This document shows positions 1 to 64,000 of a stretch of DNA of 64,000 nucleotides, piece after piece (positions within the stretch are counted from its first letter, which is position 1; each line of letters begins with the position of its first letter). Location: contig JAGOWQ010000005.1 of assembly GCA_018060185.1 (NCBI GenBank), positions 15,194 through 79,193 on the forward strand. Reading direction: 5' to 3'. Below the pieces are notes generated by a model. That model worked only from the letters and a program-made list of their open reading frames with translations, ran no database searches and had not been told where the DNA came from. A program made the translations under genes and the position numbers. This DNA comes from Leptotrichiaceae bacterium. Lineage in GTDB: Bacteria; Fusobacteriota; Fusobacteriia; Fusobacteriales; Leptotrichiaceae.

Positions 1-406
1 TAATAATACTTTCTAAATGACTACATCTAGTTCCTCTTGCTTTTTGTTCAATATCAAATTCGAGATTTGTGTAATTAAAAAGTGTATTCATTAAATTTTC
101 TTTTACACACTCACTTAACATACTTCGCCCTAAATTAGTATGTAGGATAGTTCCAGTAGCATTTATAACCCTTCTTAGAGAAAAATTGTCTTTTTCTTTT
201 ACTTCTTTTTTTATTTTTTCAATTATTTCATCCATTGAAGGTACTTCTTTTAAATTTTCTTTCAAAATTTCATTTTTTATTTTTTCAACTTCATTTTTAA
301 CAACATCTTTTACCAATTTTTCTGGATGGTCAACTACTAACTGTTTAACTGAATATTCAAGTAAAATATTATTTATTGATGGTATTTTTGATAGCAATTG
401 TCTCAT
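1..406 (-). CDS. selA: L-seryl-tRNA(Sec) selenium transferase SelA, N-terminal part (gene runs off the left edge)
   Basis: My translation from the ATG at 404-406 (rc) gives MRQLLSKIPSINNILLEYSV...SLRRVINATGTILHTNLGRSMLSE. This is the SelA N-terminal region with the INATG..LHTNLGR motif. A GGAGAA SD lies upstream, and the gene sits directly downstream of selB in the same orientation. The plus-strand ORF 186..422 is its antisense shadow. Confidence 0.85.
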   Translation of the reverse strand, partial: MRQLLSKIPSINNILLEYSVKQLVVDHPEKLVKDVVKNEVEKIKNEILKENLKEVPSMDEIIEKIKKEVKEKDNFSLRRVINATGTILHTNLGRSMLSECVKENLMNTLFNYTNLEFDIEQKARGTRCSHLESII

Positions 407-452
407 ATTTTCTCCTATTTAGTTCTTATTGTTTTGTTTTTGATATTACAAC

Positions 453-2357
453 TTATGTATTATTTCCTAAAACTCTATAATCATCGACTCTTTTGGTAAT
501 CCCTAATCTATCCATATATTCTAACAATGCTAATGAATATTTCCTACTAGATCCTATCATATCTCTAAATTCAGATAATAATATTTTTTTGTTATTTTTA
601 AAGTGATTTAAAAGTTTTGATTTAGCATCTTTAAATACTTTTTCATGAATTACAATATCTCCATCTAATCTTACTATTGTACTTCCGATTAATGATTCTA
701 AAACTTCAATAGCCTCTTTAGAGCCTTGTGTAAGTTCTTTTATTCCTATCGGTAAAAATTCACTTTCTAAAAGTGATTTTTCCATACGATTTTTATGTTT
801 AATCTGATTTACGTCATACTTTATTTTAAAATCAAATAAAGATATAAAATTATTATCTATTTCAAGATTTTTATTACTTATCATTAAATCTAATATTGCA
901 ATTATTTCTTTTTGATTGTTTTTAAATTTCGATAAAAGCTCAGCTTTAACAATCCCTTTTCTTAATTTATTTTTTATATGATATTCGTTTACTATTTTTA
1001 AAATTTTATATTTAAAATCTTCATATTTCTTCATATGTAAGTATCCTGATGAAGTTTCATATACACTTTTTTCTTCAACTAATCTTTTTAAATTTAGTAA
1101 AATATTTTCTTTAATTTCGTTAAAATTTTTTAGAATTTCATCTATTTTAATCATATTTCTACAATCAGTCAAAAGATAACTCTCAATTAAATCTTTACTA
1201 TCTCCTTGCAGTTGAATTTTTAATTTATTTAAAGTCTCCTCATTAAATCTATTATGTTTTTTAGGTACTGCGTCTAAAATAATTCCTCCTCCAATTGTAA
1301 CCATTGGTGAATATGTTCTTATAATAAATTTATCATAATTTTTTACTGAAATTTCTTCTTCTAATCGAAGTTGAGCAAATTCATTTTTTCCTGCTTTAAT
1401 TATTTCTGTTCCTAAAGGTACAACTCTTGCCATAACTTCTCTTGTTCCAATGTAAACACGAACTCTATCCCATAATTTAAGGTTGAAGTCTGAGTTGTTT
1501 ATAATTTTTATTTCCACATCAATCATATATGTTTTTATAAGAGTTCCAGGTGTTGCGAGTATAGTTCCTCTACAAACTTCTTCCACTTTTATATTATTCA
1601 AATTTATTGCTGTTCTTTGACCTGTAAAAGCAGTTTTTACATCTGTTTCATGAACTTGTATATTTCTTACTTTTGTTATAATATTATTAGGATAAATTTC
1701 TAATTCATCTCCTACTGAAATTTTTCCCTCTAATAATGTACCTGTTATTACTGTCCCAAAACCCTTTACTTGAAAAGCTCTATCAATATTAATACGTGAA
1801 TTTTCGCTTTCTTTTAACATTAATATATTTTTTGTTTTTTCATCAATTACCTTTAAAAGTTTGTCTATTCCTTTCCTACTTATAGAATCTACTTCAATTA
1901 TAGGGCTATTTTCAAGTATAGTTTCTTTTATAAATTTTTCTACATCTTCTCTTACAAATTCTATATAATCTTCATCTACTAAATCTATCTTCGTTATTAC
2001 AATTATGTAGTTTTCTATTCCGAGTAGTGATAATATATCAATATGTTCCTTTGTTTGTGGCATTATTCCTTCTCTTGCATCTACTAAAAGCAATACAAGG
2101 TTAATACCGCTTACTCCAGCAAGCATATTTTTTATAAATTTTTCATGACCAGGAACATCAACAACTCCACATCTTTTTCCAATTGGAAGATCAAAATAAG
2201 CAAATCCTAAATTTATAGAAATTCCTCTTTCTTTTTCTTCTAATGTTGTATCCGTTTCAATTCCACTAAGAGCTTTAATTAAAGTTGTTTTTCCATGATC
2301 AATATGACCTGCTGTGCAGATTACAACATTACTTACAAACTTATTTTCATCATTCAT
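453..2357 (-). CDS. selB: selenocysteine-specific translation elongation factor SelB
   Basis: 634 aa. EF-Tu-like GTPase motifs are present: AGHIDHGKTT (G1), DVPGHEKF (G3) and TKIDL (G4). A long C-terminal extension fits SelB winged-helix SECIS-binding domains. Located in a sel operon. Confidence 0.9.
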   Translation of the reverse strand: MNDENKFVSNVVICTAGHIDHGKTTLIKALSGIETDTTLEEKERGISINLGFAYFDLPIGKRCGVVDVPGHEKFIKNMLAGVSGINLVLLLVDAREGIMPQTKEHIDILSLLGIENYIIVITKIDLVDEDYIEFVREDVEKFIKETILENSPIIEVDSISRKGIDKLLKVIDEKTKNILMLKESENSRINIDRAFQVKGFGTVITGTLLEGKISVGDELEIYPNNIITKVRNIQVHETDVKTAFTGQRTAINLNNIKVEEVCRGTILATPGTLIKTYMIDVEIKIINNSDFNLKLWDRVRVYIGTREVMARVVPLGTEIIKAGKNEFAQLRLEEEISVKNYDKFIIRTYSPMVTIGGGIILDAVPKKHNRFNEETLNKLKIQLQGDSKDLIESYLLTDCRNMIKIDEILKNFNEIKENILLNLKRLVEEKSVYETSSGYLHMKKYEDFKYKILKIVNEYHIKNKLRKGIVKAELLSKFKNNQKEIIAILDLMISNKNLEIDNNFISLFDFKIKYDVNQIKHKNRMEKSLLESEFLPIGIKELTQGSKEAIEVLESLIGSTIVRLDGDIVIHEKVFKDAKSKLLNHFKNNKKILLSEFRDMIGSSRKYSLALLEYMDRLGITKRVDDYRVLGNNT

Positions 2358-2360
2358 ATT

Positions 2361-2639
2361 TTATCTATCTTCCTCTTCTTCATGTAGTAATTTAGTTTCT
2401 CTTTTTATACCGATCTTAATAGAATAAAAAAGTGCTCTATATCTTATTTCTTTTTCTTCTAAAATTTTTACTAAATCACTGAAATTTTCCCAATCTGTTT
2501 TCATCATAAAACCACAACCCAATGTAATACTAGGATGTGTTGGTATAAGACCCGCATTAATTTCATTTTCTGAACATATATTATCTGCTTTTATGGCGTC
2601 ATGAGTTCCATAAAATACTACTAATCCCTCTTTTCTCAT
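2361..2639 (-). CDS. DUF3343-type small protein (putative Se/S carrier-like, YedF-associated)
   Basis: 92 aa. Size, the pattern VVFYGTHDAIKAD...GLIPTHPSITLGCGF and its position immediately after yedF match the DUF3343 family that co-occurs with selenium-utilisation genes. Confidence 0.65.
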   Translation of the reverse strand: MRKEGLVVFYGTHDAIKADNICSENEINAGLIPTHPSITLGCGFMMKTDWENFSDLVKILEEKEIRYRALFYSIKIGIKRETKLLHEEEEDR

Positions 2640-2647
2640 TTTTTCTC

Positions 2648-3448
2648 CTATGGACGTATAATTCTGCTGGATTTACGCATATCCTCAACAATAAAATACA
2701 TATTAGTTGTATTTCCCACTGCCAAATCTACTGTATAATAATCTTTACATGCTCCACAACATAATATTTCTACACCATTTTTTTCTAATTCTTCTAATTC
2801 TTTTAGAACATCGCTTCTAGTTTTATCAACTAATAACGCCCCTTCATTATAAAATAATATTTTTTTAGGAAGTAATTCTTGTTCTGTCAACGCATATAAA
2901 AATCCTTTTATGAGTTTTGATCCTAATTCTTCACTTCCATGTCCCATTATTTTTTTGTTAATTACAACTATATAATTTTCATCCTTAACTTGAAGAAGCT
3001 CTATATTTGCTTTTTCCTCTTCTTTTTCAATTATTATTTCATATATTTCATTTTCTTCTCTAATATTTACTTTATAATTTTTTTCTTTTGCAAATTCTAT
3101 AACTTTTTTAGCATTTTCTTCCCCAGAAACTTTTAAATTTACAACTGTATCTTTTTCTAACGCACGTTTTGCTTGTATTACAGGAAGAACACATTTGTCT
3201 TTTGAGGTATCTATAATTTTATTAAAAATATCATTTTCATTCGAAATTGTAACTATATATTTATCTTTACTAATTTCTTTTACGTCGATTTTATAATTTA
3301 ACTGTTCAGCTAATTTTCTTAAATTTTCTGTTGCAATAATATTGTCAACTGTTGTCTCTACCAAACTATATTCTTCTAACAATTTTTTTGTTTTTACTAC
3401 AGGTATAGGACAGGACATTCCTCTTGCATCTAACTTATAACTTCCCAT
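2648..3448 (-). CDS. yedF: sulfurtransferase-like selenium metabolism protein YedF (TusA/SirA-like N-terminus, DsrE-like C-terminus)
   Basis: 266 aa. The N-terminus LDARGMSCPIPVVKTKK carries the TusA CPxP motif. The C-terminal part (VVINKKIMGHGSEELG...ILCCGACKDYY) is DsrE-like. Lies between selD and selB. An extra internal TusA-like repeat is described in findings. Confidence 0.8.
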   Translation of the reverse strand: MGSYKLDARGMSCPIPVVKTKKLLEEYSLVETTVDNIIATENLRKLAEQLNYKIDVKEISKDKYIVTISNENDIFNKIIDTSKDKCVLPVIQAKRALEKDTVVNLKVSGEENAKKVIEFAKEKNYKVNIREENEIYEIIIEKEEEKANIELLQVKDENYIVVINKKIMGHGSEELGSKLIKGFLYALTEQELLPKKILFYNEGALLVDKTRSDVLKELEELEKNGVEILCCGACKDYYTVDLAVGNTTNMYFIVEDMRKSSRIIRP

Positions 3449-3497
3449 AATATTTTCCTCCTAAACTTTGTACTTTTGTTTAATTATGTGTAAGCAA

Positions 3498-4523
3498 TTA
3501 AATTACAACAACATCTTTTTCCATTTTTTCAATTACCCTACCCACTATGGCACTTTTTATTTCTAATTCATTTAATTTATCCAATAATCCTTCTGCATAT
3601 TCATTTGGTAAACTTATAAGTAAACCTCCTGATGTTTGAGGATCATATAAAATTTCTTCCATTGGAAAATCTTTTATTTTAAATTCAACTTTATCTTTTA
3701 AATAATTTCTATTAAGTTGACCTCCTGCTGTAATTACAAAATTTTCTGCACATTTATAGGCTTCTGGAAGAATAGGTATATTTTTAGAAAAAATTTCAGC
3801 AGAATATTCATCATCTAACATCTCTACTAAATGCCCTAAAAATCCAAAACCTGTTATATCAGTACAACTATTTACAGGATATTTATTCATTATTTCAGCA
3901 GCGTATTTATTTAGTGTAGTCATTTGATTAACACAAATTGAAAATGCATCTTCAGAGCATTCCCTAAGCATATATGCTGAGTTTATAATACTTACTCCTA
4001 AAGACTTGGTAACAATTAATGCATCTCCTAATCTACAATCATTATTTTTTAATATTTTACTTGGGTGAATAATTCCTGTAACCGATAATCCGTATTTAGG
4101 CGTTGCGTCGTAAATAGAATGTCCACCTGCAAGAACACCTCCAGCTTCGTGAACTTTTTCTGCTCCTCCTTTTAATATTTTATGGAGTATTTCCATATCC
4201 ATATTTTCAGGAAAAGCTACTATATTTAATGCAGATATTACTTCTCCACCCATGGCATATACATCACTCAGTGCATTTGTTGCTGCAATTTGACCATATA
4301 AATAAGGATCGTCTATCATTGTAGTGAAAAAATCTAAAGTCTGTATAATAGCTTTATCTTCAGATATTTTGTATACCGATGCATCATCAGAAGATTCATA
4401 CCCTACTATTAAATTTTCATTTTTATTTTTTGGTAAATCTTTTAATAAATCTGAAAGAGCCCCCGGCCCTATTTTTGAATTTCAACCACCACAAACTATC
4501 ATACTCAATTTTTTATTAGACAT
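3498..4523 (-). CDS. selD: selenide, water dikinase SelD, itself a selenoprotein (in-frame UGA at 4482-4484 read as Sec)
   Basis: The ORF track stops at 4319, but the same frame continues upstream as MSNKKLSMIVCGG-TGA-NSKIGPGALSDLL...SSDDASVYKI...TLDFFTT. It then joins MIDDPYLYGQIAATNALSDVYAMGG. The TGA falls in the glycine-rich N-terminal loop where SelD has its catalytic Cys/Sec. An AAGGAGGG SD lies 5 nt before the ATG at 4521-4523. Confidence 0.85.
4440..4481 (-). promoter_or_regulatory. candidate bacterial SECIS hairpin directly 3' of the selD UGA
   Basis: mRNA after the UGA reads AAUUCAAAAAUAGGGCCGGGGGCUCUUUCAGAUUU. AGGGCC can pair with GGCUCU around a G-rich apical loop. It is an isolated GC-rich patch (plus strand agagcccccggccct, 4456-4470) in very AT-rich DNA, at the spacing expected for SelB-dependent recoding. 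Confidence 0.5.
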
Positions 4524-4674
4524 TTTACCCTCCTTTATATTTATTTCATTATTTGAAATTTATAAAAAAATCACCTAAACAATATTTTTAATATTTGGTA
4601 TAAGTGATATATATTAATATTTATTTCTATTTTTATATAATTACATTCATAATTTTTATAAATATTAAAAATAT

Positions 4675-4771
4675 TGGCGGGAATGTGTGGGAATCGAACC
4701 CACCTAAGAGGCTACTAACCCCTCACGCTAGTTTTGAAGACCAGAGAGAACACCAGAACTCATCCACTCCC
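4675..4771 (-). tRNA. selC: tRNA-Sec (anticodon UCA)
   Basis: The rc reads GGGAGTGGATGAGTTCTGGTGTTCTCTCTGGTCTTCAAAACTAGCGTGAGGGGTTAGTAGCCTCTTAGGTGGGTTCGATTCCCACACATTCCCGCCA. About 97 nt, anticodon loop CU-UCA-AA, long variable arm, GGTTCGATTCC T-loop and an encoded CCA. Adjacent to selD. It hides inside spurious plus-strand ORF 4604..4801. Confidence 0.85.
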
Positions 4772-4782
4772 ATATTGCCTCA

Positions 4783-4811
4783 ATTATACACCATAAACTA
4801 ATTAAAAGCAA
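4783..4811 (-). promoter_or_regulatory. putative sigma70-type promoter of selC
   Basis: On the minus strand: TTGCTT, a 17-nt spacer, then TATAAT. The -10 box ends about 11 nt before the first tRNA nucleotide. Confidence 0.4.
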
Positions 4812-4896
4812 TATAAAAACCATATTCTTAAATTTTAAAAACATAAAAATATATATCATTGAATTTCATTTTTAATTTAATTTAATAATTTAATAT

Positions 4897-5394
4897 TTAC
4901 TCCGATTTAAACGGTATGTGGTTATCAGAAGTAAGTCTTTCAGCTAAATAAGCAGCTACATTTCCTGTAATTGCAATACAATGTTTTTTTCTTTCAGGAC
5001 TTTTAAATTCGTCTCCTTTCCATTGTCTAGTCATTACACGACAACAACATGAACCATATTCTTTTATTATATGATCGTGTAGACCCTTTGCCTCTTCAAA
5101 CATTTTTTGTTGCATCTCTTCCCCTTGAGTTCGACCATAAACAATTCCAAGAGCCATTTGACCTCCTGAAACTGCTCCACATAAACACCCTGCTGTTCCC
5201 ATTCCAACTGGAAACCCACTTGCCATTTTAACTACATCAGGATGATAAGGTTGACCTAAATAATTATTAATAACAGTAAGTACTGCTTCGCTACAAAAAA
5301 GTGTTCCACTAGAAAAAAGCTCTTCCGAATCTTGTTTTATTCTTTCAATTAATTCTTCTTTCGTATATTTCCTTGTATCAATTTTTTCATTCAT
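4897..5394 (-). CDS. C-GCAxxG-C-C family (seleno)protein-type redox protein, Cys form
   Basis: 165 aa with the family signature: early Cys (LFCSEAV), GTAGCLCGAVSGG (GCAxxG-like core), then CCC and C later (SCCCRV...KKHC). Confidence 0.75.
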   Translation of the reverse strand: MNEKIDTRKYTKEELIERIKQDSEELFSSGTLFCSEAVLTVINNYLGQPYHPDVVKMASGFPVGMGTAGCLCGAVSGGQMALGIVYGRTQGEEMQQKMFEEAKGLHDHIIKEYGSCCCRVMTRQWKGDEFKSPERKKHCIAITGNVAAYLAERLTSDNHIPFKSE

Positions 5395-5410
5395 CTTACT
5401 ACCTCCAATT

Positions 5411-6014
5411 TTATTTTTTTAATATAAATTTTAAATATCTAACTAATACATACAATACAATAACTAATGCTATTATTTCTTCAATTTTTACTACTATTAA
5501 AAGGATACTAGTATTTCCACCTTGTTTACCAATAAATGCTGTGAAAAGTTTCAATGCTGTAGCACTTATAACTAATGGAAATGTAAAAGCAGAAATAGTT
5601 GGGTAAAATTTTAATTTTAAAAGTTTTGTCATCATAATCATGGAATATAAATAAAATCCCATTGAAATAATTACTAATAAATATATTATAAAAATATTTT
5701 TTTCTGTGAAACTACTCATGTAACCTGCAAGTAATAGTGAAATTGGAGCAGAAAATACAATAAGCATAGGAGTCAGTGGCTCTGGTATATTTTTTAATTT
5801 AAAAACTCTGTAACATATTATAGGGAGTAATGAAAAATATCCTATAAAACCAAACCAAAAAGCTACCTGACCTATGTTTAACATTTTATAAGCAGGAGCT
5901 GTTACACTAACCGTTACTATTCCTACATATAATATTGACCATGTTGTAAATACATCACTTATTTTAAATCTAAATAAAAATTTTAAAGTTTTCTACATCT
6001 ATTGATATTTTCAT
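5411..6014 (-). pseudogene. TehA/Mae1 (TDT) family transporter remnant, C-terminal half only, with an apparent 5' frameshift
   Basis: The 157-aa ORF (5411..5884) has TDT-like C-terminal motifs: PMLIVFSAPISLLLAGY and FYPTISAFTFPLVISATA. Its frame stays open about 110 nt upstream with no start codon and encodes another helix (WSILYVGIVTVSVTAPAY). A GGAGGT-preceded ATG at 6012-6014 opens MKISIDVENFKIFI* in a different frame. Full-length TDT proteins are roughly twice this size. Confidence 0.45.
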
Positions 6015-6072
6015 TATATTACCTCCAAGTTAATTTTAATATTTTTATTTTATAATTTTTATTTTATAATAC

Positions 6073-6912
6073 TTATTTTATCCATTTTTTAGCTAACGAA
6101 GATAAAATATCAGTAATGTAAACTAAAATTAAATAAAATATTAAATATAAAAGAATATCCGAATATTTAAAATAACTCATGGCTAGTTTAAACTGAAATC
6201 CTAATCCACTTGCCCCTACAAATCCCACTATTAATGTAGATCTTATTATATTTTCTAATCTATATAAAATATAATTTATATACTTAGGTAAAATATCTGG
6301 AAAAATTCCATAAAACATTAACTGTAATTTACTTCCTCCATTAAGTGCCAAATTTTGAATAGGCTTTTCGTCCATATTTTCTATAACTTCTCCACAAAGT
6401 TTTCCTAGTACTCCCATGTTGTGAATTGCCAAAGCTAAAGCTCCTGGGAGAATGCCTGGTTTCAATATAAAAACTAGTATCATTGCCCACATAAGTTCAG
6501 GTATAGCTCTAGTTATTAAAAATATAATCTTACTAATATAATAAAAAAAATTATTATACCATTTTTTATTAAGAGTTAATTTTCCATTTGAAATATTTCT
6601 GGCTGAAGGTATCACTAATATTAGCATTACTACTGTTGCTATACCTGTTGCAAGTATGCTCATTTCAAAAGTTTGAATGCTTAAAATTAAACCTTGTTTC
6701 CACATTTCCTTATCTAAAAAGGCTGGTATTTCTTCATTTAATCCAAATAATCTTTTTAAAAATCTAATCAAATATTCTATATTTCTCTCATCAAAAAGTT
6801 TTGATAAACTTTCTGGTTCACTAAAGAAAATATAAAACCAAGATATTATTACCAATAAACAGAAAGTAAAGAAAGAATATTTTATAAAATTTTTTTTTAT
6901 ATTATATATCAT
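6073..6912 (-). CDS. phnE: phosphonate ABC transporter permease PhnE (second copy)
   Basis: 279 aa polytopic membrane protein with a BPD-transporter EAA-like loop. Last gene of a phnD-phnC-phnE-phnE unit. Confidence 0.8.
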   Translation of the reverse strand: MIYNIKKNFIKYSFFTFCLLVIISWFYIFFSEPESLSKLFDERNIEYLIRFLKRLFGLNEEIPAFLDKEMWKQGLILSIQTFEMSILATGIATVVMLILVIPSARNISNGKLTLNKKWYNNFFYYISKIIFLITRAIPELMWAMILVFILKPGILPGALALAIHNMGVLGKLCGEVIENMDEKPIQNLALNGGSKLQLMFYGIFPDILPKYINYILYRLENIIRSTLIVGFVGASGLGFQFKLAMSYFKYSDILLYLIFYLILVYITDILSSLAKKWIK

Positions 6913-7698
6913 CTATTTTATTCTCCTCCTTATTTCATAACCCCATTTATCAATAACTATAATCATACCTATTAAAAAAAACATAAAAGTCCACACTTGA
7001 TTATATTTTAAATCTTGTAAAGATATTTGAATTTGAAAACCTATTCCGCCAAGACCAATAAAAGAAAGTACTGATGAAGATCTAATGGCACATTCTAATC
7101 TATACATTATATAACTAAACATATTTGGAAATGTTGCAGGAAGATAACCATATATCATTTTTTGAAGTTTACCTGCTCCTGATAATTCTAATGCTATTAT
7201 AGGAGATTTTGGAGTTTCCTCTAAAAGGTCTGTAAAAATTTTCCCAAAATAACCAGCATAAGGAATTGCCAAAGCAAAAATTGCACCTATTGGTGTAAGA
7301 CCTATTGCTGCCACAAAAATCCATGCCCATATTAATTCATGAATAGCACGTAAAAATCCTATTATTCCTCTAATAGTCCAAATCATAATTTTGTTTTTTA
7401 ATATTATTCCAGAGGCTAAAATTGCCAATGGAAATGAGATTAATATAGCTACTGATATACTTATTAACGCATAAGAAAATGTCTGCCAACAAGATTTTAT
7501 AGCAATTATTATAATTTCAGGGGACAAATCAGGTTTTAACAATGAAAGTAACATGTTTTTTAGTGTATTATATCCACCTGTGTGAAGTATTCCTCCTTTA
7601 AAATTTATCCTTAGAAAAGTTATTAAAAAGAAAAAACTTAATATTAATGTTAATACTATTTTCCTATTATTGTGGAAAGACTTCTTTAAACTAACCAT
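6913..7698 (-). CDS. phnE: phosphonate ABC transporter permease PhnE (first copy)
   Basis: Polytopic permease paralogous to 6073..6912. I prefer the ATG at 7698 (MVSLKK) because a GAGGG SD precedes it. It overlaps the phnC stop by a few nt. The ORF-track start is 7713. Confidence 0.8.
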   Translation of the reverse strand: MVSLKKSFHNNRKIVLTLILSFFFLITFLRINFKGGILHTGGYNTLKNMLLSLLKPDLSPEIIIIAIKSCWQTFSYALISISVAILISFPLAILASGIILKNKIMIWTIRGIIGFLRAIHELIWAWIFVAAIGLTPIGAIFALAIPYAGYFGKIFTDLLEETPKSPIIALELSGAGKLQKMIYGYLPATFPNMFSYIMYRLECAIRSSSVLSFIGLGGIGFQIQISLQDLKYNQVWTFMFFLIGMIIVIDKWGYEIRRRIK

Positions 7699-8437
7699 AA
7701 TATTCGCCCTCATATAATTTTTTTATCATACTTTCATTAATATTTTCAGTTTTAACATCAAAAATTATCTCACCGTGCTTTAATCCTATTATTCTATCAA
7801 AAAATTCTTTTGAGTATTCAACTGAATGCATACTTGCTATAAGTGCTTTTCCTTCTTTCCTAGCTAAATCTGTTATGAGGGAAAGTACATTTTTAGTATT
7901 AACAGGATCTAAAGAAGAAACAGGTTCATCTGCTAAAATCAAATCAGGATTTTGTACCAGTAAACGTGCGATAGCAACTCTTTGCTTCTGACCTCCTGAT
8001 AACTCTGAAGTGATTTCATACATCTTTTCTTCTAATCCAATTTTCCTTAATGCTGATTTTGCATAAATCAAATCTTGAGTCTTAAATAATGAAATAAATG
8101 ACTTAAAAAATCCCCATTCATTAAATCTTCCTACAAGAACATTGTTTACTACCTTAATATTTTCTACTAAATCAAATTGTTGTCTTAACATTCCTACTTT
8201 TTTTGCAAATATCTTATTATTATATTGAGAAATCTCTTTTCCATCTAATAAAATATTTCCTTTTTCTATTTCCAATGTCCTAGTTATAAGATTCATCAAT
8301 GTGGATTTTCCTGATCCACTTGAACCAATAAGAGCTATCACTTCACCTTTTTTAACATTCATATTTATTTTTTTTAATACCGAATTTTTATTAAAACTTT
8401 TCGTTAATTCTTTTATTTTTAATAAGTTATTATTCAT
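7691..8437 (-). CDS. phnC: phosphonate ABC transporter ATP-binding protein PhnC
   Basis: 248 aa with Walker A GSSGSGKST, signature LSGGQKQR and Walker B LILADEP. Lies in a phn context. Confidence 0.85.
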   Translation of the reverse strand: MNNNLLKIKELTKSFNKNSVLKKINMNVKKGEVIALIGSSGSGKSTLMNLITRTLEIEKGNILLDGKEISQYNNKIFAKKVGMLRQQFDLVENIKVVNNVLVGRFNEWGFFKSFISLFKTQDLIYAKSALRKIGLEEKMYEITSELSGGQKQRVAIARLLVQNPDLILADEPVSSLDPVNTKNVLSLITDLARKEGKALIASMHSVEYSKEFFDRIIGLKHGEIIFDVKTENINESMIKKLYEGEYYG

Positions 8438-8453
8438 CTAATTATTGCATCCT

Positions 8454-9359
8454 TTACTTAATAATTTTTAAAAATCTTGCAACTTTTTCTATATCTTTAT
8501 AATTATCATTTTTTGTAGGAATGAAACTATCTGTGGAAAGTAAAGATAATATTTCAGAATCTCCTGATTTAATACCTAAAAGTGTCTGTTTCATTTTTTC
8601 TTTTGTACCTTCTCCAAATTTTTTATCTACATCATTTATCGTCCAATTATAATCATAATAATTTGGTGTTTCAAAAAATACTTCAACTTTATCCAAATTA
8701 ACTTTATTTTCTTTAACTGCTTTTTCCCAATATTGCTTGTTTACAGCTCCTGCTTCTACAGTTACTGCTTCTACTAAACCATAAGTTTTATCATGAGAAC
8801 CACTATACACAGGCATACCGTTAAAATCTTTATCTGCATTTATTCCTTCAGCATCTAAGAAAAATCTTGGCATTAAATGACCAGACGTTGAACTTTCACT
8901 TCCAAAAGCAAAGCTCTTACCTTTAAGGTCTTTTAAAGAATTTATAGGTAATCCTTTCTGTTTAATAAACACAGATTGAAATTTTTCGTCGCTCGGTCTT
9001 TGAGCTATAGCCTCTGCTTCTGGAACTAAAGAACGTGCTTGGACACCAGTTAATCCCCCAAACCACACCATATCTATTTCTCCACGCTCAAAAGCTGTAA
9101 CAACAGCAGCATAGTCTACTACTGGAACATATTCTACTTTCATACCTGTTTTTTCACCTAAATATTTTGCAAAGTTTCCAAATCCTCTAGTTAATTCTGA
9201 TTGGTCAAAATCTGGAATTGCACTTATTTTAAAAACCTTTTCAGAATTTGTTACTTTTTTATCTTCTTTTATATTATCATTCTTATTACCACATGATATT
9301 ATTAAAAACATCATTATTAATCCTGTTACTAATAATAATTTTCTACTTACTTTTTTCAT
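8454..9359 (-). CDS. phnD: phosphate/phosphite/phosphonate ABC transporter substrate-binding lipoprotein PhnD
   Basis: 301 aa with a signal peptide and lipobox (LIISCG). PhnD-like core VEYVPVVDYAAVVTAFERGEIDMVWFGG...GSESSTSGHLMP. Confidence 0.85.
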   Translation of the reverse strand: MKKVSRKLLLVTGLIMMFLIISCGNKNDNIKEDKKVTNSEKVFKISAIPDFDQSELTRGFGNFAKYLGEKTGMKVEYVPVVDYAAVVTAFERGEIDMVWFGGLTGVQARSLVPEAEAIAQRPSDEKFQSVFIKQKGLPINSLKDLKGKSFAFGSESSTSGHLMPRFFLDAEGINADKDFNGMPVYSGSHDKTYGLVEAVTVEAGAVNKQYWEKAVKENKVNLDKVEVFFETPNYYDYNWTINDVDKKFGEGTKEKMKQTLLGIKSGDSEILSLLSTDSFIPTKNDNYKDIEKVARFLKIIK

Positions 9360-9914
9360 TTAATTCACCTTCCTGATTTTTTTAAATTTTTTCGTAATTA
9401 AAAATTTCAACATAATAAAATAACACACAATGTTATTCATTCTGTTGAAAAATATAATTTATTTTCACTTCTACACACTAATTCAATATTACAAGTATTC
9501 ATTTATATTCCTTTCTCAAAATTAATTTTAAAAATTTTTGTTCATTTAAAAATTGAATTTTAAAAAGAAATAGTATGAAACTATAACTTAAAATAACTAT
9601 TAAATAAATTTATTAAGTAACTATGTATGAAAAAGTCTCCACCTCTTTAATAATATTTTTACTCAAATAAAAATAAAACCAAAAATTAGCAGAAAGAGAC
9701 GACGACTTAATATATTATCATTACAATTTTGACATAAAGTACAGCCTGCACTTTTTAAACTTTTAACTCAATTATATTGATCTAAAGTAAAAGTGTCGTA
9801 CTCAAATAAATATCTCTTAATATCTGCTATTTTAAAATTGTAGTAATTCATACTCTTTCTCCCCCTTTGTTTTATATTTTATACTAATTATAGTATATCT
9901 CATGATATATAATT

Positions 9915-9962
9915 ATGCAATAGCTAATAAATTTCATTTATAATTTATTTTAGCTATTGCAT
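9915..9962. repeat. perfect 13-bp inverted repeat (hairpin) with a 22-nt loop
   Basis: ATGCAATAGCTAA (9915-9927) pairs with TTAGCTATTGCAT (9950-9962). It lies in the ORF-poor spacer, between two SD-preceded micro-ORFs. Confidence 0.7.
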
Positions 9963-10080
9963 TTATGAATTATTTAAGTTTTGATAAACTTACCGTTAAA
10001 GTTGGTGTAAATGGAGGTAACTTACTATTCATTTGTATATCACCTCTCTTATTTAATGTATTTATTTTTATTAAGAAAGT

Positions 10081-10104
10081 GAGCAGAAATATAAACTTCT
10101 GCTC
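10081..10104 (-). terminator. probable terminator hairpin downstream of the BMP-type ABC operon
   Basis: GAGCAGAA, an 8-nt loop, then TTCTGCTC, flanked by T/A-rich runs. About 140 nt after the permease stop at 10248. Confidence 0.4.
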
Positions 10105-10247
10105 ATTCTTTATTGTTATATTATTGAATTACTATTAGAAAAGATATCCACTACTTCTGACATTGTAGTAATTCCACCTACTTCTAAGTCATCTGTTAAA
10201 TCATAATAATTAACACAAATCCAAATAATCTATTTTAATTTTATTTT

Positions 10248-11105
10248 TTACTTTTCGTAAGGTTGACCAGATGCTTTAGGTGCTCTAGCTCTTCCCACAA
10301 ATCCTATTAATGCTAATAACGTTAAAATATAAGGAATCATTGATAAAAATTGCTGAGGTATAGGTAAATTAGAAGTTTTTGCAACATCTGCAAACGCCTC
10401 TCCAAATGCAAATAATAAACTTGCACATAGTGCTCCTAATGGATTCCACTTACCAAATATCATAGCTGCCATAGCCATGTATCCTCTTCCTGCTGACATA
10501 TTATTGGAAAATGAAGGCAACATTACTCCTGTTAAGTATGCTCCTCCTAATCCAGCAAACATACCTGATAATATAACACTTATATATCTTATTTTGTAAA
10601 CACTAATCCCTACTGTATCGGCTGCAAGAGGATGTTCTCCCACGGCTCTTATTCTAAGACCTAAAATAGTTTTATATAAGAAAAAATATGTTAATATTGC
10701 AAGGGTATATATAATAATTAAAATTAATTCTTTATTTGCCAAGTTTTTACCTGCTGGAGTACTCCCTGCTGCTTTAAATATCGTTTTTATTAAAAAAGAT
10801 GTTGTAGCTACTGCAAAAAGATTTATTGCAACTCCACTTATTATTTGATTTCCTTTTAAATGAATACTTATAACTGCATGTATTCCTGAAACTAATCCTC
10901 CTACTATAATTCCTGCTAAAATTCCAAGATAAGGATTCCCTGTTAATATATTTACTGTTGCTGTTGCAAATGCTGCACTTAACATAGTTCCTTCTAATCC
11001 TATATTAACAACTCCACTTTTTTCTGATAAGCATGCTCCTACTGATGTTATTAATATCGGTGGTGCAATTACCAATGTTTGCCTTAATAAAAATAGTAAA
11101 TTCAT
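10248..11105 (-). CDS. ABC transporter permease (BMP/CUT2 nucleoside-sugar type)
   Basis: 285 aa polytopic protein, glycine-rich in the BPD_transp_2 style. Start/stop overlap with the upstream permease. Confidence 0.8.
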   Translation of the reverse strand: MNLLFLLRQTLVIAPPILITSVGACLSEKSGVVNIGLEGTMLSAAFATATVNILTGNPYLGILAGIIVGGLVSGIHAVISIHLKGNQIISGVAINLFAVATTSFLIKTIFKAAGSTPAGKNLANKELILIIIYTLAILTYFFLYKTILGLRIRAVGEHPLAADTVGISVYKIRYISVILSGMFAGLGGAYLTGVMLPSFSNNMSAGRGYMAMAAMIFGKWNPLGALCASLLFAFGEAFADVAKTSNLPIPQQFLSMIPYILTLLALIGFVGRARAPKASGQPYEK

Positions 11106-12175
11106 TATTTACTCTCCTTTCTCTTTGAAATAAAGAACTTAAATAAATTTTCTGAAGCTACAAATATTATAATTAATGCTTGAATAATCAATACTATTTC
11201 TCTGTCTACTTGATATTTTTGCTGTAACATCTGACCACCAACATCAAGTGCTGCATAGAAAATTGCTGCAATTAATATCCCAAATGGATTATTTTTACCA
11301 AGTAGAGCAACTGCAAGCCCTGTAAATCCATAATCACTCATAATCATATCAGTATACGCATATTGTGCTGTTCCACCTAAAACTCTTTCAGCTCCTCCTA
11401 ATCCTGCACACGCTCCTGCTATTCCCATTGCTAAGAACATCATTTTTTTAGTATTAATTCCTGCATTTTCTGCTACACTCTCTTTATACCCGACTGCTTT
11501 CATTTCGTATCCTAATTTTGAATATTTAAAGAAAAGATATATTCCTATTACAAGAAGTATTGCTATAATGAATCCTACATTTAAGTTTTGCTTTGTAACT
11601 TTCGAGAATATTGTAATAAATCTTGCTCCTTCAAAAACTTTTTCTGATTGAGTATTTTGTGAAGCTGGATCTTTTAACGGACCATTTAATAAAAAATTTT
11701 GCCAGTTTACCATAATATAATTTAACATTATTGTCGCAATTACTTCATTAACACCAAATTTTGATTTTAAAAATCCTGCTATACCTGCCCATAAAAATCC
11801 ACCAACTATTGCAACTATTATAACTATAAAAATATTACCTAAAAAATAATTCCTAAATGTAACAGCCCAAAATGTCGCTGCAAGTCCTCCAGCTATCATT
11901 TGTCCTTGAGCTCCTATATTAAATAATCCTGCTTTAAAGGCAACCATGGCAGCTAATGCAGAAAATATTAGAGGCGTGGAAAGAAATAATGTCTTTGCTA
12001 ATCCTCCTAAAAAAGGCGATCTTGGAGAAGTCTGATAAAATGCCGCTTTCCCCATATCAATATAAGCCAATACTGGATTTACTCCTTTAGATACCATTAT
12101 TATTCCTCCAATAAATAACGCTATTAAAACAGCAATTATTGAAGGAAGAAATTCTTTTAACTTTTTTTTAGTCAT
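11105..12175 (-). CDS. ABC transporter permease (BMP/CUT2 nucleoside-sugar type)
   Basis: 356 aa polytopic protein. Overlaps the ATPase gene end (12168-12175), suggesting translational coupling. Confidence 0.8.
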   Translation of the reverse strand: MTKKKLKEFLPSIIAVLIALFIGGIIMVSKGVNPVLAYIDMGKAAFYQTSPRSPFLGGLAKTLFLSTPLIFSALAAMVAFKAGLFNIGAQGQMIAGGLAATFWAVTFRNYFLGNIFIVIIVAIVGGFLWAGIAGFLKSKFGVNEVIATIMLNYIMVNWQNFLLNGPLKDPASQNTQSEKVFEGARFITIFSKVTKQNLNVGFIIAILLVIGIYLFFKYSKLGYEMKAVGYKESVAENAGINTKKMMFLAMGIAGACAGLGGAERVLGGTAQYAYTDMIMSDYGFTGLAVALLGKNNPFGILIAAIFYAALDVGGQMLQQKYQVDREIVLIIQALIIIFVASENLFKFFISKRKESK

Positions 12176-13688
12176 TTAATTTTCCTCCTGCCATCAATAT
12201 TCCTATTTTTTCTGTTGTTGTATCTTTTGTATCTAATATACCTACTATTTTACCAGAATACATTACCGCTATTCTGTCACTTAATGCCATTATTTCAGAT
12301 AGTTCAGCAGAAACTAACATTATTGCTTTATTTTTAGTTTTTTCATGTAAAATAGTATTATGTATCATCTCAATAGCTCCTATATCCACTCCTCTTGTTG
12401 GCTGTGCTGCTATTATGAATTTATTTTCTCTTTCTAACTCTCTAGCGACAACGACTTTTTGCTGGTTACCACCAGACAATCCTCCAAATTTAATTTTACC
12501 ATCTGTAGGTCTTATATCATATTTTTGAATGTATTCATTAGTCTTTTTTTCTATTAATGAATAATCCATTGCAACTCCTTTTGAGTAATAATCTTGAAGT
12601 CCTAATACCATATTTTCTTCTACACTAAATTCATCTATTGTAGCTCTTTTATGCCTATCTTCTGGAATGTGTGATAATCCTCTATTTTTAATTAGTTTTG
12701 GACTTTTATTTTCCAAATTTTCACCTGCAATAGTATAAGTACCACTTTCAATTTTTTGTAATCCTGAAAGAGCTTCTATCAATTCCGTTTGACCGTTTCC
12801 TTCTACTCCTGCAATTCCTAGAACCTCACCCTCTCTTATTTCAAATGAAATACCTTTTAATTTTTCAATATCTTTATCTGCTTTTACTACTAAATTATCT
12901 ACTTTTACTACAGTATTTCCTATTTTTACATCAGGTTTTTTTACCTCAAATAAAACAACTCTTCCTACCATTAAATTTGCAATTTTTTCCTTAGTTGCTT
13001 CTGATGTTTTCAAGTTTCCAACATCTTTACCCCTTCTAATTACAGTTATATTATCTGATAATTCAAGAACTTCATGTAATTTATGAGTTATAAAAATAAT
13101 TGTTTTTCCTTCTTTTATAAGGTTTCTCATTATTGAATATAATTCTATTACTTCTTGAGGTGTAAGCACAGCACTTGGTTCATCAAATATTAATAATTCA
13201 GCACCTTTAAATAATATTTTCAATATTTCTATTCTTTGATGAACTCCTACTGATAAATCGGAAACTTTAGAATCAGGGTCTATATTTAATCCGTATTGTT
13301 CAGAAACTTCTCTAACTTTTTTTCTTGCTGCTTTTAAGTCAAAGAAAACTCCTCCTGTAGAAGGTTCAAATCCTAAAACCATATTTTCTGCTACAGTTAG
13401 TGTATCTATAAGCATAAAATGTTGATAAACCATTCCTATTCCCAAATTTGCTGCTACAGTTGGGCTTGATATATCAGTTTTTTTCCCTTTATAGTATATT
13501 TCTCCTGATGTAGGAGCATAAAGCCCATTTAATATTTTCATCAATGTTGATTTTCCTGCTCCATTTTCTCCAACGATAGCATGAATTTCACCCTTTTTTA
13601 TTTTTAATGTAATATCATCATTGGCAATGATTTTACCACCTAAAAATTCTTTTCTTATATTTTTCATTTCTAAAATATAATCACTCAT
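12168..13688 (-). CDS. ABC transporter ATP-binding protein with duplicated ATPase cassettes (CUT2 type)
   Basis: 506 aa. First cassette: GENGAGKST, LSVGVHQR, LLIFDEP. Second cassette: LSGGNQQK with a degenerate Walker A. This is typical of ribose/nucleoside-type importers. Confidence 0.85.
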   Translation of the reverse strand: MSDYILEMKNIRKEFLGGKIIANDDITLKIKKGEIHAIVGENGAGKSTLMKILNGLYAPTSGEIYYKGKKTDISSPTVAANLGIGMVYQHFMLIDTLTVAENMVLGFEPSTGGVFFDLKAARKKVREVSEQYGLNIDPDSKVSDLSVGVHQRIEILKILFKGAELLIFDEPSAVLTPQEVIELYSIMRNLIKEGKTIIFITHKLHEVLELSDNITVIRRGKDVGNLKTSEATKEKIANLMVGRVVLFEVKKPDVKIGNTVVKVDNLVVKADKDIEKLKGISFEIREGEVLGIAGVEGNGQTELIEALSGLQKIESGTYTIAGENLENKSPKLIKNRGLSHIPEDRHKRATIDEFSVEENMVLGLQDYYSKGVAMDYSLIEKKTNEYIQKYDIRPTDGKIKFGGLSGGNQQKVVVARELERENKFIIAAQPTRGVDIGAIEMIHNTILHEKTKNKAIMLVSAELSEIMALSDRIAVMYSGKIVGILDTKDTTTEKIGILMAGGKLND

Positions 13689-13753
13689 ATTTCCTCCTAT
13701 TGAATTTTATACATATAGATATTTTTTAATTATATATAGTGTATCTAATTTAA

Positions 13754-14770
13754 TTAATAAAAAAAATCTGAAACATAATAATTAGAACTTTCTTTTAATA
13801 GATTTTGTACATCTATTCTTTCTTTTACAACATCTATTTTGTAATTTTCAAAATAATATAGTGGATTTTCACCATTTATAAATAATATAGTATTATTTTC
13901 ATTATAGGTATAGCCACGATAATCAGAGTTTTCTATTAATAGTAAATTTCTTTTTAATTTCAATCTATTTTTAGCCAATTCTTCTAAAGTTTCCCTAGGA
14001 AAATCAGTTAAATAAACATTTAATTTTATTTCAGGAAAAATAGCCTGTTCTTCTATATTTTGTGAAATAACAATATCTTTATCAAATTTATATATTGTAT
14101 CGTCTTCATACTTATTAATTTCCATATTTGAATAACTATTTTTTATGAAGTATTCAAATTTTGATTCTTCAAAATTTTTAATTACTTTTTTTCTTTTTTC
14201 TTTTAATTCAGAAATTAAAAATTCTTTATCTAACTCTGAATAAACATTATTTATATCATATTCTTTTTTATTTAATAGTTCATAAAGCAAATAAATCTGT
14301 CTATTTAAATATTCTTGATCTGTTCCTAAATATTGTTTTAAATTTAATTTAGATGTTAATGATAATAACTCATGAATTTGATTTCCTTCAAGGGAAGAAG
14401 CAGGTAACTCTAATATTTTTTCTTCTTCAGAAAGTTCATCTGTTTTTAGTTTTTTCATATCTTCATAAAATTCTTTTTCTATTAAAACAGAATATTTCTT
14501 ATTTTTATCTACCTTTTCTAAAACTTCATTAAAATTATTGTAAAAATTATTTTTACCAATAATTCCAGTAGGATAATTTAATTCAAACATTTTAATTCTA
14601 TATCTTCCTGGTATTACTTTTCTCATTTTTGATTCACCATTTATGACAACTTTTATTTCTTTAAATCTTGGTTCTTCTTCATTTTTTAATTTTATTTCAG
14701 ATTTTATTTTATTAAACATACTAAAACTTATCGTATTTAATACTAATAAAAATAATAATAGTTTTTTCAA
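13754..14770 (-). CDS. hypothetical secreted protein (K/E/N-rich)
   Basis: 338 aa with an N-terminal signal-like MKKLLLFLLVLNTISFS. The start appears to be TTG, preceded by an AGGAGGA SD. No motif recognised. It occupies the slot where a BMP-family binding lipoprotein would be expected. Confidence 0.6.
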   Translation of the reverse strand: MKKLLLFLLVLNTISFSMFNKIKSEIKLKNEEEPRFKEIKVVINGESKMRKVIPGRYRIKMFELNYPTGIIGKNNFYNNFNEVLEKVDKNKKYSVLIEKEFYEDMKKLKTDELSEEEKILELPASSLEGNQIHELLSLTSKLNLKQYLGTDQEYLNRQIYLLYELLNKKEYDINNVYSELDKEFLISELKEKRKKVIKNFEESKFEYFIKNSYSNMEINKYEDDTIYKFDKDIVISQNIEEQAIFPEIKLNVYLTDFPRETLEELAKNRLKLKRNLLLIENSDYRGYTYNENNTILFINGENPLYYFENYKIDVVKERIDVQNLLKESSNYYVSDFFY

Positions 14771-14790
14771 AGTTTCCTCCTATGAATAAT

Positions 14791-16572
14791 TTATAAATTT
14801 TCTTTTATTGCTATTGCAATCTTTTCAGGAACAACTTCCATCAATTCTTCTAAAGTAGAATTTTTTATATTTTTGATTAATCCAAACTTATTTATCAATT
14901 CTTTTTTTCTTTTAGGTCCAATTCCAATGATATCATCTAGTGAACTCTTAACATTTCTTTTACTTCTAAGTTTTCTATGATGTGTTATTCCAAATCTATG
15001 AGCTTCATCTCTCAATCTTTGGAGTATCTTTAATGTTTCATCTACTCTTTCAAACATATACGGAATACTTTCATAAGCTTTGAAAATTTCTTCTTCTCTT
15101 TTAGCAATACTTATTATATCTGTATATTCTATCTTACCTAATTTTTTAAGTGTATCTACCGCAACTCCAAGTTGACCTTTACCACCGTCAATTAAAATCA
15201 ATTCTGGCATTTCCTCAGGTAATAATTTAGAATATCTTCTTGTCAATGCCTCTCTCATCATAAAAAAATCATCTGGGGTATCTTTTGATTTTATTTTAAA
15301 ATGTCTATATTCTCTTGGTTCTATTTTACCATCTATGGATACTGTCATTGCTGCAACTGCATCCACTCCTTGTATGTTTGAAATATCAAAGCATTCTATT
15401 CTATAAGGTTTTTTCTTTAATTTTAAAATTTTCTTTAAATTATTTAATCCTTCTTGAATATTTTTTTTCTGTCTATAGTACTTTTCAACTTCTTCTTTTA
15501 AATTTAAAAATCCCATTTCCAACAATTGATATCTTCTACTATTTATTTTAGGAAAATACATCTTTATTTCTCTATTTTTTTCAATTTTTGCCCATTCTTT
15601 TATAATATTTTCATTTTCTTCAAAAGAAGGACTACATATGATATTTTTAGGTATACTTCTTTTTTCATAATAAGAAGTAATAAGTCTTTCAAAGATATTA
15701 TCTTCTTGGCTTCTTTCTAAAGAAATCTGTATATGATTTTTATTTATAACTTTACCTTCCCTTATGTTAAGTACACATAAAAAAACTTGATCGTTTCTTT
15801 CTTCAAATACAAAAATATCTTCGTCTATTTCTCTACTATATTCTATTATCTGAGTTTGAAGCATTCTTTTTAAAGAATTTATTTTTTCTCTTTCATTAAT
15901 TGCTCTTTCAAATTCCATATTTAAACTTAAGTTTTTCATTTTTTCTTCTAAAACATTAAATATTTCTAATTCTTGTCCTTTTAAAAAATTTTTAAAATTT
16001 TCTATATCTTCATTGTACTCCTTATTTATATTTTTATAAAAACAAGGAGCGCTACATGTATTCATGTGGTATTTCAGACAAGGTTTAGTTATTTTTTCCA
16101 TATTTCTATTACAGTCTCTAACTGGAAAAATTTTCAATAAAGACTTTACGGCAAAAAATATTCCCATAGGATAAGGTCCGAAATACTCAGCTTTTTCGTT
16201 TAGCCTTTTAGTACTTCTCACTATTTCTATTTTAGGAAACTTTTCCTTTGTAAATTTTATATAAGGATAAGTTTTCTCATCTTTCAATAATATATTATAT
16301 TTAGGTTTGTTTTTTTTTATCAAATTATTTTCTAAAATAAGAGCTTCCACTTCAGTTTTACATATAAAAAATTCAATTTCTTTTATATTTTTTACAAGTT
16401 CTGAAGTTTTGATATTGTGAGAATTTATATTCTTAAAATAAGATGAAACTCTATTTTTAAGATTTTTAGCTTTTCCCACATATATTATTCTTCCTTTTTC
16501 ATTTTTCATTAAATAGACACCAGGATTTATTGGAATATTTCCATATTCTACAGGTGAGCTTATTTTTTCCAT
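14791..16572 (-). CDS. uvrC: excinuclease ABC subunit C
   Basis: 593 aa. N-terminal GIY-YIG (GVYLMKNEKGRIIYVGKAKNLKNRVSSYF), a central UvrBC region and a C-terminal endonuclease-V-like plus HhH region (IGIGPKRKKELINKFG). Confidence 0.9.
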   Translation of the reverse strand: MEKISSPVEYGNIPINPGVYLMKNEKGRIIYVGKAKNLKNRVSSYFKNINSHNIKTSELVKNIKEIEFFICKTEVEALILENNLIKKNKPKYNILLKDEKTYPYIKFTKEKFPKIEIVRSTKRLNEKAEYFGPYPMGIFFAVKSLLKIFPVRDCNRNMEKITKPCLKYHMNTCSAPCFYKNINKEYNEDIENFKNFLKGQELEIFNVLEEKMKNLSLNMEFERAINEREKINSLKRMLQTQIIEYSREIDEDIFVFEERNDQVFLCVLNIREGKVINKNHIQISLERSQEDNIFERLITSYYEKRSIPKNIICSPSFEENENIIKEWAKIEKNREIKMYFPKINSRRYQLLEMGFLNLKEEVEKYYRQKKNIQEGLNNLKKILKLKKKPYRIECFDISNIQGVDAVAAMTVSIDGKIEPREYRHFKIKSKDTPDDFFMMREALTRRYSKLLPEEMPELILIDGGKGQLGVAVDTLKKLGKIEYTDIISIAKREEEIFKAYESIPYMFERVDETLKILQRLRDEAHRFGITHHRKLRSKRNVKSSLDDIIGIGPKRKKELINKFGLIKNIKNSTLEELMEVVPEKIAIAIKENL

Positions 16573-16604
16573 AATATTTTCCTTATTTTATATTTATTGT
16601 AATT

Positions 16605-17714
16605 TTAGTTAAGCATTTCATAATATTTTTCCTCTACGTATTTCCATAAATTCATAGATACAATACTTTCAAATCCTTTAAATGTAGAGACTATTTCATT
16701 AAATTTATCAAAAGATATTTCCTCTAATAAATATATCTTTTTTAATCCATTTATTATTATTAAATCTTTATACGATATTACATGTTTTCTTCCAAGTCCA
16801 AATAATAATACCATTTCGACAGTCCATGTACCAATACCTTTTATTTCCATCAAAATTTCATAAATTTTTTCATTATCATATTCTACTAATGATTCAAAAT
16901 CTATATTACTATTAATTACATTTCTAATATATTTCAAACGAAAACCACTTATACCTAATTTTTTAAAATCTTTATCGTCTATTTTACTCAATTTTTCTTT
17001 TGTGACCACATAGTTACACATTTTGTAAAGTAAAATTTCTTGTTTTTTAGCGGTTTTATATGCTATTTGTTGATATATTATTTGAGATATTAAACATGAA
17101 AATATACTATTATACTTCATATAATATTTCATTGGTGGCATTACATCAAATATTTTTTTAATATCTTTATGGTTTATTAACATTTTATATTCTTCTTTTG
17201 AAAATAGTATCTTTGTTGTACATTTGTTATAAAATAAATACTCTGCTTCATGTAATAATAAATTTTCTTTCATTTTACTTCCGTAATAATAATTCCCTAC
17301 ACTTCCATCACTTTTAGTAATTCTATGACATGGAATTATTATTGGTATTTTATTTTGTGCCATTATTGTTCCAACAGCTCTATTTGCCTTTGAATTATTA
17401 ATTTCTGCCAGTTCTTTATATGACATAACATCCCCTGTTTTTGTATCATAAAGACTTTTTAAAACTCGGGACTTAAAACTATTATCAAAAAATAAAGGGA
17501 TATCAAATTTTTCCAATTCTCCTTCAAAATATTTTTCTAATTGTTTTTTAGTTGTATTTATTATTTCATTTGATTTTTCGTAATTTATATCTATTTCATT
17601 TAGTTCTTTTTTTGTTAATATTTTTAAACTTAGTAAATATTCGTCACTAGCGATTAATTCTATAATTCCGTAACTACTATTTAAATAACCAACATACTCA
17701 ATATTATTATTCAT
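16605..17714 (-). CDS. bifunctional fusion: methylated-DNA-protein-cysteine methyltransferase (Ogt/MGMT) plus DNA-3-methyladenine glycosylase II (AlkA-like HhH-GPD)
   Basis: The N-terminal half carries the MGMT active site IPCHRITKSDGSVGNY. The C-terminal half carries HhH-GPD (IKGIGTWTVEMVLLFGLGRKHVISYKDL). I prefer the ATG at 17714 (MNNNIEY) because a GAAGGGAG SD precedes it. The ORF-track start 17735 is TTG. Confidence 0.75.
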   Translation of the reverse strand: MNNNIEYVGYLNSSYGIIELIASDEYLLSLKILTKKELNEIDINYEKSNEIINTTKKQLEKYFEGELEKFDIPLFFDNSFKSRVLKSLYDTKTGDVMSYKELAEINNSKANRAVGTIMAQNKIPIIIPCHRITKSDGSVGNYYYGSKMKENLLLHEAEYLFYNKCTTKILFSKEEYKMLINHKDIKKIFDVMPPMKYYMKYNSIFSCLISQIIYQQIAYKTAKKQEILLYKMCNYVVTKEKLSKIDDKDFKKLGISGFRLKYIRNVINSNIDFESLVEYDNEKIYEILMEIKGIGTWTVEMVLLFGLGRKHVISYKDLIIINGLKKIYLLEEISFDKFNEIVSTFKGFESIVSMNLWKYVEEKYYEMLN

Positions 17715-17744
17715 ATATACTCCCTTCAAAACCAATCACATAAA

Positions 17745-18626
17745 TTATATTTCTTTTTCGTCACCTATTTCTCTATGAAATTTAGTAATTTTATAATTAA
17801 ATATTTTACTTAATTCCGCGTGAAGATAATTTACAAAAGTTACTGAACGATGTTGTCCCCCAGAACATCCTATTCCTATTCTTAAATGTGCTTTTCCATC
17901 TTTTTCGTATTTTGGGATTAAGTAAATAAGCATATTTAATAGCATTTCAAAAAATTCTTTACTTTCATCTAATCCCATTACATAATCTGAAACATCCTTA
18001 TGATTTCCAGTTTTTTTTCTGAGCTCGGGAATATAATAAGGATTAGGTAAAAATCTCAAATCAAACATTAAATGCATATCTAACGGAATGCCATATTTAA
18101 AACCAAATGAAGTTAAATTAATACTTAACTTCTTAGTTTTTCCTATAAATTCTTTGTCTAATATTTTTTCGAATTCTTTAACAGAAGTTGTAGATGTATC
18201 AATTATTAAATCAGCCTTTAACATGAAATCCTTTATTAATTTTCTTTCTTCTTTTATATTTTCAAGTAATGTATCGTGAAGATTTAAAGGATGTTTTCTC
18301 CTAGATAGTTCATATCTACTAAGCAAAACATTCGTTCTAGCATCTAAATAAATTATTGTATAATCTATATTTAAATCATTTAAAAGGCTCAGCTGTTTAT
18401 TGAACTGTTCAATAAACTCTTGATTTCTTATATCAATTGCTAATGCAATTTTATCTCTTTTTTCACTACTTATAAAAATTTCATTTAAATATTGAAATAA
18501 ATTTATTGGAAAATTATCTACACAAAAATAACCTCTATCTTCAAAAAAATCCATTGCTTGTGATTTTCCTGCCCCACTCATTCCAGTTATAATTACAAGT
18601 TCTTTTTTAAAATCTTTTTTTTCCAT
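17745..18626 (-). CDS. rapZ: RNase adapter / nucleotide-binding protein RapZ (YvcJ family)
   Basis: Walker A LVIITGMSGAGKSQA, then FCVDNFP and a C-terminal GCSGGQHRSV motif. The ATG at 18626 follows a GAGAAGAGGAAG SD. The track start 18647 is TTG. Confidence 0.85.
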   Translation of the reverse strand: MEKKDFKKELVIITGMSGAGKSQAMDFFEDRGYFCVDNFPINLFQYLNEIFISSEKRDKIALAIDIRNQEFIEQFNKQLSLLNDLNIDYTIIYLDARTNVLLSRYELSRRKHPLNLHDTLLENIKEERKLIKDFMLKADLIIDTSTTSVKEFEKILDKEFIGKTKKLSINLTSFGFKYGIPLDMHLMFDLRFLPNPYYIPELRKKTGNHKDVSDYVMGLDESKEFFEMLLNMLIYLIPKYEKDGKAHLRIGIGCSGGQHRSVTFVNYLHAELSKIFNYKITKFHREIGDEKEI

Positions 18627-18832
18627 ATTAACTTCCTCTTCTCCCAATGCATACTCTAGTAGTTTTATTATACCATAAAAAATATATTTCTAATACAAAA
18701 TTTATGAAATATTTTTAATATAATTTTATTATCATAATTTAAATTAATCTTTTTACAATGTTTTTTATAAGTTAAAAAAAAGAGTTCAATGATACTATTA
18801 GCTATATATAAAATAATAAATTGAGGTGAAAT

Positions 18833-19336
18833 ATGAAAAAAATGTTTAAATTTATTTTAATTTTATTGGTTGTTGGTTTAGGATATTATTTTTTTACAAA
18901 AAATCAAATTGAAATTCCTAATTCTATGGTAAATGTTGCTGTAAAAAGTAAATTTCCAATAGAAAAATCCTATCCTGCTGGTAAAATTAAGTTGTATAAT
19001 CCTAAAACTAAGTTTGAAAATAATAAATTAATTATTAATGCAGAATATTTAAATGATGCATTAAATGATAAAATTTCTGGGACAATGACTTTTGAAACTG
19101 ATTTAGAGTATGATTTTATGAATTCAAAATTATACCTCAATAATTTAAAATTAGTAGATCTAACAAAAGAGGGGGAAAAAATAGATATATCTAAAAAACC
19201 TATTATAAGGACTGGATTAAATATTGCTTTAAACCAACTTGAAAAAAAAGAAATACTAGATTTAAAACAGATTGAAAAATTTCAACTTATTAAAGATATT
19301 AATATAGAAAATAATAAGGTTGTTGTTATAAAATAA
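18833..19336 (+). CDS. hypothetical membrane-anchored or secreted protein (possibly DUF1439/YceB-like)
   Basis: 167 aa with an N-terminal hydrophobic anchor MKKMFKFILILLVVGLGYYFF and a GAGGTG SD. The family assignment rests on loose pattern resemblance only. Confidence 0.55.
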   Translation: MKKMFKFILILLVVGLGYYFFTKNQIEIPNSMVNVAVKSKFPIEKSYPAGKIKLYNPKTKFENNKLIINAEYLNDALNDKISGTMTFETDLEYDFMNSKLYLNNLKLVDLTKEGEKIDISKKPIIRTGLNIALNQLEKKEILDLKQIEKFQLIKDINIENNKVVVIK

Positions 19337-19385
19337 AAAAAGACTTTTATGAAAATTCTTAATAGATTTCATAAAAGTCTTTTTT
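19335..19385. terminator. bidirectional rho-independent terminator
   Basis: Perfect 14-bp stem AGACTTTTATGAAA / TTTCATAAAAGTCT with a 12-nt loop. It has an A-run on one side and a T-run on the other, and sits between convergent genes. Confidence 0.8.
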
Positions 19386-19404
19386 ATATCTAATTTATTT
19401 TTTA

Positions 19405-20031
19405 TTATTTTTCATTTACTTCCCAACTTATAACTTCACCTGTAAGAGCATCGAGTTTAAAGTTATACTCTGTATTTTGATAAACCATTCTTCCTTCATA
19501 TATTATTTTACCGTCATCATCATCGAGTTTTAACCTAATTATATTTTCTTTTTTAGAACCTGTTATTCTTTTTATAATTATTTCTTTTACTTCATCCTCG
19601 CTTATGTATTTTAATGGATTAAATATTTTATTTTCATCTTCATTCATTTTTACGTCTAACATTTCTGGTTTTTCAATATTTACAGTATTACTCACTATTT
19701 CTCTAACCTTTTGACTATAACTTAAAATTTTACCAGTATCTGCGTCTATATTATATTCATATTTTCTTTTTTCAGTGAAAAATTCCATTTCATAAAAAAA
19801 TTTCTTATTTTCTTTATCCAATTTTATTTTGGTAATTCTTGCATCTTTTGGCTCTACTTTTGAATGTTTAAAAGCTAATTCTTTTAATTTTTCAATAGAT
19901 ATTTTTACATCTGAAAGTTTTATAGATTTTCTCGCTTTAGTCTCTGCATTTGAAACCGAAAAAAAAATTGTAACTCCTGATAAAATAATAGATAATCTTA
20001 TCAATGAATTTATAAAAAATTTATTTTTCAT
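19405..20031 (-). CDS. PepSY domain-containing secreted protein (two PepSY repeats)
   Basis: 208 aa with a signal peptide. Two repeats end in DADTGKILSYSQ and DALTGEVISWEV, the PepSY hallmark. Confidence 0.75.
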   Translation of the reverse strand: MKNKFFINSLIRLSIILSGVTIFFSVSNAETKARKSIKLSDVKISIEKLKELAFKHSKVEPKDARITKIKLDKENKKFFYEMEFFTEKRKYEYNIDADTGKILSYSQKVREIVSNTVNIEKPEMLDVKMNEDENKIFNPLKYISEDEVKEIIIKRITGSKKENIIRLKLDDDDGKIIYEGRMVYQNTEYNFKLDALTGEVISWEVNEK

Positions 20032-20169
20032 AACTTTATTATATAATTTGATAAAACAAAAAATATAATTCCTTTCTTTAAAATTAAACGTAATTCCATA
20101 AGTATAATATCATATATATATTAGAAAGTCATTATTTATTTATTTTAATTTTATCATTGATATTTAAAA

Positions 20170-20724
20170 TTATCTATCTGGATTCCAAGTTTGATTTACA
20201 ATATTGAACAATGTCTCAATACTTTCTTTAGGACCCGCTACTTCAATCATATAAATTTTCCCATTATGTTCAGTATAATTTTTAACTGCCGTTTCGTTAG
20301 GATAATTTGTCTCTAATTGAATTGATTTTTTTCCATTTAATGTAGACTCTTTTAGCTTTTTTACATATTTAGCATCCTCTTCATTTCTCGTTAATTTTTC
20401 ATAAGCTGAAAGAGCCATAGAATTAATGTCATATATATCCGTTGTATTCTGCATTAAAGTTATATATTCTTCTTTTTTTTTGCTATTTTCAAATATTATT
20501 ACTTCTACTTCCCCCTCTTGTCTATGAACAATTTCCCAATCTTTTGTCAACGTTACATATCCTGTTTTTTCACTTCCTTTTCTTAAGACTTCAACTTTTT
20601 CAGATACTTCTATTTTAACATTTTTATTGTTAACCGTTTTATCTGAACTTTTGCTTTCTTTATTTGTTTTACCACATGAAAATGTAGCTACAAATAGTAA
20701 TAAAAATAATAATTTTTTTTTCAT
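20170..20724 (-). CDS. hypothetical lipoprotein
   Basis: Signal peptide plus lipobox (LLLFVATFSCGK). The ATG at 20724 is preceded by a GGGAGG SD. The track start 20736 is TTG and lies inside the SD. Confidence 0.65.
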   Translation of the reverse strand: MKKKLLFLLLFVATFSCGKTNKESKSSDKTVNNKNVKIEVSEKVEVLRKGSEKTGYVTLTKDWEIVHRQEGEVEVIIFENSKKKEEYITLMQNTTDIYDINSMALSAYEKLTRNEEDAKYVKKLKESTLNGKKSIQLETNYPNETAVKNYTEHNGKIYMIEVAGPKESIETLFNIVNQTWNPDR

Positions 20725-20843
20725 AAAACCTCCCAAATTTAAAATTTATATTTTTATTATTGTATCATTTTAAACATTAAATTATCATTAGAGTGTTTAT
20801 ATTTTATTGATTTATTATATTATTCACTATTTTAATTTTATTT

Positions 20844-22205
20844 CTAATTAATTTTACAAGGGATTTCAAAAGTAAATAGTGTCCCTTTTTCCAATTGACT
20901 CACAACAGATATAGTTCCATTATGTGCTTCAACTATCCATTTTACCATAGCCAAACCAAGTCCACTGCTATCTGTTGTTCTCGAAGAATCAACCTGAAAA
21001 AATCTAATCCATATTTTATTTATATTTTCTTTTGAAATTCCAATTCCATTATCATATATTTTACCTATTAATTTGTTTCCTGTTTTTATTAATTCAATTT
21101 TTACATATCCATTTTCTTTATTATACGAAATAGCATTAGATATCAAGTTTATGAAAAGTCTCATAAGCATTAGCTCATCTCCTTCTACGTGAATATCCTT
21201 TTCTATTTCAGTTATTATTTTTATATTTTTTTTATCTGCTTCCATCTTTTGATTTTCAATCACAACTTCAGCTAATTCACTTATATTTACAAATTCAATA
21301 TTTAATTTTTGATGTCCTCTGTCTATTCTTGATAATGTCAAAAGTTGAGAAATTAGTTGAGACATTTTTTTTGATTCTTGTAATATTACTTTAAAACTTT
21401 TTTCTACTTTTTCTTTTGAATTTATATGATCGAGTCCATGTTCACTTTGAGAAACAATAATAGATATAGGAGTTCTTAGTTCATGAGATACATCTGAAGT
21501 AAACTGAACCTCACTCTCAAAAGATGTTTGAAGTCTATCAAACATAGTATCAAAAGTTTCAGCTAATGTATGAATTTCATCATTTCCTTTTCCTATATTT
21601 ATCCTTTGTGATAAATTATTTCCCTCATTTATCTTTTCAGCAGCCATTCTTATTTTTTCTATAGGTTTAAAAGCATTTCTTGTTACTAAATATCCTATAA
21701 TTGCTATAAAAAATATAATAAATGGAAAAGTCGCAAAAGAAATAAAAACAATTAGATTTATTGCTTTTTCAGCTTCTGATGCTGGACTAATTCCCCTAAT
21801 CCAAATATCTCCATATTCATTATAATTTTTCTTTGCATCGTAAATATACCATTTTTTATTTCCTCTTTTTACTATTTTTACTTTTTTGTTTTCAGAAAAA
21901 TAATCATCAAATTTAAAATTAAGAGGAAAATCTCCATAAATAAATTTTTTATCTTCATCAAATATTGATATATGAACATTGTTAATATAAACATTTAAAT
22001 CTCTATCTATCTCTAGCTCGTTATCATAAAAAACAATTTTATCAAAACTTTTATTCACAGTATTTTTTAAATTATTATGTTCAGAATTTATAATTAAATT
22101 TTCACTTATATAAAAAATAATACTTAAAAAAAATACTACTAAAATAATCATTAAGCTCACATACCAAAATGTTATTCTTGTTTTAACAGATATATTATTC
22201 ATCAT
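20844..22205 (-). CDS. sensor histidine kinase (two TM helices, HAMP, HisKA, HATPase_c)
   Basis: 453 aa with H-box SHELRTP, N-box LISNAISYN and G-boxes DNGIGI / GLGLAMV. Overlaps the response-regulator stop. Confidence 0.9.
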   Translation of the reverse strand: MMNNISVKTRITFWYVSLMIILVVFFLSIIFYISENLIINSEHNNLKNTVNKSFDKIVFYDNELEIDRDLNVYINNVHISIFDEDKKFIYGDFPLNFKFDDYFSENKKVKIVKRGNKKWYIYDAKKNYNEYGDIWIRGISPASEAEKAINLIVFISFATFPFIIFFIAIIGYLVTRNAFKPIEKIRMAAEKINEGNNLSQRINIGKGNDEIHTLAETFDTMFDRLQTSFESEVQFTSDVSHELRTPISIIVSQSEHGLDHINSKEKVEKSFKVILQESKKMSQLISQLLTLSRIDRGHQKLNIEFVNISELAEVVIENQKMEADKKNIKIITEIEKDIHVEGDELMLMRLFINLISNAISYNKENGYVKIELIKTGNKLIGKIYDNGIGISKENINKIWIRFFQVDSSRTTDSSGLGLAMVKWIVEAHNGTISVVSQLEKGTLFTFEIPCKIN

Positions 22206-22875
22206 CTTCTTCTCTCAACACATACCCTACTCCTCTTATTGTATGTAGTAATTTAGGAGTATAGTTATCATCAATTTTTTTTCTCAAATATCTAACATAA
22301 ACATCTATTACGTTTGTCCCACCTTCATAATCGTAATTCCATATATGTTCTTCTATTTTATCTCTTGTTAGCACTTTCCCTTTATTTCTTACCATATATT
22401 CTAACAATGCAAATTCACGTGCAGATAACTTTATTGAGTCTCCATTTCTTTTAACTTTTCTTGAATTACAGTCCAATGTCAAATCGCTTAATGTGAATAT
22501 ATTATTTACATTTTCTGATGAACCCCTTAACATAACTCTAATTCTTGCTAAAAGTTCATCAAATGCAAAAGGTTTTACAAGATAATCATTTGCACCGTAG
22601 TCAAGTCCTTTTACTCTGTCTTCAATACTACTTTTTGCAGTTAATAAAATAACAGGTGTTTTGTTATTATTACTTCTTATTTTTTTCAAAACTTCAAATC
22701 CATCTATTTTTGGTATCATAACATCTAAAATAATAACATCATAATCAACCATAGAAACATATTCAAGGGCTTCTTTTCCATTGAAGCAACTGTCTACTCC
22801 ATAATGATTATCTGTTAATTTTTCAGTTATTAAATTATTCAAATTTATCTCATCTTCAACGACTAATATTCTCAT
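22195..22875 (-). CDS. OmpR/PhoB-family response regulator
   Basis: 226 aa. Receiver domain (MRILVVEDE...DVIILDVMIPKIDG...KP) plus a winged-helix Trans_reg_C domain (LSAREFALLEYM...IRGVGYVL). Confidence 0.9.
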   Translation of the reverse strand: MRILVVEDEINLNNLITEKLTDNHYGVDSCFNGKEALEYVSMVDYDVIILDVMIPKIDGFEVLKKIRSNNNKTPVILLTAKSSIEDRVKGLDYGANDYLVKPFAFDELLARIRVMLRGSSENVNNIFTLSDLTLDCNSRKVKRNGDSIKLSAREFALLEYMVRNKGKVLTRDKIEEHIWNYDYEGGTNVIDVYVRYLRKKIDDNYTPKLLHTIRGVGYVLREEDDE

Positions 22876-23002
22876 TTGGAAAAACTCCTTTATATTTTTA
22901 TTATTTAATTATATCATATTATTATTAAATATAAAGTCTATTTTAACTAAATGATTATTTATACTTTCCTTAATATCTTATTACAAATTATAATTCATAA
23001 CT

Positions 23003-23053
23003 AAAAACTGCGCCTTATATGTTAATTTTAGCCATCATATAAAGTGCAGTTTT
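23003..23053 (-). terminator. probable rho-independent terminator after ORF 23078..23836
   Basis: Long imperfect hairpin AAAACTGCGCCTTATAT ... ATATAAAGTGCAGTTTT with flanking A/T runs. Confidence 0.6.
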
Positions 23054-23077
23054 ATATATATAATTTATTTTTTTATT

Positions 23078-23836
23078 TTAATTTACAACTAATCCACTTG
23101 CAGTTATTTTTACTCTGCTTGCATTTACATTAAACATTTTCTCTAAAAATTCTTTCCCAACTCTTCTCATTTCTGATTCTGATTTTGCATTAGGATTTTT
23201 TTGAAGCTCTAATTGAGATACTGCCATTGTTAGTCCTAGCATAACCATTTGATCATACATATATTGTTTTTCACTATCACTCATATTACCCATACCTCCA
23301 GTATTAATAAGTGCTGCACGAAGTTGATCTGTCAAAGGTTTCATATAAGAATCATTTAAAGTAACATTATTATACGCTGTATAACTTCCAGCTAATAATG
23401 CAGCAAGCCCAGTTGCCAAATCATTTGTAGGAATACCTAAACTTTTAGCAACTTGAGGAAATGAATTATAAATTTTCTGATACTTACTTCTAATATCATT
23501 TCTTTGGTTAGCTGGATAAAAAGATACGATATTATCAAGACCTCTAGTACTATTTGTACTTTTAAATTTTGTTGTATCATTTTTCACCACTGTACTCGAC
23601 GTATTAGATTTTGATGATTTTTTAGTAGTAGATGACTTTTTAGTAGAAGTTGATTTCTTAGATGTACCTTTAATTGCCGATTTCATCACTAAGTCGTTCA
23701 ATATATAACTACCAGCGCCTATAGACAAACTCATCGCACCATCCGAAGATAAAACGGCGTAAGAACGCTCAGCAGATATTAAGCTTAGCCCTAATATAGT
23801 TAAAGATGTTACTGCAAATAATTTTAATTTTTTCAT
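23078..23836 (-). CDS. hypothetical secreted protein with a Ser/Thr/Lys-rich linker
   Basis: 252 aa with a signal peptide (LSLISAERSYA), a low-complexity block KKSTSTKKSSTTKKSSKSNTSS and a globular C-terminal domain. No motif recognised. Confidence 0.6.
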   Translation of the reverse strand: MKKLKLFAVTSLTILGLSLISAERSYAVLSSDGAMSLSIGAGSYILNDLVMKSAIKGTSKKSTSTKKSSTTKKSSKSNTSSTVVKNDTTKFKSTNSTRGLDNIVSFYPANQRNDIRSKYQKIYNSFPQVAKSLGIPTNDLATGLAALLAGSYTAYNNVTLNDSYMKPLTDQLRAALINTGGMGNMSDSEKQYMYDQMVMLGLTMAVSQLELQKNPNAKSESEMRRVGKEFLEKMFNVNASRVKITASGLVVN

Positions 23837-23966
23837 TTTTGTAATCCTCCTATAGTTTAAATAATAGTTTAAATAATATTTTAAATTTTATATAATATTA
23901 ATAATATACCTTAAGTTTATTTTAATTTAATTCAAATTATTTTATCATATTTACATTAAGATATCA

Positions 23967-24401
23967 TTAAATAACATTATTTTTATCAACATTTTCGATA
24001 CTCTTTTTAATTTCAAATACATAAGTTCCTCTTTTATTAAACACAATATATGTTATTATTGGCCCAATTATTACAGTAGGAAAAATTAAAAATGGGATCA
24101 ATACACTAATAGACATTATCATCCAAACCGCTAACATCATAATAGCAAGAAGTAGTAGTAATTCTTTATTTTCTTTTATATCTATTTCAGTTACTTCCTC
24201 AGATATATTTATTTTTTTTTCAGGTCCTCTTGACAATTTATTTTTGTACATTCTCATTGAATGCTCTCCCTTACTTATTTCTACAATTTTTTGCCCTTTA
24301 TTTGGTATTAAATAAACTTTGTTGTTTATACTAACTTTTATAACTGTAAAAATTGTTAAAATTGAATGTTTACACTTATCATTTAAGATTAATTTTGGCA
24401 T
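23967..24401 (-). CDS. hypothetical membrane protein (soluble N-domain plus two C-terminal TM helices)
   Basis: 144 aa with TM segments LLLLLAIMMLAVWMIMSISVLIPFLIFPTVIIGPIITYIVF. There is no obvious SD at the ATG, so the start is uncertain. Confidence 0.5.
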   Translation of the reverse strand: MPKLILNDKCKHSILTIFTVIKVSINNKVYLIPNKGQKIVEISKGEHSMRMYKNKLSRGPEKKINISEEVTEIDIKENKELLLLLAIMMLAVWMIMSISVLIPFLIFPTVIIGPIITYIVFNKRGTYVFEIKKSIENVDKNNVI

Positions 24402-24651
24402 TTCATTATATTATTAAAAGTGTTTTTGATGTATATTTATAATCAAAAATAACTTAAAATATTCCTCCTTTCATAAAAATAATTTCATTTACTTTTTTAC
24501 ATGATTAATATATCATAATTACATTAAAATATGATTAGAGTCAAAATTTAATTTTAAAAAGATTAAATTTTATTTTGATTTATAACATTCTAATGAAATT
24601 TTAATGTATTTATGGTATATTCTTTGTATAAAATATATACAATATTATAAT

Positions 24652-24685
24652 AAGGAGGATTATTATGAAAGGAGGATTATTATGA
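24652..24685 (+). repeat. perfect 17-bp tandem duplication of SD plus start codon
   Basis: AAGGAGGATTATTATGA occurs twice back to back (24652-24668 and 24669-24685). This is confirmed by the ORF-track translation ...NKEDYYERRIIMKK. Confidence 0.85.
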
Positions 24686-24966
24686 AAAAATTAATTTTAT
24701 GTTTATTTTTTACACTAAGCATATTTTCACTTTCGTCACAAAATCTAAGAGTTGTAGAAAAATGTAAAATAACTTCCAAAGGGACTGATAAAAAAGGAAA
24801 GCTTTATGTCAACTGTAAGAGTTTAGAGTCTGGAAAAGTTTTTAATTTTACTTCTTTGTTAAAAGAATCATGGGTTAAATTTTCTTCTGGTACTGTATTC
24901 AGAATGGAATTCTACGGTTCAGGTTATAAAAACTTAACTTTAGAAACTTTTGATTATTTATATTAA
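24682..24966 (+). CDS. small hypothetical secreted protein
   Basis: 94 aa counted from the second ATG of the duplication. Signal peptide MKKLILCLFFTLSIFSLSS. The longer track ORF (24604) adds an implausible Tyr-rich leader. Confidence 0.6.
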   Translation: MKKLILCLFFTLSIFSLSSQNLRVVEKCKITSKGTDKKGKLYVNCKSLESGKVFNFTSLLKESWVKFSSGTVFRMEFYGSGYKNLTLETFDYLY

Positions 24967-24978
24967 TTTAATATTTCT

Positions 24979-25485
24979 TTAAAATACTGGCTTAAATCCA
25001 GTATTTTTTAATTCTTTTTCTACTTCTTCAAGATACTGAACATTTATTTTATAAAACATTAATAGAAGTTCATCTGTAAATCCTACTGAATTATCCATTA
25101 AATCTCCAATAAATAGCATATCTTGAAAAGCAAAGGCTTTATTAGTAGGCAATAAAAGAGTCATGTCATTTCCTTTTTCACCCGAAAAATCTCCAATTGT
25201 TAAATAATCTATAGCATAGTCTGAAGCCATTAAATAATTGTACATTTCATTCTCATATTCACATCTAATTTTAAATACTACAACTCTTTTTTCAAGTAAT
25301 ACTTTTACTATTTCTAAAGTATTTTCTTCTATTATTTCCTCATTTTTATGTTTTTCAGTATCTTCATATACTAACCTTGCATCTTTATTGTTTTTTAATT
25401 CTTTTGGTATAAAACAAACTATATTACCTTTTCCTAACACTATTAATGAAAAACATATAAACATTAAGAAAACTTTTATTTTCAT
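24979..25485 (-). CDS. hypothetical secreted protein
   Basis: 168 aa with an N-terminal signal-like MKIKVFLMFICFSLIVLG. No motif recognised. Confidence 0.55.
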   Translation of the reverse strand: MKIKVFLMFICFSLIVLGKGNIVCFIPKELKNNKDARLVYEDTEKHKNEEIIEENTLEIVKVLLEKRVVVFKIRCEYENEMYNYLMASDYAIDYLTIGDFSGEKGNDMTLLLPTNKAFAFQDMLFIGDLMDNSVGFTDELLLMFYKINVQYLEEVEKELKNTGFKPVF

Positions 25486-25502
25486 ATTTTTTCACCTTTT
25501 CT

Positions 25503-26753
25503 TCATTTAGAACTTTTTTTATTTTCAACATCTTTTACCCACATTTTATCTTGTCTTTCCTTAGCACCATTTTCAAATTTATTATTTCCAGCATTATAAA
25601 ATTTTACTTTTTCTTTCATATATTTCTGATTTACAAAATTTCCTTCATAGCTATGCGGATACTTATAATCCTTTTGTCCTACTTTTTTTAAATGAGTCGG
25701 AACTTCCTGTATTTTATTATTTTCTATATGGCTTAAAGCGTCATTTATAGACATATAAGCAGAATTACTTTTAGGAGACAATGCTAAATAAAGTCCAACT
25801 TCTGATAATATTATTCTTGATTCTGGAAGTCCTATTTCTTTTACTGCATGCATTCCAGAAACAGCAATAGTAAGAGCTTGAGGATTTGCAAGACCAATAT
25901 CTTCTGATGCAAGTATTACTAATCTTCTAGCTAAATACATAGGATCTTCTCCCCCTGAAATCATTTTTGCCATCCAGTAAACAGTTGCATCTGGATCGCT
26001 TCCCCTTATACTTTTTATCATAGCAGAAATAGTATCATATTTATCTTCAGTTTTGTCGTAAGATTTTCTCGTACTAAGAACTTCTTTTACTTCTTCTAAT
26101 GTCAAATTAATTTCCAATTTAGATAGAAGTTCTAATATGTTTATAGCCTGTCTCGCATCTCCTTCTACTATTTTTGTAATGTAGTAAAGTATATCCGTAG
26201 AAATTTCAAATTTTTCATTTTTATTTATATTATTAAGTATTTCAAATAAATTATCTTCATTTAGTTTTTTAAATTCAAAAGTAAGACACCTTGATAAAAG
26301 TGCATTATTTAAATTATAATAAGGATTTTCAGTAGTTGCTCCTATTAATATAATATTGCCGTTTTCTAGATCTTGAAGTAAAGAATCTTGTTGTAATTTA
26401 TTGAATCTGTGTATTTCATCAAAAAATAACAAAGTCTGTCTCCCTTGAGTAGAAAATATTCTCTTTGCATTTTCTGACAATTCCTTTATGTCAGAAACAG
26501 ACGATTTTATTGCATTTAAATATTTATAGTTATAATTCATTTTATTTGCTATTATTTCTGCCAATGTAGTTTTCCCTGTTCCAGGTGCACCCCAAAATAT
26601 AGAATTCATAATATTTCCCTTATCTATTATTCTTCTAATTATCCCTTTTTCTCCAATTAACTTTTCTTGACCATAAAATGTTTCCAAATTTTTTGGTCTA
26701 TATCTGTATGCTAATGGTTTTTTTTCTTCATAAAGTTCTTCAAATAAATTCAT
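25503..26753 (-). CDS. rarA: replication-associated recombination protein A (AAA+ ATPase)
   Basis: 416 aa with Walker A GAPGTGKTT, Walker B LFFDEIHR and a MgsA C-terminal domain (SDPDATVYWMAKM...GEDP). Confidence 0.9.
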   Translation of the reverse strand: MNLFEELYEEKKPLAYRYRPKNLETFYGQEKLIGEKGIIRRIIDKGNIMNSIFWGAPGTGKTTLAEIIANKMNYNYKYLNAIKSSVSDIKELSENAKRIFSTQGRQTLLFFDEIHRFNKLQQDSLLQDLENGNIILIGATTENPYYNLNNALLSRCLTFEFKKLNEDNLFEILNNINKNEKFEISTDILYYITKIVEGDARQAINILELLSKLEINLTLEEVKEVLSTRKSYDKTEDKYDTISAMIKSIRGSDPDATVYWMAKMISGGEDPMYLARRLVILASEDIGLANPQALTIAVSGMHAVKEIGLPESRIILSEVGLYLALSPKSNSAYMSINDALSHIENNKIQEVPTHLKKVGQKDYKYPHSYEGNFVNQKYMKEKVKFYNAGNNKFENGAKERQDKMWVKDVENKKSSK

Positions 26754-26894
26754 TTTATCACCACTAATTTTATATTTATAATAACTAAATTAATTATATC
26801 ATTTTTTATGAATTTCTCAACTTTTATTTTTAAAAAGTATACTTAAATATTAAATAAGATGTATAATGTAATATGTAATTTTCATCATTAAAAT

Positions 26895-26943
26895 AAAAAG
26901 TAGTTACTTTTCTAATATTATAATTAGAATTTAACTACTTTTT
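26895..26943 (-). terminator. probable terminator after the TrxR-like gene
   Basis: 12-bp stem AAAAAGTAGTTA / TAACTACTTTTT with a ~25-nt loop, followed by a T-run on the minus-strand transcript. Confidence 0.55.
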
Positions 26944-26978
26944 ATATATATTATTTTTTGATAAAATAATTATTTATA

Positions 26979-27965
26979 TTAATATTCTTTTATTAAATAA
27001 TCAAATGCTGAAAGAGCTGCTTTTGCACCTTCTCCAACTGCTATTACTATTTGTTTTTGTTTTATAGTAGTTACATCTCCTGCTGCAAAAATACCTTTCA
27101 CACTTGTCATATTATTCTCATCTATAATTATTTCACCTATTTGATTTGTTTCAACTAGATTTTTTACAAGAGAGCTATTAGCTGACAACCCTATTTCTAT
27201 AAACATACCGTCTACTTTTATTGTTTTTTCTTCATTAGTACTTCTATCAATAACTATTAATTCCTCAAGAAATTCTGTACCATTTACTTTTTTTGTTTCT
27301 GTATTAGTAATTACTTTTACATTTTCTCTTTCTGCTAATTTATCTTGTAAAACTTGATCAGATTTTAATTCTGGCATAAATTCAATTAAAGTAACGTTAT
27401 TTGCTATTCCAGACATATCAAGAGCTGCTTCTACTCCTGAATTTCCACCACCAATAACAGCTACGTCTAACCCTTTATAAAAAGGACCATCACAAGTCGA
27501 ACAGTAGTGAACTCCTTTTCCTGTATATTCTTCTTCTCCAGGTATATTTAGATGTCTATGTTTTGCTCCAGTGGCTATTATAACTGTTTTTGATTTGTAA
27601 CTTTTTCCATCATCAGTTATTATAACTTTATTTTTCCCATCTTCTTTTATTTCTTTTACTAAATGACCGTCCTTAAATGCTACTTCATACTCTTTTAAAT
27701 GTGCTTCTAATTTTTCCGCATATTTACTCCCTGTAGTATTTGGAATTCCTATTATATTTTCTATTTCATTAGTATCAAGAACTTGCCCTCCAACTTTTAC
27801 TCCTATTATAGCTGTTGAAAGACCTTTTCTTACTGAGTATATAGCAGATGAAATTGCTGCTGGACCAGACCCTATAACTGCCACATCATATAACTTACTT
27901 TCATCTATTTTTTTCTTTTTTCCTTCGTCAAGTACACCTAAATTTAAACTAAAATCCATTTCCAT
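26979..27965 (-). CDS. thioredoxin-disulfide reductase family flavoprotein (TrxB / AhpF C-terminal-like)
   Basis: 328 aa with FAD motif [10 protein letters not shown], redox CxxC as [12 protein letters not shown](P)H motif [10 protein letters not shown] and a C-terminal GDV motif. Confidence 0.8.
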
Positions 27966-28150
27966 TTCCTCCTATATATTTTTAAATATTAATAATTTTA
28001 AATTTGAAACAATTACAAAACATTGTAATATATTTTTATTTTTTTGTCAAATAATTATTTCAAATTTTTAGTTTATCTTAGAAGGTAAACATAAACTTTA
28101 ATAACTTCTTGAGTAGTATTAACAATTTTTAATATATTTTATTACTTTTT

Positions 28151-29944
28151 TTATTTTTTAGGTGTATCTGAAGTTAATTCAACTAAGTGAATGCCCCAAC
28201 CATCAGCTACTGCATTATAATCAATTCTAAAATTTTTAACTCTTTTATTTATAGGCATTATTTCATATCTATAAGTTAAAGGTATCTCTGCTGCTTGTTG
28301 TATATAATATTCTTGCCATTTTTTATAAGCTGTGGCTTTGTAACCTGATTCAGTTAGTGACCTTTCACCTACAACTTCATTCATAAGTTTATCATTTTCA
28401 TCAGAAGTAAATCTCGTATAGTTAAATTTAGAATATCTTCCTGAAGATTCTATGGGATTTAAATTTGTTCCAACACCCCATGCTGCAAAAAACACATCGA
28501 TTTCTTTATCATCAGCCTTTACTTTATCATAAAAACTATTAAATTCTATAAGTCTTCCTGTAGTAAGAACACCTTTTATACCTATTTCTTTCCATTTTTG
28601 TATATAAAATTGCACCAATGGTTCAGCTATATCTCCTCCAGCCATTGCCGCTATCCTTACTTCAAATGGTTTTCCATTTTTATCTTCCCTTATACCATCT
28701 CCATTTACATCTTTATATCCAGCATCATCAAGAAGTTTTTTAGCTTTTTCAGGATTATAAGGATATCCTTCAAGTTCTTCTGGATAATACTTTTTAAATG
28801 CTCTAGGAACTGATGATGTTGCTCTTTCCCTTAATCCATAATAAAATGCATTTGCCATTTCATCTACATTAATTCCGTATGCAAGTGCCTGTCTTAGTCT
28901 AATATCTGACATTTTTGCATTTGGATCTGTAATATTAGCTTTTTTTACATTATCCCAACGTCCTAATTTAAATCCAATATATGAATAATATAATTCTTGC
29001 CTACCCAATATAGTTATATTTCCTAAATCTTTTATTGTAGGGTATAATTCTCCTGGCATAGAAATAGTTATATCGTATTCTCCTGCTTTTATTGCTGAAG
29101 ATATAGTTTGAGAGTTTACAACTTGAATTGTAACTCTATCTATTTTTGGTTTACCCTTAAAATAATTTTCATTTGCTTTTAATTCAAGACTTTCTCCGTG
29201 AACTGATTTAGATATATAATATGGTCCTGTAGTAAGTATTTTATCTCTCGATTTTGGTGAAGAAACCATATCTTTTATTGTTACGTCCTTCAAGTAATGT
29301 TTAGGTAACGAAGCTCCTAAAAGACCATTTCCAACTGTATATATACCTTGACCTATTTCAGTAAATGATATTTCCACTGTTTTATCATCTATCTTTTTTA
29401 TTCCAGATATAGTAGAAGTTTTTCCAGAATGATAATCTTCAATTCCTACTATTTTTTTACTTTCATCATTATATCTAACTCCTGTGTAATCTTTATGAGC
29501 TACAACTTCATATGCGAATATAACATCTTCTGCTACTAGTGGTTTACCGTCATTCCATTTTACATTATCTTTTATTTTTATAGTTGCTTTTTTATTTGGT
29601 GCATCTACTGTTAACGTAGCTGCTCCATTATCTGTCACTTCAAAATTTTCATCTACACTAAATAATGAAGATCCTACAAACATAGATATAATATCTCCAT
29701 CATACGCATCATTATACAAAAATGGATTAAATATACCGTTTAGAGGTGAGTCTTTTACTACTGCTACTCTTAAAGTTGCCCCATCAATTGCTTTTTCTTC
29801 ATTTTCTACTTTCGTAGGAAATTGGCTAGCATCAACTCCATTTTTTGACGTTCCTTTAGAACTTTTCTTTTCTCCTGGTCCACATGATGTCAGTAATATA
29901 AATACAGTAGCTAACACCATCAAAACAATCTTTTTCTTTTTCAT
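28151..29944 (-). CDS. oppA: oligopeptide ABC transporter substrate-binding lipoprotein
   Basis: 597 aa with lipobox LLTSCG. Family-5 SBP size and composition. Last gene of an oppDFBCA unit. Confidence 0.85.
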   Translation of the reverse strand: MKKKKIVLMVLATVFILLTSCGPGEKKSSKGTSKNGVDASQFPTKVENEEKAIDGATLRVAVVKDSPLNGIFNPFLYNDAYDGDIISMFVGSSLFSVDENFEVTDNGAATLTVDAPNKKATIKIKDNVKWNDGKPLVAEDVIFAYEVVAHKDYTGVRYNDESKKIVGIEDYHSGKTSTISGIKKIDDKTVEISFTEIGQGIYTVGNGLLGASLPKHYLKDVTIKDMVSSPKSRDKILTTGPYYISKSVHGESLELKANENYFKGKPKIDRVTIQVVNSQTISSAIKAGEYDITISMPGELYPTIKDLGNITILGRQELYYSYIGFKLGRWDNVKKANITDPNAKMSDIRLRQALAYGINVDEMANAFYYGLRERATSSVPRAFKKYYPEELEGYPYNPEKAKKLLDDAGYKDVNGDGIREDKNGKPFEVRIAAMAGGDIAEPLVQFYIQKWKEIGIKGVLTTGRLIEFNSFYDKVKADDKEIDVFFAAWGVGTNLNPIESSGRYSKFNYTRFTSDENDKLMNEVVGERSLTESGYKATAYKKWQEYYIQQAAEIPLTYRYEIMPINKRVKNFRIDYNAVADGWGIHLVELTSDTPKK

Positions 29945-29998
29945 TTTATATCCTCCTATTATATTTTTTATATTAAAAATTAAATTGTGTATTTAGTT

Positions 29999-30901
29999 CT
30001 AACCTATTCTTTGTCTAGCATCAGCAGCTCTTTTCAAAGCCTGCCCGATATAATTTATACATAACATCATAACAAGAATTAGAATAGAAGCAGGTAACCA
30101 TATCCAAAGTTTTGACGACATTACTTCTGGATCTCTAGCATATCCAACAAGAGTACCTAAGCTAGGTATTGATGGAGGAAATCCAAATCCTAAAAATGTA
30201 AGTCCTGTTTCTATACCTATATTTCCCGCAAGATTTAATGTGGAATCTACTATAATTATAGAACTTATATTTGGAAGTACTTCTCTAAATAGTATTTTAA
30301 AATCACTTGTACCCATAGTTTTTGAGGCATGAACATAATCTCTTCTACTCTCAGTAAGCACTTTACTTCTTATCAATCTTGTAATCCCAGTCCAATAAAA
30401 TATGCTCATTATAAATATAAATGTAACAAGATTATATTTAGGTACAACTGTTATAAAGACTATTATAAGCATAAGTCTGGGTAAAATAGTTAAAAAATCT
30501 ACTAAACGCATTATAATATTGTCTATTTTGCCTCCGTAGTATCCTGATATTAAACCTACTACTATCCCTATTAAGGAGGTTAATATTGTAACAGCTATTC
30601 CTACTACTATAGAATTTCTTGCTCCTATTATAAGCTGTCCTAGTATATCTCTTCCTCCTGTATCAGCTCCAAGCCAAAAACCTTCCCCTGGTGCAGCATA
30701 TTTATCTAAAAGTGAAATCTTCATTACTTCTTCTTTATCTAGAAGTAAAGAACCTATAAATACTATCATCAAAAGTATTCCTAAAATAGATAATGAAGCC
30801 ATTGCTATTTTATCTTTTTTCAATTCTCTTATTATAACTGATATTCCTGTTGGTTTTTCACTTATATTAATATTTTCTTCTTTATTATTTTTCTTTAACA
30901 T
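29999..30901 (-). CDS. oppC: oligopeptide ABC transporter permease
   Basis: 300 aa with an OppC-type N-terminus and an EAA loop (YVHASKTMGTSDFKILFREVLPN). Confidence 0.85.
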   Translation of the reverse strand: MLKKNNKEENINISEKPTGISVIIRELKKDKIAMASLSILGILLMIVFIGSLLLDKEEVMKISLLDKYAAPGEGFWLGADTGGRDILGQLIIGARNSIVVGIAVTILTSLIGIVVGLISGYYGGKIDNIIMRLVDFLTILPRLMLIIVFITVVPKYNLVTFIFIMSIFYWTGITRLIRSKVLTESRRDYVHASKTMGTSDFKILFREVLPNISSIIIVDSTLNLAGNIGIETGLTFLGFGFPPSIPSLGTLVGYARDPEVMSSKLWIWLPASILILVMMLCINYIGQALKRAADARQRIG

Positions 30902-30921
30902 GTCTCTTTATCCTCCTTCTT

Positions 30922-31884
30922 CTACTCAATTCTTATTCTCGGATCTACTATACTCATAATAATGTCCGACAATAAGCTTCCTAATAATGTCAAAAAACCA
31001 AATAATAATATAAGCGTAGTTACTACACTATAATCCCTTGTACTTATGGAACTTATAAATAAATTACCCATTCCAGGATAACTAAATATTAACTCAATAA
31101 ATACTGAACCACTTAGTACTCCTGTTATTGTATATCCAAAAAATGCTGCTATAGGAAGTAATGAATTTCTAAATATATGTTTTGAATAAACTTTTTTTTC
31201 AGGAACACCTTTACTTCTTGCTGTTTTTACATAATCAAGTGATTTCGCATCAATTACTTCATTTCTTAGATATTGAATAATACCTACAGTAGCTAATAAT
31301 GCATAAGTAGTTGAAGGTAAAATCAAATGGTAAAGTTTATCAAAATAGTACTTAAATGTACCTGGATTAAGACCTATTGTTACAGAACCTGTCTTTGGAA
31401 ACCAATTCAATGTATATCCAAATAACCACAACATCATTAAAGATAATACAAATGTAGGTATGGCATAACTTATGTAATTATACAATATAACCATTTTATC
31501 TAATTTAGAATTTTGATATCTTCCAGCTAAAACACCAAGTGGGATAGCTATACAATAAGTCAAAACTGTACTTAATAATGATAACACAAAAGTATTAGCT
31601 GCTCTTTGTCCTATTAAAGTTTTTACTGGAATTTTATAAGCATAACTCAATCCAAAATCCCCTTGAAATGCATTTTTTATCCATCTTATATATTGAACAT
31701 GAATAGGATCGTAAAGTCCTGCTTTTCTTCTTAACTCTTCTAAAACTGCAGGATCAGTTTGTGGTGTTATCAATCCTGTAAAAGGATCACCAGGCATACT
31801 TTTTGCCAATAGAAAAATAATTATACTCAATATAAATAACTGAGGTATCATAGCTAGTATTCTTCTTAGTACGGTTTTCCACAT
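30922..31884 (-). CDS. oppB: oligopeptide ABC transporter permease
   Basis: 320 aa with an OppB/DppB-type N-terminus (LRRILAMIPQLFILSIIIFLL...PGDP) and an EAA loop (YVKTARSKGVPEKKV). Confidence 0.85.
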   Translation of the reverse strand: MWKTVLRRILAMIPQLFILSIIIFLLAKSMPGDPFTGLITPQTDPAVLEELRRKAGLYDPIHVQYIRWIKNAFQGDFGLSYAYKIPVKTLIGQRAANTFVLSLLSTVLTYCIAIPLGVLAGRYQNSKLDKMVILYNYISYAIPTFVLSLMMLWLFGYTLNWFPKTGSVTIGLNPGTFKYYFDKLYHLILPSTTYALLATVGIIQYLRNEVIDAKSLDYVKTARSKGVPEKKVYSKHIFRNSLLPIAAFFGYTITGVLSGSVFIELIFSYPGMGNLFISSISTRDYSVVTTLILLFGFLTLLGSLLSDIIMSIVDPRIRIE

Positions 31885-31887
31885 ATA

Positions 31888-32835
31888 TTATTTTCCTCCT
31901 TTTTTGTCATGTGACAATGCTGCATAGTGAGTATTGCTTAATTTTTTCAAATCATATACTTTTCCATTTTTATCATAATAATCTAATTCATTCTCTTTAT
32001 ATTCTCTCTCAACTTTAAGTCTTTTTTCCTTATTTATTAATCTATTATTGGGATTTACTTCAGGTATAGCGGCAATAAGTCTTTTTGTATATATATGTTG
32101 AGGGTTATTATAAATATCTTCTTTTTCACCTTTTTCAACAAATCTACCTCTATACATTATATAAATATAATCACACATATGTTTTACAACTCCTAAATCA
32201 TGAGAAATAAAAATATAACTTAATCCAAAATATTTCTGTATCTCTTTCATATAATTAAGAACTTGTGCTTGAACAGATAAATCAAGTGCAGAAACTGGTT
32301 CATCAGCAATTATAAGTTTAGGCTTAGTTGCAACTGCCCTTGCAACACCTATTCTTTGTCTTTGACCTCCAGAAAATTCATGAGGATATTTATATAATGC
32401 ATCGTCAGACATACCAACTATTTCAAGTAGTTCCATAACTTTTCTTTTTTCCTCTGTTATAGTTAATTTTTCAAAGTTTCTCAAAGGTTCAGAAATAATA
32501 TCTATGACTCTTTTTTTAGGATTTAAACTTGACATAGAATCTTGAAATATCATTTGAATATTTCTATTATAATCTGATTTTCTATTTACAATTTTTTTAT
32601 TAATTAAATTACCTTCATAAAATATTTTACCTTCATTTATTTTTTCAAGTCCAACTATAGCCTTTCCTATAGTTGATTTACCTGAACCTGATTCACCAAC
32701 TAAACCATACGTTTTACCTTTTTCAACAAACATATCCACGCCGTCTACTGCATGAACATAATCTATTATTTTATTGAAAAATCCCCCACGTATAGGATAA
32801 TGAACCTTTAACCCTTTTATTTCCATAAAGCTCAT
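31888..32835 (-). CDS. oppF: oligopeptide ABC transporter ATP-binding protein
   Basis: 315 aa with GESGSGKST, FSGGQRQR and IIADEP. Confidence 0.85.
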   Translation of the reverse strand: MSFMEIKGLKVHYPIRGGFFNKIIDYVHAVDGVDMFVEKGKTYGLVGESGSGKSTIGKAIVGLEKINEGKIFYEGNLINKKIVNRKSDYNRNIQMIFQDSMSSLNPKKRVIDIISEPLRNFEKLTITEEKRKVMELLEIVGMSDDALYKYPHEFSGGQRQRIGVARAVATKPKLIIADEPVSALDLSVQAQVLNYMKEIQKYFGLSYIFISHDLGVVKHMCDYIYIMYRGRFVEKGEKEDIYNNPQHIYTKRLIAAIPEVNPNNRLINKEKRLKVEREYKENELDYYDKNGKVYDLKKLSNTHYAALSHDKKGGK

Positions 32836-32880
32836 TTATTTTTCCTCCACTTTTTCGAATATATATTTTGCACATCATTA

Positions 32881-33882
32881 TTACCTTTTCGTATCATCAA
32901 AACAGAATTTCTTCCAGCAAACACATCTCACAAAATGACCAGAAGAAATTTCATGGAGTTCTGGATTTTCTTCATGTTTATCTTCAGATATCCAAGGTAT
33001 TCTAGGTGCAAATCTACACCCAGACCTATCTAATTTTATTAATGAAGGAACAACACCTTCAATTACATGTAATTTTTCAATATTTTTATCAATTTGTGGT
33101 ATAGAATTTAATAATGACCTAGTATAAGGATGTTTAGGATTATTAAATAATTCTTGAGCAGAAGCTATTTCAACTATTTCTCCTGCATACATCACTGCTA
33201 CTCTATCAGCTATTTCTGCAACTACTCCTAAATCATGAGTAATTAATATAATTCCTGCATGTATCTCATCTTGAAGTGCCTTCAATAAATCTAGTATTTG
33301 AGCTTGTATAGTTACATCAAGAGCTGTTGTTGGTTCATCTGCTATTATAACAGACGGTTTACATGACAAAGCTATAGCTATCATAACTCTTTGCCGCATT
33401 CCACCTGATAATTGATGTGGAAACTGTCTTGATATTCTCTCATAATTTGAAATTCCTACTTGCTGAAGAAGTTCATTAACTCTATTTTTTCTTTCTAGTT
33501 TATTTAGATTCGTATGATAAATAAGCCCTTCTTCTATTTGATCTTCTATTCTCATCAAAGGATTTAATGCAGATAAAGGATCTTGAAATATCATACCTAT
33601 ATCATTACCTCTTATTTCATTATATTCTTTTTCACTTAAAGATAAAATGTTTTTACCTTTATAAATAATTTCCCCTTCAGATTTTGTATTTATAGGATTG
33701 TGTAGTCCCATAATTGAAGTTGCCAATGTACTCTTACCACATCCTGATTCACCAACTATTGCTAATATTTCATTTTTTCTTAATTCTAGTGAAACATCAT
33801 CTACTGCTTTAAAATATTCATCTTTTATTCTAAAGCTAGTATTTAATTTATTTATTTGCAGTAATATATCGTCTGAATTCAT
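32881..33882 (-). CDS. oppD: oligopeptide ABC transporter ATP-binding protein
   Basis: 333 aa with GESGCGKST, LSGGMRQR, IIADEPTTALD and a C-terminal oligopeptide-ABC extension. Confidence 0.85.
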   Translation of the reverse strand: MNSDDILLQINKLNTSFRIKDEYFKAVDDVSLELRKNEILAIVGESGCGKSTLATSIMGLHNPINTKSEGEIIYKGKNILSLSEKEYNEIRGNDIGMIFQDPLSALNPLMRIEDQIEEGLIYHTNLNKLERKNRVNELLQQVGISNYERISRQFPHQLSGGMRQRVMIAIALSCKPSVIIADEPTTALDVTIQAQILDLLKALQDEIHAGIILITHDLGVVAEIADRVAVMYAGEIVEIASAQELFNNPKHPYTRSLLNSIPQIDKNIEKLHVIEGVVPSLIKLDRSGCRFAPRIPWISEDKHEENPELHEISSGHFVRCVCWKKFCFDDTKR

Positions 33883-34018
33883 CTATAAACTCCTTATTAA
33901 ATATGTTTGATTTATAAGTATAATAATACATTATTTTATTCTTTTTTTCAAATATTTTTTCAATATATAACTATTAACAAAATAAAACTATATTGATATA
34001 ATTTTAAATTATATAATA

Positions 34019-34068
34019 AAAAGATCGTTAAAATGATTTAATTAAATTAACATTTTAAACGACCTTTT
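34019..34068 (-). terminator. probable rho-independent terminator of the fru operon
   Basis: The minus-strand transcript reads AAAAGGTCGTTTAAAATG, loop, CATTTTAACGATCTTTTT. It is a long stem with one bulge followed by a U-run, about 100 nt after the fruA stop. Confidence 0.6.
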
Positions 34069-34156
34069 CCCCATTTTATATCTGACTTTTTTGTCTTTTA
34101 ACCCATTTAAAACTGGGTTTATAATATATATGAATATATTATTAATAAATTAACAC

Positions 34157-36061
34157 TTACTCACTTATTTTCTTTTTAAGTATTCCTAATAATAATGCAG
34201 ATACTACCGCTCCAATTACAATTGCAATAAAATACATTACAAAATTATTACTTAAAAACATTACTAATATTCCACCATGTGGTGCAGGAATTTTTATTCC
34301 AAATAACATAGTTAATGCCCCTGCAATTGCAGAACCAACTATATTTGCAGGTATTACTCTAGTAGGATCTGAAGCTGCATATGGTATTGCTCCTTCAGTT
34401 ATAAAAGATAACCCCATTACGTAATTTGACAGTCCTGCATCTTTTTCTTCTTTAGTAAATTTATTTTTGAATAATGTAGTAGACAATGCTATTGCTATCG
34501 GTGGAACCATTCCTCCAGCCATAACAGCAGCCATTGCTGCACTTCCACCTGTTGTTATTGTTGTTGCTAAAGTCCCTGTTCCAAATACATAAGCTGCTTT
34601 ATTTACTGGACCACCCATGTCTACTGCCATCATTCCACCTAATAACAATCCTAATAATACTGCACTTGAACCACTCATTGTTGTTAACCAACCATTTAAT
34701 CCATCATTTATGATTTTTACAAATGGATTTAAAAATAAAATCATTATTATTCCTGTTATTAATACTGACAATACTGGATATAGTAAAATCATTTTCAATC
34801 CTGATAATGATTTTGGTAATTTTGATAAAGCTTTTATTAGGAATTTAACTACATATCCTGCAAGAAATCCTCCTGCCATTGCCCCTAAAAATCCAGATCC
34901 TCCTGCTGATGCTAATGCTCCAGCTACTAATCCTGCTGTAAGTGCTGCTCTTTCCCCCACACTAAATGCTATATATCCTCCTAATATAGGAACAAATAAA
35001 CCAAATGCTGCTGAACCAATTCCCATTAGTGTCTTAGCTATCTCTGAAGTTGATCCGTATCCAGAACCTGCATTTGCATTCCCTGTTAATGTATCTGCTA
35101 AAAATGCCAATGCTATTAGTATTCCTCCACTTATTACTAATGGAAGCATATAAGAAACTCCACTCATTAAATGTTTATATAATCCTGTTTTTTCAGATTT
35201 TGATGAACTACCTTCTGATGAACCAGAAGCAACAAACGTTGTCCCTTTACCATCTAATATTTGTTGAATTAATCCTTTTGCATTATTTATTCCTTCTTTT
35301 GCACCAACTTTTATTAATTGCTTTCCATTAAATCTATCTGTTTCTATATTTCTATCTACTGCTAAAATTACCCCTAAAGAAGCTGCTATATCATCTGCTG
35401 TAAGCTCATTTTTTCTTCCATCTGTTCCATTTGTTTCTATTTTTATTTTAACACCCATTTCATTTGCTGCTTTTCTTAAAGATTCCGCTGCCATATAAGT
35501 ATGAGCTATACCTGTAGGACAAGCTGTTGCTGCTATTATATATGGTTCATTTCCAGACGTTTTAGTAGTTGTTTGTTCTGATGTTGTTTTTTCTGCCTCT
35601 AATTTTTCTGCTTCTTTAGAATTTATTATATCTAAAACTTCTTCTGGAGTTTTTGCGTTATCTAAAGATTTTTTGAAATCATCATCTAATAATAATTGTG
35701 TAAGTCTTGCCAATGTTTCTATATGAGCATTATTTGCCCCTGCAGGAGCAGCTATCATAAAAAATAATGTTGAAGGTTCTCCATCCATTGAATCATAATC
35801 AATTCCATTTTTAGATCTTCCCATTGCTAAAGCTGGTTGTTTTACAAACTCTGTTTTAGCATGCGGTATAGCTATTCCTTCTTCTAAAGCTGTAGAACTT
35901 TGCTCTTCTCTTGCATTAAGTGCAGCAACATATCCTTCGTAATCTTCTAATACACCTGTATTATCATGTAATTTAGCAATTTCTCTAATAACATTTAATT
36001 TATCAGTTGATTGAACATCTAAATTTATTCTTTCTTTTACTAGTAAATCTGATATTTTCAT
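34157..36061 (-). CDS. fruA: PTS fructose transporter subunit IIABC
   Basis: 634 aa. EIIA-2 domain (AIPHAKT), EIIB-fructose (IIAATACPTGIAHTYMAAE) and a Gly/Ala-rich polytopic EIIC. Follows fruK. Confidence 0.9.
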   Translation of the reverse strand: MKISDLLVKERINLDVQSTDKLNVIREIAKLHDNTGVLEDYEGYVAALNAREEQSSTALEEGIAIPHAKTEFVKQPALAMGRSKNGIDYDSMDGEPSTLFFMIAAPAGANNAHIETLARLTQLLLDDDFKKSLDNAKTPEEVLDIINSKEAEKLEAEKTTSEQTTTKTSGNEPYIIAATACPTGIAHTYMAAESLRKAANEMGVKIKIETNGTDGRKNELTADDIAASLGVILAVDRNIETDRFNGKQLIKVGAKEGINNAKGLIQQILDGKGTTFVASGSSEGSSSKSEKTGLYKHLMSGVSYMLPLVISGGILIALAFLADTLTGNANAGSGYGSTSEIAKTLMGIGSAAFGLFVPILGGYIAFSVGERAALTAGLVAGALASAGGSGFLGAMAGGFLAGYVVKFLIKALSKLPKSLSGLKMILLYPVLSVLITGIIMILFLNPFVKIINDGLNGWLTTMSGSSAVLLGLLLGGMMAVDMGGPVNKAAYVFGTGTLATTITTGGSAAMAAVMAGGMVPPIAIALSTTLFKNKFTKEEKDAGLSNYVMGLSFITEGAIPYAASDPTRVIPANIVGSAIAGALTMLFGIKIPAPHGGILVMFLSNNFVMYFIAIVIGAVVSALLLGILKKKISE

Positions 36062-36094
36062 ATCTTCACACCTTTCTCTATTTAATTTTAATTT

Positions 36095-37012
36095 TTAATA
36101 ATTTTCTTTAATAATATTTATTTCATTATAAAGTTTATTAACTAACTTTTCTTCTGCTAAACCATAAGAATATGCAGTTGCACTTCCTGAAGCTACTGAT
36201 AATTTAAACGAATCTTCTACTGAAAGCCCTTTTACATGTCCAGCAATAAAACCTGCTACCATTGAATCACCAGCTCCAATAGAATTAATTAAACTTCCTT
36301 TTGGAACTGATGCTTCAAGTACAAAGTTTTCATTTATGAGTAACGCCCCTTCTCCACCTCTGGAAAGAATAACATTTTTTACTCCTTTTTCCAGAAAATA
36401 CTTACACTTTTCAACAATCTCCATTTTTGTTTCTATTTTATCTCCAAACATATCCCTTAATTCATGGATATTAGGTTTTATTAAAAAATTATTATGTATA
36501 TTATCTTGTAATAAATTACCTCTAGTATCTAAAACTATTTCTACTTCTGATTGAACATTTTCAGATAATTCTTTATATATTTTGTTACTTATTGAAGATG
36601 GTATACTTCCTGATAAAACTAAAATATCTCCATTTTTTAAATTAGACATTTTATCTATTAGTTCATCTAATTTTTCTTTTGATATTTCAGGTGATATTCC
36701 AGTTAATTCTGTTTCTTTGTCATCAGCATTTACTTTTACATTTATTCTAGTATATCCTTCTAGTTCTACAAATTCAGATTTTATATTATCTTTTTCAAGA
36801 TCTTTTTTTATAAAATCTCCTACAAATCCTGCTAAATATCCTATTGCTGTTGATTCTACCCCAAGATTTTTTAAAACTTTAGATACATTTATTCCTTTTC
36901 CACCTGCTCTAAAATTTACTTCTTTCGCAAGATTTAGATGCTCTAATTTCAAATCTTCATCTAAATACATATCATAATCCAACGCAGGATTTAATGTTAA
37001 AGTGTAGATCAT
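36095..37012 (-). CDS. fruK: 1-phosphofructokinase
   Basis: 305 aa of the PfkB family (TLNPALD...GGKGINV...GAGDSMVAGF). Lies between fruR and fruA. Confidence 0.9.
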   Translation of the reverse strand: MIYTLTLNPALDYDMYLDEDLKLEHLNLAKEVNFRAGGKGINVSKVLKNLGVESTAIGYLAGFVGDFIKKDLEKDNIKSEFVELEGYTRINVKVNADDKETELTGISPEISKEKLDELIDKMSNLKNGDILVLSGSIPSSISNKIYKELSENVQSEVEIVLDTRGNLLQDNIHNNFLIKPNIHELRDMFGDKIETKMEIVEKCKYFLEKGVKNVILSRGGEGALLINENFVLEASVPKGSLINSIGAGDSMVAGFIAGHVKGLSVEDSFKLSVASGSATAYSYGLAEEKLVNKLYNEINIIKENY

Positions 37013-37035
37013 AAATTTACCTCCTATTTATTTAA

Positions 37036-37770
37036 TTATAAAAAAAATTTCTTGTATTTATTATGTTTTTTTATTGCTTCATCACTAGTTATAATTTTAC
37101 AATTATCCATAGTTGAAAATTGTATATTTGAAACTCTATCAAATTTTGTCTTATCTGCTAAAATATATTTCATATTAGATAATTCTAAAACCTTTTTTTT
37201 GATTATTGCTTCATTTAGTTCTGGAGTTGTAAATCCATGTTTTTCATCTATACCATTTACACCTATAAAACATTTATCAAATCTATATTTTTCGAGAGAT
37301 TCTATTGCACCTGCTCCAACTATAGCTTTTGTAGTATATTTTACTTCTCCACCTATAATTATTGTTTTTATTTTGTTTTTAGTAAGCTCTTCAATATGCA
37401 TAACTCCATTTGTTACGACTGTGATATTTTTATTTTTTAACTTATCAATTAGGTAAAAAACAGTTGTTCCAGCATCCAAATATATGAAATCATCATTTTT
37501 TATAACTTTAAATGCTTTTACAGATATTTCTTTTTTTTCATTTATATTTTCTCCAAATCTTTCTTCCACTTCTTTATCACTTCTAATATCGTTTATTTTA
37601 CTTATTCCACCTTTTATTTTATTCAAAAGACCTTTTCTCTCCATTTTTTCAATATCTCTTTTTATAGTGGAAAGAGAGACATCTATCACGTTGTCTAATT
37701 CTTTATATGTCATTCTTTTTTTTTCATTCAATTCAAATAATATTTTTTCAAATCTATCTATTTCTAACAT
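37036..37770 (-). CDS. fruR: DeoR-family transcriptional repressor of the fructose operon
   Basis: 244 aa with an N-terminal HTH (VSLSTIKRDIEKMERKGLL) and a DeoR C-terminal sensor domain. First gene of fruRKA. Confidence 0.85.
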   Translation of the reverse strand: MLEIDRFEKILFELNEKKRMTYKELDNVIDVSLSTIKRDIEKMERKGLLNKIKGGISKINDIRSDKEVEERFGENINEKKEISVKAFKVIKNDDFIYLDAGTTVFYLIDKLKNKNITVVTNGVMHIEELTKNKIKTIIIGGEVKYTTKAIVGAGAIESLEKYRFDKCFIGVNGIDEKHGFTTPELNEAIIKKKVLELSNMKYILADKTKFDRVSNIQFSTMDNCKIITSDEAIKKHNKYKKFFL

Positions 37771-37818
37771 ATTGATTACCTTTTTTCTATTAAGTTATTT
37801 TTTTCTTTTGATACTATT

Positions 37819-37847
37819 ATCATATACCTATTCTTTTCCAAAGTCAA
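37819..37847 (-). promoter_or_regulatory. putative sigma70 promoter of fruRKA
   Basis: Minus strand: TTGACT, a 17-nt spacer, then TATGAT, about 50 nt upstream of the fruR ATG. Confidence 0.5.
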
Positions 37848-37890
37848 TCATTTTTTTCATTTTTTTTCATTTTTTTTCATTTTTTATTAT
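37848..37890. repeat. four helically phased T/A-tracts (about 10-bp period) abutting the fruR -35 box
   Basis: The plus strand reads tca-T7-ca-T8-ca-T8-ca-T6. The CA dinucleotides are spaced 9, 10 and 10 bp apart. Confidence 0.7.
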
Positions 37891-37979
37891 ATATACGTGA
37901 TTTTAAGAGTAATGGTAATATTAAAAAAAATACTTCTATCTAATTAAATTAAAATAAAAGTATTTTTATATTATATTTT

Positions 37980-38588
37980 TTAATAGGTATATCCTTCTTT
38001 TTCGTACTTTATAATAGTTTCTCCCCCATGTCCAGGGTAAACTGTGGTATTTTCCGGCAGATTCATCAATTTCGAAATAGATTTTTTCATTCCAGATATA
38101 CTTCCTGTTGGTAAATCTGTCCTACCATAATTCATTTTGAATATAGTATCTCCTGATAACAATATTGAATTTTCTTTATCGTAATAACAAATCCCTCCAT
38201 GGGTATGCCCTGGCGTTTCTATGACTTTTAATCCAAATACATCATCATTTTCTTTAAGTTTGACAATTTCCACATCGTTTGACAACTTAAAGTCTATATC
38301 TAGCCATATAGATAATGATAATGTAGAATCAAATAAAAACTCATAATCTTTTTCACTTACATATACAGGTACTTTTTTATATTCTAATATTTCAGGAATA
38401 CCTATAATATGATCATAATGCCCATGTGTAAGTAATATTCCTAATAAATTATAATTTTTTTCTTTTATATAATTTATACTTTCAGACATATCAAAACCAC
38501 CCGGATCAACAATATAGCAATCATTTTCACGATTTATTACATAAGTATTGCCATTTGTCTTTTGATTTATAAACAAATTTACTTCCAT
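37980..38588 (-). CDS. MBL-fold metallo-hydrolase (glyoxalase II-like)
   Basis: HxHxDH motif LLTHGHYDHIIG, with later TPGHTHG and a C-terminal GH. The ATG at 38588 follows a GGAGAGAAAA SD. The track start is TTG. Confidence 0.8.
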   Translation of the reverse strand: MEVNLFINQKTNGNTYVINRENDCYIVDPGGFDMSESINYIKEKNYNLLGILLTHGHYDHIIGIPEILEYKKVPVYVSEKDYEFLFDSTLSLSIWLDIDFKLSNDVEIVKLKENDDVFGLKVIETPGHTHGGICYYDKENSILLSGDTIFKMNYGRTDLPTGSISGMKKSISKLMNLPENTTVYPGHGGETIIKYEKEGYTY

Positions 38589-38609
38589 TTTTCTCTCCAA
38601 TTCTTTATT

Positions 38610-39449
38610 TTAATTATTATTTGAAACGTGAATATCCATTTGAGGAAAAGGTATTTTTATATTATTTTCATCAAATTTCAACTTTATCTTTTCATTTAAT
38701 TTTAGTCTTAACTTAAAATAATTTTCGCTTTTTACATAAGCATATACACAGAAAACTATTGATGAGTCCCCTAATTCAAGAACACCTATTATAGGCTCTG
38801 GTATTTTTAACACCATTTTTCCTTCTCCTATCTTTTCTTCATTTAAAACTTCATTTAGAACATTTTTCACTTTCATAATATCACTATCATAAGAAACTCC
38901 AACTTTCAAATCTAATCTTCTAACTTTTTCCTTTGTCATATTTCTAATTTCGTTATTTGTTATTAATCCATTTGGTATAATAACTAACTCATTTTGTGGT
39001 GTTTTTATTCTTGTATAAAATAATTCTATACTTTTTACATCCCCAATATAAGTTTCATACTCAATCGTATGACCTACTTTAAAAGGTTTAAAAGTCAAAA
39101 TAATTAAACCCCCACAGATATTTCCTAGTGTCTCTTTAAAAGCTAAACCTAAAATAATTCCTGCTGCACCTAAAAAAGTTGTTATAGAAGACAAATTTAT
39201 TCCTAAAAATTCTATAAGAGTGAAACCTAGTATAATGTAATAAAATATTGAAAATCCTGACCTTAAAAATGAAGCGACACTTTTATCTATACTAGATTTT
39301 TCAAGTAATGATTTTATTACTCTATCTATATGTTTTTTTAACATACTTGATATTTTAAACACTACTATTATAATAAATATTTTAAGTAAATTTGTCTGTA
39401 GAAATTGATATAAGTTTTTCCATTCAAAAAATTTTTGTATTTCGCTCAT
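38610..39449 (-). CDS. mscS: small-conductance mechanosensitive channel (MscS family)
   Basis: 279 aa with three N-terminal TM helices and an MscS beta-domain pattern (FKVGHTIEY...GDVKSIELFYTRIKTPQNELVIIPNGLITNNEIRN). Confidence 0.8.
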   Translation of the reverse strand: MSEIQKFFEWKNLYQFLQTNLLKIFIIIVVFKISSMLKKHIDRVIKSLLEKSSIDKSVASFLRSGFSIFYYIILGFTLIEFLGINLSSITTFLGAAGIILGLAFKETLGNICGGLIILTFKPFKVGHTIEYETYIGDVKSIELFYTRIKTPQNELVIIPNGLITNNEIRNMTKEKVRRLDLKVGVSYDSDIMKVKNVLNEVLNEEKIGEGKMVLKIPEPIIGVLELGDSSIVFCVYAYVKSENYFKLRLKLNEKIKLKFDENNIKIPFPQMDIHVSNNN

Positions 39450-39474
39450 ATTACTCCTTTCCTAAATTTCATTT

Positions 39475-40578
39475 CTAAACATTAAATCTAAAGTACATTA
39501 TATCTCCATCATTTACAATATATTCTTTTCCCTCTAAACGCATAGCACCTTTTTCTTTTGAACCACTCCATCCGTTATATTCAATAAATTTATTGAAATC
39601 TACAACTTCCGATCTTATAAATCCTTTTTCAATATCAGAATGAATTTCACTTGCTGCTTTTGGAGCTGTCGTTCCACGTTTTATAGTCCAAGCCCTTACT
39701 TCTTTTTCTCCTGCAGTAAAATATGTTATAAGTCCCAAAAGTTTAAAACCTCCTCTTATAAGCCTATTTAAACTGGGCTCAGTTATTCCCAATTCATCAA
39801 TAAACATTTGTCTTTCTTCTTCATCTTCTATTTCTATGAGTTCTGCTTCTACTTTAGCAGAGAAAGTAACTACTTCACTTTTATGATCTTCAGCAAATTT
39901 TCTTATTTTTTTTACATAATCATTTTCTACTCCTCCAGTTAAATCTTCCTCAGAAATATTAGCTGCAAACATCATAGGTTTAACTGTTAAAAATTGATAT
40001 ACCTTTATTAATTCTTCTTCTCTTTGAGTTAATTCTAAAGTTTTAAGAAGATTAAATTCTTCCAAATGTATTTTACACTTTTCAAGTACTGCTAAAAGCT
40101 CTTTTCCTTCTGCATTTCCACCTCTAGCCAATTTATGATTTTTTTGTAGAGCTCTTTCTACTGTGTCTATATCTGCAAAAATTAACTCATTATTTATTGT
40201 TTCTATATCTCTAATTGGATCTACACTACCTTCAACATGAATTATATTATCATCATCAAAGCATCTAACAACTTGACATATTGCTGCTGTATTTCTTATA
40301 TTAGATAAAAATTGATTTCCAAGTCCTTCCCCCTTAGAAGCTCCCTTTACAAGTCCAGCTATATCAACAAATTCTACTGTTGCTCCAAGTGTTCTTTTAG
40401 GATTAACTATTTTTTCTAATTCTTTTAGTCTCAAATCAGGTACACTTACTAACCCCACATTTGGTTCTATCGTTGCAAAAGGATAATTTGCCGCCTCTGC
40501 ATTTTGAGTTTTTGTTATTGCATTAAATAATGTTGATTTTCCAACATTAGGTAATCCTACTATACCTATTCCTATCAT
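39475..40578 (-). CDS. ychF: redox-regulated ribosome-binding ATPase YchF
   Basis: 367 aa with [16 protein letters not shown], a TGS-like C-terminus and the conserved ending ...[10 protein letters not shown]. Confidence 0.9.
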
Positions 40579-41124
40579 TTATTCTATTCCTTCCTTATTT
40601 AATTTTTCAAATATTTTTATTAACTGCCATTTTTCTTTATCAGTGGCCTTAAACAAATATGCTTTATTATATATCGGAATTACTTTTATATCTCCGATAT
40701 AATCATAAATTTTTCCGACCATATTGTATATATCTTCTTTAGTATTTAATAATTTTTTTGTGGGATTTTCTCCCACTGTAATTATATATTTAGGATTTAA
40801 AATAGCAATTTGACCTATTAAAAAATCAAAACATTTGTCTACATTATCTTTTTCTATTAATTCACCATGAGAACTGCATTTTGTAAGTGTAGTAAAATAA
40901 CATTTAGATATATCTAATTTAGAGTATTCTAAAAATTTTTTTAAATACTCTCCTTTTTTATCTAAAAGCAAATCTCCTTTAACATCTTCGTCTTCACTTA
41001 TATTATCCATTATAAATAATATTTTTGATTGCTTATTTCCTTTCCCTGGAATTGCATTTTTTCTGGTTCTTTCTAATATGCATTTATTACATATTCCTAT
41101 TTCCATTTCCAAATCATTCCACAT
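40579..41124 (-). CDS. uracil-DNA glycosylase family-4-like protein (catalytic motifs appear degenerate)
   Basis: 181 aa with an N-terminal CNKC plus later Cys residues, fitting a 4Fe-4S family-4 UDG fold. It reads ILFIMDNISEDED where GEAPG is expected, and YNKAY where HPS/HPA is expected. Confidence 0.55.
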   Translation of the reverse strand: MWNDLEMEIGICNKCILERTRKNAIPGKGNKQSKILFIMDNISEDEDVKGDLLLDKKGEYLKKFLEYSKLDISKCYFTTLTKCSSHGELIEKDNVDKCFDFLIGQIAILNPKYIITVGENPTKKLLNTKEDIYNMVGKIYDYIGDIKVIPIYNKAYLFKATDKEKWQLIKIFEKLNKEGIE

Positions 41125-41153
41125 TACATTAAAACCTCTTATTTCTTTTAATT

Positions 41154-41927
41154 TTAAACTCCATAGATTTTTGTTTCATTTTCAGAAACAATCTCTATTT
41201 CTAAATGGCTTTTATTATCTCTTTCTAACATTTCATATAGTGAACTATAAGCTAATTCAGGTGTATTATTGTCTTTACTTATATGCATTAAATATACTTT
41301 TTTCAATTTATCTGACATAACTTGAGATACTAGCTTTGATGCTTCTGTATTTGACAGATGACCATTTCTTCCTTTAACTCTATTTTTTAATTCCCAATGG
41401 TAAGAACCTGTCATAAGCATATTATAATCATAGTTACTTTCAACGACTATTACATCACTATTTTTAAAATTTTCTTTTATAATATTATTTGTACAACCCA
41501 CATCACTAGCATAAGCTAATTTTTTATCAGAGTATTCAAACGTATATCCTAGACATATTTCAGCATCATGCATAACTTCAAAATTATTTATAACACAATT
41601 GTCAATTACCGTTTTATTTTCCCTAATAAATTTTATGTTTTTAGGATCTATTTTACCTATTTTATCTCTTATTATTCCATAAGTTATTTCATGTAAATAT
41701 ATTGGTATATTATATTTTCTCGATACAACTCCCAATCCTTGAATATGGTCTGAATGTTCATGAGTAACGAAAATACCATTTACATCTTCTATTCTTCTTT
41801 CTATATTGTTCAACTTTTCTACTAATCTTTTTCCACTAAATCCAGCGTCAATTAGAAATTTTTTATTTCCCATTTCTATATAACTTGAATTTCCACTGCT
41901 TCCACTTCCTAATACTGAAAATTTCAT
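41154..41927 (-). CDS. MBL-fold metallo-hydrolase (YycJ/WalJ-like)
   Basis: 257 aa with FVTHEHSDHIQG and a later NGHLSN motif. Confidence 0.8.
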   Translation of the reverse strand: MKFSVLGSGSSGNSSYIEMGNKKFLIDAGFSGKRLVEKLNNIERRIEDVNGIFVTHEHSDHIQGLGVVSRKYNIPIYLHEITYGIIRDKIGKIDPKNIKFIRENKTVIDNCVINNFEVMHDAEICLGYTFEYSDKKLAYASDVGCTNNIIKENFKNSDVIVVESNYDYNMLMTGSYHWELKNRVKGRNGHLSNTEASKLVSQVMSDKLKKVYLMHISKDNNTPELAYSSLYEMLERDNKSHLEIEIVSENETKIYGV

Positions 41928-41953
41928 CTGTCTTTCTATCTCCGATTCTAAAT

Positions 41954-42394
41954 TTAATACTCAATATTTGGGGATATTTTCCCTGTTTCAATATCGTAAA
42001 CCCAACCACCTTTATTATCTTTTTTGGAAAAAACTTTATTGGTACTAGATATTCCCTTCTCTATATTACCGTGTACCTCATGAATTTTTTCATCTCCATA
42101 AAATAATTCAAATGTGTAATTTCCTTGATAATTTTTTATATTCTTTAAATTATTTTCATTTCCTTCTAATTTAGGATACTCACCTGTTCTAATTTTATAA
42201 CTTTCAATGGCATTTTTCAATCTTGCCGTTTCAATATTTAAATCAGCTAATTTTATCCGCTCTACTCTTTTTGAAAAAATAAAAATGGACAATATAAAAG
42301 CAATTGTAGATACTATTAATAAAAAAAATATTTTAATTATTATTTTTATAATTTTTTTTCTAATATTTTCATTTAAGTCATTGAAGTTTGCCAT
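41954..42394 (-). CDS. hypothetical single-pass membrane protein (pseudopilin-G-like ectodomain pattern, no prepilin motif)
   Basis: 146 aa with one TM helix (IIKIFFLLIVSTIAFILSIFIF). This is followed by ADLNIETARLKNAIESYKIRTGEYP, which resembles the GspG/pilin alpha-beta core. There is no G-F-T-L-I-E cleavage site. Confidence 0.5.
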   Translation of the reverse strand: MANFNDLNENIRKKIIKIIIKIFFLLIVSTIAFILSIFIFSKRVERIKLADLNIETARLKNAIESYKIRTGEYPKLEGNENNLKNIKNYQGNYTFELFYGDEKIHEVHGNIEKGISSTNKVFSKKDNKGGWVYDIETGKISPNIEY

Positions 42395-42411
42395 GATAAA
42401 TACTCCCTATA

Positions 42412-43539
42412 TTATTTTTTCTTATTAAACATAGAAGATCTTACTATTAATTTTACTCCTTTTGGAAGAGTTATTTCAATTTTTAAAGGTCCTCTTTTTA
42501 CATTTATCCAACCTAATCCTGCTATTGCTACATCTTCATTTGTATTAATTGTAAACACTTTTGTTTCAAATTCATTTTCAAAAAATTTCTTTTTTTCTTC
42601 TCCTGTTATTATATTAAAAAAATTTCCTTTTAATAATTCATTGACTCTATCTTCTCTTGTTACATGAAATTTTACATCCTTTGAAGAATATACTGAAAAT
42701 ATTGGCTTATACTCTATATTTTTATTTTCTAAAATTTTAAATCTACATAAAGAGTCAAACATAAATACTTGATTTTCTTCCAATTTAAAAGTCTTTCTAG
42801 ATATTTCACTTGAAGGAACAAACTTTAATCCTGTTTCTGCTGACAATAAATCAGTTATTCTGCCTTTAGGAATCAATCCTGGAGTATCTATAATCGTTAT
42901 ATCTGTATCTGGTATTTTATTATTTATTGATTTTAAAGTTGTTCCAGAATATTTAGATGTAGTTATTTTACTTTTTCCTAATAATAGATTTATAACTGAA
43001 GATTTTCCGACATTAGATGCTCCAAGTACAACTGCTTTTGTATTACCCTTTGGAAAAAAATGTTTTATTTTTCTAATTATCCCATTTATCCCATATTTAT
43101 TTTTAGCACTTATAAAAGCTATATCGTCAGGAATTATATCTTCTTCTCTAAGTCTATCCTTAACCCAATTAGATATTTCTGTAGGATGTATAAAATCAGG
43201 CAAAAGATCAATTTTATTTATTAAAATGATAGATCTATAATCTCTTAAATAATCTATTATTTCTTCTGTAAAAGAGCCTTCAAAATCTATAATATCAAAT
43301 ATTGGTAAAATTATATTAGCTTTTTTTACAGATTCCATAACTTCTTTTGAATAATCTTCTTTATTAAAATTATTTACTAAATTTTGACCATAATATTTTA
43401 TTTTAAAACATCTTTGACAAAGAGGTGCTTCTTCTGTTATAAATTTTTCTTCAGGAACGTATCCTTCTTTTTTATTATCTTCATATTGTAGTTCAATACC
43501 ACAACCTGCACATTTCTTTTTTATCAATTTTTCCTCCAT
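42412..43539 (-). CDS. yqeH: ribosome biogenesis GTPase YqeH (circularly permuted)
   Basis: 375 aa with an N-terminal Zn ribbon (CAGCG...CQRC). The G-motif order is permuted: NKIDL comes before GASNVGKSS. Confidence 0.85.
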   Translation of the reverse strand: MEEKLIKKKCAGCGIELQYEDNKKEGYVPEEKFITEEAPLCQRCFKIKYYGQNLVNNFNKEDYSKEVMESVKKANIILPIFDIIDFEGSFTEEIIDYLRDYRSIILINKIDLLPDFIHPTEISNWVKDRLREEDIIPDDIAFISAKNKYGINGIIRKIKHFFPKGNTKAVVLGASNVGKSSVINLLLGKSKITTSKYSGTTLKSINNKIPDTDITIIDTPGLIPKGRITDLLSAETGLKFVPSSEISRKTFKLEENQVFMFDSLCRFKILENKNIEYKPIFSVYSSKDVKFHVTREDRVNELLKGNFFNIITGEEKKKFFENEFETKVFTINTNEDVAIAGLGWINVKRGPLKIEITLPKGVKLIVRSSMFNKKK

Positions 43540-43548
43540 TTTTACTTT

Positions 43549-44481
43549 TTATTCTTTTGCCATAGGATGTGTTTTCATATACACATCTTTTAAAAAGGCT
43601 TTACTTATATGAGTATACACCTGTGTAGTAGAAATACTACTATGTCCCAATAGTTCTTGTAAATACCTTATATCAACCCCATTATTCAGTAATTCTGTTG
43701 CAAAAGTATGCCTAAAAATATGAGGTGTAACTTCTTTTTGAAGTTCAGATTTTTTAGCATAATCTGAAATTAATCTTCTAAGTGATCTAGTCGTCAATTT
43801 TTCTCCTCGACTATTAGTAAATACAACATCTCTACTATAATTTTTATATGTTTTCATTTTTTCTTCTATATATTTTTTTAGCCATTTTTTTGTAGTTTCA
43901 CTAAAAAATGTTATTCTTTCTTTATTTCCTTTTCCAATAACTCTTATTTCTCTTTCTTCGGTATTTATCATATTTTCACTTAAATCTATTAGTTCTCCAG
44001 CACGAATTCCACTGGAATATAATAATTCTATTATAAGACGATCTCTTATCCCTGTTATTTTAGAAGTATCTATGCTTTCTCTTAGTTTATTAATATCTTC
44101 TTTATTTAAAACATTTGGAAGTTCTTTTTCAAATTTAGGCATAGTTATATATGTAACTTTATTTGTTTTAACTATATCTTTTTCTTGTAAATATTTAAAA
44201 AATGTTCTAAGTGCAGATATTTTCCTATTTATACTTCTTTTAGAAATACTCTTTGATTCTTTACTATTCTCAATATTGCTATTTGAATTTAAATACGCAA
44301 TAAATGATCTGAAAGTCATTGTTTCAATTTCTTCAAAAGTTTTTATTTCTTCATATTCATTTAAATAATCAATAAACTGAGTTATATCTTTTTTATATCC
44401 TTTTATTGTATTTAGACTTTTCCCTACTATTACTTCCTCATAATATAAAAACTTTTCTGCATATTCCATAAAATTATCCAT
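43549..44481 (-). CDS. tyrosine site-specific recombinase, XerC/XerD family
   Basis: 310 aa with the catalytic pattern R...HIFRHTFAT...LLGHSSISTTQVYTH. Lies directly after topA, in dprA-topA-xerC/codV-like synteny. Confidence 0.8.
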   Translation of the reverse strand: MDNFMEYAEKFLYYEEVIVGKSLNTIKGYKKDITQFIDYLNEYEEIKTFEEIETMTFRSFIAYLNSNSNIENSKESKSISKRSINRKISALRTFFKYLQEKDIVKTNKVTYITMPKFEKELPNVLNKEDINKLRESIDTSKITGIRDRLIIELLYSSGIRAGELIDLSENMINTEEREIRVIGKGNKERITFFSETTKKWLKKYIEEKMKTYKNYSRDVVFTNSRGEKLTTRSLRRLISDYAKKSELQKEVTPHIFRHTFATELLNNGVDIRYLQELLGHSSISTTQVYTHISKAFLKDVYMKTHPMAKE

Positions 44482-44492
44482 ATTTTACTCCA

Positions 44493-46880
44493 TTACTTAC
44501 TTTTGGATGTTGTTTTTTTTGAAATCTTTTTTGTTGATGTTTTTTTTGTAGTTGTTTTTTTAGTTGTAGATTTAGCTTTAACTTCTACTTTTTTAGATGT
44601 TTTTTTCTTAGTTGTTTTTTTACTATTCGACTTTTTATTTTTAGGTATGGCTTTTATATTTTTGCATTCAGGATAACCTGTACAAGCTAAAAACTTTCCA
44701 AATCTTCCCATTTTTATTTCAAAAGTACTACCACATTTTTCACAAACTCCTGCTTCTTCTTTAATCTTATTTTCTTCTTCAAGGATATTTAATAAATCAT
44801 CATTTATCTGAATAATACCGTCAACTTCATTTATAGCATTCTTTTTCAATTTTTGTTTAATTGGTATCGGTAAAGGCATTCTTTTTTCATCATTTTCATA
44901 ATCCTCACTTTCAAGATACTCACCAAATCTTCCTTTTTTCAATAAATATCTTTTTCCATTTTCTGTAAAATAATCAGTTAAAATACCTTTTTTTTCAGAT
45001 TTCAACTTTTCAACTTCACTATTGACAAAAATATGACCTTTTTCAATTTCTTCAGGATTAATTGCTACACCTTTTAAAGTAACTTTTTCTTCTTGGTCAG
45101 TTTCACTTATTAAATATTTCCCAAATCTTCCTGTTTTTAGAAGCATCGGTTTTCCCTTAGAGTCCATTACATCAGATATTATTTTTCTATTTTTTAATTT
45201 TTCTATTTCACTTTCATATTTTCCTAAATCTTCTTCAAGGGAATTATAAAAATTTCTAAGTAATTCTATCCACTCTACATTTCCATCTTCTATTTTATCT
45301 AATTCTTTTTCCATATTTGCAGTGAATTTTACATTCATTATATCTTGGAAATTTTTAAGTATTTCATTTTTAACTTCATATCCTAAAAATGTAGGATAAA
45401 ATCTTTTTTCTATTAATTCTGCATATTCTCTAGTTTTCAATGTTTCAACTATAGATGCGTAAGTAGATGGTCTTCCGATTCCTTCTGATTCAAGTTTTTT
45501 CACTAAAGTAGCTTCTGAGTATCTAGTAGGTGCTTTTGTTATTCCTTCTTCTATATTTAAAGCTTCAATAATATATTCGTCTCCCTCTTTTAATTGAGGA
45601 AAATCTCCTGTTTTAATTTCATCTTCTTCTTTAAATATTTTATAATATCCTTTAAAAATAACTTTATTTATAGTCCCTCTAAATTTATAGTCACCATTTC
45701 TAGCATTTATTTGCATTTGTTCATATTTCATAGCCGCAAATTGTGAAACTAAAAATCTATTCCATATTAATTTATAAAGCTTATATTGATCGTTTGTAAG
45801 ATAAGGTTGTATTTCGTCAGGTTCTAAATTGATATCAGACGGTCTAATCCCTTCATGCGCATCTTGTACATTACCACTTGCTTTTTTTTGTACATAATAA
45901 CCTACATACTCTTTTCCATATTTTGATACTATATAATCTTTTGCCATTTTTATAGCATCTTGAGATACTCTTGTAGAATCTGTTCTCATATATGTTATAA
46001 GACCTCTTTGCTCTCCTGCTATAGAAATCCCTTCATATAACTGTTGAGCTATTCTCATTGTTTTAGTAGCACCATATCCCAAATATGAAGAAGCAAGTTG
46101 CTGTAGTACACTTGTTTTAAAAACTAAAGGTGGCCTTTGGCTTTTCTTTTTAACTTCTACACTTTCTAGTGTAAGATATTTTCCTTTTAGATCTTTTTCT
46201 AATTTAGTAACTACTTTTTTATCAAATATTTTATCTATTTTTTCTTCTGATATTTCAACTAAATTAACTTTTATATCATTTTCCAAAATTGCATTTACTT
46301 CCCAATATATTTCTGGTTTAAATGATTTTATTTCATCTTCTAAATCACATATTAATTTTAATGCTACTGATTGAACTCTTCCTGCGCTAGCATTTTTATT
46401 TATTGTTTTCCATAGTAATGGACTTATTTTATAACCAACTATTCTATCGAGTAGTCTTCTAGCTTGCTGTGCATTTACTAGATTTTCATTTATATCTCTT
46501 GGATTTTTTATTGCATTATTTACTGCCGTTTTAGTTATTTCATTAAATTCTATTCTCTTAGTTTTTTTAGGCTGATTTATATAATTAGATATGTGCCAAG
46601 CTATTGCTTCCCCTTCTCTATCTTGGTCCGAGGCTAGATAGACCTCTGTAGCAGTTTTAGACTTTTCTTTTAATTTTTTTAATACTTCACTTTTTCCTTT
46701 TATTACTTGATATTTAGGTTCAAAATTATTTTCTATATCTATTCCAATTTTAGTCTTAGGTAAATCTATTACGTGACCATAAGAAGCTGTAACTTCGTAT
46801 CCTTTCCCCAATATTTTTTCTATTGTTTTTGCTTTTGATGGCGATTCTACTATTACAAGTTTTTTAGCCAATTTTTTCAC
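44493..46880 (-). CDS. topA: DNA topoisomerase I
   Basis: 795 aa with a TOPRIM N-terminus (LVIVESPSKAKT), active-site region YMRTDS and a C-terminal Zn ribbon (CEKCGS...CTGYPEC). It ends in a K/T/S-rich basic tail. Confidence 0.92.
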   Translation of the reverse strand: MKKLAKKLVIVESPSKAKTIEKILGKGYEVTASYGHVIDLPKTKIGIDIENNFEPKYQVIKGKSEVLKKLKEKSKTATEVYLASDQDREGEAIAWHISNYINQPKKTKRIEFNEITKTAVNNAIKNPRDINENLVNAQQARRLLDRIVGYKISPLLWKTINKNASAGRVQSVALKLICDLEDEIKSFKPEIYWEVNAILENDIKVNLVEISEEKIDKIFDKKVVTKLEKDLKGKYLTLESVEVKKKSQRPPLVFKTSVLQQLASSYLGYGATKTMRIAQQLYEGISIAGEQRGLITYMRTDSTRVSQDAIKMAKDYIVSKYGKEYVGYYVQKKASGNVQDAHEGIRPSDINLEPDEIQPYLTNDQYKLYKLIWNRFLVSQFAAMKYEQMQINARNGDYKFRGTINKVIFKGYYKIFKEEDEIKTGDFPQLKEGDEYIIEALNIEEGITKAPTRYSEATLVKKLESEGIGRPSTYASIVETLKTREYAELIEKRFYPTFLGYEVKNEILKNFQDIMNVKFTANMEKELDKIEDGNVEWIELLRNFYNSLEEDLGKYESEIEKLKNRKIISDVMDSKGKPMLLKTGRFGKYLISETDQEEKVTLKGVAINPEEIEKGHIFVNSEVEKLKSEKKGILTDYFTENGKRYLLKKGRFGEYLESEDYENDEKRMPLPIPIKQKLKKNAINEVDGIIQINDDLLNILEEENKIKEEAGVCEKCGSTFEIKMGRFGKFLACTGYPECKNIKAIPKNKKSNSKKTTKKKTSKKVEVKAKSTTKKTTTKKTSTKKISKKTTSKSK

Positions 46881-46898
46881 CTCACATTCTTAATATTT

Positions 46899-47987
46899 TT
46901 ATATTATTCTCATATACTTTGCTGTTCCTGTTTCTATTATAAGTCCTTTTATCTTTAAGCTCATTAATATAGAAAGTATTTCATTTAAAGAAAATTTACT
47001 AATACTTTCATTTGATTTTTCAAATAATTCTTCTATACTTATTTCTTCAGTCATAATATTAAATATTATTTTTTCATTTTCATTTAATTTTTTTACTTTT
47101 GTCTTTTCTATATTAATATCCCACAAAAATTCCTTTGCTATATCTTCTGCACATGTCACTAGTTTTGCCTTATTTTCTTTTATAAGATTATTACAACCTT
47201 CAAAAGAAGGATAATTTATAAAACCTGGAATAGCAAATATTTCTTTATTCATAGAAAAACCTAATTCTGCAGTAATAAGAGAACCACCTGATTTAAAACT
47301 TTCTCCTATTAATATCCCATCAGCAAGACCTGCTATTATCCTATTTCTTCTTGGAAAGGTCCACTTTGAAGGCTGTGTTCCTAAAGGATATTCACTAATT
47401 ACTGTACCAGTGTCATATATTTTTTCTAATAAATATTTATTTTCGTAAGGATAAACTATATCAAGACCTGTTCCAACTACAGCAATAGTATTTTCTGATT
47501 TCTCTACTGACATAGTTAAAGCTGCTGTATCTATTCCCTCTGCCAAACCACTTATTAAGGTTATATCGTAGTCTAATAATTCTTTTACAATTTTTTCACA
47601 TGCACTTTTACCAAATTTTGTCATTTTTCTAGTTCCCACTACTGCTATATTTTTCCTTAATTTTTGATTTTCATTATTAAAATTGGCTTTTTTATATATT
47701 TTTTTACCTTTGACATACAAAAACAAGGGATAATCTACGACTTCTTTCAATATTTTCGGATATTCCCTACCGTTTGCATTAATTATTCTTATTTCATTTT
47801 TTTCATATTTCTCTAAAATGTTACTTAAATTTATTTTATTTGCTTTTTCTAATTTAAATTTTAAATCATCATTAAAAAGTTTAAAATTTTCATTATTGTA
47901 TAAATCTTCATAATTTTTATAAAGTTTCATTAACTTTCTAATGTGAGATTCTTTCATTCCTATTTCTTTAAGTTTAATCCACCCCAT
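46899..47987 (-). CDS. dprA: DNA-processing protein DprA
   Basis: 362 aa with a Rossmann-like core (IAVVGTRKMTKFG...LISGLAEGIDTAA...GSLITA). Upstream of topA. Confidence 0.85.
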   Translation of the reverse strand: MGWIKLKEIGMKESHIRKLMKLYKNYEDLYNNENFKLFNDDLKFKLEKANKINLSNILEKYEKNEIRIINANGREYPKILKEVVDYPLFLYVKGKKIYKKANFNNENQKLRKNIAVVGTRKMTKFGKSACEKIVKELLDYDITLISGLAEGIDTAALTMSVEKSENTIAVVGTGLDIVYPYENKYLLEKIYDTGTVISEYPLGTQPSKWTFPRRNRIIAGLADGILIGESFKSGGSLITAELGFSMNKEIFAIPGFINYPSFEGCNNLIKENKAKLVTCAEDIAKEFLWDINIEKTKVKKLNENEKIIFNIMTEEISIEELFEKSNESISKFSLNEILSILMSLKIKGLIIETGTAKYMRII

Positions 47988-48014
47988 TAAACTCCCCCTA
48001 TTAATAACCTCAAA

Positions 48015-48830
48015 TTATTTATTTGCTATTATATCATTTAACTCACTAATTGCCCTGCTAACCTCTTTATTAGGATTCGAATTAGCATATGATCTTAGAT
48101 ACTCTAAGGCTTTGTTATATTCTCCTTTTGATTTATATGATATCCCTATTCCAAGCCTAGCCTCTGCCTGACCTGGTGATTTTGATAATATTCTATTATA
48201 GTAATCTATTGATTGATCGTAATTTCCAGTCAATCTTGAGGCGATAGCAACTACATATAAATTTCTAATATCTCCTGAAGTATCTTTTTTAGCTATATTC
48301 TCAGCTCTTTCATATAATCCATCTTTAAAATATAACTGACTTAATTGATATATTGTTGAAGCATTTCTTCTAGCTAATGCTGCTTTTTCATATTCGTTAT
48401 AACTTTTAAACTTAGAACCATCTGATACATCTTCTGTAACTCCCACAGGTAATGTCCCTGTATCTTCCCCAGGAGCAGGAGTAACTATATCTGTTGCTAA
48501 AGTTTCTGTTTGTGCTCCACCTAAAGCATTGGTTATTATATTACCTATTTCATTTTGTGCATTATTTACAGTATTAGCACTCTTTGTATTAGCTGCATTT
48601 TGAGTATTTTTCTTACTTGATATTTCATTAAGTAAATTTTGAATTGATTCTTTTTCCTTAATACTTACATTAGGGCTATTTAGCAATTTTTTTGCTTCTC
48701 TTTCGGCTCTATCATATTTACCTTGTTGAATAAGTGAATCAATATTTTGAATTTTACCAAGTAAATCTCCTCTTAAAATCACTGACATTGCAAAAACTAT
48801 CATTAGTCCTACTATTATTTTCTTTTTCAT
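48015..48830 (-). CDS. TPR-repeat secreted or membrane-anchored protein
   Basis: Signal/anchor MKKKIIVGLMIVFAMSVIL. C-terminal TPR-like repeats (YNRILSKSPGQAEARLGIGISYKSKGEYNKALEYL). The ATG at 48830 follows a GGAGGA SD. The track start is TTG. Confidence 0.7.
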   Translation of the reverse strand: MKKKIIVGLMIVFAMSVILRGDLLGKIQNIDSLIQQGKYDRAEREAKKLLNSPNVSIKEKESIQNLLNEISSKKNTQNAANTKSANTVNNAQNEIGNIITNALGGAQTETLATDIVTPAPGEDTGTLPVGVTEDVSDGSKFKSYNEYEKAALARRNASTIYQLSQLYFKDGLYERAENIAKKDTSGDIRNLYVVAIASRLTGNYDQSIDYYNRILSKSPGQAEARLGIGISYKSKGEYNKALEYLRSYANSNPNKEVSRAISELNDIIANK

Positions 48831-48872
48831 ATTTCCTCCAAATCTCAAAAATTAAGGTTTTTAATATTTTTA

Positions 48873-50261
48873 TTAAAACTCAAGATTTTTAGTGGTTCTA
48901 GGGAACGGTATTACATCTCTTATATTTGTCATTCCTGTAATATACATTAACATTCTATCAAATCCAAGTCCAAAACCTGAATGAGGTACACTACCGTATT
49001 TTCTTAAGTCTAAATACCACCAGTAGTCTTCTTGATTTAATCCCATTTGTTCTATTTTTTCAACTAATATTTCATAATTATCTTCTCTTTGACTACCACC
49101 AACTATTTCCCCTATTCCTGGAGCTAGTAAGTCGACTGCTCTAACTGTTTTATCATCACTGTTTAATTTCATATAAAATGCTTTTATATCTTTTGGATAA
49201 TCAGTTACAAACACAGGTTTTTTAAAATGTTTTTCAGCTAAATATCTTTCATGTTCTGTTTGTAAATCTATTCCCCACTCAACTTCATATTCAAAATCTT
49301 GATTTGCATTTTTAAGAATTTCTATTGCTTCAGTGTATGTAATTCTTGAAAAATTACTATTCATTAAAATATCCAATCTTGTGAATAATTCTTTATCTAC
49401 AAATTTATTGAAAAATTCCATTTCTTCTTTAGCATTTTCCATAACATAACTTACTATATATTTAATCATTTCTTCTATTACGTCCATATTTACATCTAAA
49501 TCAGCAAAAGCAATTTCTGGTTCCATCATCCAAAATTCTGCTGCATGTTTTGGTGTGTTTGATTTTTCAGCTCTAAACGTAGGACCAAATGTGTAAGTGT
49601 TTTTAAATGCTGTAGCAAATGTTTCTACATTTAATTGGCCACTTACTGTTAAGTTTGCTTCTTTCCCAAAAAAGTCTTGCTTAAAGTCAATGTCCCCTTC
49701 ACTATTTCTTGGAATATTATTTATATCTAATGTTGTAAGTTTAAACATTTCACCTGCACCTTCTGCATCACTTCCTGTTATTATTGGAGTTTGAACGTAC
49801 ACAAAATTTTTCTCTTGAAAAAATTTATGTATGGCATAAGATAACAACGATCTTACTCTAAACACTGCAAAAAATGCATTGGTTCTTGGTCTTAAATGCG
49901 CTATTGTTCTTAAAAATTCAAAAGTATGCCTTTTATTTTGTAGAGGATAATCAGAATCTGCTTTATCGTAAATTTCTATATTTGTTGCTAATATTTCATA
50001 TGATTGACCTTTACCTTGTGATTCTACAACTTTTCCAGTTACTTTTATAGAGGAAGAAATTGTTAATTTAGATATTTCTTCAAAATTATTTAAAGTTTCA
50101 TTAAATACTACTTGAATTCCTATGAAAAATGTTCCATCATTTAATTCTATAAATCCAAAGTTTTTTTGACTTCTAATTTTTTTTGCCCAACCATTTAAAG
50201 TTATTTCTTTTCCTAAATATTTTTCTGTATTTTTTTGAAGTTCTCTTAATTCTAATAACAT
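48873..50261 (-). CDS. asnS: asparagine--tRNA ligase
   Basis: 462 aa class IIb synthetase with an OB-fold N-terminus, motif 2 [21 protein letters not shown] and motif 3 [15 protein letters not shown]. Confidence 0.9.
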
Positions 50262-50488
50262 AATATTAATATAGTAAAATATATATTTTATATTTCACCA
50301 TAATCTCCTTTCTATTTCTACTAATTATTTTTAATCTATAAACAATAAAACATTATATCATATTATCGGACGAAATTTAAGTCTAAATATTATACTTCAT
50401 ATGAATATTTTTTTCTTTTGCTTTGACATTATTTATTATAAGTTATTTCTTTAAAATTTCTTTTAATTTTTTTATAAATTATAATATA

Positions 50489-50520
50489 GAAAAAAGACAG
50501 TCAAAATTCATAACTGCCTT
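50489..50520 (-). terminator. rho-independent terminator after rpmA
   Basis: The minus-strand transcript reads AAGGCAGT, loop, ACTGTC, then UUUUUU. It starts about 17 nt after the rpmA stop. Confidence 0.65.
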
Positions 50521-50537
50521 TTAATTATATAAAGTTA

Positions 50538-50831
50538 TTATGCTTCTTTTCTTTCTGCATAAATACTTACTTTCTTTTTACCTTTTCCAAAGTCTTCAAA
50601 TTTAACATATCCGTCAGTTAATGCGAATAATGTGTAATCTCTTCCTAATCCCATATTTGAACCTGCATGGAATTTTGTTCCTCTTTGTCTAACGATTATA
50701 TTTCCAGCTTTTACTAATTCACCATCATATTTTTTTACACCTAAATATTTAGGATTAGAATCTCTTCCGTTTCTAGTTGAACCTTGTCCCTTTTTTGAGG
50801 CAAATAACTGTAAATTTAACTTTAATATCAT
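50538..50831 (-). CDS. rpmA: 50S ribosomal protein L27 with a cleavable N-terminal extension
   Basis: 97 aa. [11 protein letters not shown]|[14 protein letters not shown]: the LQLFA-SKKG junction is the Prp cleavage-site type. Confidence 0.92.
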
Positions 50832-50835
50832 TTTT

Positions 50836-51177
50836 CTATACCTCCTTGATAATTAATTTTACATATTCTTTATAATCACTTGCAACTTCTTTTAAATATG
50901 AATACATAGACTCAGTTAAAATATGAGTCTTTTCATATTCTTCTTCTGTTAATTCAGATGATTTTAAATCGCAAATAATAATTCCTTCATCCATTTTATA
51001 TTTTATCTTGCTAAGTTCCAATATTTCTATTAAACCATTGAGAGTCATTTGAGCTGCTGCTGATACACTGGCACAAATTATATCTTCACCATATTCATAG
51101 GCATTTGCATGACCACTTATTTTAAAATATATAATTTTTTTATTCTTATTTTCTCTTTGAATTTCTACTTTTATCAT
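50836..51177 (-). CDS. prp: ribosomal-processing cysteine protease Prp
   Basis: 113 aa with GHAN...[11 protein letters not shown] (His/Cys dyad pattern). Lies between rplU and rpmA. Confidence 0.85.
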
Positions 51178-51198
51178 TAAAACTCAACTACTTCTAAA

Positions 51199-51507
51199 TT
51201 AAACATTAATTGCTTTAATTTCAATAGCAGTGTATTGTTGTCTGTGACCTTTTTTCCTATAATAAGTTTTCTTATTATATTTAAAGTTGATTTTCTTTTT
51301 ATCTTTACCATGTTCTTTCACTGTAGCAAGTACAGTTGCTGATTCTACTACTGGAGTTCCTACAGTTACTGCATTTCCTTCTCCAACTAATAAAACTTCT
51401 TTGATTTCTATATCTGAATTTAATTCAGCTGCTAATTTTTCAACTTTTATCACAGTTCCTACTTCAACTTTATATTGTTTTCCACCTGTTTTAATTACTG
51501 CAAACAT
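51199..51507 (-). CDS. rplU: 50S ribosomal protein L21
   Basis: 102 aa. MFAVIKTGGKQYKVEVG is the canonical L21 N-terminus. Confidence 0.92.
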   Translation of the reverse strand: MFAVIKTGGKQYKVEVGTVIKVEKLAAELNSDIEIKEVLLVGEGNAVTVGTPVVESATVLATVKEHGKDKKKINFKYNKKTYYRKKGHRQQYTAIEIKAINV

Positions 51508-51675
51508 TCTATGTCCACCTCCATAATATTAAAATCGCTAAATTTAGGTATTAGCTACCTTATTTATGCGTATACTTTAAAATAGTATCATATTTTTGTG
51601 ATTTTGTCAAATTTATATTTCATCATTAGAAAACTGAAATTCATTTAACTTTAAATTTAATCCTTCATTATGGTT

Positions 51676-52500
51676 TTATTTATTTAATGCATATTTATAA
51701 ATTGCTTTTGCAACTCCATTATTTATATTAGTATCTGTTTCATATTTTGCAGCTTTTCTTGCTAATTTAGTAGAATTTCCCATTGCTACACTTATCGAAG
51801 CGTACTCAAGCATTTCTACATCATTATTCCCATCCCCTATAGCCATAACTTCACTTTGATTTATTCCTAATCTTTCTGCTAATTTTTTCAATGCACTTCC
51901 TTTATGTGCTTCTAAAGGCATTGCTTCTAATATGTATGGCTGGCTACGAGGAAAATTATATTTTTTCCTTATGTCATTTGGCAAATTTTCCTCAAATTCA
52001 TCTAAATTTTCAATAGTTTCTAAAAACATCGATTTAAACATATTATATTTTCCACTTACTGCTTCTTCTATGGATATAGTTGTTATAGGAGTATATACTA
52101 AAGTAGAATCATAAGTCGTATACTTATTCGGTTTTTCTCCATTTTCTCCTACAAAAAAGAATTTATCTTCATTAAATAACGTAAAGTCTAATTTATATTT
52201 TCTTGATAATGAATACAGTTCTAAAATTTCTTCTTTTGATAATTTCCAATAATCTATTAATGAATAGTTTTTTGTTTCATGAGTGGAACAACCGTTATTT
52301 ACTATTATATACTTGTTAGCTTCGCCTAAAGCTAATTCGTTGTACAATGGTAAAGTTCCAAATAATGGTCTACCTGTACTTAATACAACACATATACCCT
52401 CACTTATGGCATTTTCTAATGCTTTTTTCTGTTCGTAATCTACATGTTTATCGTTATTTAAAAGTGTCCCATCCATGTCTATTGCAATTAATTTTACCAT
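51676..52500 (-). CDS. Cof-type HAD-IIB family hydrolase
   Basis: 274 aa with motif I IAIDMDGTLL, motif II STGR and motif III/IV GDGNNDVEM. Confidence 0.85.
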   Translation of the reverse strand: MVKLIAIDMDGTLLNNDKHVDYEQKKALENAISEGICVVLSTGRPLFGTLPLYNELALGEANKYIIVNNGCSTHETKNYSLIDYWKLSKEEILELYSLSRKYKLDFTLFNEDKFFFVGENGEKPNKYTTYDSTLVYTPITTISIEEAVSGKYNMFKSMFLETIENLDEFEENLPNDIRKKYNFPRSQPYILEAMPLEAHKGSALKKLAERLGINQSEVMAIGDGNNDVEMLEYASISVAMGNSTKLARKAAKYETDTNINNGVAKAIYKYALNK

Positions 52501-52527
52501 TTTTTCTCCTTCTTTAATTTAAGTAGT

Positions 52528-52563
52528 TTCTCATATTTTGATGAACATATTAAAATATGAGAA
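52528..52563 (-). terminator. 12-bp perfect hairpin between flavodoxin and the HAD gene (possible terminator or attenuator)
   Basis: TTCTCATATTTT, a 12-nt loop, then AAAATATGAGAA. There is no clear U-run after it on the minus-strand transcript. Confidence 0.4.
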
Positions 52564-52603
52564 TTTATTATATTATTAAATATAAATTTTGTATTTATCT
52601 GTA

Positions 52604-53116
52604 TTATTTTACTTCTTCTAACCATTTTTCTAATATCTCTTTAGAATTTTTAACTTCTGAACCTACTATTGATAATCCTTTTCTAACTTCTGAACTATCA
52701 CATATTTTTTTTATGTCGTTTACACTTCTACCTAATCCACTTCCTTCGTGTGTACAAATTGGTTTTATCACTTTTCCTGAAAAATCGTATTCTTCTAAAA
52801 ATGTAAATAAAACCATAGGCATTGTACCACAATAATTTGGATAAGCCAAATATATAGTATCATATTTTTCAGGCTCTTGAAGATATTCATCTAATTCAGG
52901 TCTTATATTATTTTGAAAATCATATTTTACTTCTTCTACACATTTATCATATTCATCAGAATATTCTACAACTTGTTTAATATGAAAAACATCTGCTCCT
53001 GTTATCTCTTTGAGTGTCTCTACTAACGTTTCTGTGTTTCCTTTTTCAACTGTTTTTATTTTACCTCCAAAATAATTTTCTCCTCTTCTAGAGTAATACG
53101 CTATTAATTCTGCCAT
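52604..53116 (-). CDS. flavodoxin family protein
   Basis: 170 aa counted from the ATG at 53116 (MAELIAYYSRRGENYF...), which is preceded by a GGAGGGA SD. The track start 53128 is GTG and lies in the SD. The pattern AYYSRRGEN...IYLAYPNYCGTMP...ICTHEGSGLG fits short flavodoxin-like FMN proteins. Confidence 0.75.
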   Translation of the reverse strand: MAELIAYYSRRGENYFGGKIKTVEKGNTETLVETLKEITGADVFHIKQVVEYSDEYDKCVEEVKYDFQNNIRPELDEYLQEPEKYDTIYLAYPNYCGTMPMVLFTFLEEYDFSGKVIKPICTHEGSGLGRSVNDIKKICDSSEVRKGLSIVGSEVKNSKEILEKWLEEVK

Positions 53117-53314
53117 AATTCCCTCCACTATATTAATTTTAATTTTATAATAAATTATAACATATTTTTTTAATTTATATATTTTTTTATATTAATATTT
53201 ATTATTTTAATTACAATATAGAACTATTAGAAAGCTTTATTTATAGATATTGTATACTAAAAAAAAAATTCTAAAAAAAATTGTGATTTTAATAAAAATA
53301 GTTTATAATTAAAA
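53069..53314. repeat. left copy of a ~245-bp direct repeat (flavodoxin codons 1-16 plus the whole divergent promoter region)
   Basis: Aligns by eye with 56345-56588 at a constant offset of 3276 nt. There are about 7 substitutions and one 2-nt indel. The 48 coding nt are identical. Confidence 0.85.
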
Positions 53315-54089
53315 AATTAAATTCACGATAATGAAAAATGTATTAATTATATATGTACAACTGTTTAGTTTGACTATCAATACTAGCTGTTCGTTAGGAA
53401 TAAGACACTTTTCTCGTTTTATAAACTACAATGATATTAAAGAATAAAATTATAACATTTTCATTTCAATATATGTTGAACTATAAGATACAAGATAAAA
53501 TTAAATAGAGGTGTTATAATATTCGTATTTCAAATATGTAAAATTTAAAAATACCAATTCATACACTATCAGTTCAACGTGAACAGATAATTTTACAGAT
53601 CCTACAAAAAAACTTATAATAAGAAAAATATAAATATTATAAAGATAGTTTATTAATTTTATGTGATTAAAAATCGTCTAAATAAAGAAAAAGTATGTTT
53701 CCTAAAAGTAACTCCAATAGTTAATTTTACTAATTAATATAATAAAAATAATCTAAAAAGCAATAATTTAAAAGGATATGTTTTAATAACTGGTACAGAA
53801 ATTTCAAAATATTAAGTAAAAAAATGAGATATATTTTTTACAATAACATTTGAAACTAAAAAGAGTTAATGTAATTATTTAAGATGTAAAAAATTAAGTT
53901 TTTATTATATTTGCGTTTAGGTCAATATCGAAAATAAATAAAAGAAAATTGAGCTAATACTCTAAGAATTAATATGATATTCTATTTTGGTGAAAATGAA
54001 GAAAAATAGTGTGTCTTTTGAATGAGGAAAACTCTGAAGATATTTCTAGTAAAGAGGATAAAAAATATAAAAATCAAAAATAATATTAT

Positions 54090-54134
54090 ATAAAAAACTG
54101 ACCATTAAGAAATATATAAAATCATATGATCAGT
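54090..54134. terminator. bidirectional terminator hairpin at the 3' end of the DUF262/DUF1524 gene
   Basis: ACTGACCAT (54097-54105) pairs with ATGATCAGT (54126-54134): 9 bp with one wobble or mismatch. An A-run lies on the left and ATTTTTAT on the right, so a U-tract follows the hairpin on either strand. Confidence 0.6.
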
Positions 54135-54141
54135 ATTTTTA

Positions 54142-56316
54142 TCAGTTCATCTCTAAAATAATAAAATCAGAATCTAAATCGTATTCTTTCATTATACTAG
54201 AAATTCTTTTAATTAGTGTCTCAGAACTTTCATTAGTATAATAAACATAATCATTAAAATTTGAATCTAATTCCGAAGCATATCTACCATTATGATCCTT
54301 AAAACATTTTAAATAATTTTCATGATTTTTTTTTGAATTACTCATCAAATCAGAATATTTTAAAATTAAAGGGGATTTTTTCCCAAAAATACGTTTTTGG
54401 TTATCAAATATATGCGTGATAGAATAATTATCTGAATTTTTAATCCAACTAATAAATTTTAAAAATACATCTTGCCATGTTCCTACAATGTATTCTTCTG
54501 AATCTATTAGCATCTTTTTTGGTTTATTTCCTGTTACAATATCCTTAAAATTTCCTTCTAAAGGAGAGAAAATATTGATTTGATTTGTATTTTGATTCCA
54601 ATTATTAATACTTTTTCTTTTCTCTGGTAATGGAAAAGTATCTAGGAAGCGTTCAATCATTTTTTTTTGATGTGCTAAAATAGAATCTTCATTCCAAATT
54701 TTTGTATTAATAACATCTAATCTATAATGTAATGAAGATGTAGCATATTTATCCTTTTTTTCTTTAAATGGTTTATTTCCTATTTCATTATTAAACTCAG
54801 TTAATATAATATTTCCAATATTATGTAAATATTTTTTATGAATACTGCTATAATTTTGACCTAGATCATTTTTCCATTGTTGAGTCAATTTTTGAGGCAT
54901 TATATGTTCAATTGTTATTTTTTTATCTCTAAAATCTACAGATACCTTTGCAACACTGGTTTCAATTTTTCCCAATATAAATTTAGAGTAACTCTTAAGT
55001 TCTTCGTAAAAATTCAAGTCCTTAAAATGATTATATAATTCAGTATCATTAGGCATCCTTAAATTATAATGTTGAGTACTTAGTAGTTCTAACATTGTTG
55101 TTCTATTATCCGCAATTTCATTAATTCTTTTAGACAGAGACGGAATATTTTTATTTTCTCCTTGTGATAATTTCAGTACTCTTCTCCTAATTAAATAAGT
55201 TCGAATAGTTTCCAATGTTTCAACTAATTGATTATCATTTATTATTTTTAAATGTTGGTGGTGCTCAAATAATCCAAGAACAAATGGTTTAAATGGCTCA
55301 GTTTTAATATCAGAAAATATATTTTTTAAAAGTTCACAAATTTTGTCGTTAACTAACGGGTCTGAAGAAATACTATCTGTTATATTATCTGAAATAATCC
55401 ATTTGTACCACGATACAAATCTAACAATATCATTAACAAAATCCATTTTATTTTTAAAGTTTTCTACAAAAGATTTGAAAATTTGATATAGTTCCTTTGT
55501 GTTGCTTTCACTAACTACTTTAAGATCTGTTCCAAGTTTATATTGCAAATAATCTCTAAAAAATTTTGAAGTATAATCTTCAAAATTTTCCTCAATTTTA
55601 GGATACCAAATTTTTTCGTAAACATCAGATTGTTCACTACTTAACATTTCTAGCAGTACATAATTTCTTACTAAATCTGATAAAGAAAGAGGCTTACCAA
55701 GAGAATTTAAAGTTTCAAATATAATTTGTGGATCTTCACCTTTAAAGGGACGTTCATCTAAAAATATTAGAGCAACATTAACTCTTGAAAGAGCAGTTAA
55801 ATAATTTTCAAAAGTAAATGAATGAGATTTAATTTTTTTTAAAAACAATTCATAGGCAGTTCCTATGATACTTGCAGTTAATACACCCTTTACTAATTTT
55901 TTATATGTCTCCCAATCTTTTGTTACTTGTTTTAATTTAATTTTATCTTCAAAAGAAGATGAATTATTCTTCAAATAGTATTCGTTAATATGAGATTTTT
56001 CTTTTTTGTCTTCTGTATAATCTCTTAATGCAATTAAAAAAATTAGAGTCGTGGTTAGACGTTGTTGACCATCAATTACTATGCTCCTAGTAGCAAATTT
56101 TTCTTTTTCCGTTTTAATTACAATCGTTCCAAAAAAATGTTCAAGTTTATCAGTTTGTTTAGAATCTAGTTCACTTTCAATTATTCTAACAATATCATCA
56201 AAATATCTATCAATTTCATTTTTTCCCCAAGCATATGCACGTTGAAATGGTGGAATAAAAAACGATGTATTATTCTGGGTTAATACGTCATTTATACTTT
56301 GATTATCTGTTTTCAT
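54142..56316 (-). CDS. DUF262 (ParB/Srx-like NTPase) plus DUF1524 (His-Me finger nuclease) protein, GmrSD/BrxU/SspE-like type IV restriction-type enzyme with an extra C-terminal domain
   Basis: 724 aa. N-terminus FFIPPFQRAYAWGKNEIDRYFDDI and IDGQQRLTT (DUF262 hallmarks). Around residues 470-520, ITIEHIMPQ...LHNIGNIILTEFNNEIGNKPFKEKK (DUF1524 H..N..N pattern). The last ~165 aa match nothing I recognise. A GGGGGGA SD precedes the ATG at 56314-56316. Confidence 0.8.
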   Translation of the reverse strand: MKTDNQSINDVLTQNNTSFFIPPFQRAYAWGKNEIDRYFDDIVRIIESELDSKQTDKLEHFFGTIVIKTEKEKFATRSIVIDGQQRLTTTLIFLIALRDYTEDKKEKSHINEYYLKNNSSSFEDKIKLKQVTKDWETYKKLVKGVLTASIIGTAYELFLKKIKSHSFTFENYLTALSRVNVALIFLDERPFKGEDPQIIFETLNSLGKPLSLSDLVRNYVLLEMLSSEQSDVYEKIWYPKIEENFEDYTSKFFRDYLQYKLGTDLKVVSESNTKELYQIFKSFVENFKNKMDFVNDIVRFVSWYKWIISDNITDSISSDPLVNDKICELLKNIFSDIKTEPFKPFVLGLFEHHQHLKIINDNQLVETLETIRTYLIRRRVLKLSQGENKNIPSLSKRINEIADNRTTMLELLSTQHYNLRMPNDTELYNHFKDLNFYEELKSYSKFILGKIETSVAKVSVDFRDKKITIEHIMPQKLTQQWKNDLGQNYSSIHKKYLHNIGNIILTEFNNEIGNKPFKEKKDKYATSSLHYRLDVINTKIWNEDSILAHQKKMIERFLDTFPLPEKRKSINNWNQNTNQINIFSPLEGNFKDIVTGNKPKKMLIDSEEYIVGTWQDVFLKFISWIKNSDNYSITHIFDNQKRIFGKKSPLILKYSDLMSNSKKNHENYLKCFKDHNGRYASELDSNFNDYVYYTNESSETLIKRISSIMKEYDLDSDFIILEMN

Positions 56317-56392
56317 TACAATATCCCCCCAATGTATCTTGATTAAAATAATTTTCTCCTCTTCTAGAGTAATACGCTATTAATTCTGCCAT
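56303..56392 (-). pseudogene. duplicated 5' fragment of the flavodoxin gene forming a 29-codon leader ORF
   Basis: ATG at 56390-56392 with the same SD as the flavodoxin gene. It reads MAELIAYYSRRGENYF (identical to flavodoxin residues 1-16), then NQDTLGGYCNENR*. By my reading the stop falls just inside the first codons of the DUF262 gene. Confidence 0.6.
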
Positions 56393-56588
56393 AATTCCCT
56401 CCATTATATTAATTTTAATTTTATAATAAATTATAACATATTTTTTTAATTTATATATTTTTTTATATTAATATTTATTATTTTAATTGAAATATAAAAC
56501 TATTATAAAGCTTTATTTATGGATATTGTATACTAAAAAAAAAATCAAAAAAAATTGTGATTTTAATAAAAATAGTTTATAATTAAAA
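56345..56588. repeat. right copy of the ~245-bp direct repeat
   Basis: See 53069-53314. It ends 5 nt after a TTGTGA-17-TATAAT promoter that faces the oxidoreductase gene. Confidence 0.85.
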
Positions 56589-56647
56589 TAGAATTTTTTT
56601 TATTAATCAAGGAGTTTTAAAATAAAAATAATAAAAGGAGAATAACC

Positions 56648-57664
56648 ATGTTAACTATTGCCTACATTGGAAACGGTAAAAGTACCAATCGTTATCATTT
56701 ACCATTTTCAATAAAAGTAAAAGATATTAAAATCAAGACAATATATTCGCCATCTCCAAACTCTTGGGAACATATTGAAGGAATTATTTATACAAACAAA
56801 ATAGAAGATGTTTTAAATGATGAAGAAATTCAGTTAATTGTACTTGCTATTCCAGCAAGTTATCACTACGAAGTAGCCAAACAATGTTTAGAGTCAGGTA
56901 AACATACTTTAGTTGAAAAACCTTTTACTGAAACATCTACTCAAGCACGTGAACTTTTTGATATCGCTAAGAAAAAAGGTCTTTTTATTCAAGCTTATCA
57001 AAATAGAAGATTTGATTCTGACTTCTTAACTGTTCAAAAAGTTATTAATAGTGGTGTTTTAGGTGATATTTTAGAAGTAGAGATGCACTTCGATTATTTT
57101 CGCCCTGAAATACCAAAATCTGTTAAAAAATATTCTATTAATTCTAGTTATCTTTATGGGCATGCTTGTCATACTGTTGATCAAGTTATCTCATTTTTTG
57201 GTAAACCAGACCATATTCACTACGATGTTCGACAATTACTCGGTAAAAATCGAATGAATGATTATTTTGATCTTGATTTTTACTATGGTATTACAAAAGT
57301 TTCTATAAAATCTAGTTATTTTAGAATAAAAGAGCGTCCTAGCTTTATTATATATGGTAAAAATGGTATGTTTGTCAAAGTAAGTAAAGATCGTCAAGAA
57401 GAAGATTTAAAAAAATTCTATATGCCTAATAATATCGACTTTGGTTTGGATAAACCAGAACACTACGGTACCCTTACTTACATTGATAGTCAAGGAGTTT
57501 ATCATGAAGAATCAGTTATTACTGAAATAGGTGATTACAGCCACATTTATCAAGGTGTTCATGATACTATCATTAACGGGGCTGATAAAATTATAAAAGA
57601 TGAAGAAACAATTCTTCAAATTGAAATACTAGAAGAAGGTATACGACGTATGAATAAGAATTAA
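56648..57664 (+). CDS. Gfo/Idh/MocA family NAD(P)-dependent oxidoreductase
   Basis: 338 aa with an N-terminal Rossmann motif IAYIGNGKSTNRYHLP and an EKP motif (LVEKPFT). An AAAGGAG SD is present. Confidence 0.8.
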   Translation: MLTIAYIGNGKSTNRYHLPFSIKVKDIKIKTIYSPSPNSWEHIEGIIYTNKIEDVLNDEEIQLIVLAIPASYHYEVAKQCLESGKHTLVEKPFTETSTQARELFDIAKKKGLFIQAYQNRRFDSDFLTVQKVINSGVLGDILEVEMHFDYFRPEIPKSVKKYSINSSYLYGHACHTVDQVISFFGKPDHIHYDVRQLLGKNRMNDYFDLDFYYGITKVSIKSSYFRIKERPSFIIYGKNGMFVKVSKDRQEEDLKKFYMPNNIDFGLDKPEHYGTLTYIDSQGVYHEESVITEIGDYSHIYQGVHDTIINGADKIIKDEETILQIEILEEGIRRMNKN

Positions 57665-57748
57665 ATATACCTTTTTAGTAGTAAAATATCTGTTCGACGT
57701 AATAAATTAAACCACGTATCTACATTAAATTTTTCTTATATTAAAAAA

Positions 57749-57789
57749 CCTTTGGGTAACATGCTGATTTAACATATGTTATCCAAAGG
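57749..57789. terminator. bidirectional rho-independent terminator between convergent genes
   Basis: 14-bp perfect stem CCTTTGGGTAACAT / ATGTTATCCAAAGG with a 13-nt loop. AAAAAA lies before it and TTTAT after it. Confidence 0.8.
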
Positions 57790-57835
57790 TTTATATGAAT
57801 TTTTTTCTCTAGTATAAACTACTATAATCAGTATT

Positions 57836-58480
57836 TTATGCTTCTTTTTTAGCCATAATATCTTTTACTTTCATAAGTCTTATAATGTTTCCTCTTTCAT
57901 TTTCGTCTAGTTTCATTTGAATATATTTTATTGTTTCTTGATATTGGGGTATAGTCATATATTCCAAAGCATTAACACGACGTCTTGTTTTTTCTACTTC
58001 ATCTGCCATTAACTGACATGCTTTTTCAATTTCAGATAGTTCCAATAACTCATCCATTATTTCATTCAATCCTTCAATAGCATCATCTAAATCTGCTGAT
58101 GTTTGAGCGTATCCATAAGGATATATTGAACCAGCTAAATTTTCATTATCTTTTATAAAAGTCATTTTAGGCACATTAACGCTCATTATATTTTTCATTT
58201 TTATTTTTAAACTAATTTTTTCTTTTGGATAAAGAATAGCGTTTTCAAGCATTTCATCTGACATTACTCCTCTTGAAAGTAAAAAATCTTTAAAAGAATT
58301 TTGAAGTTTTTCTTCCACTTTTTCTCTTAATTTTTTATTTTCTTTTATCATCTCAATGAACTGTCTCATTAACTCATCCTGTTTATCCTTTAATAATTTA
58401 TGACCTCTAACAGCTGTTTTTAAACGTGTTTTTAATCTAGTTAACTCCATTCTAGTTGGATTTACATTTAACCTAGCCAT
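57836..58480 (-). CDS. ntpD: V-type ATP synthase subunit D
   Basis: 214 aa. [37 protein letters not shown] is the canonical V/A-type D N-terminus. Confidence 0.9.
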
Positions 58481-58482
58481 AA

Positions 58483-59862
58483 TTATTCATCTCCTAAAGG
58501 CAAGTATTTTTCTAAATACTCATCTCTAATTCTCTTTAATTCAGTTCTAGGGAGTATTTTTAATAATTCCCATCCTAAATTTAAAGTTTCTTCAATTGTT
58601 CTATTTTTTTCAAATCCTTGAGCTATATATTGCTCTTCAAATTCTGTTGTAAATTTAACAAAGGCTTTATCTGTATTTGATAATGCTGATTCTCCTAAAA
58701 TTACTGATAACTCTTTTGCTTCTTTTCCAGTAGCATAAGCTGCAAATAATTGGTTCATAGTGTCTGCATGATCTTCCCTTGTTTTATTTTTTCCAATTCC
58801 TTTATCTTTCAATCTTGAAAGTGAAGGTAATACATCTATTGGTGGCATTAGATTTTGTTTATATAAATCTCTTGATAATATTATTTGCCCTTCTGTTATA
58901 TATCCAGTCAAATCTGGAATTGGATGTGTTTTATCGTCTTCTGGCATAGTTAATATAGGAATTTGAGTAATTGATCCTTCTCTACCTTTAATTCTTCCCG
59001 CTCTTTCATATAGAGTTGATAAATCCGTATATAAATATCCTGGATATCCTCTTCTTCCTGGTACTTCTCTTCTTGCTGCTGATACTTCCCTCAAAGCTTC
59101 ACAGTAATTAGTTAAATCTGTTAAAATTACTAATACGTGCATTCCTTTTTCAAAAGCTAAATATTCCGCACAAGTAAGAGCCATTCTTGGTGTAGCTATT
59201 CTTTCTATTGCTGGATCATTTGCTAAGTTCATAAATAATACTGCTCTATCTATTGCACCAGTTTTTGTAAAATCGTCAATAAAAAATTGAGCTTCTTCAA
59301 AAGTAATTCCTATAGCACCAAATACTACTGCAAATTTAGAATCTGCACCTAAAACCCTAGCTTGTCTTGCTATCTGTGCAGCAAGCTCAGCATGAGGAAG
59401 TCCAGAACCAGAAAATATAGGTAATTTTTGTCCTCTAACAAGAGTGTTTAGTCCATCTATAGCTGAAACTCCAGTTTGAATAAATTCAGAAGGATAATCT
59501 CTTGCAACAGGGTTAATAGCAATTCCTTCTATATCCAAGGTTTTTTCAGGGATTATTTTAGGACCATTATCTTTTGGTCTACCTAATCCATCAAATACTC
59601 TTCCTATCATATCTTCAGATACTCCTAATGATAAAGGTCTCCCTAAAAATCTAACTTTAGAATCTTTTAAGTTTAGTCCAGCAGAACTTTCAAACAATTG
59701 AACCATGGCTTTATCACCATTTACTTCTAAAACTCTTCCTCTTCTTAGTTCACCTCTTTGAGTTTCTATTTCAACTAATTCATAGTATTTTATTCCTTCA
59801 ACTCCTTCAACAACCATCAAAGGACCAACTACTTCACTAATAGTTTTATATTCCTTAAGCAT
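58483..59862 (-). CDS. ntpB: V-type ATP synthase subunit B
   Basis: 459 aa of the non-catalytic B family (SGSGLPH..., [14 protein letters not shown]). Confidence 0.92.
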
Positions 59863-61627
59863 CTAATACACCTCCTTCATTTAAAAGATTATCAATTTCA
59901 TTTTCTAAGTCTTTTTCCATATCACTGATTTTGCTTAATTCTGATTCTGGCAAATATTTTGCCCTTGAAATTTTTTCTCTAACAGGTAAATTAACAATTT
60001 CTTTTAAGTAAGCACCATTATTTAATCCTCTTAACCCTTCATCATAAAATTTCAATACTATGTCAAGCATCTTATTTTGTTTATTTAGTGAAGTATACGT
60101 ATCAGATTCCATAAACGCATTTTGTTGTAAATAATCTTCTCTTATAGATTTTGCAACTTCTAATTTCAATTGATCTTTTTCTGAAAGTGTATCTTTACCT
60201 ACTAATCTTACAATTTCTTGTAAACTATTTTCCTCTTGTAATAATGACATTGCTCTTGCTCTATTTTTAGAAAATTCAGGTCCTATGTTTTCATCCATCC
60301 AACCATCTACTTTTGTTTGATATAATGTGTAAGAATTCAACCAATTAATAGCTGGAAAATGTCTTCTATACGCCAAATTTGCATCTAATCCCCAGAACAC
60401 TTTAACTATTCTAAGAGTTGCTTGAGACACTGGTTCTGAAATATCTCCACCTGGAGGCGAAACTGCACCTATTACTGTTAAAGCTCCTTCTCTTCCATCT
60501 TTACCTAAACAAATAACTTTCCCTGCTCTTTCATAAAATTCTGCCGCTCTTGAACCTAAATACGCTGGATAACTTTCATCTCCAGGCATTTCTTCAAGTC
60601 TTCCTGACATTTCTCTTAAAGCTTCTGCCCATCTTGATGTAGAGTCAGCCATTATTGCTACTGAATATCCCATATCTCTAAAATATTCAGCTATAGTAAT
60701 CCCTGTATAAATACTTGCTTCCCTTGCAGCAACTGGCATATTTGAAGTATTAGCAATAAGAACTGTTCTTTTCATTAATGATTCTCCTGTTTTAGGATCT
60801 ATTATTTCAGGAAATTCCATAAGAACATCTGTCATCTCATTTCCACGTTCTCCACACCCAACATAAACTATTATTTCAGCATCTGCCCATTTAGCCATTT
60901 GATGTTGAACTACCGTTTTCCCTGATCCAAATGGTCCAGGAACACAAGCTGTTCCACCTTTTGTAACTGGGAAAAAAGTATCTATTACTCTTTGTCCTGT
61001 TATTAAAGGTGCTTCAGGATTTAATTTTTTTGCATATTTTCTACCTTTTCTTACAGGCCATTTTTGCATCATTTGAATATTAACATCTCCATTTTCAGTT
61101 TCTACCACCGCTACTGTGTCGACAACTGTAAAATTTCCTTTTTCAATGGATTTAATCGTACCTTCTACTCCTAAAGGAATCATTATTTTATGGCTTACTA
61201 CTGGTGTTTCTTGGACTGTACCTATTATATCCCCAACTTGAACTTTATCTCCAGCAGATACAGTTGGTACAAATTCCCATTTCTTTTCTCTATTTAAAGA
61301 CGGTATTTCGATACCTTTATTTAAAAAATCTCCCGCTATATCTTTAAACGCTTCTAGCGGTCTTTGAATACCATCAAACATTACTTCTAACAGTCCAGGA
61401 CCTAATTCTACACTTAATTGTTCTCCTGTGGAAAATACAGGTTCTCCTGGTCCTATCCCAACAGTTTCTTCATAAACTTGTATAGAGGCTCTATCTCCTC
61501 TCATTTCTATTATTTCTCCAATAAGCTTATTATCAGAAACCTTAACTACATCATATACATTTGCTTCGTCCATTCCCTCAGCAACAACAAGAGGTCCTGA
61601 TACTTTTATTATTTTTCCTACTTTCAA
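59855..61627 (-). CDS. ntpA: V-type ATP synthase catalytic subunit A
   Basis: 590 aa with Walker A GPFGSGKT and the non-homologous insert typical of A subunits. Also GERGNEM and [10 protein letters not shown]. Confidence 0.92.
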
Positions 61628-61673
61628 CGAAAATCTCCTTCTTTCTTCAAAGTTTTAGAAGTATATTATTATA

Positions 61674-61982
61674 TTAGAATATATTTGAGCCTATTGCTTT
61701 TTCTACATAATCACTTATTTTTTTCATACCTATACCTAAAGTACCTTGATTACTTGGTATTAAAATTACTGCAGGAAGAATTTCTTTATTATATCTTTCA
61801 ATAGTATCTTCAATTAAAGCAGCAATTTGCTCTGTTACAAATATTATTCCATACTTTTCATTAGCTAGAGTATCTATTGTTCTTCTAGCTTCTTCTTTAT
61901 TAGTTACAGGATATACATCTACACCTACGGCTTTAAAAGCTAAAATAGAATCTTTATCTCCTACTACACCTATTTTATGCAT
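61674..61982 (-). CDS. V-type ATP synthase subunit F
   Basis: About 102 aa counted from the ATG at 61982 (MHKIGVVGDKDSILAFKAVGVDV). It overlaps the subunit C stop as ATGCATAA. The track start 61991 is GTG. Confidence 0.85.
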   Translation of the reverse strand: MHKIGVVGDKDSILAFKAVGVDVYPVTNKEEARRTIDTLANEKYGIIFVTEQIAALIEDTIERYNKEILPAVILIPSNQGTLGIGMKKISDYVEKAIGSNIF

Positions 61983-62976
61983 ATGTATCACGCAACCTTT
62001 CTTTTACTTTATCAGGGCTTATATTATTTATTTTACTTACCATAATCATTCTAATAGCATTTATTTCTCTTTCTTTAGCTACTAAATAAGTAAACAATGG
62101 CTCTGGTCCAAATACAATGTATTTGGAATCTCTGTTTAGTTCCATTAAATAATTTTCTGCAATTTTTTCAAGTTCTGATAATCTTCCTGTTTCATTAAAT
62201 GATTCTACTCCTCGTAATAAATACGTTCCTATTTTTTCTTTTTTCAATTTATTTGCTATTATTTCAGTATTGTCATTTAATAAAGATACTATTTTATCTT
62301 TAGATATTGTTCCTCCTTCATGGATTACAGTTTCTAAAAATTTCAAATCTCTATTTTGTTTTTTTACTCTTAATAAAGTTATTACATTTTGAAAATCTAT
62401 AAGTCCTTCTACATAAGCTTTCATTACATCTACATTTATGTCTTTAACAATACGAATTAAATGTTTATAGTAATATTTATCAGCTATTATATCAATTCTT
62501 TGTGGATCTTTTTTATCTTCAAAATCTTTTTCAACTTCCAACATTGTAGATGTAAATTCATTAGGTAAATCATCATAATTCTTTATATCAAAAGCTACTT
62601 TCAATTTATCAGCTTTTACTGTACCTGCATCCATAAGTAGTTCTGAAAAATCTTTTCCTAATAATTTGCCTTTTAATAGTACTTTTAAATTATGATAGTC
62701 GTACTTTAATGAAAGAGTATCAACTATTTCTCTATCTTTACTCATTTCTTTAATTACTGAAAAAACTCTTTCTGTTTCTCTTTTTAGTATTTTCTCATAA
62801 TTATTTACATTTTTTATATCTGACATACTGTGAGAATATTCTGTTTCTCCCAATAATTTTAAAACTTCTTCGGGAGTACTAGATTCTATCATTCTCTCAA
62901 GTTTATTTTTCGTTAAAAGTCTTTTTTCAAAAACTCTAACCGTTACGACGCTACGTCCGTAATCCATTCTGTCCAT
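61975..62976 (-). CDS. ntpC: V-type ATP synthase subunit C (V0 d-like)
   Basis: 333 aa. Called from its position between E and F and its size and helical composition. Confidence 0.8.
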   Translation of the reverse strand: MDRMDYGRSVVTVRVFEKRLLTKNKLERMIESSTPEEVLKLLGETEYSHSMSDIKNVNNYEKILKRETERVFSVIKEMSKDREIVDTLSLKYDYHNLKVLLKGKLLGKDFSELLMDAGTVKADKLKVAFDIKNYDDLPNEFTSTMLEVEKDFEDKKDPQRIDIIADKYYYKHLIRIVKDINVDVMKAYVEGLIDFQNVITLLRVKKQNRDLKFLETVIHEGGTISKDKIVSLLNDNTEIIANKLKKEKIGTYLLRGVESFNETGRLSELEKIAENYLMELNRDSKYIVFGPEPLFTYLVAKEREINAIRMIMVSKINNISPDKVKERLRDTYA

Positions 62977-63006
62977 ATATTTCTCCCTTATTTTAAATTA
63001 TACATT

Positions 63007-63561
63007 TTAGGAGAATAGAAGTTTAGATATTTCAACTTCCAATTCATCTCTCATAAAGTCTAATTTAACTTCAAATGTATAATTTTCTTGAATTCCATTT
63101 TCCTCTAAAATAAATCCCGAACTTACAAATTCTGTTTCAGATACTTTTAAGTTTAAAAATACCTCTTTTACTTTATTTAAATATGATTTTTTTACTATTA
63201 ATTTTTTATTTTCATTTATTTTCAATAAATCTATATTTTTTTTCAAATAATTTATATATTCTTCTTCATTCATATTAACAAGTTTTTCTTTTAACTTATC
63301 TATTACTTTATCTATCACAACTTGTTTTGATTTTAATTTTTCATTTCTCACTTTTAAACTTGCATTTGACTTTATTCTCTCAGTGAGAAGTTCTCTTTCT
63401 CTAACAGCAGATTCTATTATAATTTCTTTTTTTGAATCAACTTTTTTCATTTCTAATTTATATTTTTCATCAGCTGTAACTTGAGCTTTTTTCACAATAT
63501 CAGCAGCCTTTTCTTTAGCATCATTTAATATTTTTGATGTTAAATTATCAAAATTAGACAT
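63007..63561 (-). CDS. ntpE: V-type ATP synthase subunit E
   Basis: 184 aa with a charged coiled-coil N-terminus (ILNDAKEKAADIVKKAQ). Positioned after K. Confidence 0.8.
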   Translation of the reverse strand: MSNFDNLTSKILNDAKEKAADIVKKAQVTADEKYKLEMKKVDSKKEIIIESAVRERELLTERIKSNASLKVRNEKLKSKQVVIDKVIDKLKEKLVNMNEEEYINYLKKNIDLLKINENKKLIVKKSYLNKVKEVFLNLKVSETEFVSSGFILEENGIQENYTFEVKLDFMRDELEVEISKLLFS

Positions 63562-63582
63562 TATTTCACATCCCCTCTAATA

Positions 63583-64000
<418 letters not shown>

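Follow-up and report, generated by a model that had tools for sequence, protein, structure and literature searches.

The arrangement termed 'insertion with long target duplication' was described for restriction genes by Nobusato et al. 2000 (ref. 37 of Furuta, Abe & Kobayashi 2010, Nucleic Acids Res 38:2428, PMC2853133). In the portion of the 2010 paper drawn on here, the class covers restriction Types I-IV and extends to a solo Type IV gene, mcrA, which was given in addition to an intraspecific screen that required R+M pairs. According to the same portion, the repeats are copies of the target and measure 30 to ~420 bp, the inserted unit is smaller than 20 kb and is devoid of a transposase or integrase, a translation start or stop frequently lies within the repeats, which leaves the target gene intact, fusions at the new junctions were reported, and the molecular mechanism was called unknown. 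Foreign or self DNA that a cell takes up can also be joined through a pair of joints, one homologous and the other illegitimate, or between sister chromatids, as has been described (PMC3240628, in the part drawn on; Johnston et al. 2013, PMC3784515). Such homology-facilitated illegitimate recombination (HFIR) and transformation-triggered tandem duplications share with the locus reported here a duplication made without an element-encoded enzyme, whereas the documented merodiploids span 100-900 kb and arise via pre-existing repeats, and the present duplication is 245 bp long and surrounds 3 kb of foreign DNA.

The locus was analysed in an uncultured Leptotrichiaceae species, within a window of 64 kb (the whole stretch of DNA that was analysed, to which all coordinates refer). 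As in the class outlined in the consulted portion of PMC2853133, a restriction gene in a unit of less than 20 kb, without a mobility gene, is flanked by repeats (here 245 bp) that probably derive from the target and span a start codon. The locus differs in its host phylum (Fusobacteriota), in its enzyme family (GmrSD), and in its target, which is a species-specific composite, so that no clean empty-site genome is available; the duplicated piece also donates a predicted promoter and leader, a role not mentioned in that portion of PMC2853133. The preferred reading, to which a probability of roughly 0.6 was assigned, is that a solo GmrSD-family Type IV gene entered the promoter and 5' region of flavodoxin by a one-off insertion with long target duplication, and that it is now fixed and is not an active shuttle. 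The locus would then be a member of the described class and not a new kind of mobile element. The sequence-only reading, in which the cassette could not be assigned to any named element class, does not hold on this point, given the match in layout to the class as described in the part of PMC2853133 consulted.

Repeat pair and insert

Self-comparison of the 64-kb window placed the direct repeats at 53069-53314 (left copy, S_L, 246 bp) and 56345-56588 (right copy, S_R, 244 bp), both above the 30-bp threshold of the class, with a spacing of 3276/3274 nt. Aligned over 246 nt, the copies differ by 7 mismatches and a single 2-nt gap (identity 96.3%, BLAST E 1.8e-114); the longest run identical between them was ~85 nt, and no third copy was present in the window, where the copy number is two. 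S_L is nearly invariant across strains, and S_R has the same feature set, with strain-level divergence starting inside it. Flavodoxin codons 1-16 (MAELIAYYSRRGENYF) and a GGAGGG Shine-Dalgarno sequence (SD) lie inside both copies. Each copy also has the extended -10 motif TGTTATAAT on the minus strand (53154-53162 in S_L, 56430-56438 in S_R) and, facing the other way, TTGTGA-17-TATAAT (plus strand; 53281-53309 in S_L, 56555-56583 in S_R). These promoter motifs are consensus matches only, and in this AT-rich DNA a scan returned 39 sites vs 45.6 expected in shuffles, which is not above chance. The direct orientation, the spacing, the approximate number of differences, and the content of the copies given in the sequence-only reading were all reproduced, and its statement that 245 bp exceeds any transposase target-site duplication was upheld. 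Insertion of a DNA transposon was rejected on the length of the duplication, which is 245 bp rather than short, and on the lack of a transposase and of inverted repeats at the insert ends. Neither terminal inverted repeats at the insert ends nor an inverted-repeat or core-site structure at the repeat ends was found, and no microhomology was seen at either insert junction when the repeat alignment was read by eye.

The insert occupies 53315-56344 (3030 bp, within the <20 kb limit of the class) and contains a single gene, an intact solo GmrSD-family (DUF262 + DUF1524) Type IV restriction endonuclease gene of 724 aa on the minus strand (54142-56316). It was identified using Pfam (GmrSD_N, PF03235, E 5e-32; GmrSD_C, PF07510, E 3e-25; both above cut-off) and PADLOC, which returned matches to Orf5, HEC-06, SspE, and mREase_IV. 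No other ORF of more than 38 aa was found in the insert, and no transposase or integrase gene was found in or beside it, the neighbours being flavodoxin, HAD, oxidoreductase, and V-ATPase genes; the Pfam domains and the ORF scan agree here with the earlier description of a GmrSD-like nuclease gene without a mobility gene. The two-domain architecture, the DGQQR NTPase motif of the N-terminal DUF262 domain ('VIDGQQRLTT'), and the His-Me finger motif of the C-terminal DUF1524 domain ('TIEHIMPQ ... HNIGNIILT ... NKPF'), both of which align to PDB 9jfl, are shared with the GmrSD/BrxU/SspE DUF262-DUF1524 enzymes (PMC4619093, PMC4437046, PMC8565348), from which the predicted protein differs by an extra C-terminal extension of ~165 residues. 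Its closest relative, from Lactovum, is only 66% identical and has an unrelated genomic context, and plasmids, phages, and viruses yielded only matches of less than 30% identity. The gene is of foreign origin, and by family analogy its product would cleave modified phage DNA. The remainder of the insert 3' of the gene consists of 827 bp of orphan non-coding DNA (53315-54141; 81-83% A+T, purine-rich plus strand, no ORF of more than 38 aa), for which no Rfam match, no detectable gene remnant, and no similarity to the sister loci, the Lactovum flank, the remaining window, or plasmids was found.

Neighbouring genes and the ancestral site

The flavodoxin gene on the left (52604-53116, minus strand; Pfam Flavodoxin_4, E 6e-21) is intact and encodes 170 aa from the ATG at 53116, with its first 16 codons in the left repeat; its orthologues in sister species are 75-83% identical and adjoin ATP-synt_D and HAD. 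On the right, a Gfo/Idh/MocA oxidoreductase gene assigned by Pfam (56648-57664, plus strand) is absent from the sister species, and its closest relatives outside the species were found in Streptococcus (76-77%; range within Streptococcus/Enterococcus 69-77%). A strong hairpin (57746-57798; dG -25.2 kcal/mol, z -6.3) between the convergent oxidoreductase and ATP-synt_D genes is likely a bidirectional terminator. The gene for V-type ATPase subunit D (57836-58480, minus strand), the final gene of its operon, directly precedes flavodoxin in sister species and forms the right edge of the ancestral site.

In four sister lineages, ATP-synt_D is followed by 85-171 bp or by a DUF5105 gene, then by flavodoxin and HAD, without the oxidoreductase and without GmrSD. 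Because the sister species lack it, the oxidoreductase gene is foreign DNA that entered earlier between ATP-synt_D and flavodoxin, and the divergent flavodoxin/oxidoreductase pair, which had been proposed as the simple insert-free locus, is not the ancestral arrangement. Homology of the repeat to the sister species is confined to the flavodoxin-proximal ~108 nt (codons 1-16 and ~60 nt upstream; 53069-53176 in the left copy), which is single-copy in the four sister lineages and to which both window copies align. Since only these ~108 nt are shared, the repeat is, as judged from this comparison, a species-specific composite of the flavodoxin 5' end and sequence brought with the oxidoreductase. 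No genome with the full 245 bp in single copy was found, and the target duplication is directly seen for 108 of the 245 nt.

Strain variation and routes of origin

The identical layout was found in ~18 independent contigs from different sewage/wastewater samples and in two NCBI metagenome-assembled genomes (MAGs). Every conspecific contig was occupied, an empty site with flavodoxin divergent from the oxidoreductase was not found among them, and the cassette was not found at a second locus, on a plasmid, or on a phage. Within the species, the arrangement is shared without empty sites or copies elsewhere, which is the outcome that the sequence-only reading had named as contrary to its own proposal, and no sign of ongoing movement of the insert was seen among these ~18 contigs.

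The only polymorphism in the insert was a 1-nt deletion at ~55914, which splits the GmrSD gene into 140 + 568 aa in one sub-lineage. Over 12.3 kb of left flank and insert, the divergent haplotype L006 did not differ from the window (100% identity; 0 differences in the insert, S_L, and the left flank of 8.9 kb), and it had 54 differences in 7.4 kb (0.73%) of right flank, with divergence beginning inside the right repeat. Between lineages, the right copy differed at 7 of 245 positions vs 0 in the 3030-bp insert, the left copy, and the 8.9-kb left flank, a distribution on which plain divergence in place was rejected and which indicates a recent recombinational spread with its breakpoint within the right copy. 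The divergent haplotypes depart from the window at 56404 or 56452 and onward to the right, the breakpoint interval being 56345-56404 in L006, L116, and L117, and 56404-56452 in L012 (a k141 MEGAHIT contig); these breakpoints may descend from one event. The L006 exchange is consistent with a long linear fragment having entered by homologous recombination, and not with a single crossover of a 3.3-kb circle. Mosaic repeat alleles were observed in the left copies of L013 (right-copy alleles at 53221-53272) and L008 (one at 53128).

On the preferred reading, the history of the locus has four steps. The first two, which are demonstrated, are the ancestral order V-ATPase D, flavodoxin, HAD, and the entry of a Lactobacillales-type oxidoreductase module ~60 nt upstream of the flavodoxin ATG, which produced the divergent intergenic region. 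In the third, 3030 bp of foreign DNA would have been joined by two illegitimate joints lying 245 bp apart on the target, so that these 245 bp came to be present on both sides of the insert; sister chromatids, a replication fork, break repair, or transformation are possible settings. In the fourth, for which the pattern was observed and the direction is conjectural, the insert and left flank would have spread between lineages, or the right flank would have been replaced, by homologous recombination with a crossover at the heterology edge, inside the right copy.

An alternative that was judged rather unlikely adds one event to a single staggered insertion: the cassette would have broken flavodoxin after codon 16, and wild-type DNA would later have restored flavodoxin and its upstream region by HFIR, with a homologous joint in HAD/flavodoxin and an illegitimate joint at 53314/53315; the duplication would stem from this second event, in which part of a larger insert may also have been lost. 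This course yields the observed structure exactly, would explain the gene-less 827 bp as a remnant, and gives selection a role, namely the restoration of flavodoxin with retention of the defence gene; the left copy and left flank, moreover, act as a single recently spread haplotype, and both HFIR and duplications arising from transformation have been documented in competent bacteria (PMC3240628, in the part drawn on; PMC3784515). Against it, the disrupted intermediate was not found in any genome, and 53315-54141 holds no detectable gene remnant.

The sequence-only reading had favoured Campbell-type integration, in which a circle of ~3.3 kb with the cassette and one copy of the 245-bp homology enters by single crossover, excises, and re-enters strains, as a recombinase-free defence shuttle. 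An insert bracketed by direct repeats of a homologous segment, reversible in principle, is the exact product topology of a single crossover, and this part of the proposal stands; in addition, the repeat has been used as a crossover site, as shown by the divergence boundary in the right copy, and the mosaic left copies of L013 and L008 hint at exchange between copies, but mosaic alleles also occur at contig ends, where the assembler may have mixed copies. The proposed circle did not fare as well, because the composite repeat is found only in this species and the circle would have to derive from an already occupied genome, so that Campbell integration cannot explain the origin. No circle, replicon, empty site, second locus, or plasmid, phage, or viral copy was encountered, and integration of a circle would leave both flanks recipient-type, whereas in the sole visible transfer, that of L006, the left flank is donor-type too. 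This route was therefore held to be unlikely.

A related proposal, in which the repeats are the working part, was considered quite improbable. The cassette would loop out as a ~3.3-kb circle, or be copied with its flank, and re-enter strains lacking it via the 245-bp promoter segment, with the divergence boundary and mosaic alleles as traces; if this were true, the captured promoter and leader would give GmrSD expression on arrival. Site-specific integration at the repeats as att sites, catalysed in trans by a recombinase such as host Xer or a phage integrase, was deemed very improbable. Integrative elements do produce direct repeats by which the end of the target gene is restored, repeats of more than 30 bp occur at tRNA targets (PMC2853133, in the portion drawn on), and a tyrosine-recombinase gene lies ~10 kb to the left, after topA. 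That gene, however, stands in a housekeeping dprA-topA-xerC context in all strains, no integrase lies in or next to the insert, the repeat ends have no inverted-repeat or core-site structure, and 245 bp is far above known identity segments. An assembly artefact by a collapsed or mis-joined repeat, raised in the sequence-only reading and suggested by some contigs that end inside the repeat or bear the other copy's alleles at their ends and by one scaffold with an N-gap in the right copy, is scarcely credible, because the full structure recurs in the ~18 contigs from different samples and assemblers and in both MAGs, and the copies differ every 85 nt or less and are resolved by k127/k141 MEGAHIT graphs.

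Junction, expression and significance

On the minus strand, the GmrSD gene is preceded by an insert-borne leader of 28 nt (56317-56344), which has no promoter of its own and in which GGGGGGA, a G-rich and SD-like run, lies 7 nt ahead of the ATG; homology to the Lactovum gene begins exactly at this ATG. Translation across the junction gives a leader ORF of 29 codons on the minus strand (56303-56392), which consists of the truncated flavodoxin start (MAELIAYYSRRGENYF) and 13 new residues, ends at a stop 14 nt inside the GmrSD gene, and was predicted as a gene in most contigs. Because the leader stop overlaps the GmrSD start, translational coupling is suggested, besides initiation from the G-rich SD of the gene itself. 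Judging from this anatomy, the left copy likely preserves flavodoxin, which would keep its own promoter, its SD, and its first 16 codons in place, and the target gene would thus survive. The right copy likely lends the promoter-less GmrSD gene the extended -10 promoter of flavodoxin and the 29-codon leader, promoter use and leader translation both being predicted, and would also still provide the upstream region of the oxidoreductase.

The layout itself was already described in 2000-2010. To this class of restriction-gene insertions, now 15-25 years old, the locus contributes a clean example sampled across a population, in which both the phylum and the enzyme family are new to the class. Two aspects go beyond the earlier pairwise genome comparisons: the duplicated target can furnish an incoming defence gene with a ready-made (predicted) promoter and a translated leader, and the insert then appears to spread among strains of the species through ordinary homologous recombination, in which the crossover is held to the heterology edge.

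Anatomy of the repeat pair and its insert

The alignment of the direct repeats at 53069-53314 (left copy) and 56345-56588 (right copy) spans 246 nt at 96.3% identity (E 1.8e-114 in the window), with seven mismatches and a single 2-nt gap, and no third copy was found within the 64-kb window. Both copies contain flavodoxin codons 1-16 (MAELIAYYSRRGENYF) with the GGAGGG ribosome-binding site, a minus-strand extended -10 (TGTTATAAT, 53154-53162 and 56430-56438), and a plus-strand TTGTGA-17-TATAAT motif (53281-53309 and 56555-56583), the latter two being matches to consensus. A promoter scan returned 39 sites versus 45.6 in shuffled sequence, which is not above chance in DNA of approximately 75-80% A+T, and the promoter assignments are therefore treated here as sequence matches only.

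Exact-protein searches, with four genes of the locus as queries, recovered approximately 18 distinct contigs. Their sources were Danish and other sewage or wastewater metagenomes and two NCBI MAGs (GCA_017985095.1 and GCA_017986595.1), and the order HAD, flavodoxin, repeat, GmrSD, 29-codon ORF, repeat, oxidoreductase, V-ATPase was common to all of them. Differences between the two copies recur at intervals of no more than ~85 nt, which the k127 and k141 MEGAHIT graphs behind several of the contigs can resolve, and broken contigs break inside the repeat, as a true repeat predicts. With this alignment and the same layout in ~18 contigs, the direct repeats described in the sequence-only reading proved accurate and real; the layout is not an assembly artefact.

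The insert (53315-56344) is 3030 bp long and consists of 827 bp without an ORF of more than 38 aa, the GmrSD gene (a solo Type IV restriction gene; 54142-56316, minus strand, 724 aa), and a 28-nt leader. In the GmrSD protein, the Pfam domains GmrSD_N (E 5e-32) and GmrSD_C (E 3e-25) each scored over the cut-off, and DUF262/DUF1524 defence-nuclease models of PADLOC matched it as well. Its DGQQR motif and its His-Me finger motif can be aligned to a solved DUF262 protein. Both insert junctions are sharp, microhomology is absent on reading of the repeat alignment, and no inverted repeats at the insert ends were listed by the repeat scan.

The 827-bp part (53315-54141) is 81-83% A+T and rich in purines on its plus strand, the reverse of the neighbouring genes, which are on the minus strand. 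The plus-strand promoter-like motif of the left copy immediately precedes it, so that it could be a dead plus-strand gene or the template of an antisense transcript. No gene, RNA family, or homologue of this part was found anywhere searched. Comparison with the sister loci, the Lactovum flank, and the rest of the window gave low-complexity chance matches only, as did a search for degenerate oxidoreductase or flavodoxin sequence. Gathering and permissive Rfam searches of the region returned nothing credible, and one CRISPR-DR41 match was dismissed (E 0.88).

Ancestral site and order of insertions

The flavodoxin has relatives at 75-83% identity in sister lineages (related Leptotrichiaceae), and one match at 72% carries the name Leptotrichia sp., so that the organism falls within Leptotrichiaceae; its species was absent from the GTDB representatives scanned. 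In four sister lineages the V-ATPase genes (... A, B, D) are followed on a single strand by flavodoxin and HAD, with D and flavodoxin separated by 85-171 bp or by a small DUF5105 gene, and both the oxidoreductase and GmrSD are absent from the site in all four. The oxidoreductase gene (Gfo/Idh/MocA; 56648-57664, with ~59 nt upstream and 171 nt downstream) has its nearest relatives, beyond its own species (98%) and one 81% fragment, in Streptococcus (76-77%) and Enterococcus (~70%), and no relative was found within the Leptotrichiaceae. It is an earlier foreign insertion, horizontally acquired. The simple divergent flavodoxin/oxidoreductase pair, which the locus would show without GmrSD, is thus itself the product of that earlier insertion.

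The DUF5105 gene, which is lipoprotein-like, lies between ATP-synt_D and flavodoxin in two sister lineages (L108, 7347-7907; L112, 7421-7981) and is absent from the two others, so that the gap between these genes is a generally variable spot in the family. No remnant of it was detected by tblastn across 51.6-58.5 kb. A hairpin at 57746-57798 (dG -25.2 kcal/mol, z -6.3), flanked by A- and T-runs, is located between the convergent oxidoreductase and ATP-synt_D genes and is probably a bidirectional terminator; five variants of the divergent haplotypes cluster around it (57727-57797). Elsewhere in the window, a selenocysteine tRNA gene was identified (4675-4771, minus strand; ARAGORN; Rfam tRNA-Sec, 66 bits), which implies that the organism uses selenoproteins.

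Alignment with the sister species covers only the flavodoxin-proximal ~108 nt of the repeat, comprising the 16 codons and ~60 nt up to the extended -10. No homologue was found for the distal ~137 nt, which presumably came with the oxidoreductase. The repeat is thus a composite existing only in this species, which places the oxidoreductase first and the GmrSD insertion, with duplication, second. An empty site was sought in related genomes: the sister lineages have a single copy of the proximal ~108 nt, and a single copy of the whole 245 bp was not found.

Probable origin of the duplication and pattern among lineages

The nearest GmrSD relative (66% identity) is a solo chromosomal gene of Lactovum odontotermitis in an unrelated context; the DNA similarity (70%) starts exactly at the GmrSD start codon and does not extend to the flanks. 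The remaining relatives are 55-59% identical. The cassette was sought at other loci, as the sequence-only reading had proposed, and was found neither on plasmids (no match in the DNA search, at most 28% identity in the protein search) nor on viral contigs (a single IMG/VR match at 26% identity). A metagenome scan for the exact right-junction pattern gave 0 matches in a collection without the species, in which the oxidoreductase protein reached at most 77%. The GC3 values of GmrSD (0.14) and the oxidoreductase (0.16) are within the range of the host genes (0.11-0.17), and codon usage is also host-like, so composition is uninformative on the age of the insertions.

Most simply, the duplication would have arisen when linear foreign DNA integrated once, through two illegitimate joints that lay 245 bp apart on the target, either at a fork or on sister chromatids. 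Experiments in pneumococcus have documented duplications that transformation produces across sister chromatids (PMC3784515). The same product would be obtained in two steps if the DNA first inserted into codon 16 and flavodoxin was later rebuilt through homology-facilitated illegitimate recombination.

Most contigs barely differ from the window. The only polymorphism in the insert is a 1-nt deletion near 55914 (CCCAATC to CCCATC), which splits GmrSD into 140 and 568 aa; it marks a sub-lineage (L002, L003, L095, and L100), is linked to a SNP at 52740, and indicates that decay of the defence gene has already set in among part of the population.

Three divergent haplotypes (L006, L116/L117, and L012) were informative. 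Contig L006 is 100% identical to the window over 44142-56403, a 12.3-kb stretch that takes in the complete insert together with the left copy and left flank. Differences set in at 56404, within the right copy, and number 61 (58 mismatches, 3 gaps) over the remaining 7.6 kb. L012 matches the window exactly up to 56451 and differs from 56452 onward; since it is a k141 contig, the linkage of insert and variants is carried by real 141-mers. In L006, L012, L116, and L117, strain-level divergence (0.7-2%) begins abruptly within 56345-56452, and this start is a recombination breakpoint pinned at the insert edge. Between lineages, the right copy differs at 7 of 245 positions versus 0 in the 3030-bp insert, including its 827 bp of equally AT-rich non-coding DNA, which rules out in-place divergence since a single duplication as the whole story.

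Two readings remain, a recent move of the insert and its left flank between lineages or a replacement of the right flank. The crossover in both sits at the very edge of heterology, as expected if one partner was without the insert. This is indirect evidence that insert-less genomes exist or existed; none was seen directly among the conspecific contigs found. Entry by a Campbell-type single crossover of a circular molecule, as put forward in the sequence-only reading, would leave both flanks recipient-type; in the one visible transfer at least 8.9 kb of the left flank is of donor type, which argues against that model for this transfer. Because the repeat is specific to this species, a circle carrying it can only be secondary.

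The left copies of L013 (53221-53272) and L008 (at 53128) carry mosaic repeat alleles, for which gene conversion between the two copies may be responsible. Partial tracts of the opposite copy's alleles are also found at the contig ends of L010, L011, L014, and L102, where the assembler may have mixed the two copies at low coverage. L116 and L117, from two sample accessions, have the same first base, at window-equivalent 54312 within the 3' part of GmrSD, and this shared end could be an assembly-graph branch, i.e. a divergent lineage that differs downstream. L118 is a 1398-bp contig with a 96%-identical flavodoxin, in which the 5' end is identical to the left copy of the window and to the first ~95 nt of the flavodoxin CDS; its 3' part diverges, with a HAD spacing of 226 bp as in sister lineage L104, versus 103 bp in the window. 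The contig may be chimeric or have recombined between lineages, and it was set aside as empty-site evidence because it ends 44 nt upstream of the flavodoxin ATG.

Proposed present-day working and class of the insertion

The working model, promoter and leader use included, is derived from the anatomy of the locus. Thanks to the left copy, flavodoxin would retain its own promoter and ribosome-binding site as well as codons 1-16; keeping the gene complete in this way explains why an insertion at its start was tolerated. Upstream of GmrSD the insert contributes only 28 nt, with a G-rich SD-like run and no promoter, and the closest correctly oriented element that resembles a promoter is the flavodoxin extended -10 duplicated in the right copy. 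Transcripts from it would first encode a 29-codon flavodoxin' leader (MAELIAYYSRRGENYFNQDTLGGYCNENR), whose stop codon lies 14 nt inside GmrSD, a layout that would favour translational coupling. The right copy would still supply the upstream region of the oxidoreductase, and the putative plus-strand promoter of the left copy would now point into the 827-bp tail, antisense to GmrSD.

Insertion with long target duplication was first described for Helicobacter pylori restriction-modification genes (Nobusato et al. 2000, ref. 37 in PMC2853133). According to the survey by Furuta, Abe and Kobayashi (2010; PMC2853133), the class comprises restriction units without mobility genes, flanked by target repeats of 30 to ~420 bp, which often cover a translation start or stop and so leave the target gene intact. 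All of Types I-IV are represented, Type IV among others by a solo mcrA gene; most cases are from naturally competent species, and junction gene fusions occur. The authors of the survey call the mechanism unknown, with double-strand breakage possibly involved, and report no evidence of release or re-infection. Four of the six listed features were found here (a restriction gene, an insert below 20 kb, repeats longer than 30 bp, and no mobility gene); for the fifth, that the repeat is not a high-copy one, copies were counted within the 64-kb window only, and for the sixth, an empty-site genome, a single copy was seen for only 108 of 245 nt. The layout belongs to this known class, so the view that no named element class applies does not hold. 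The recombinase-free defence shuttle suggested with it is likewise unsupported, since the structure is of a known class and fixed at one site in one species.

New with respect to the published class are the phylum and the enzyme family. The locus also offers, on the anatomy described, what appears to be a clear case of promoter and leader capture, together with population evidence for later movement of the insert through ordinary homologous recombination, in which the repeat fixes the place of the crossover.

Follow-up and report, generated by a model that had tools for sequence, protein, structure and literature searches.

Few defences encoded by a single gene are as common as the GmrSD-like nucleases. 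HEC-06 acts as a single-gene defence that requires both its DGQQR and its E-H motif (Payne et al., bioRxiv 10.1101/2024.01.29.577857), and a Bacteroides homologue, HEC-06_Bact, protects E. coli against T-even phages but not against unmodified T4-GT7 (bioRxiv 10.1101/2025.02.28.640651). In DndI and SspE, the modification sensor is the N-terminal domain, in which phosphorothioate is sensed by the tyrosine that directly precedes QR in the motif (Y25 in DndI, Y30 in SspE); DndI harms cells that do not carry the modification (PMC11662687). The gene now known as dndI (PMC11662687) was first described as ORF5 in the dpt cluster of Salmonella (PMC2978375), and for this reason we infer that the PADLOC models called 'Orf5' are DndI-like. 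Where GmrSD proteins carry extra domains, these lie in the variable C-terminal part, and the add-ons listed in 2015 were DUF4268, DUF4357 and DNA_binding_1 (Machnicka et al. 2015, PMC4619093).

Here we analysed a nuclease gene in a 64-kb window, that is, the whole stretch of DNA under study, from a wastewater Leptotrichiaceae bacterium. The original prediction for this gene was a stand-alone nuclease with DUF262 and DUF1524 domains and an unassigned C-terminal tail. Judged by its sequence, the ORF is intact and encodes a putative anti-phage nuclease that works as a single gene and is related to GmrSD, DndI and HEC-06.

A GmrSD-like nuclease in a single chain

The gene occupies positions 54142..56316 on the minus strand and encodes 724 aa plus a stop codon (ORF list, translation, Pfam and PADLOC). 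It starts with ATG, preceded by a G-rich Shine–Dalgarno-like run 8–10 nt upstream, and the exact 724-aa protein is present on 25 public contigs. Pfam matched both predicted domains: the GmrSD_N / DUF262 ParB-like NTPase domain (55657..56292, minus strand; residues 9–220; PF03235, E = 5e-32) and the GmrSD_C / DUF1524 His-Me finger nuclease domain (54652..55053, minus strand; residues 422–555; PF07510, E = 3e-25). The two are fused in one chain via a long helical linker (55054..55656, minus strand; residues 221–421), the arrangement that defines the GmrSD-like superfamily. AlphaFold models this linker as all-helical, with pLDDT mostly 80–93; it has no match in the Pfam search and is spanned by the PADLOC Orf5 and HEC-06 profiles. 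The whole protein has no NCBIfam match. Modelled at full length it reaches only middling confidence (pLDDT 72), and the surroundings of the two active sites score low.

Every motif quoted in the original prediction was found in the translation: FFIPPFQRAYAWG at residues 19–31, EHIMPQ at 470–475, HNIGNIILTEFNNEIGNKPF at 498–517 and, in the tail, NQNTNQINIFSPLEGNF at 574–590. The DGQQR motif of GmrSD_N (56059-56073, minus strand; D82–R86) and F24 are invariant in the 36 family members compared. The family alignment likewise shows invariance of the catalytic motif of GmrSD_C, E470-H471 (54904-54909, minus strand), and of H498, N499, N502, N509 and N514, and GmrSD_C aligns with the HNH region of DndI. 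The worry that the catalytic H/N residues might disappear on alignment is thus answered, the E-H/N residues being intact.

The best PADLOC model was Orf5 PDLC02693 (E = 3.9e-97, 324 bits), which aligns residues 14–558 on positions 4–539 of 543. The HEC-06 models also matched over their full length: PDLC04157 (E = 1.8e-61, 206 bits; residues 4–556 on positions 10–550 of 558), PDLC04155 (E = 5.3e-57) and PDLC04154 (E = 1.6e-50). Orf5 scores higher than HEC-06, and the tail lies outside all these models. The closest solved structure is DndI (9JFL): sequence comparison aligns both domains (E = 2.7e-14), and the fold search agrees with probability 1.0 (E = 1.2e-4). Of the proposed GmrSD / BrxU / SspE architecture, the domain layout therefore stands, but the nearest characterised relatives are instead DndI and the proteins behind the PADLOC Orf5 and HEC-06 models.

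A C-terminal tail specific to the subfamily

Because the PADLOC profiles (543–562 positions) align over their whole length yet reach only to residue ~558, residues 556–724 are extra. This subfamily-specific tail (54145..54651, minus strand) was found only at the C-terminus of GmrSD-like proteins. Its first part is an extended, conserved segment (residues 556–598, with TFPLP, NWN, FSP and G-KP motifs), and its second a compact alpha/beta domain (residues 599–724). The extended segment models better within the full-length protein than by itself and therefore probably packs against the enzyme. As predicted, the tail resembles no known motif: searched alone, it gave a best Pfam E-value no lower than 0.03, no PHROG match and no PDB sequence-profile match. 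Structure prediction gave a confident AlphaFold model of the tail (pLDDT 83, pTM 0.76), for which a fold search found no structural match in the PDB or BFVD.

Several candidate identities were rejected. DUF4268, DUF4357 and DNA_binding_1 are absent from the matches listed for the window tail at E up to 10, and from the 25 families listed for 76 tails at E up to 1. KilA-N reached E = 0.03 with the window tail, yet appeared in only 1 of the 76 tails, and we attribute it to chance. Weak hints of SeqA came from Foldseek (1lrr_A, probability 0.10), from Pfam (two of the 76 tails matched SeqA, at E ~0.5) and from a 34-column hhalign match, which falls on the DNA-contact loop of SeqA. A SeqA-C-like methyl-DNA reader is nevertheless unsupported: with a SeqA family profile, itself shallow and built from near-identical sequences only (at least 86% identity), the top match was a different and unrelated stretch of 18 columns, with a probability of 0.7%. 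An apparent family of stand-alone 'tail proteins' of ~215 aa consists entirely of truncated gene calls, since all begin with MGNKSF, an internal E(I/M)GNK motif. No phage-encoded relatives of the tail were present in PHROGs or BFVD. The searches also gave no sign that the tail is a standard part of well-characterised GmrSD enzymes; it was found only in the ~733-aa GmrSD-like architecture, in line with the proposal that it marks a distinct subfamily.

The tail is the fastest-evolving part of the protein, with 28–45% identity compared with 60–69% elsewhere, and it has invariant residues of its own, with W573, F583, W614, K673, N695 and R704 as conserved aromatic and polar positions. Tails are mostly acidic (median pI 5.0, net charge -6), which disfavours simple DNA binding and bears on that one option only. 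We infer that the tail is no plain DNA clamp and that it adjusts the timing or the target of nuclease action, whether through oligomerisation, autoinhibition or the selection of targets or triggers. Given this acidity and the N-terminal position of the sensor in DndI and SspE, the 'specificity or sensor' role first suggested for the tail becomes one of several readings.

Family spread and genomic neighbours

The full architecture is common to >1,800 proteins (sequence clusters) of ~733 aa in many phyla, at ~57% identity and 99–100% coverage, and the family spreads across phyla at 50–58% identity. Apart from the tail, the protein is about 60–70% conserved across phyla. The tail is thus no local oddity but belongs invariably to this very large cross-phylum family.

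The absence of partner genes, noted at first for the immediate surroundings, holds for the whole window. Among its 61 ORFs, PADLOC found no Dnd, Ssp, BREX or R-M methyltransferase gene and returned only generic cross-hits to ABC ATPases and DprA. At 80 homologous loci, the 342 flanking ORFs contain no conserved partner; the commonest flanking family, tyrosine recombinases, occurs at 7 of these loci. No dnd or ssp modification genes occur among 128 immediate neighbours and none recur in the 342 flanking ORFs, nor does any BREX component recur at the homologous loci.

The strict consensus of the integron attC site was present at 1 of 72 family loci, and a relaxed scan showed no enrichment over controls. 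Five loci (L011, L032, L040, L041 and L056) have convincing attC-like palindromes of 131–145 nt, and L011 has an integron-type integrase nearby. For the window copy, an integron cassette origin was rejected, there being no convincing attC candidate downstream.

An inserted cassette with intact and frameshifted alleles

The nuclease gene lies inside a 3.3-kb insertion bracketed by direct repeats of ~245 nt, whose copies have clean junctions (repeat search and pairwise alignment). The left copy (53069..53314) is continuous with an intact flavodoxin gene (52604-53128). The right copy (56345..56588) contains the flavodoxin promoter and SD, the first 20 codons and part of the divergent intergenic region, and the nuclease gene sits downstream of this duplicated promoter. 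From the duplicated flavodoxin start runs a leader ORF of 33 codons (56303..56404, minus strand), made up of MEGIMAELIAYYSRRGENYF and 13 cassette-encoded residues. It overlaps the nuclease ATG by 14 nt and is called in public contigs as a 29-aa gene from an internal Met. This arrangement suggests that the flavodoxin and oxidoreductase genes were separated by the integration of a 3.0-kb cassette, which duplicated ~245 nt, and that the nuclease gene would be read from the duplicated flavodoxin promoter, behind the short leader ORF.

The remainder of the cassette, downstream of the nuclease gene (53315..54141), is 827 nt of AT-rich DNA (about 19% GC) free of ORFs, with no frame >58 codons, no attC-like site, no Rfam match and no similarity to DNA adjoining family members. 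A partner concealed in this spacer was rejected on the same grounds (no ORF, Rfam match or similarity). Neither an empty site nor excision between the repeats was seen in 23 contigs with an identical oxidoreductase gene or in the contigs of eight runs, in which the sole reported 'joint' was a 22-nt match to other organisms.

The gene is polymorphic at 55914..55915 (minus strand), where the window carries the intact GATTGGG and other samples carry GATGGG, a 1-nt deletion that splits the gene into ORFs of 140 and 568 aa. Apart from the deletion site, six aligned contigs match the window at 100% identity across 3 kb; the lesion is therefore recent. The frameshifted allele is on 19–22 contigs (about 40%), against 25 for the intact one, and the gene is thus dispensable in the source species. 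Logan contigs of runs X7 and X8 carry the deletion and those of the six other runs do not; the intact allele occurs in 6 of the 8 runs, from six studies. Phase variation was rejected: the context is no homopolymer or repeat tract, so the frameshift is an ordinary indel. Elsewhere, about 9% of members of the ~733-aa family are pseudogenes with nonsense or frameshift mutations. At the level of sequence, the cross-phylum spread, these pseudogenes and the frameshift allele look like the rapid turnover typical of defence genes.

Proposed function and alternatives

We propose that the protein is a self-sufficient, single-polypeptide GmrSD-like restriction nuclease that acts against invading DNA, most likely DNA with non-host modifications (type IV-like), and put the probability of this reading at roughly 0.7. 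By analogy with HEC-06, HEC-06_Bact, DndI, SspE, BrxU and Eco94GmrSD, NTP hydrolysis in the N-terminal domain would drive a conformational switch, probably in a dimer, and this switch would permit nicking or cutting of target DNA by the C-terminal nuclease. Type IV enzymes cleave modified but not unmodified DNA and have no cognate methyltransferase; the 64-kb window contains no methyltransferase or other modification gene. DndI and SspE, the closest characterised structures, sense the host's own phosphorothioate and are not type IV, so function transfer from the nearest neighbour would point elsewhere. More tentatively, and with less confidence than in its being wrong, we suggest that the proteins of ~733 aa are a restriction class of their own, encoded by single genes of exceptional mobility. 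In this class, the new C-terminal fold would be a trigger or specificity sensor for a feature that GmrSD, BrxU, SspE and DndI do not see (a DNA feature or a phage protein), or a surface on which phage inhibitor and enzyme co-evolve; either role would explain why the tail evolves fastest.

The pull of the nearest neighbours amounts to an alternative in which a DndI/SspE-type enzyme reads a mark of its own host, such as phosphorothioate, made by genes elsewhere in the chromosome, spares self and nicks unmarked invaders. DndI is indeed the closest solved structure, the best PADLOC models are the 'Orf5' models inferred to be DndI-like, and SspE models match the N-terminal domain of the window protein. 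Yet dnd and ssp genes are absent both from the 64-kb window and from the genes directly beside the nuclease at 80 loci of many phyla, and dependence on a host-specific mark is not feasible for a gene that travels between phyla on its own (50–58% identity). Moreover, alignment to DndI and SspE puts the invariant F24 at the position of the phosphorothioate-sensing tyrosine (DndI Y25, SspE Y30), and the damage that DndI does to unmodified cells (PMC11662687) fits a lone gene poorly. We consider this alternative improbable.

The self-sufficient nuclease core is shared by a possible but doubtful variant in which the tail is a modified-DNA reader that fixes substrate specificity. Separate reader domains are common among type IV enzymes. 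As expected of a specificity module, the tail is the most variable part (28% against 60–69% identity to the window protein), and the six conserved residues W573 to R704 named above could line a pocket; against this stand the acidity of most tails, the lack of similarity at meaningful scores to the reader folds SRA, EVE/ASCH, winged helix and SeqA-C, and the N-terminal modification sensing of DndI and SspE (PMC11662687). At the level of the source species, the gene might instead be decaying cargo with no current function, hitch-hiking on an old insertion. The frequency of the 1-nt deletion allele (19–22 contigs against 25 intact, and runs X7/X8), the pseudogenes elsewhere in the family and the 827 nt of ORF-free AT-rich DNA would suit such decay, but the window copy is fully intact with every invariant residue kept, the lesion is recent on alleles otherwise identical over 3 kb, the intact allele recurs in 6 of 8 runs from six studies, and both a promoter and an SD-like run precede the gene. 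Decay is accordingly another explanation to which we give little credence.

The window protein is an ordinary family member, and the finding is modest for the window alone. The subfamily is abundant (>1,800 sequence clusters), moves as a lone gene between distant phyla and is never without its ~170-residue module, for which no relative is known. It lends itself to studying how an accessory domain extends the DUF262–DUF1524 engine, and it could yield a modification-dependent nuclease of new specificity for epigenetic mapping. The locus is also a natural experiment, with a ~245-nt duplication, a captured housekeeping promoter, and intact and frameshifted alleles coexisting in wastewater populations worldwide.

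Comparison with known systems

GmrSD proper (EcoCTGmrSD and Eco94GmrSD; PMC4437046, PMC4619093) and BrxU (PDB 7P9K; PMC8565348) have the same two Pfam domains and share the concept of a stand-alone, single-chain, NTP-stimulated type IV enzyme. GmrSD proper is distant, however (PADLOC mREase_IV, E = 2e-14, N-terminal domain only), BrxU/HEC-05 is absent among the 25 PADLOC families listed, and BrxU is embedded in BREX, whereas the window gene is not.

SspE (PDB 6JIV, 7DRS) has PP(Y/F)QRAY(S/A)W and DGQQR in its DUF262 domain, a C-terminal DUF1524 nickase and a similar length (~770 aa). Only its N-terminal ~110 residues align significantly (E = 9e-6), and the PADLOC SspE matches cover residues 4–130 only. 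SspE works with SspABCD, and its extra length is not homologous to the tail, which no PDB chain matches. DndI shares the layout of a DGQQR NTPase and an HNH nickase. It differs in having 596 aa without the tail, in its dndFGHI operon beside dndBCDE and in sensing phosphorothioate via Y25 (Tang et al. 2024, PMC11662687); the window locus is without dnd genes over 64 kb and has an invariant Phe at the equivalent of Y25.

HEC-06 resembles the window protein in being a single chain of DUF262 (DGQQR), helical linker and DUF1524 (E-H) with no dedicated partner, and its essential E-H and Q-R residues are present and invariant in the ~733-aa family. The HEC-06 profiles (558–569 positions) end at residue ~556, whereas the window protein is 169 residues longer, and HEC-06 was discovered inside Hma and type I R-M systems, while no neighbour recurs beside the ~733-aa family. 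C-terminal add-ons in GmrSD proteins are already known (PMC4619093); in the ~733-aa subfamily the tail is, from the alignments, a fixed feature.

A stand-alone nuclease with a C-terminal extension

The window protein is encoded by a 724-codon ORF at 54142-56316, as in the original prediction, to which we add that the gene lies on the minus strand; all the motifs quoted there were found in the translation. Pfam identified GmrSD_N (PF03235) at residues 9-220 (E 5e-32) and GmrSD_C (PF07510) at residues 422-555 (E 3e-25), whereas the protein had no NCBIfam model. End-to-end alignments to PADLOC profiles of 543-562 positions finished at about residue 558, with Orf5 PDLC02693 as the top match (E 3.9e-97). 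Three HEC-06 models also matched (E 1.8e-61 to 1.6e-50), and matches to the SspE and mREase_IV models were limited to the N-terminal ~100-140 residues. Since the GmrSD_C and PADLOC profiles stop at 555 and ~558, residues 556-724 (hereafter the tail) are a true extension.

The absence of nearby partner genes, as originally reported, held across the whole 64-kb window: PADLOC and Pfam scans of 61 ORFs across it revealed housekeeping genes only, with no defence partner. Cross-hits are accounted for by ABC-transporter ATPases and DprA. Judged from sequence, the gene thus appears to be a genuine, intact, stand-alone GmrSD-like defence nuclease.

The tail defines a large and widely spread subfamily

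Of the candidates scored in a search of 5.8 billion protein clusters, at least 1,822 were significant relatives. The top 120 were nearly all 725-748 aa long, with query coverage of 98-100% and identities of 55-59%, and included a Lactovum relative at 66%. Two of the 120 deviated in length: a protein of 772 aa and P0002, which is a gene call of 568 aa inside the window ORF itself. These relatives, sharing the C-terminal domain at almost full coverage, bear out the earlier proposal that the tail marks a distinct subfamily; it is a trait of the whole family rather than a local oddity, and the window protein is an ordinary member.

Aligning 36 sequences, we found no variation at the catalytic residues D82-G-Q-Q-R86, E470, H471, H498, N499, N502, N509 and N514, nor at N572, W573, N574, F583, S584, P585, G596, P599, W614, Q615, N639, Q640, K673, G677 and R704 in the tail. 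Identity of the family to the window protein was 69% in the N-domain, 60% in the linker and 66% in the nuclease domain, falling to 45% over residues 556-598 and 28% over residues 599-724. By this measure, the tail is conserved and yet the fastest-evolving part of the protein.

A scan of 185,579 species genomes yielded 128 encoding loci. The best 80 encode proteins with 46-73% identity to the window protein and fall in Bacteroidota, Spirochaetota, Planctomycetota, Patescibacteria, Elusimicrobiota, Campylobacterota, Fibrobacterota, Chloroflexota, Kiritimatiellota, Ignavibacteriota and Bacillota, a breadth that clearly points to horizontal spread. Among 342 flanking ORFs (three per side), the commonest neighbour family was tyrosine recombinases, at 7 of the 80 loci and in variable positions. 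The 128 immediate neighbours were a mixture of housekeeping genes and scattered type IIG R-M, ThsB-TIR, DRT and PDC genes. The family is a stand-alone system, with occasional members located in defence islands or mobile elements.

We also considered carriage by integrons. A strict attC consensus was present at 1 of 72 family loci, and a relaxed scan of these loci showed no enrichment over upstream, reverse-strand or shuffled controls. Convincing attC-like imperfect palindromes of 131-145 nt, with ends of the form ...TAAC.../...CGTTG..., lie 4-28 nt after the stop codon at five loci (L011, L032, L040, L041 and L056), and at L011 a tyrosine recombinase of the integron type lies two genes upstream. 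Integron cassettes thus appear to make up a minority of the family; the route is real but minor, and does not apply to the window copy.

The tail lacks detectable relatives

The original prediction that the tail matches no known motif was confirmed by profile and fold searches, which gave no family. Against Pfam, the tail alone scored nothing better than E 0.03, and the tail profile had no match among PDB sequences (best E 0.5). No common Pfam family and no PHROG family emerged from 76 tails scanned one by one. An exhaustive phmmer search of 1.84 billion representatives returned 36 matches in all, each the C terminus of a 726-758-aa protein or a truncated gene call, and a word search restricted to the tail recovered only proteins of GmrSD architecture. 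Recurrent matches of ~215 aa, which might have represented a separate family, all start with MGNKSF, an internal nuclease motif, and are truncated calls. Three sub-threshold signals of likeness to SeqA-C failed a profile-profile test.

AlphaFold2 modelled the isolated tail with a pLDDT of 83 and a pTM of 0.76, with lower confidence at residues ~556-598. In the model, residues 599-724 form a compact domain with the order strand-strand-helix-helix-helix-strand-helix-strand-helix-strand. Foldseek detected no significant neighbour of the model in the PDB (best E 0.67) or BFVD (best E 0.27, probability 0.54, TM 0.39). The window protein belongs to this large subfamily, whose defining C-terminal domain is uncharacterised and has no detectable sequence or structural relatives.

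Segment 556-598 is basic, and its score rises from 50-67 in the isolated model to ~77-79 in the full-length model, suggesting that it packs against the nuclease body. Most members have acidic tails (median pI 5.0, median net charge -6), and for the globular part of the window protein the pI is 5.9; an acidic globular domain argues against a simple DNA-binding module. A sensor role, as originally suggested, would be one of several possible readings of the tail.

Two further proteins carry all or part of the tail in other contexts. P0126 (492 aa, from the representative library) combines a dynamin-family/MMR_HSR1 GTPase N terminus (Pfam E ~1e-8) with the last GmrSD_C helix and a complete tail, and is either a rare domain shuffle that pairs the tail with a different NTPase or a chimera from assembly. 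P0122 (150 aa) joins a lipoprotein-like signal peptide to the last 118 residues of the tail, 97% identical to those of the window, and is probably chimeric, either as a contig or as a gene call.

The window gene lies in a repeat-flanked insertion

The nuclease gene is enclosed by a direct repeat of ~245 nt (53069-53314 and 56345-56588; ~96% identical, with a 2-nt indel). In between lie 3,030 nt, consisting of the gene together with 827 AT-rich nucleotides that contain no ORF. GC skew at 53-58 kb differs from that of the remaining window. The ~245-nt repeats around the 3.0-kb cassette suggest Campbell-type (single-crossover) integration of a circular molecule carrying repeat homology.

Each repeat contains the flavodoxin promoter, SD and first 20 codons, and most of the divergent intergenic region. 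The nuclease is consequently placed directly behind a promoter copy; a 33-codon leader ORF overlaps its ATG, and the gene also has its own G-rich SD-like run. The cassette remainder (53315-54141; ~19% GC, longest open frame ≤58 codons) gave no Rfam hit, contained no attC and resembled none of the DNA beside homologues. A duplicated oxidoreductase-type promoter, TTGTGA-17-TATAAT (53281-53309, plus strand), points into this spacer, convergent with the nuclease. The spacer may be the remnant of a partner gene, act as an antisense regulator or simply be junk. Elsewhere, Rfam gave a sub-threshold 'mir-1245' match on both strands at 57735-57799, where the oxidoreductase and V-ATPase D genes converge; this palindromic hairpin is most likely a terminator for both directions rather than a miRNA.

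Intact and frameshifted alleles in wastewater populations

The host Leptotrichiaceae bacterium is widespread in wastewater, with occurrences in 20 runs from 11 studies (2018-2025). In Logan assemblies of eight wastewater runs, the island formed its own 3,090-nt unitig at a depth equal to that of its flanks, and no contig joined the two repeat copies. None of 23 contigs with an identical neighbouring oxidoreductase gene carried an empty site. In run X12, a slightly diverged copy of 56467-56800, which spans the right repeat and the 5′ region of the oxidoreductase gene, accompanied the window version; it has 4-6 differences, including a single 1-nt gap, and indicates a second strain.

Over ~3 kb, 22 syntenic contigs differed from the window only in lacking a single base, at gene position 402 (55914-55915; GATTGGG to GATGGG; loci L001-L006 and L092). 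This deletion splits the gene into ORFs of 140 aa and 568 aa, truncating the N-domain at 140 aa. In the records, from several wastewater studies, the intact protein occurs on 25 contigs, compared with 19 for the truncated call. The deletion allele was present in runs X7 and X8, possibly one dataset filed twice, and in none of the other six of the eight runs. As the site is no repeat tract, phase variation is ruled out, and the frameshift represents ordinary inactivation.

Nonsense or frameshift lesions occur at 7 of 80 family loci. Two of these, in unrelated members from Patiriisocius marinus (L021:8001-10196, TAG) and a Wolinella MAG (L053:8001-10202, TGA), are independent stops that hit one and the same conserved Trp codon, exactly where nuclease and tail meet, and leave tail-less ORFs of 565 aa and 568 aa. 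A TGG codon is mutable, so the match may be coincidental; alternatively, variants lacking the tail may be tolerated.

Comparison with characterised relatives

Machnicka et al. (PMC4619093) had already located the additional domains of GmrSD proteins to a variable C-terminal part; none of the add-on domains named there is among the Pfam families listed for the window tail and the 76 tails. The closest solved structure was 9JFL (sequence E 2.7e-14 over both domains; fold E 1.2e-4, probability 1.0), followed by SspE. 9JFL is the structure of DndI, which in the IscS-DndBCDE-DndI system acts as the phosphorothioate-sensing nickase (PMC11662687). The most plausible origin of the PADLOC label 'Orf5' is ORF5 in the dpt cluster of Salmonella Cerro 87 (PMC2978375), a gene later named dndI. 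In DndI (Y25) and SspE (Y30), a Tyr just before the N-domain QR motif senses the modification (PMC11662687), whereas the aligned residue in the window protein is F24, invariant in the 36-sequence alignment. HEC-06 is a validated single-gene defence that requires the DGQQR and E-H residues (bioRxiv 10.1101/2024.01.29.577857), and a Bacteroides HEC-06 homologue from a functional selection protected E. coli against T-even phages but not against unmodified T4-GT7 (bioRxiv 10.1101/2025.02.28.640651). The window nuclease itself most probably acts as a modification-dependent (type IV-like) enzyme.
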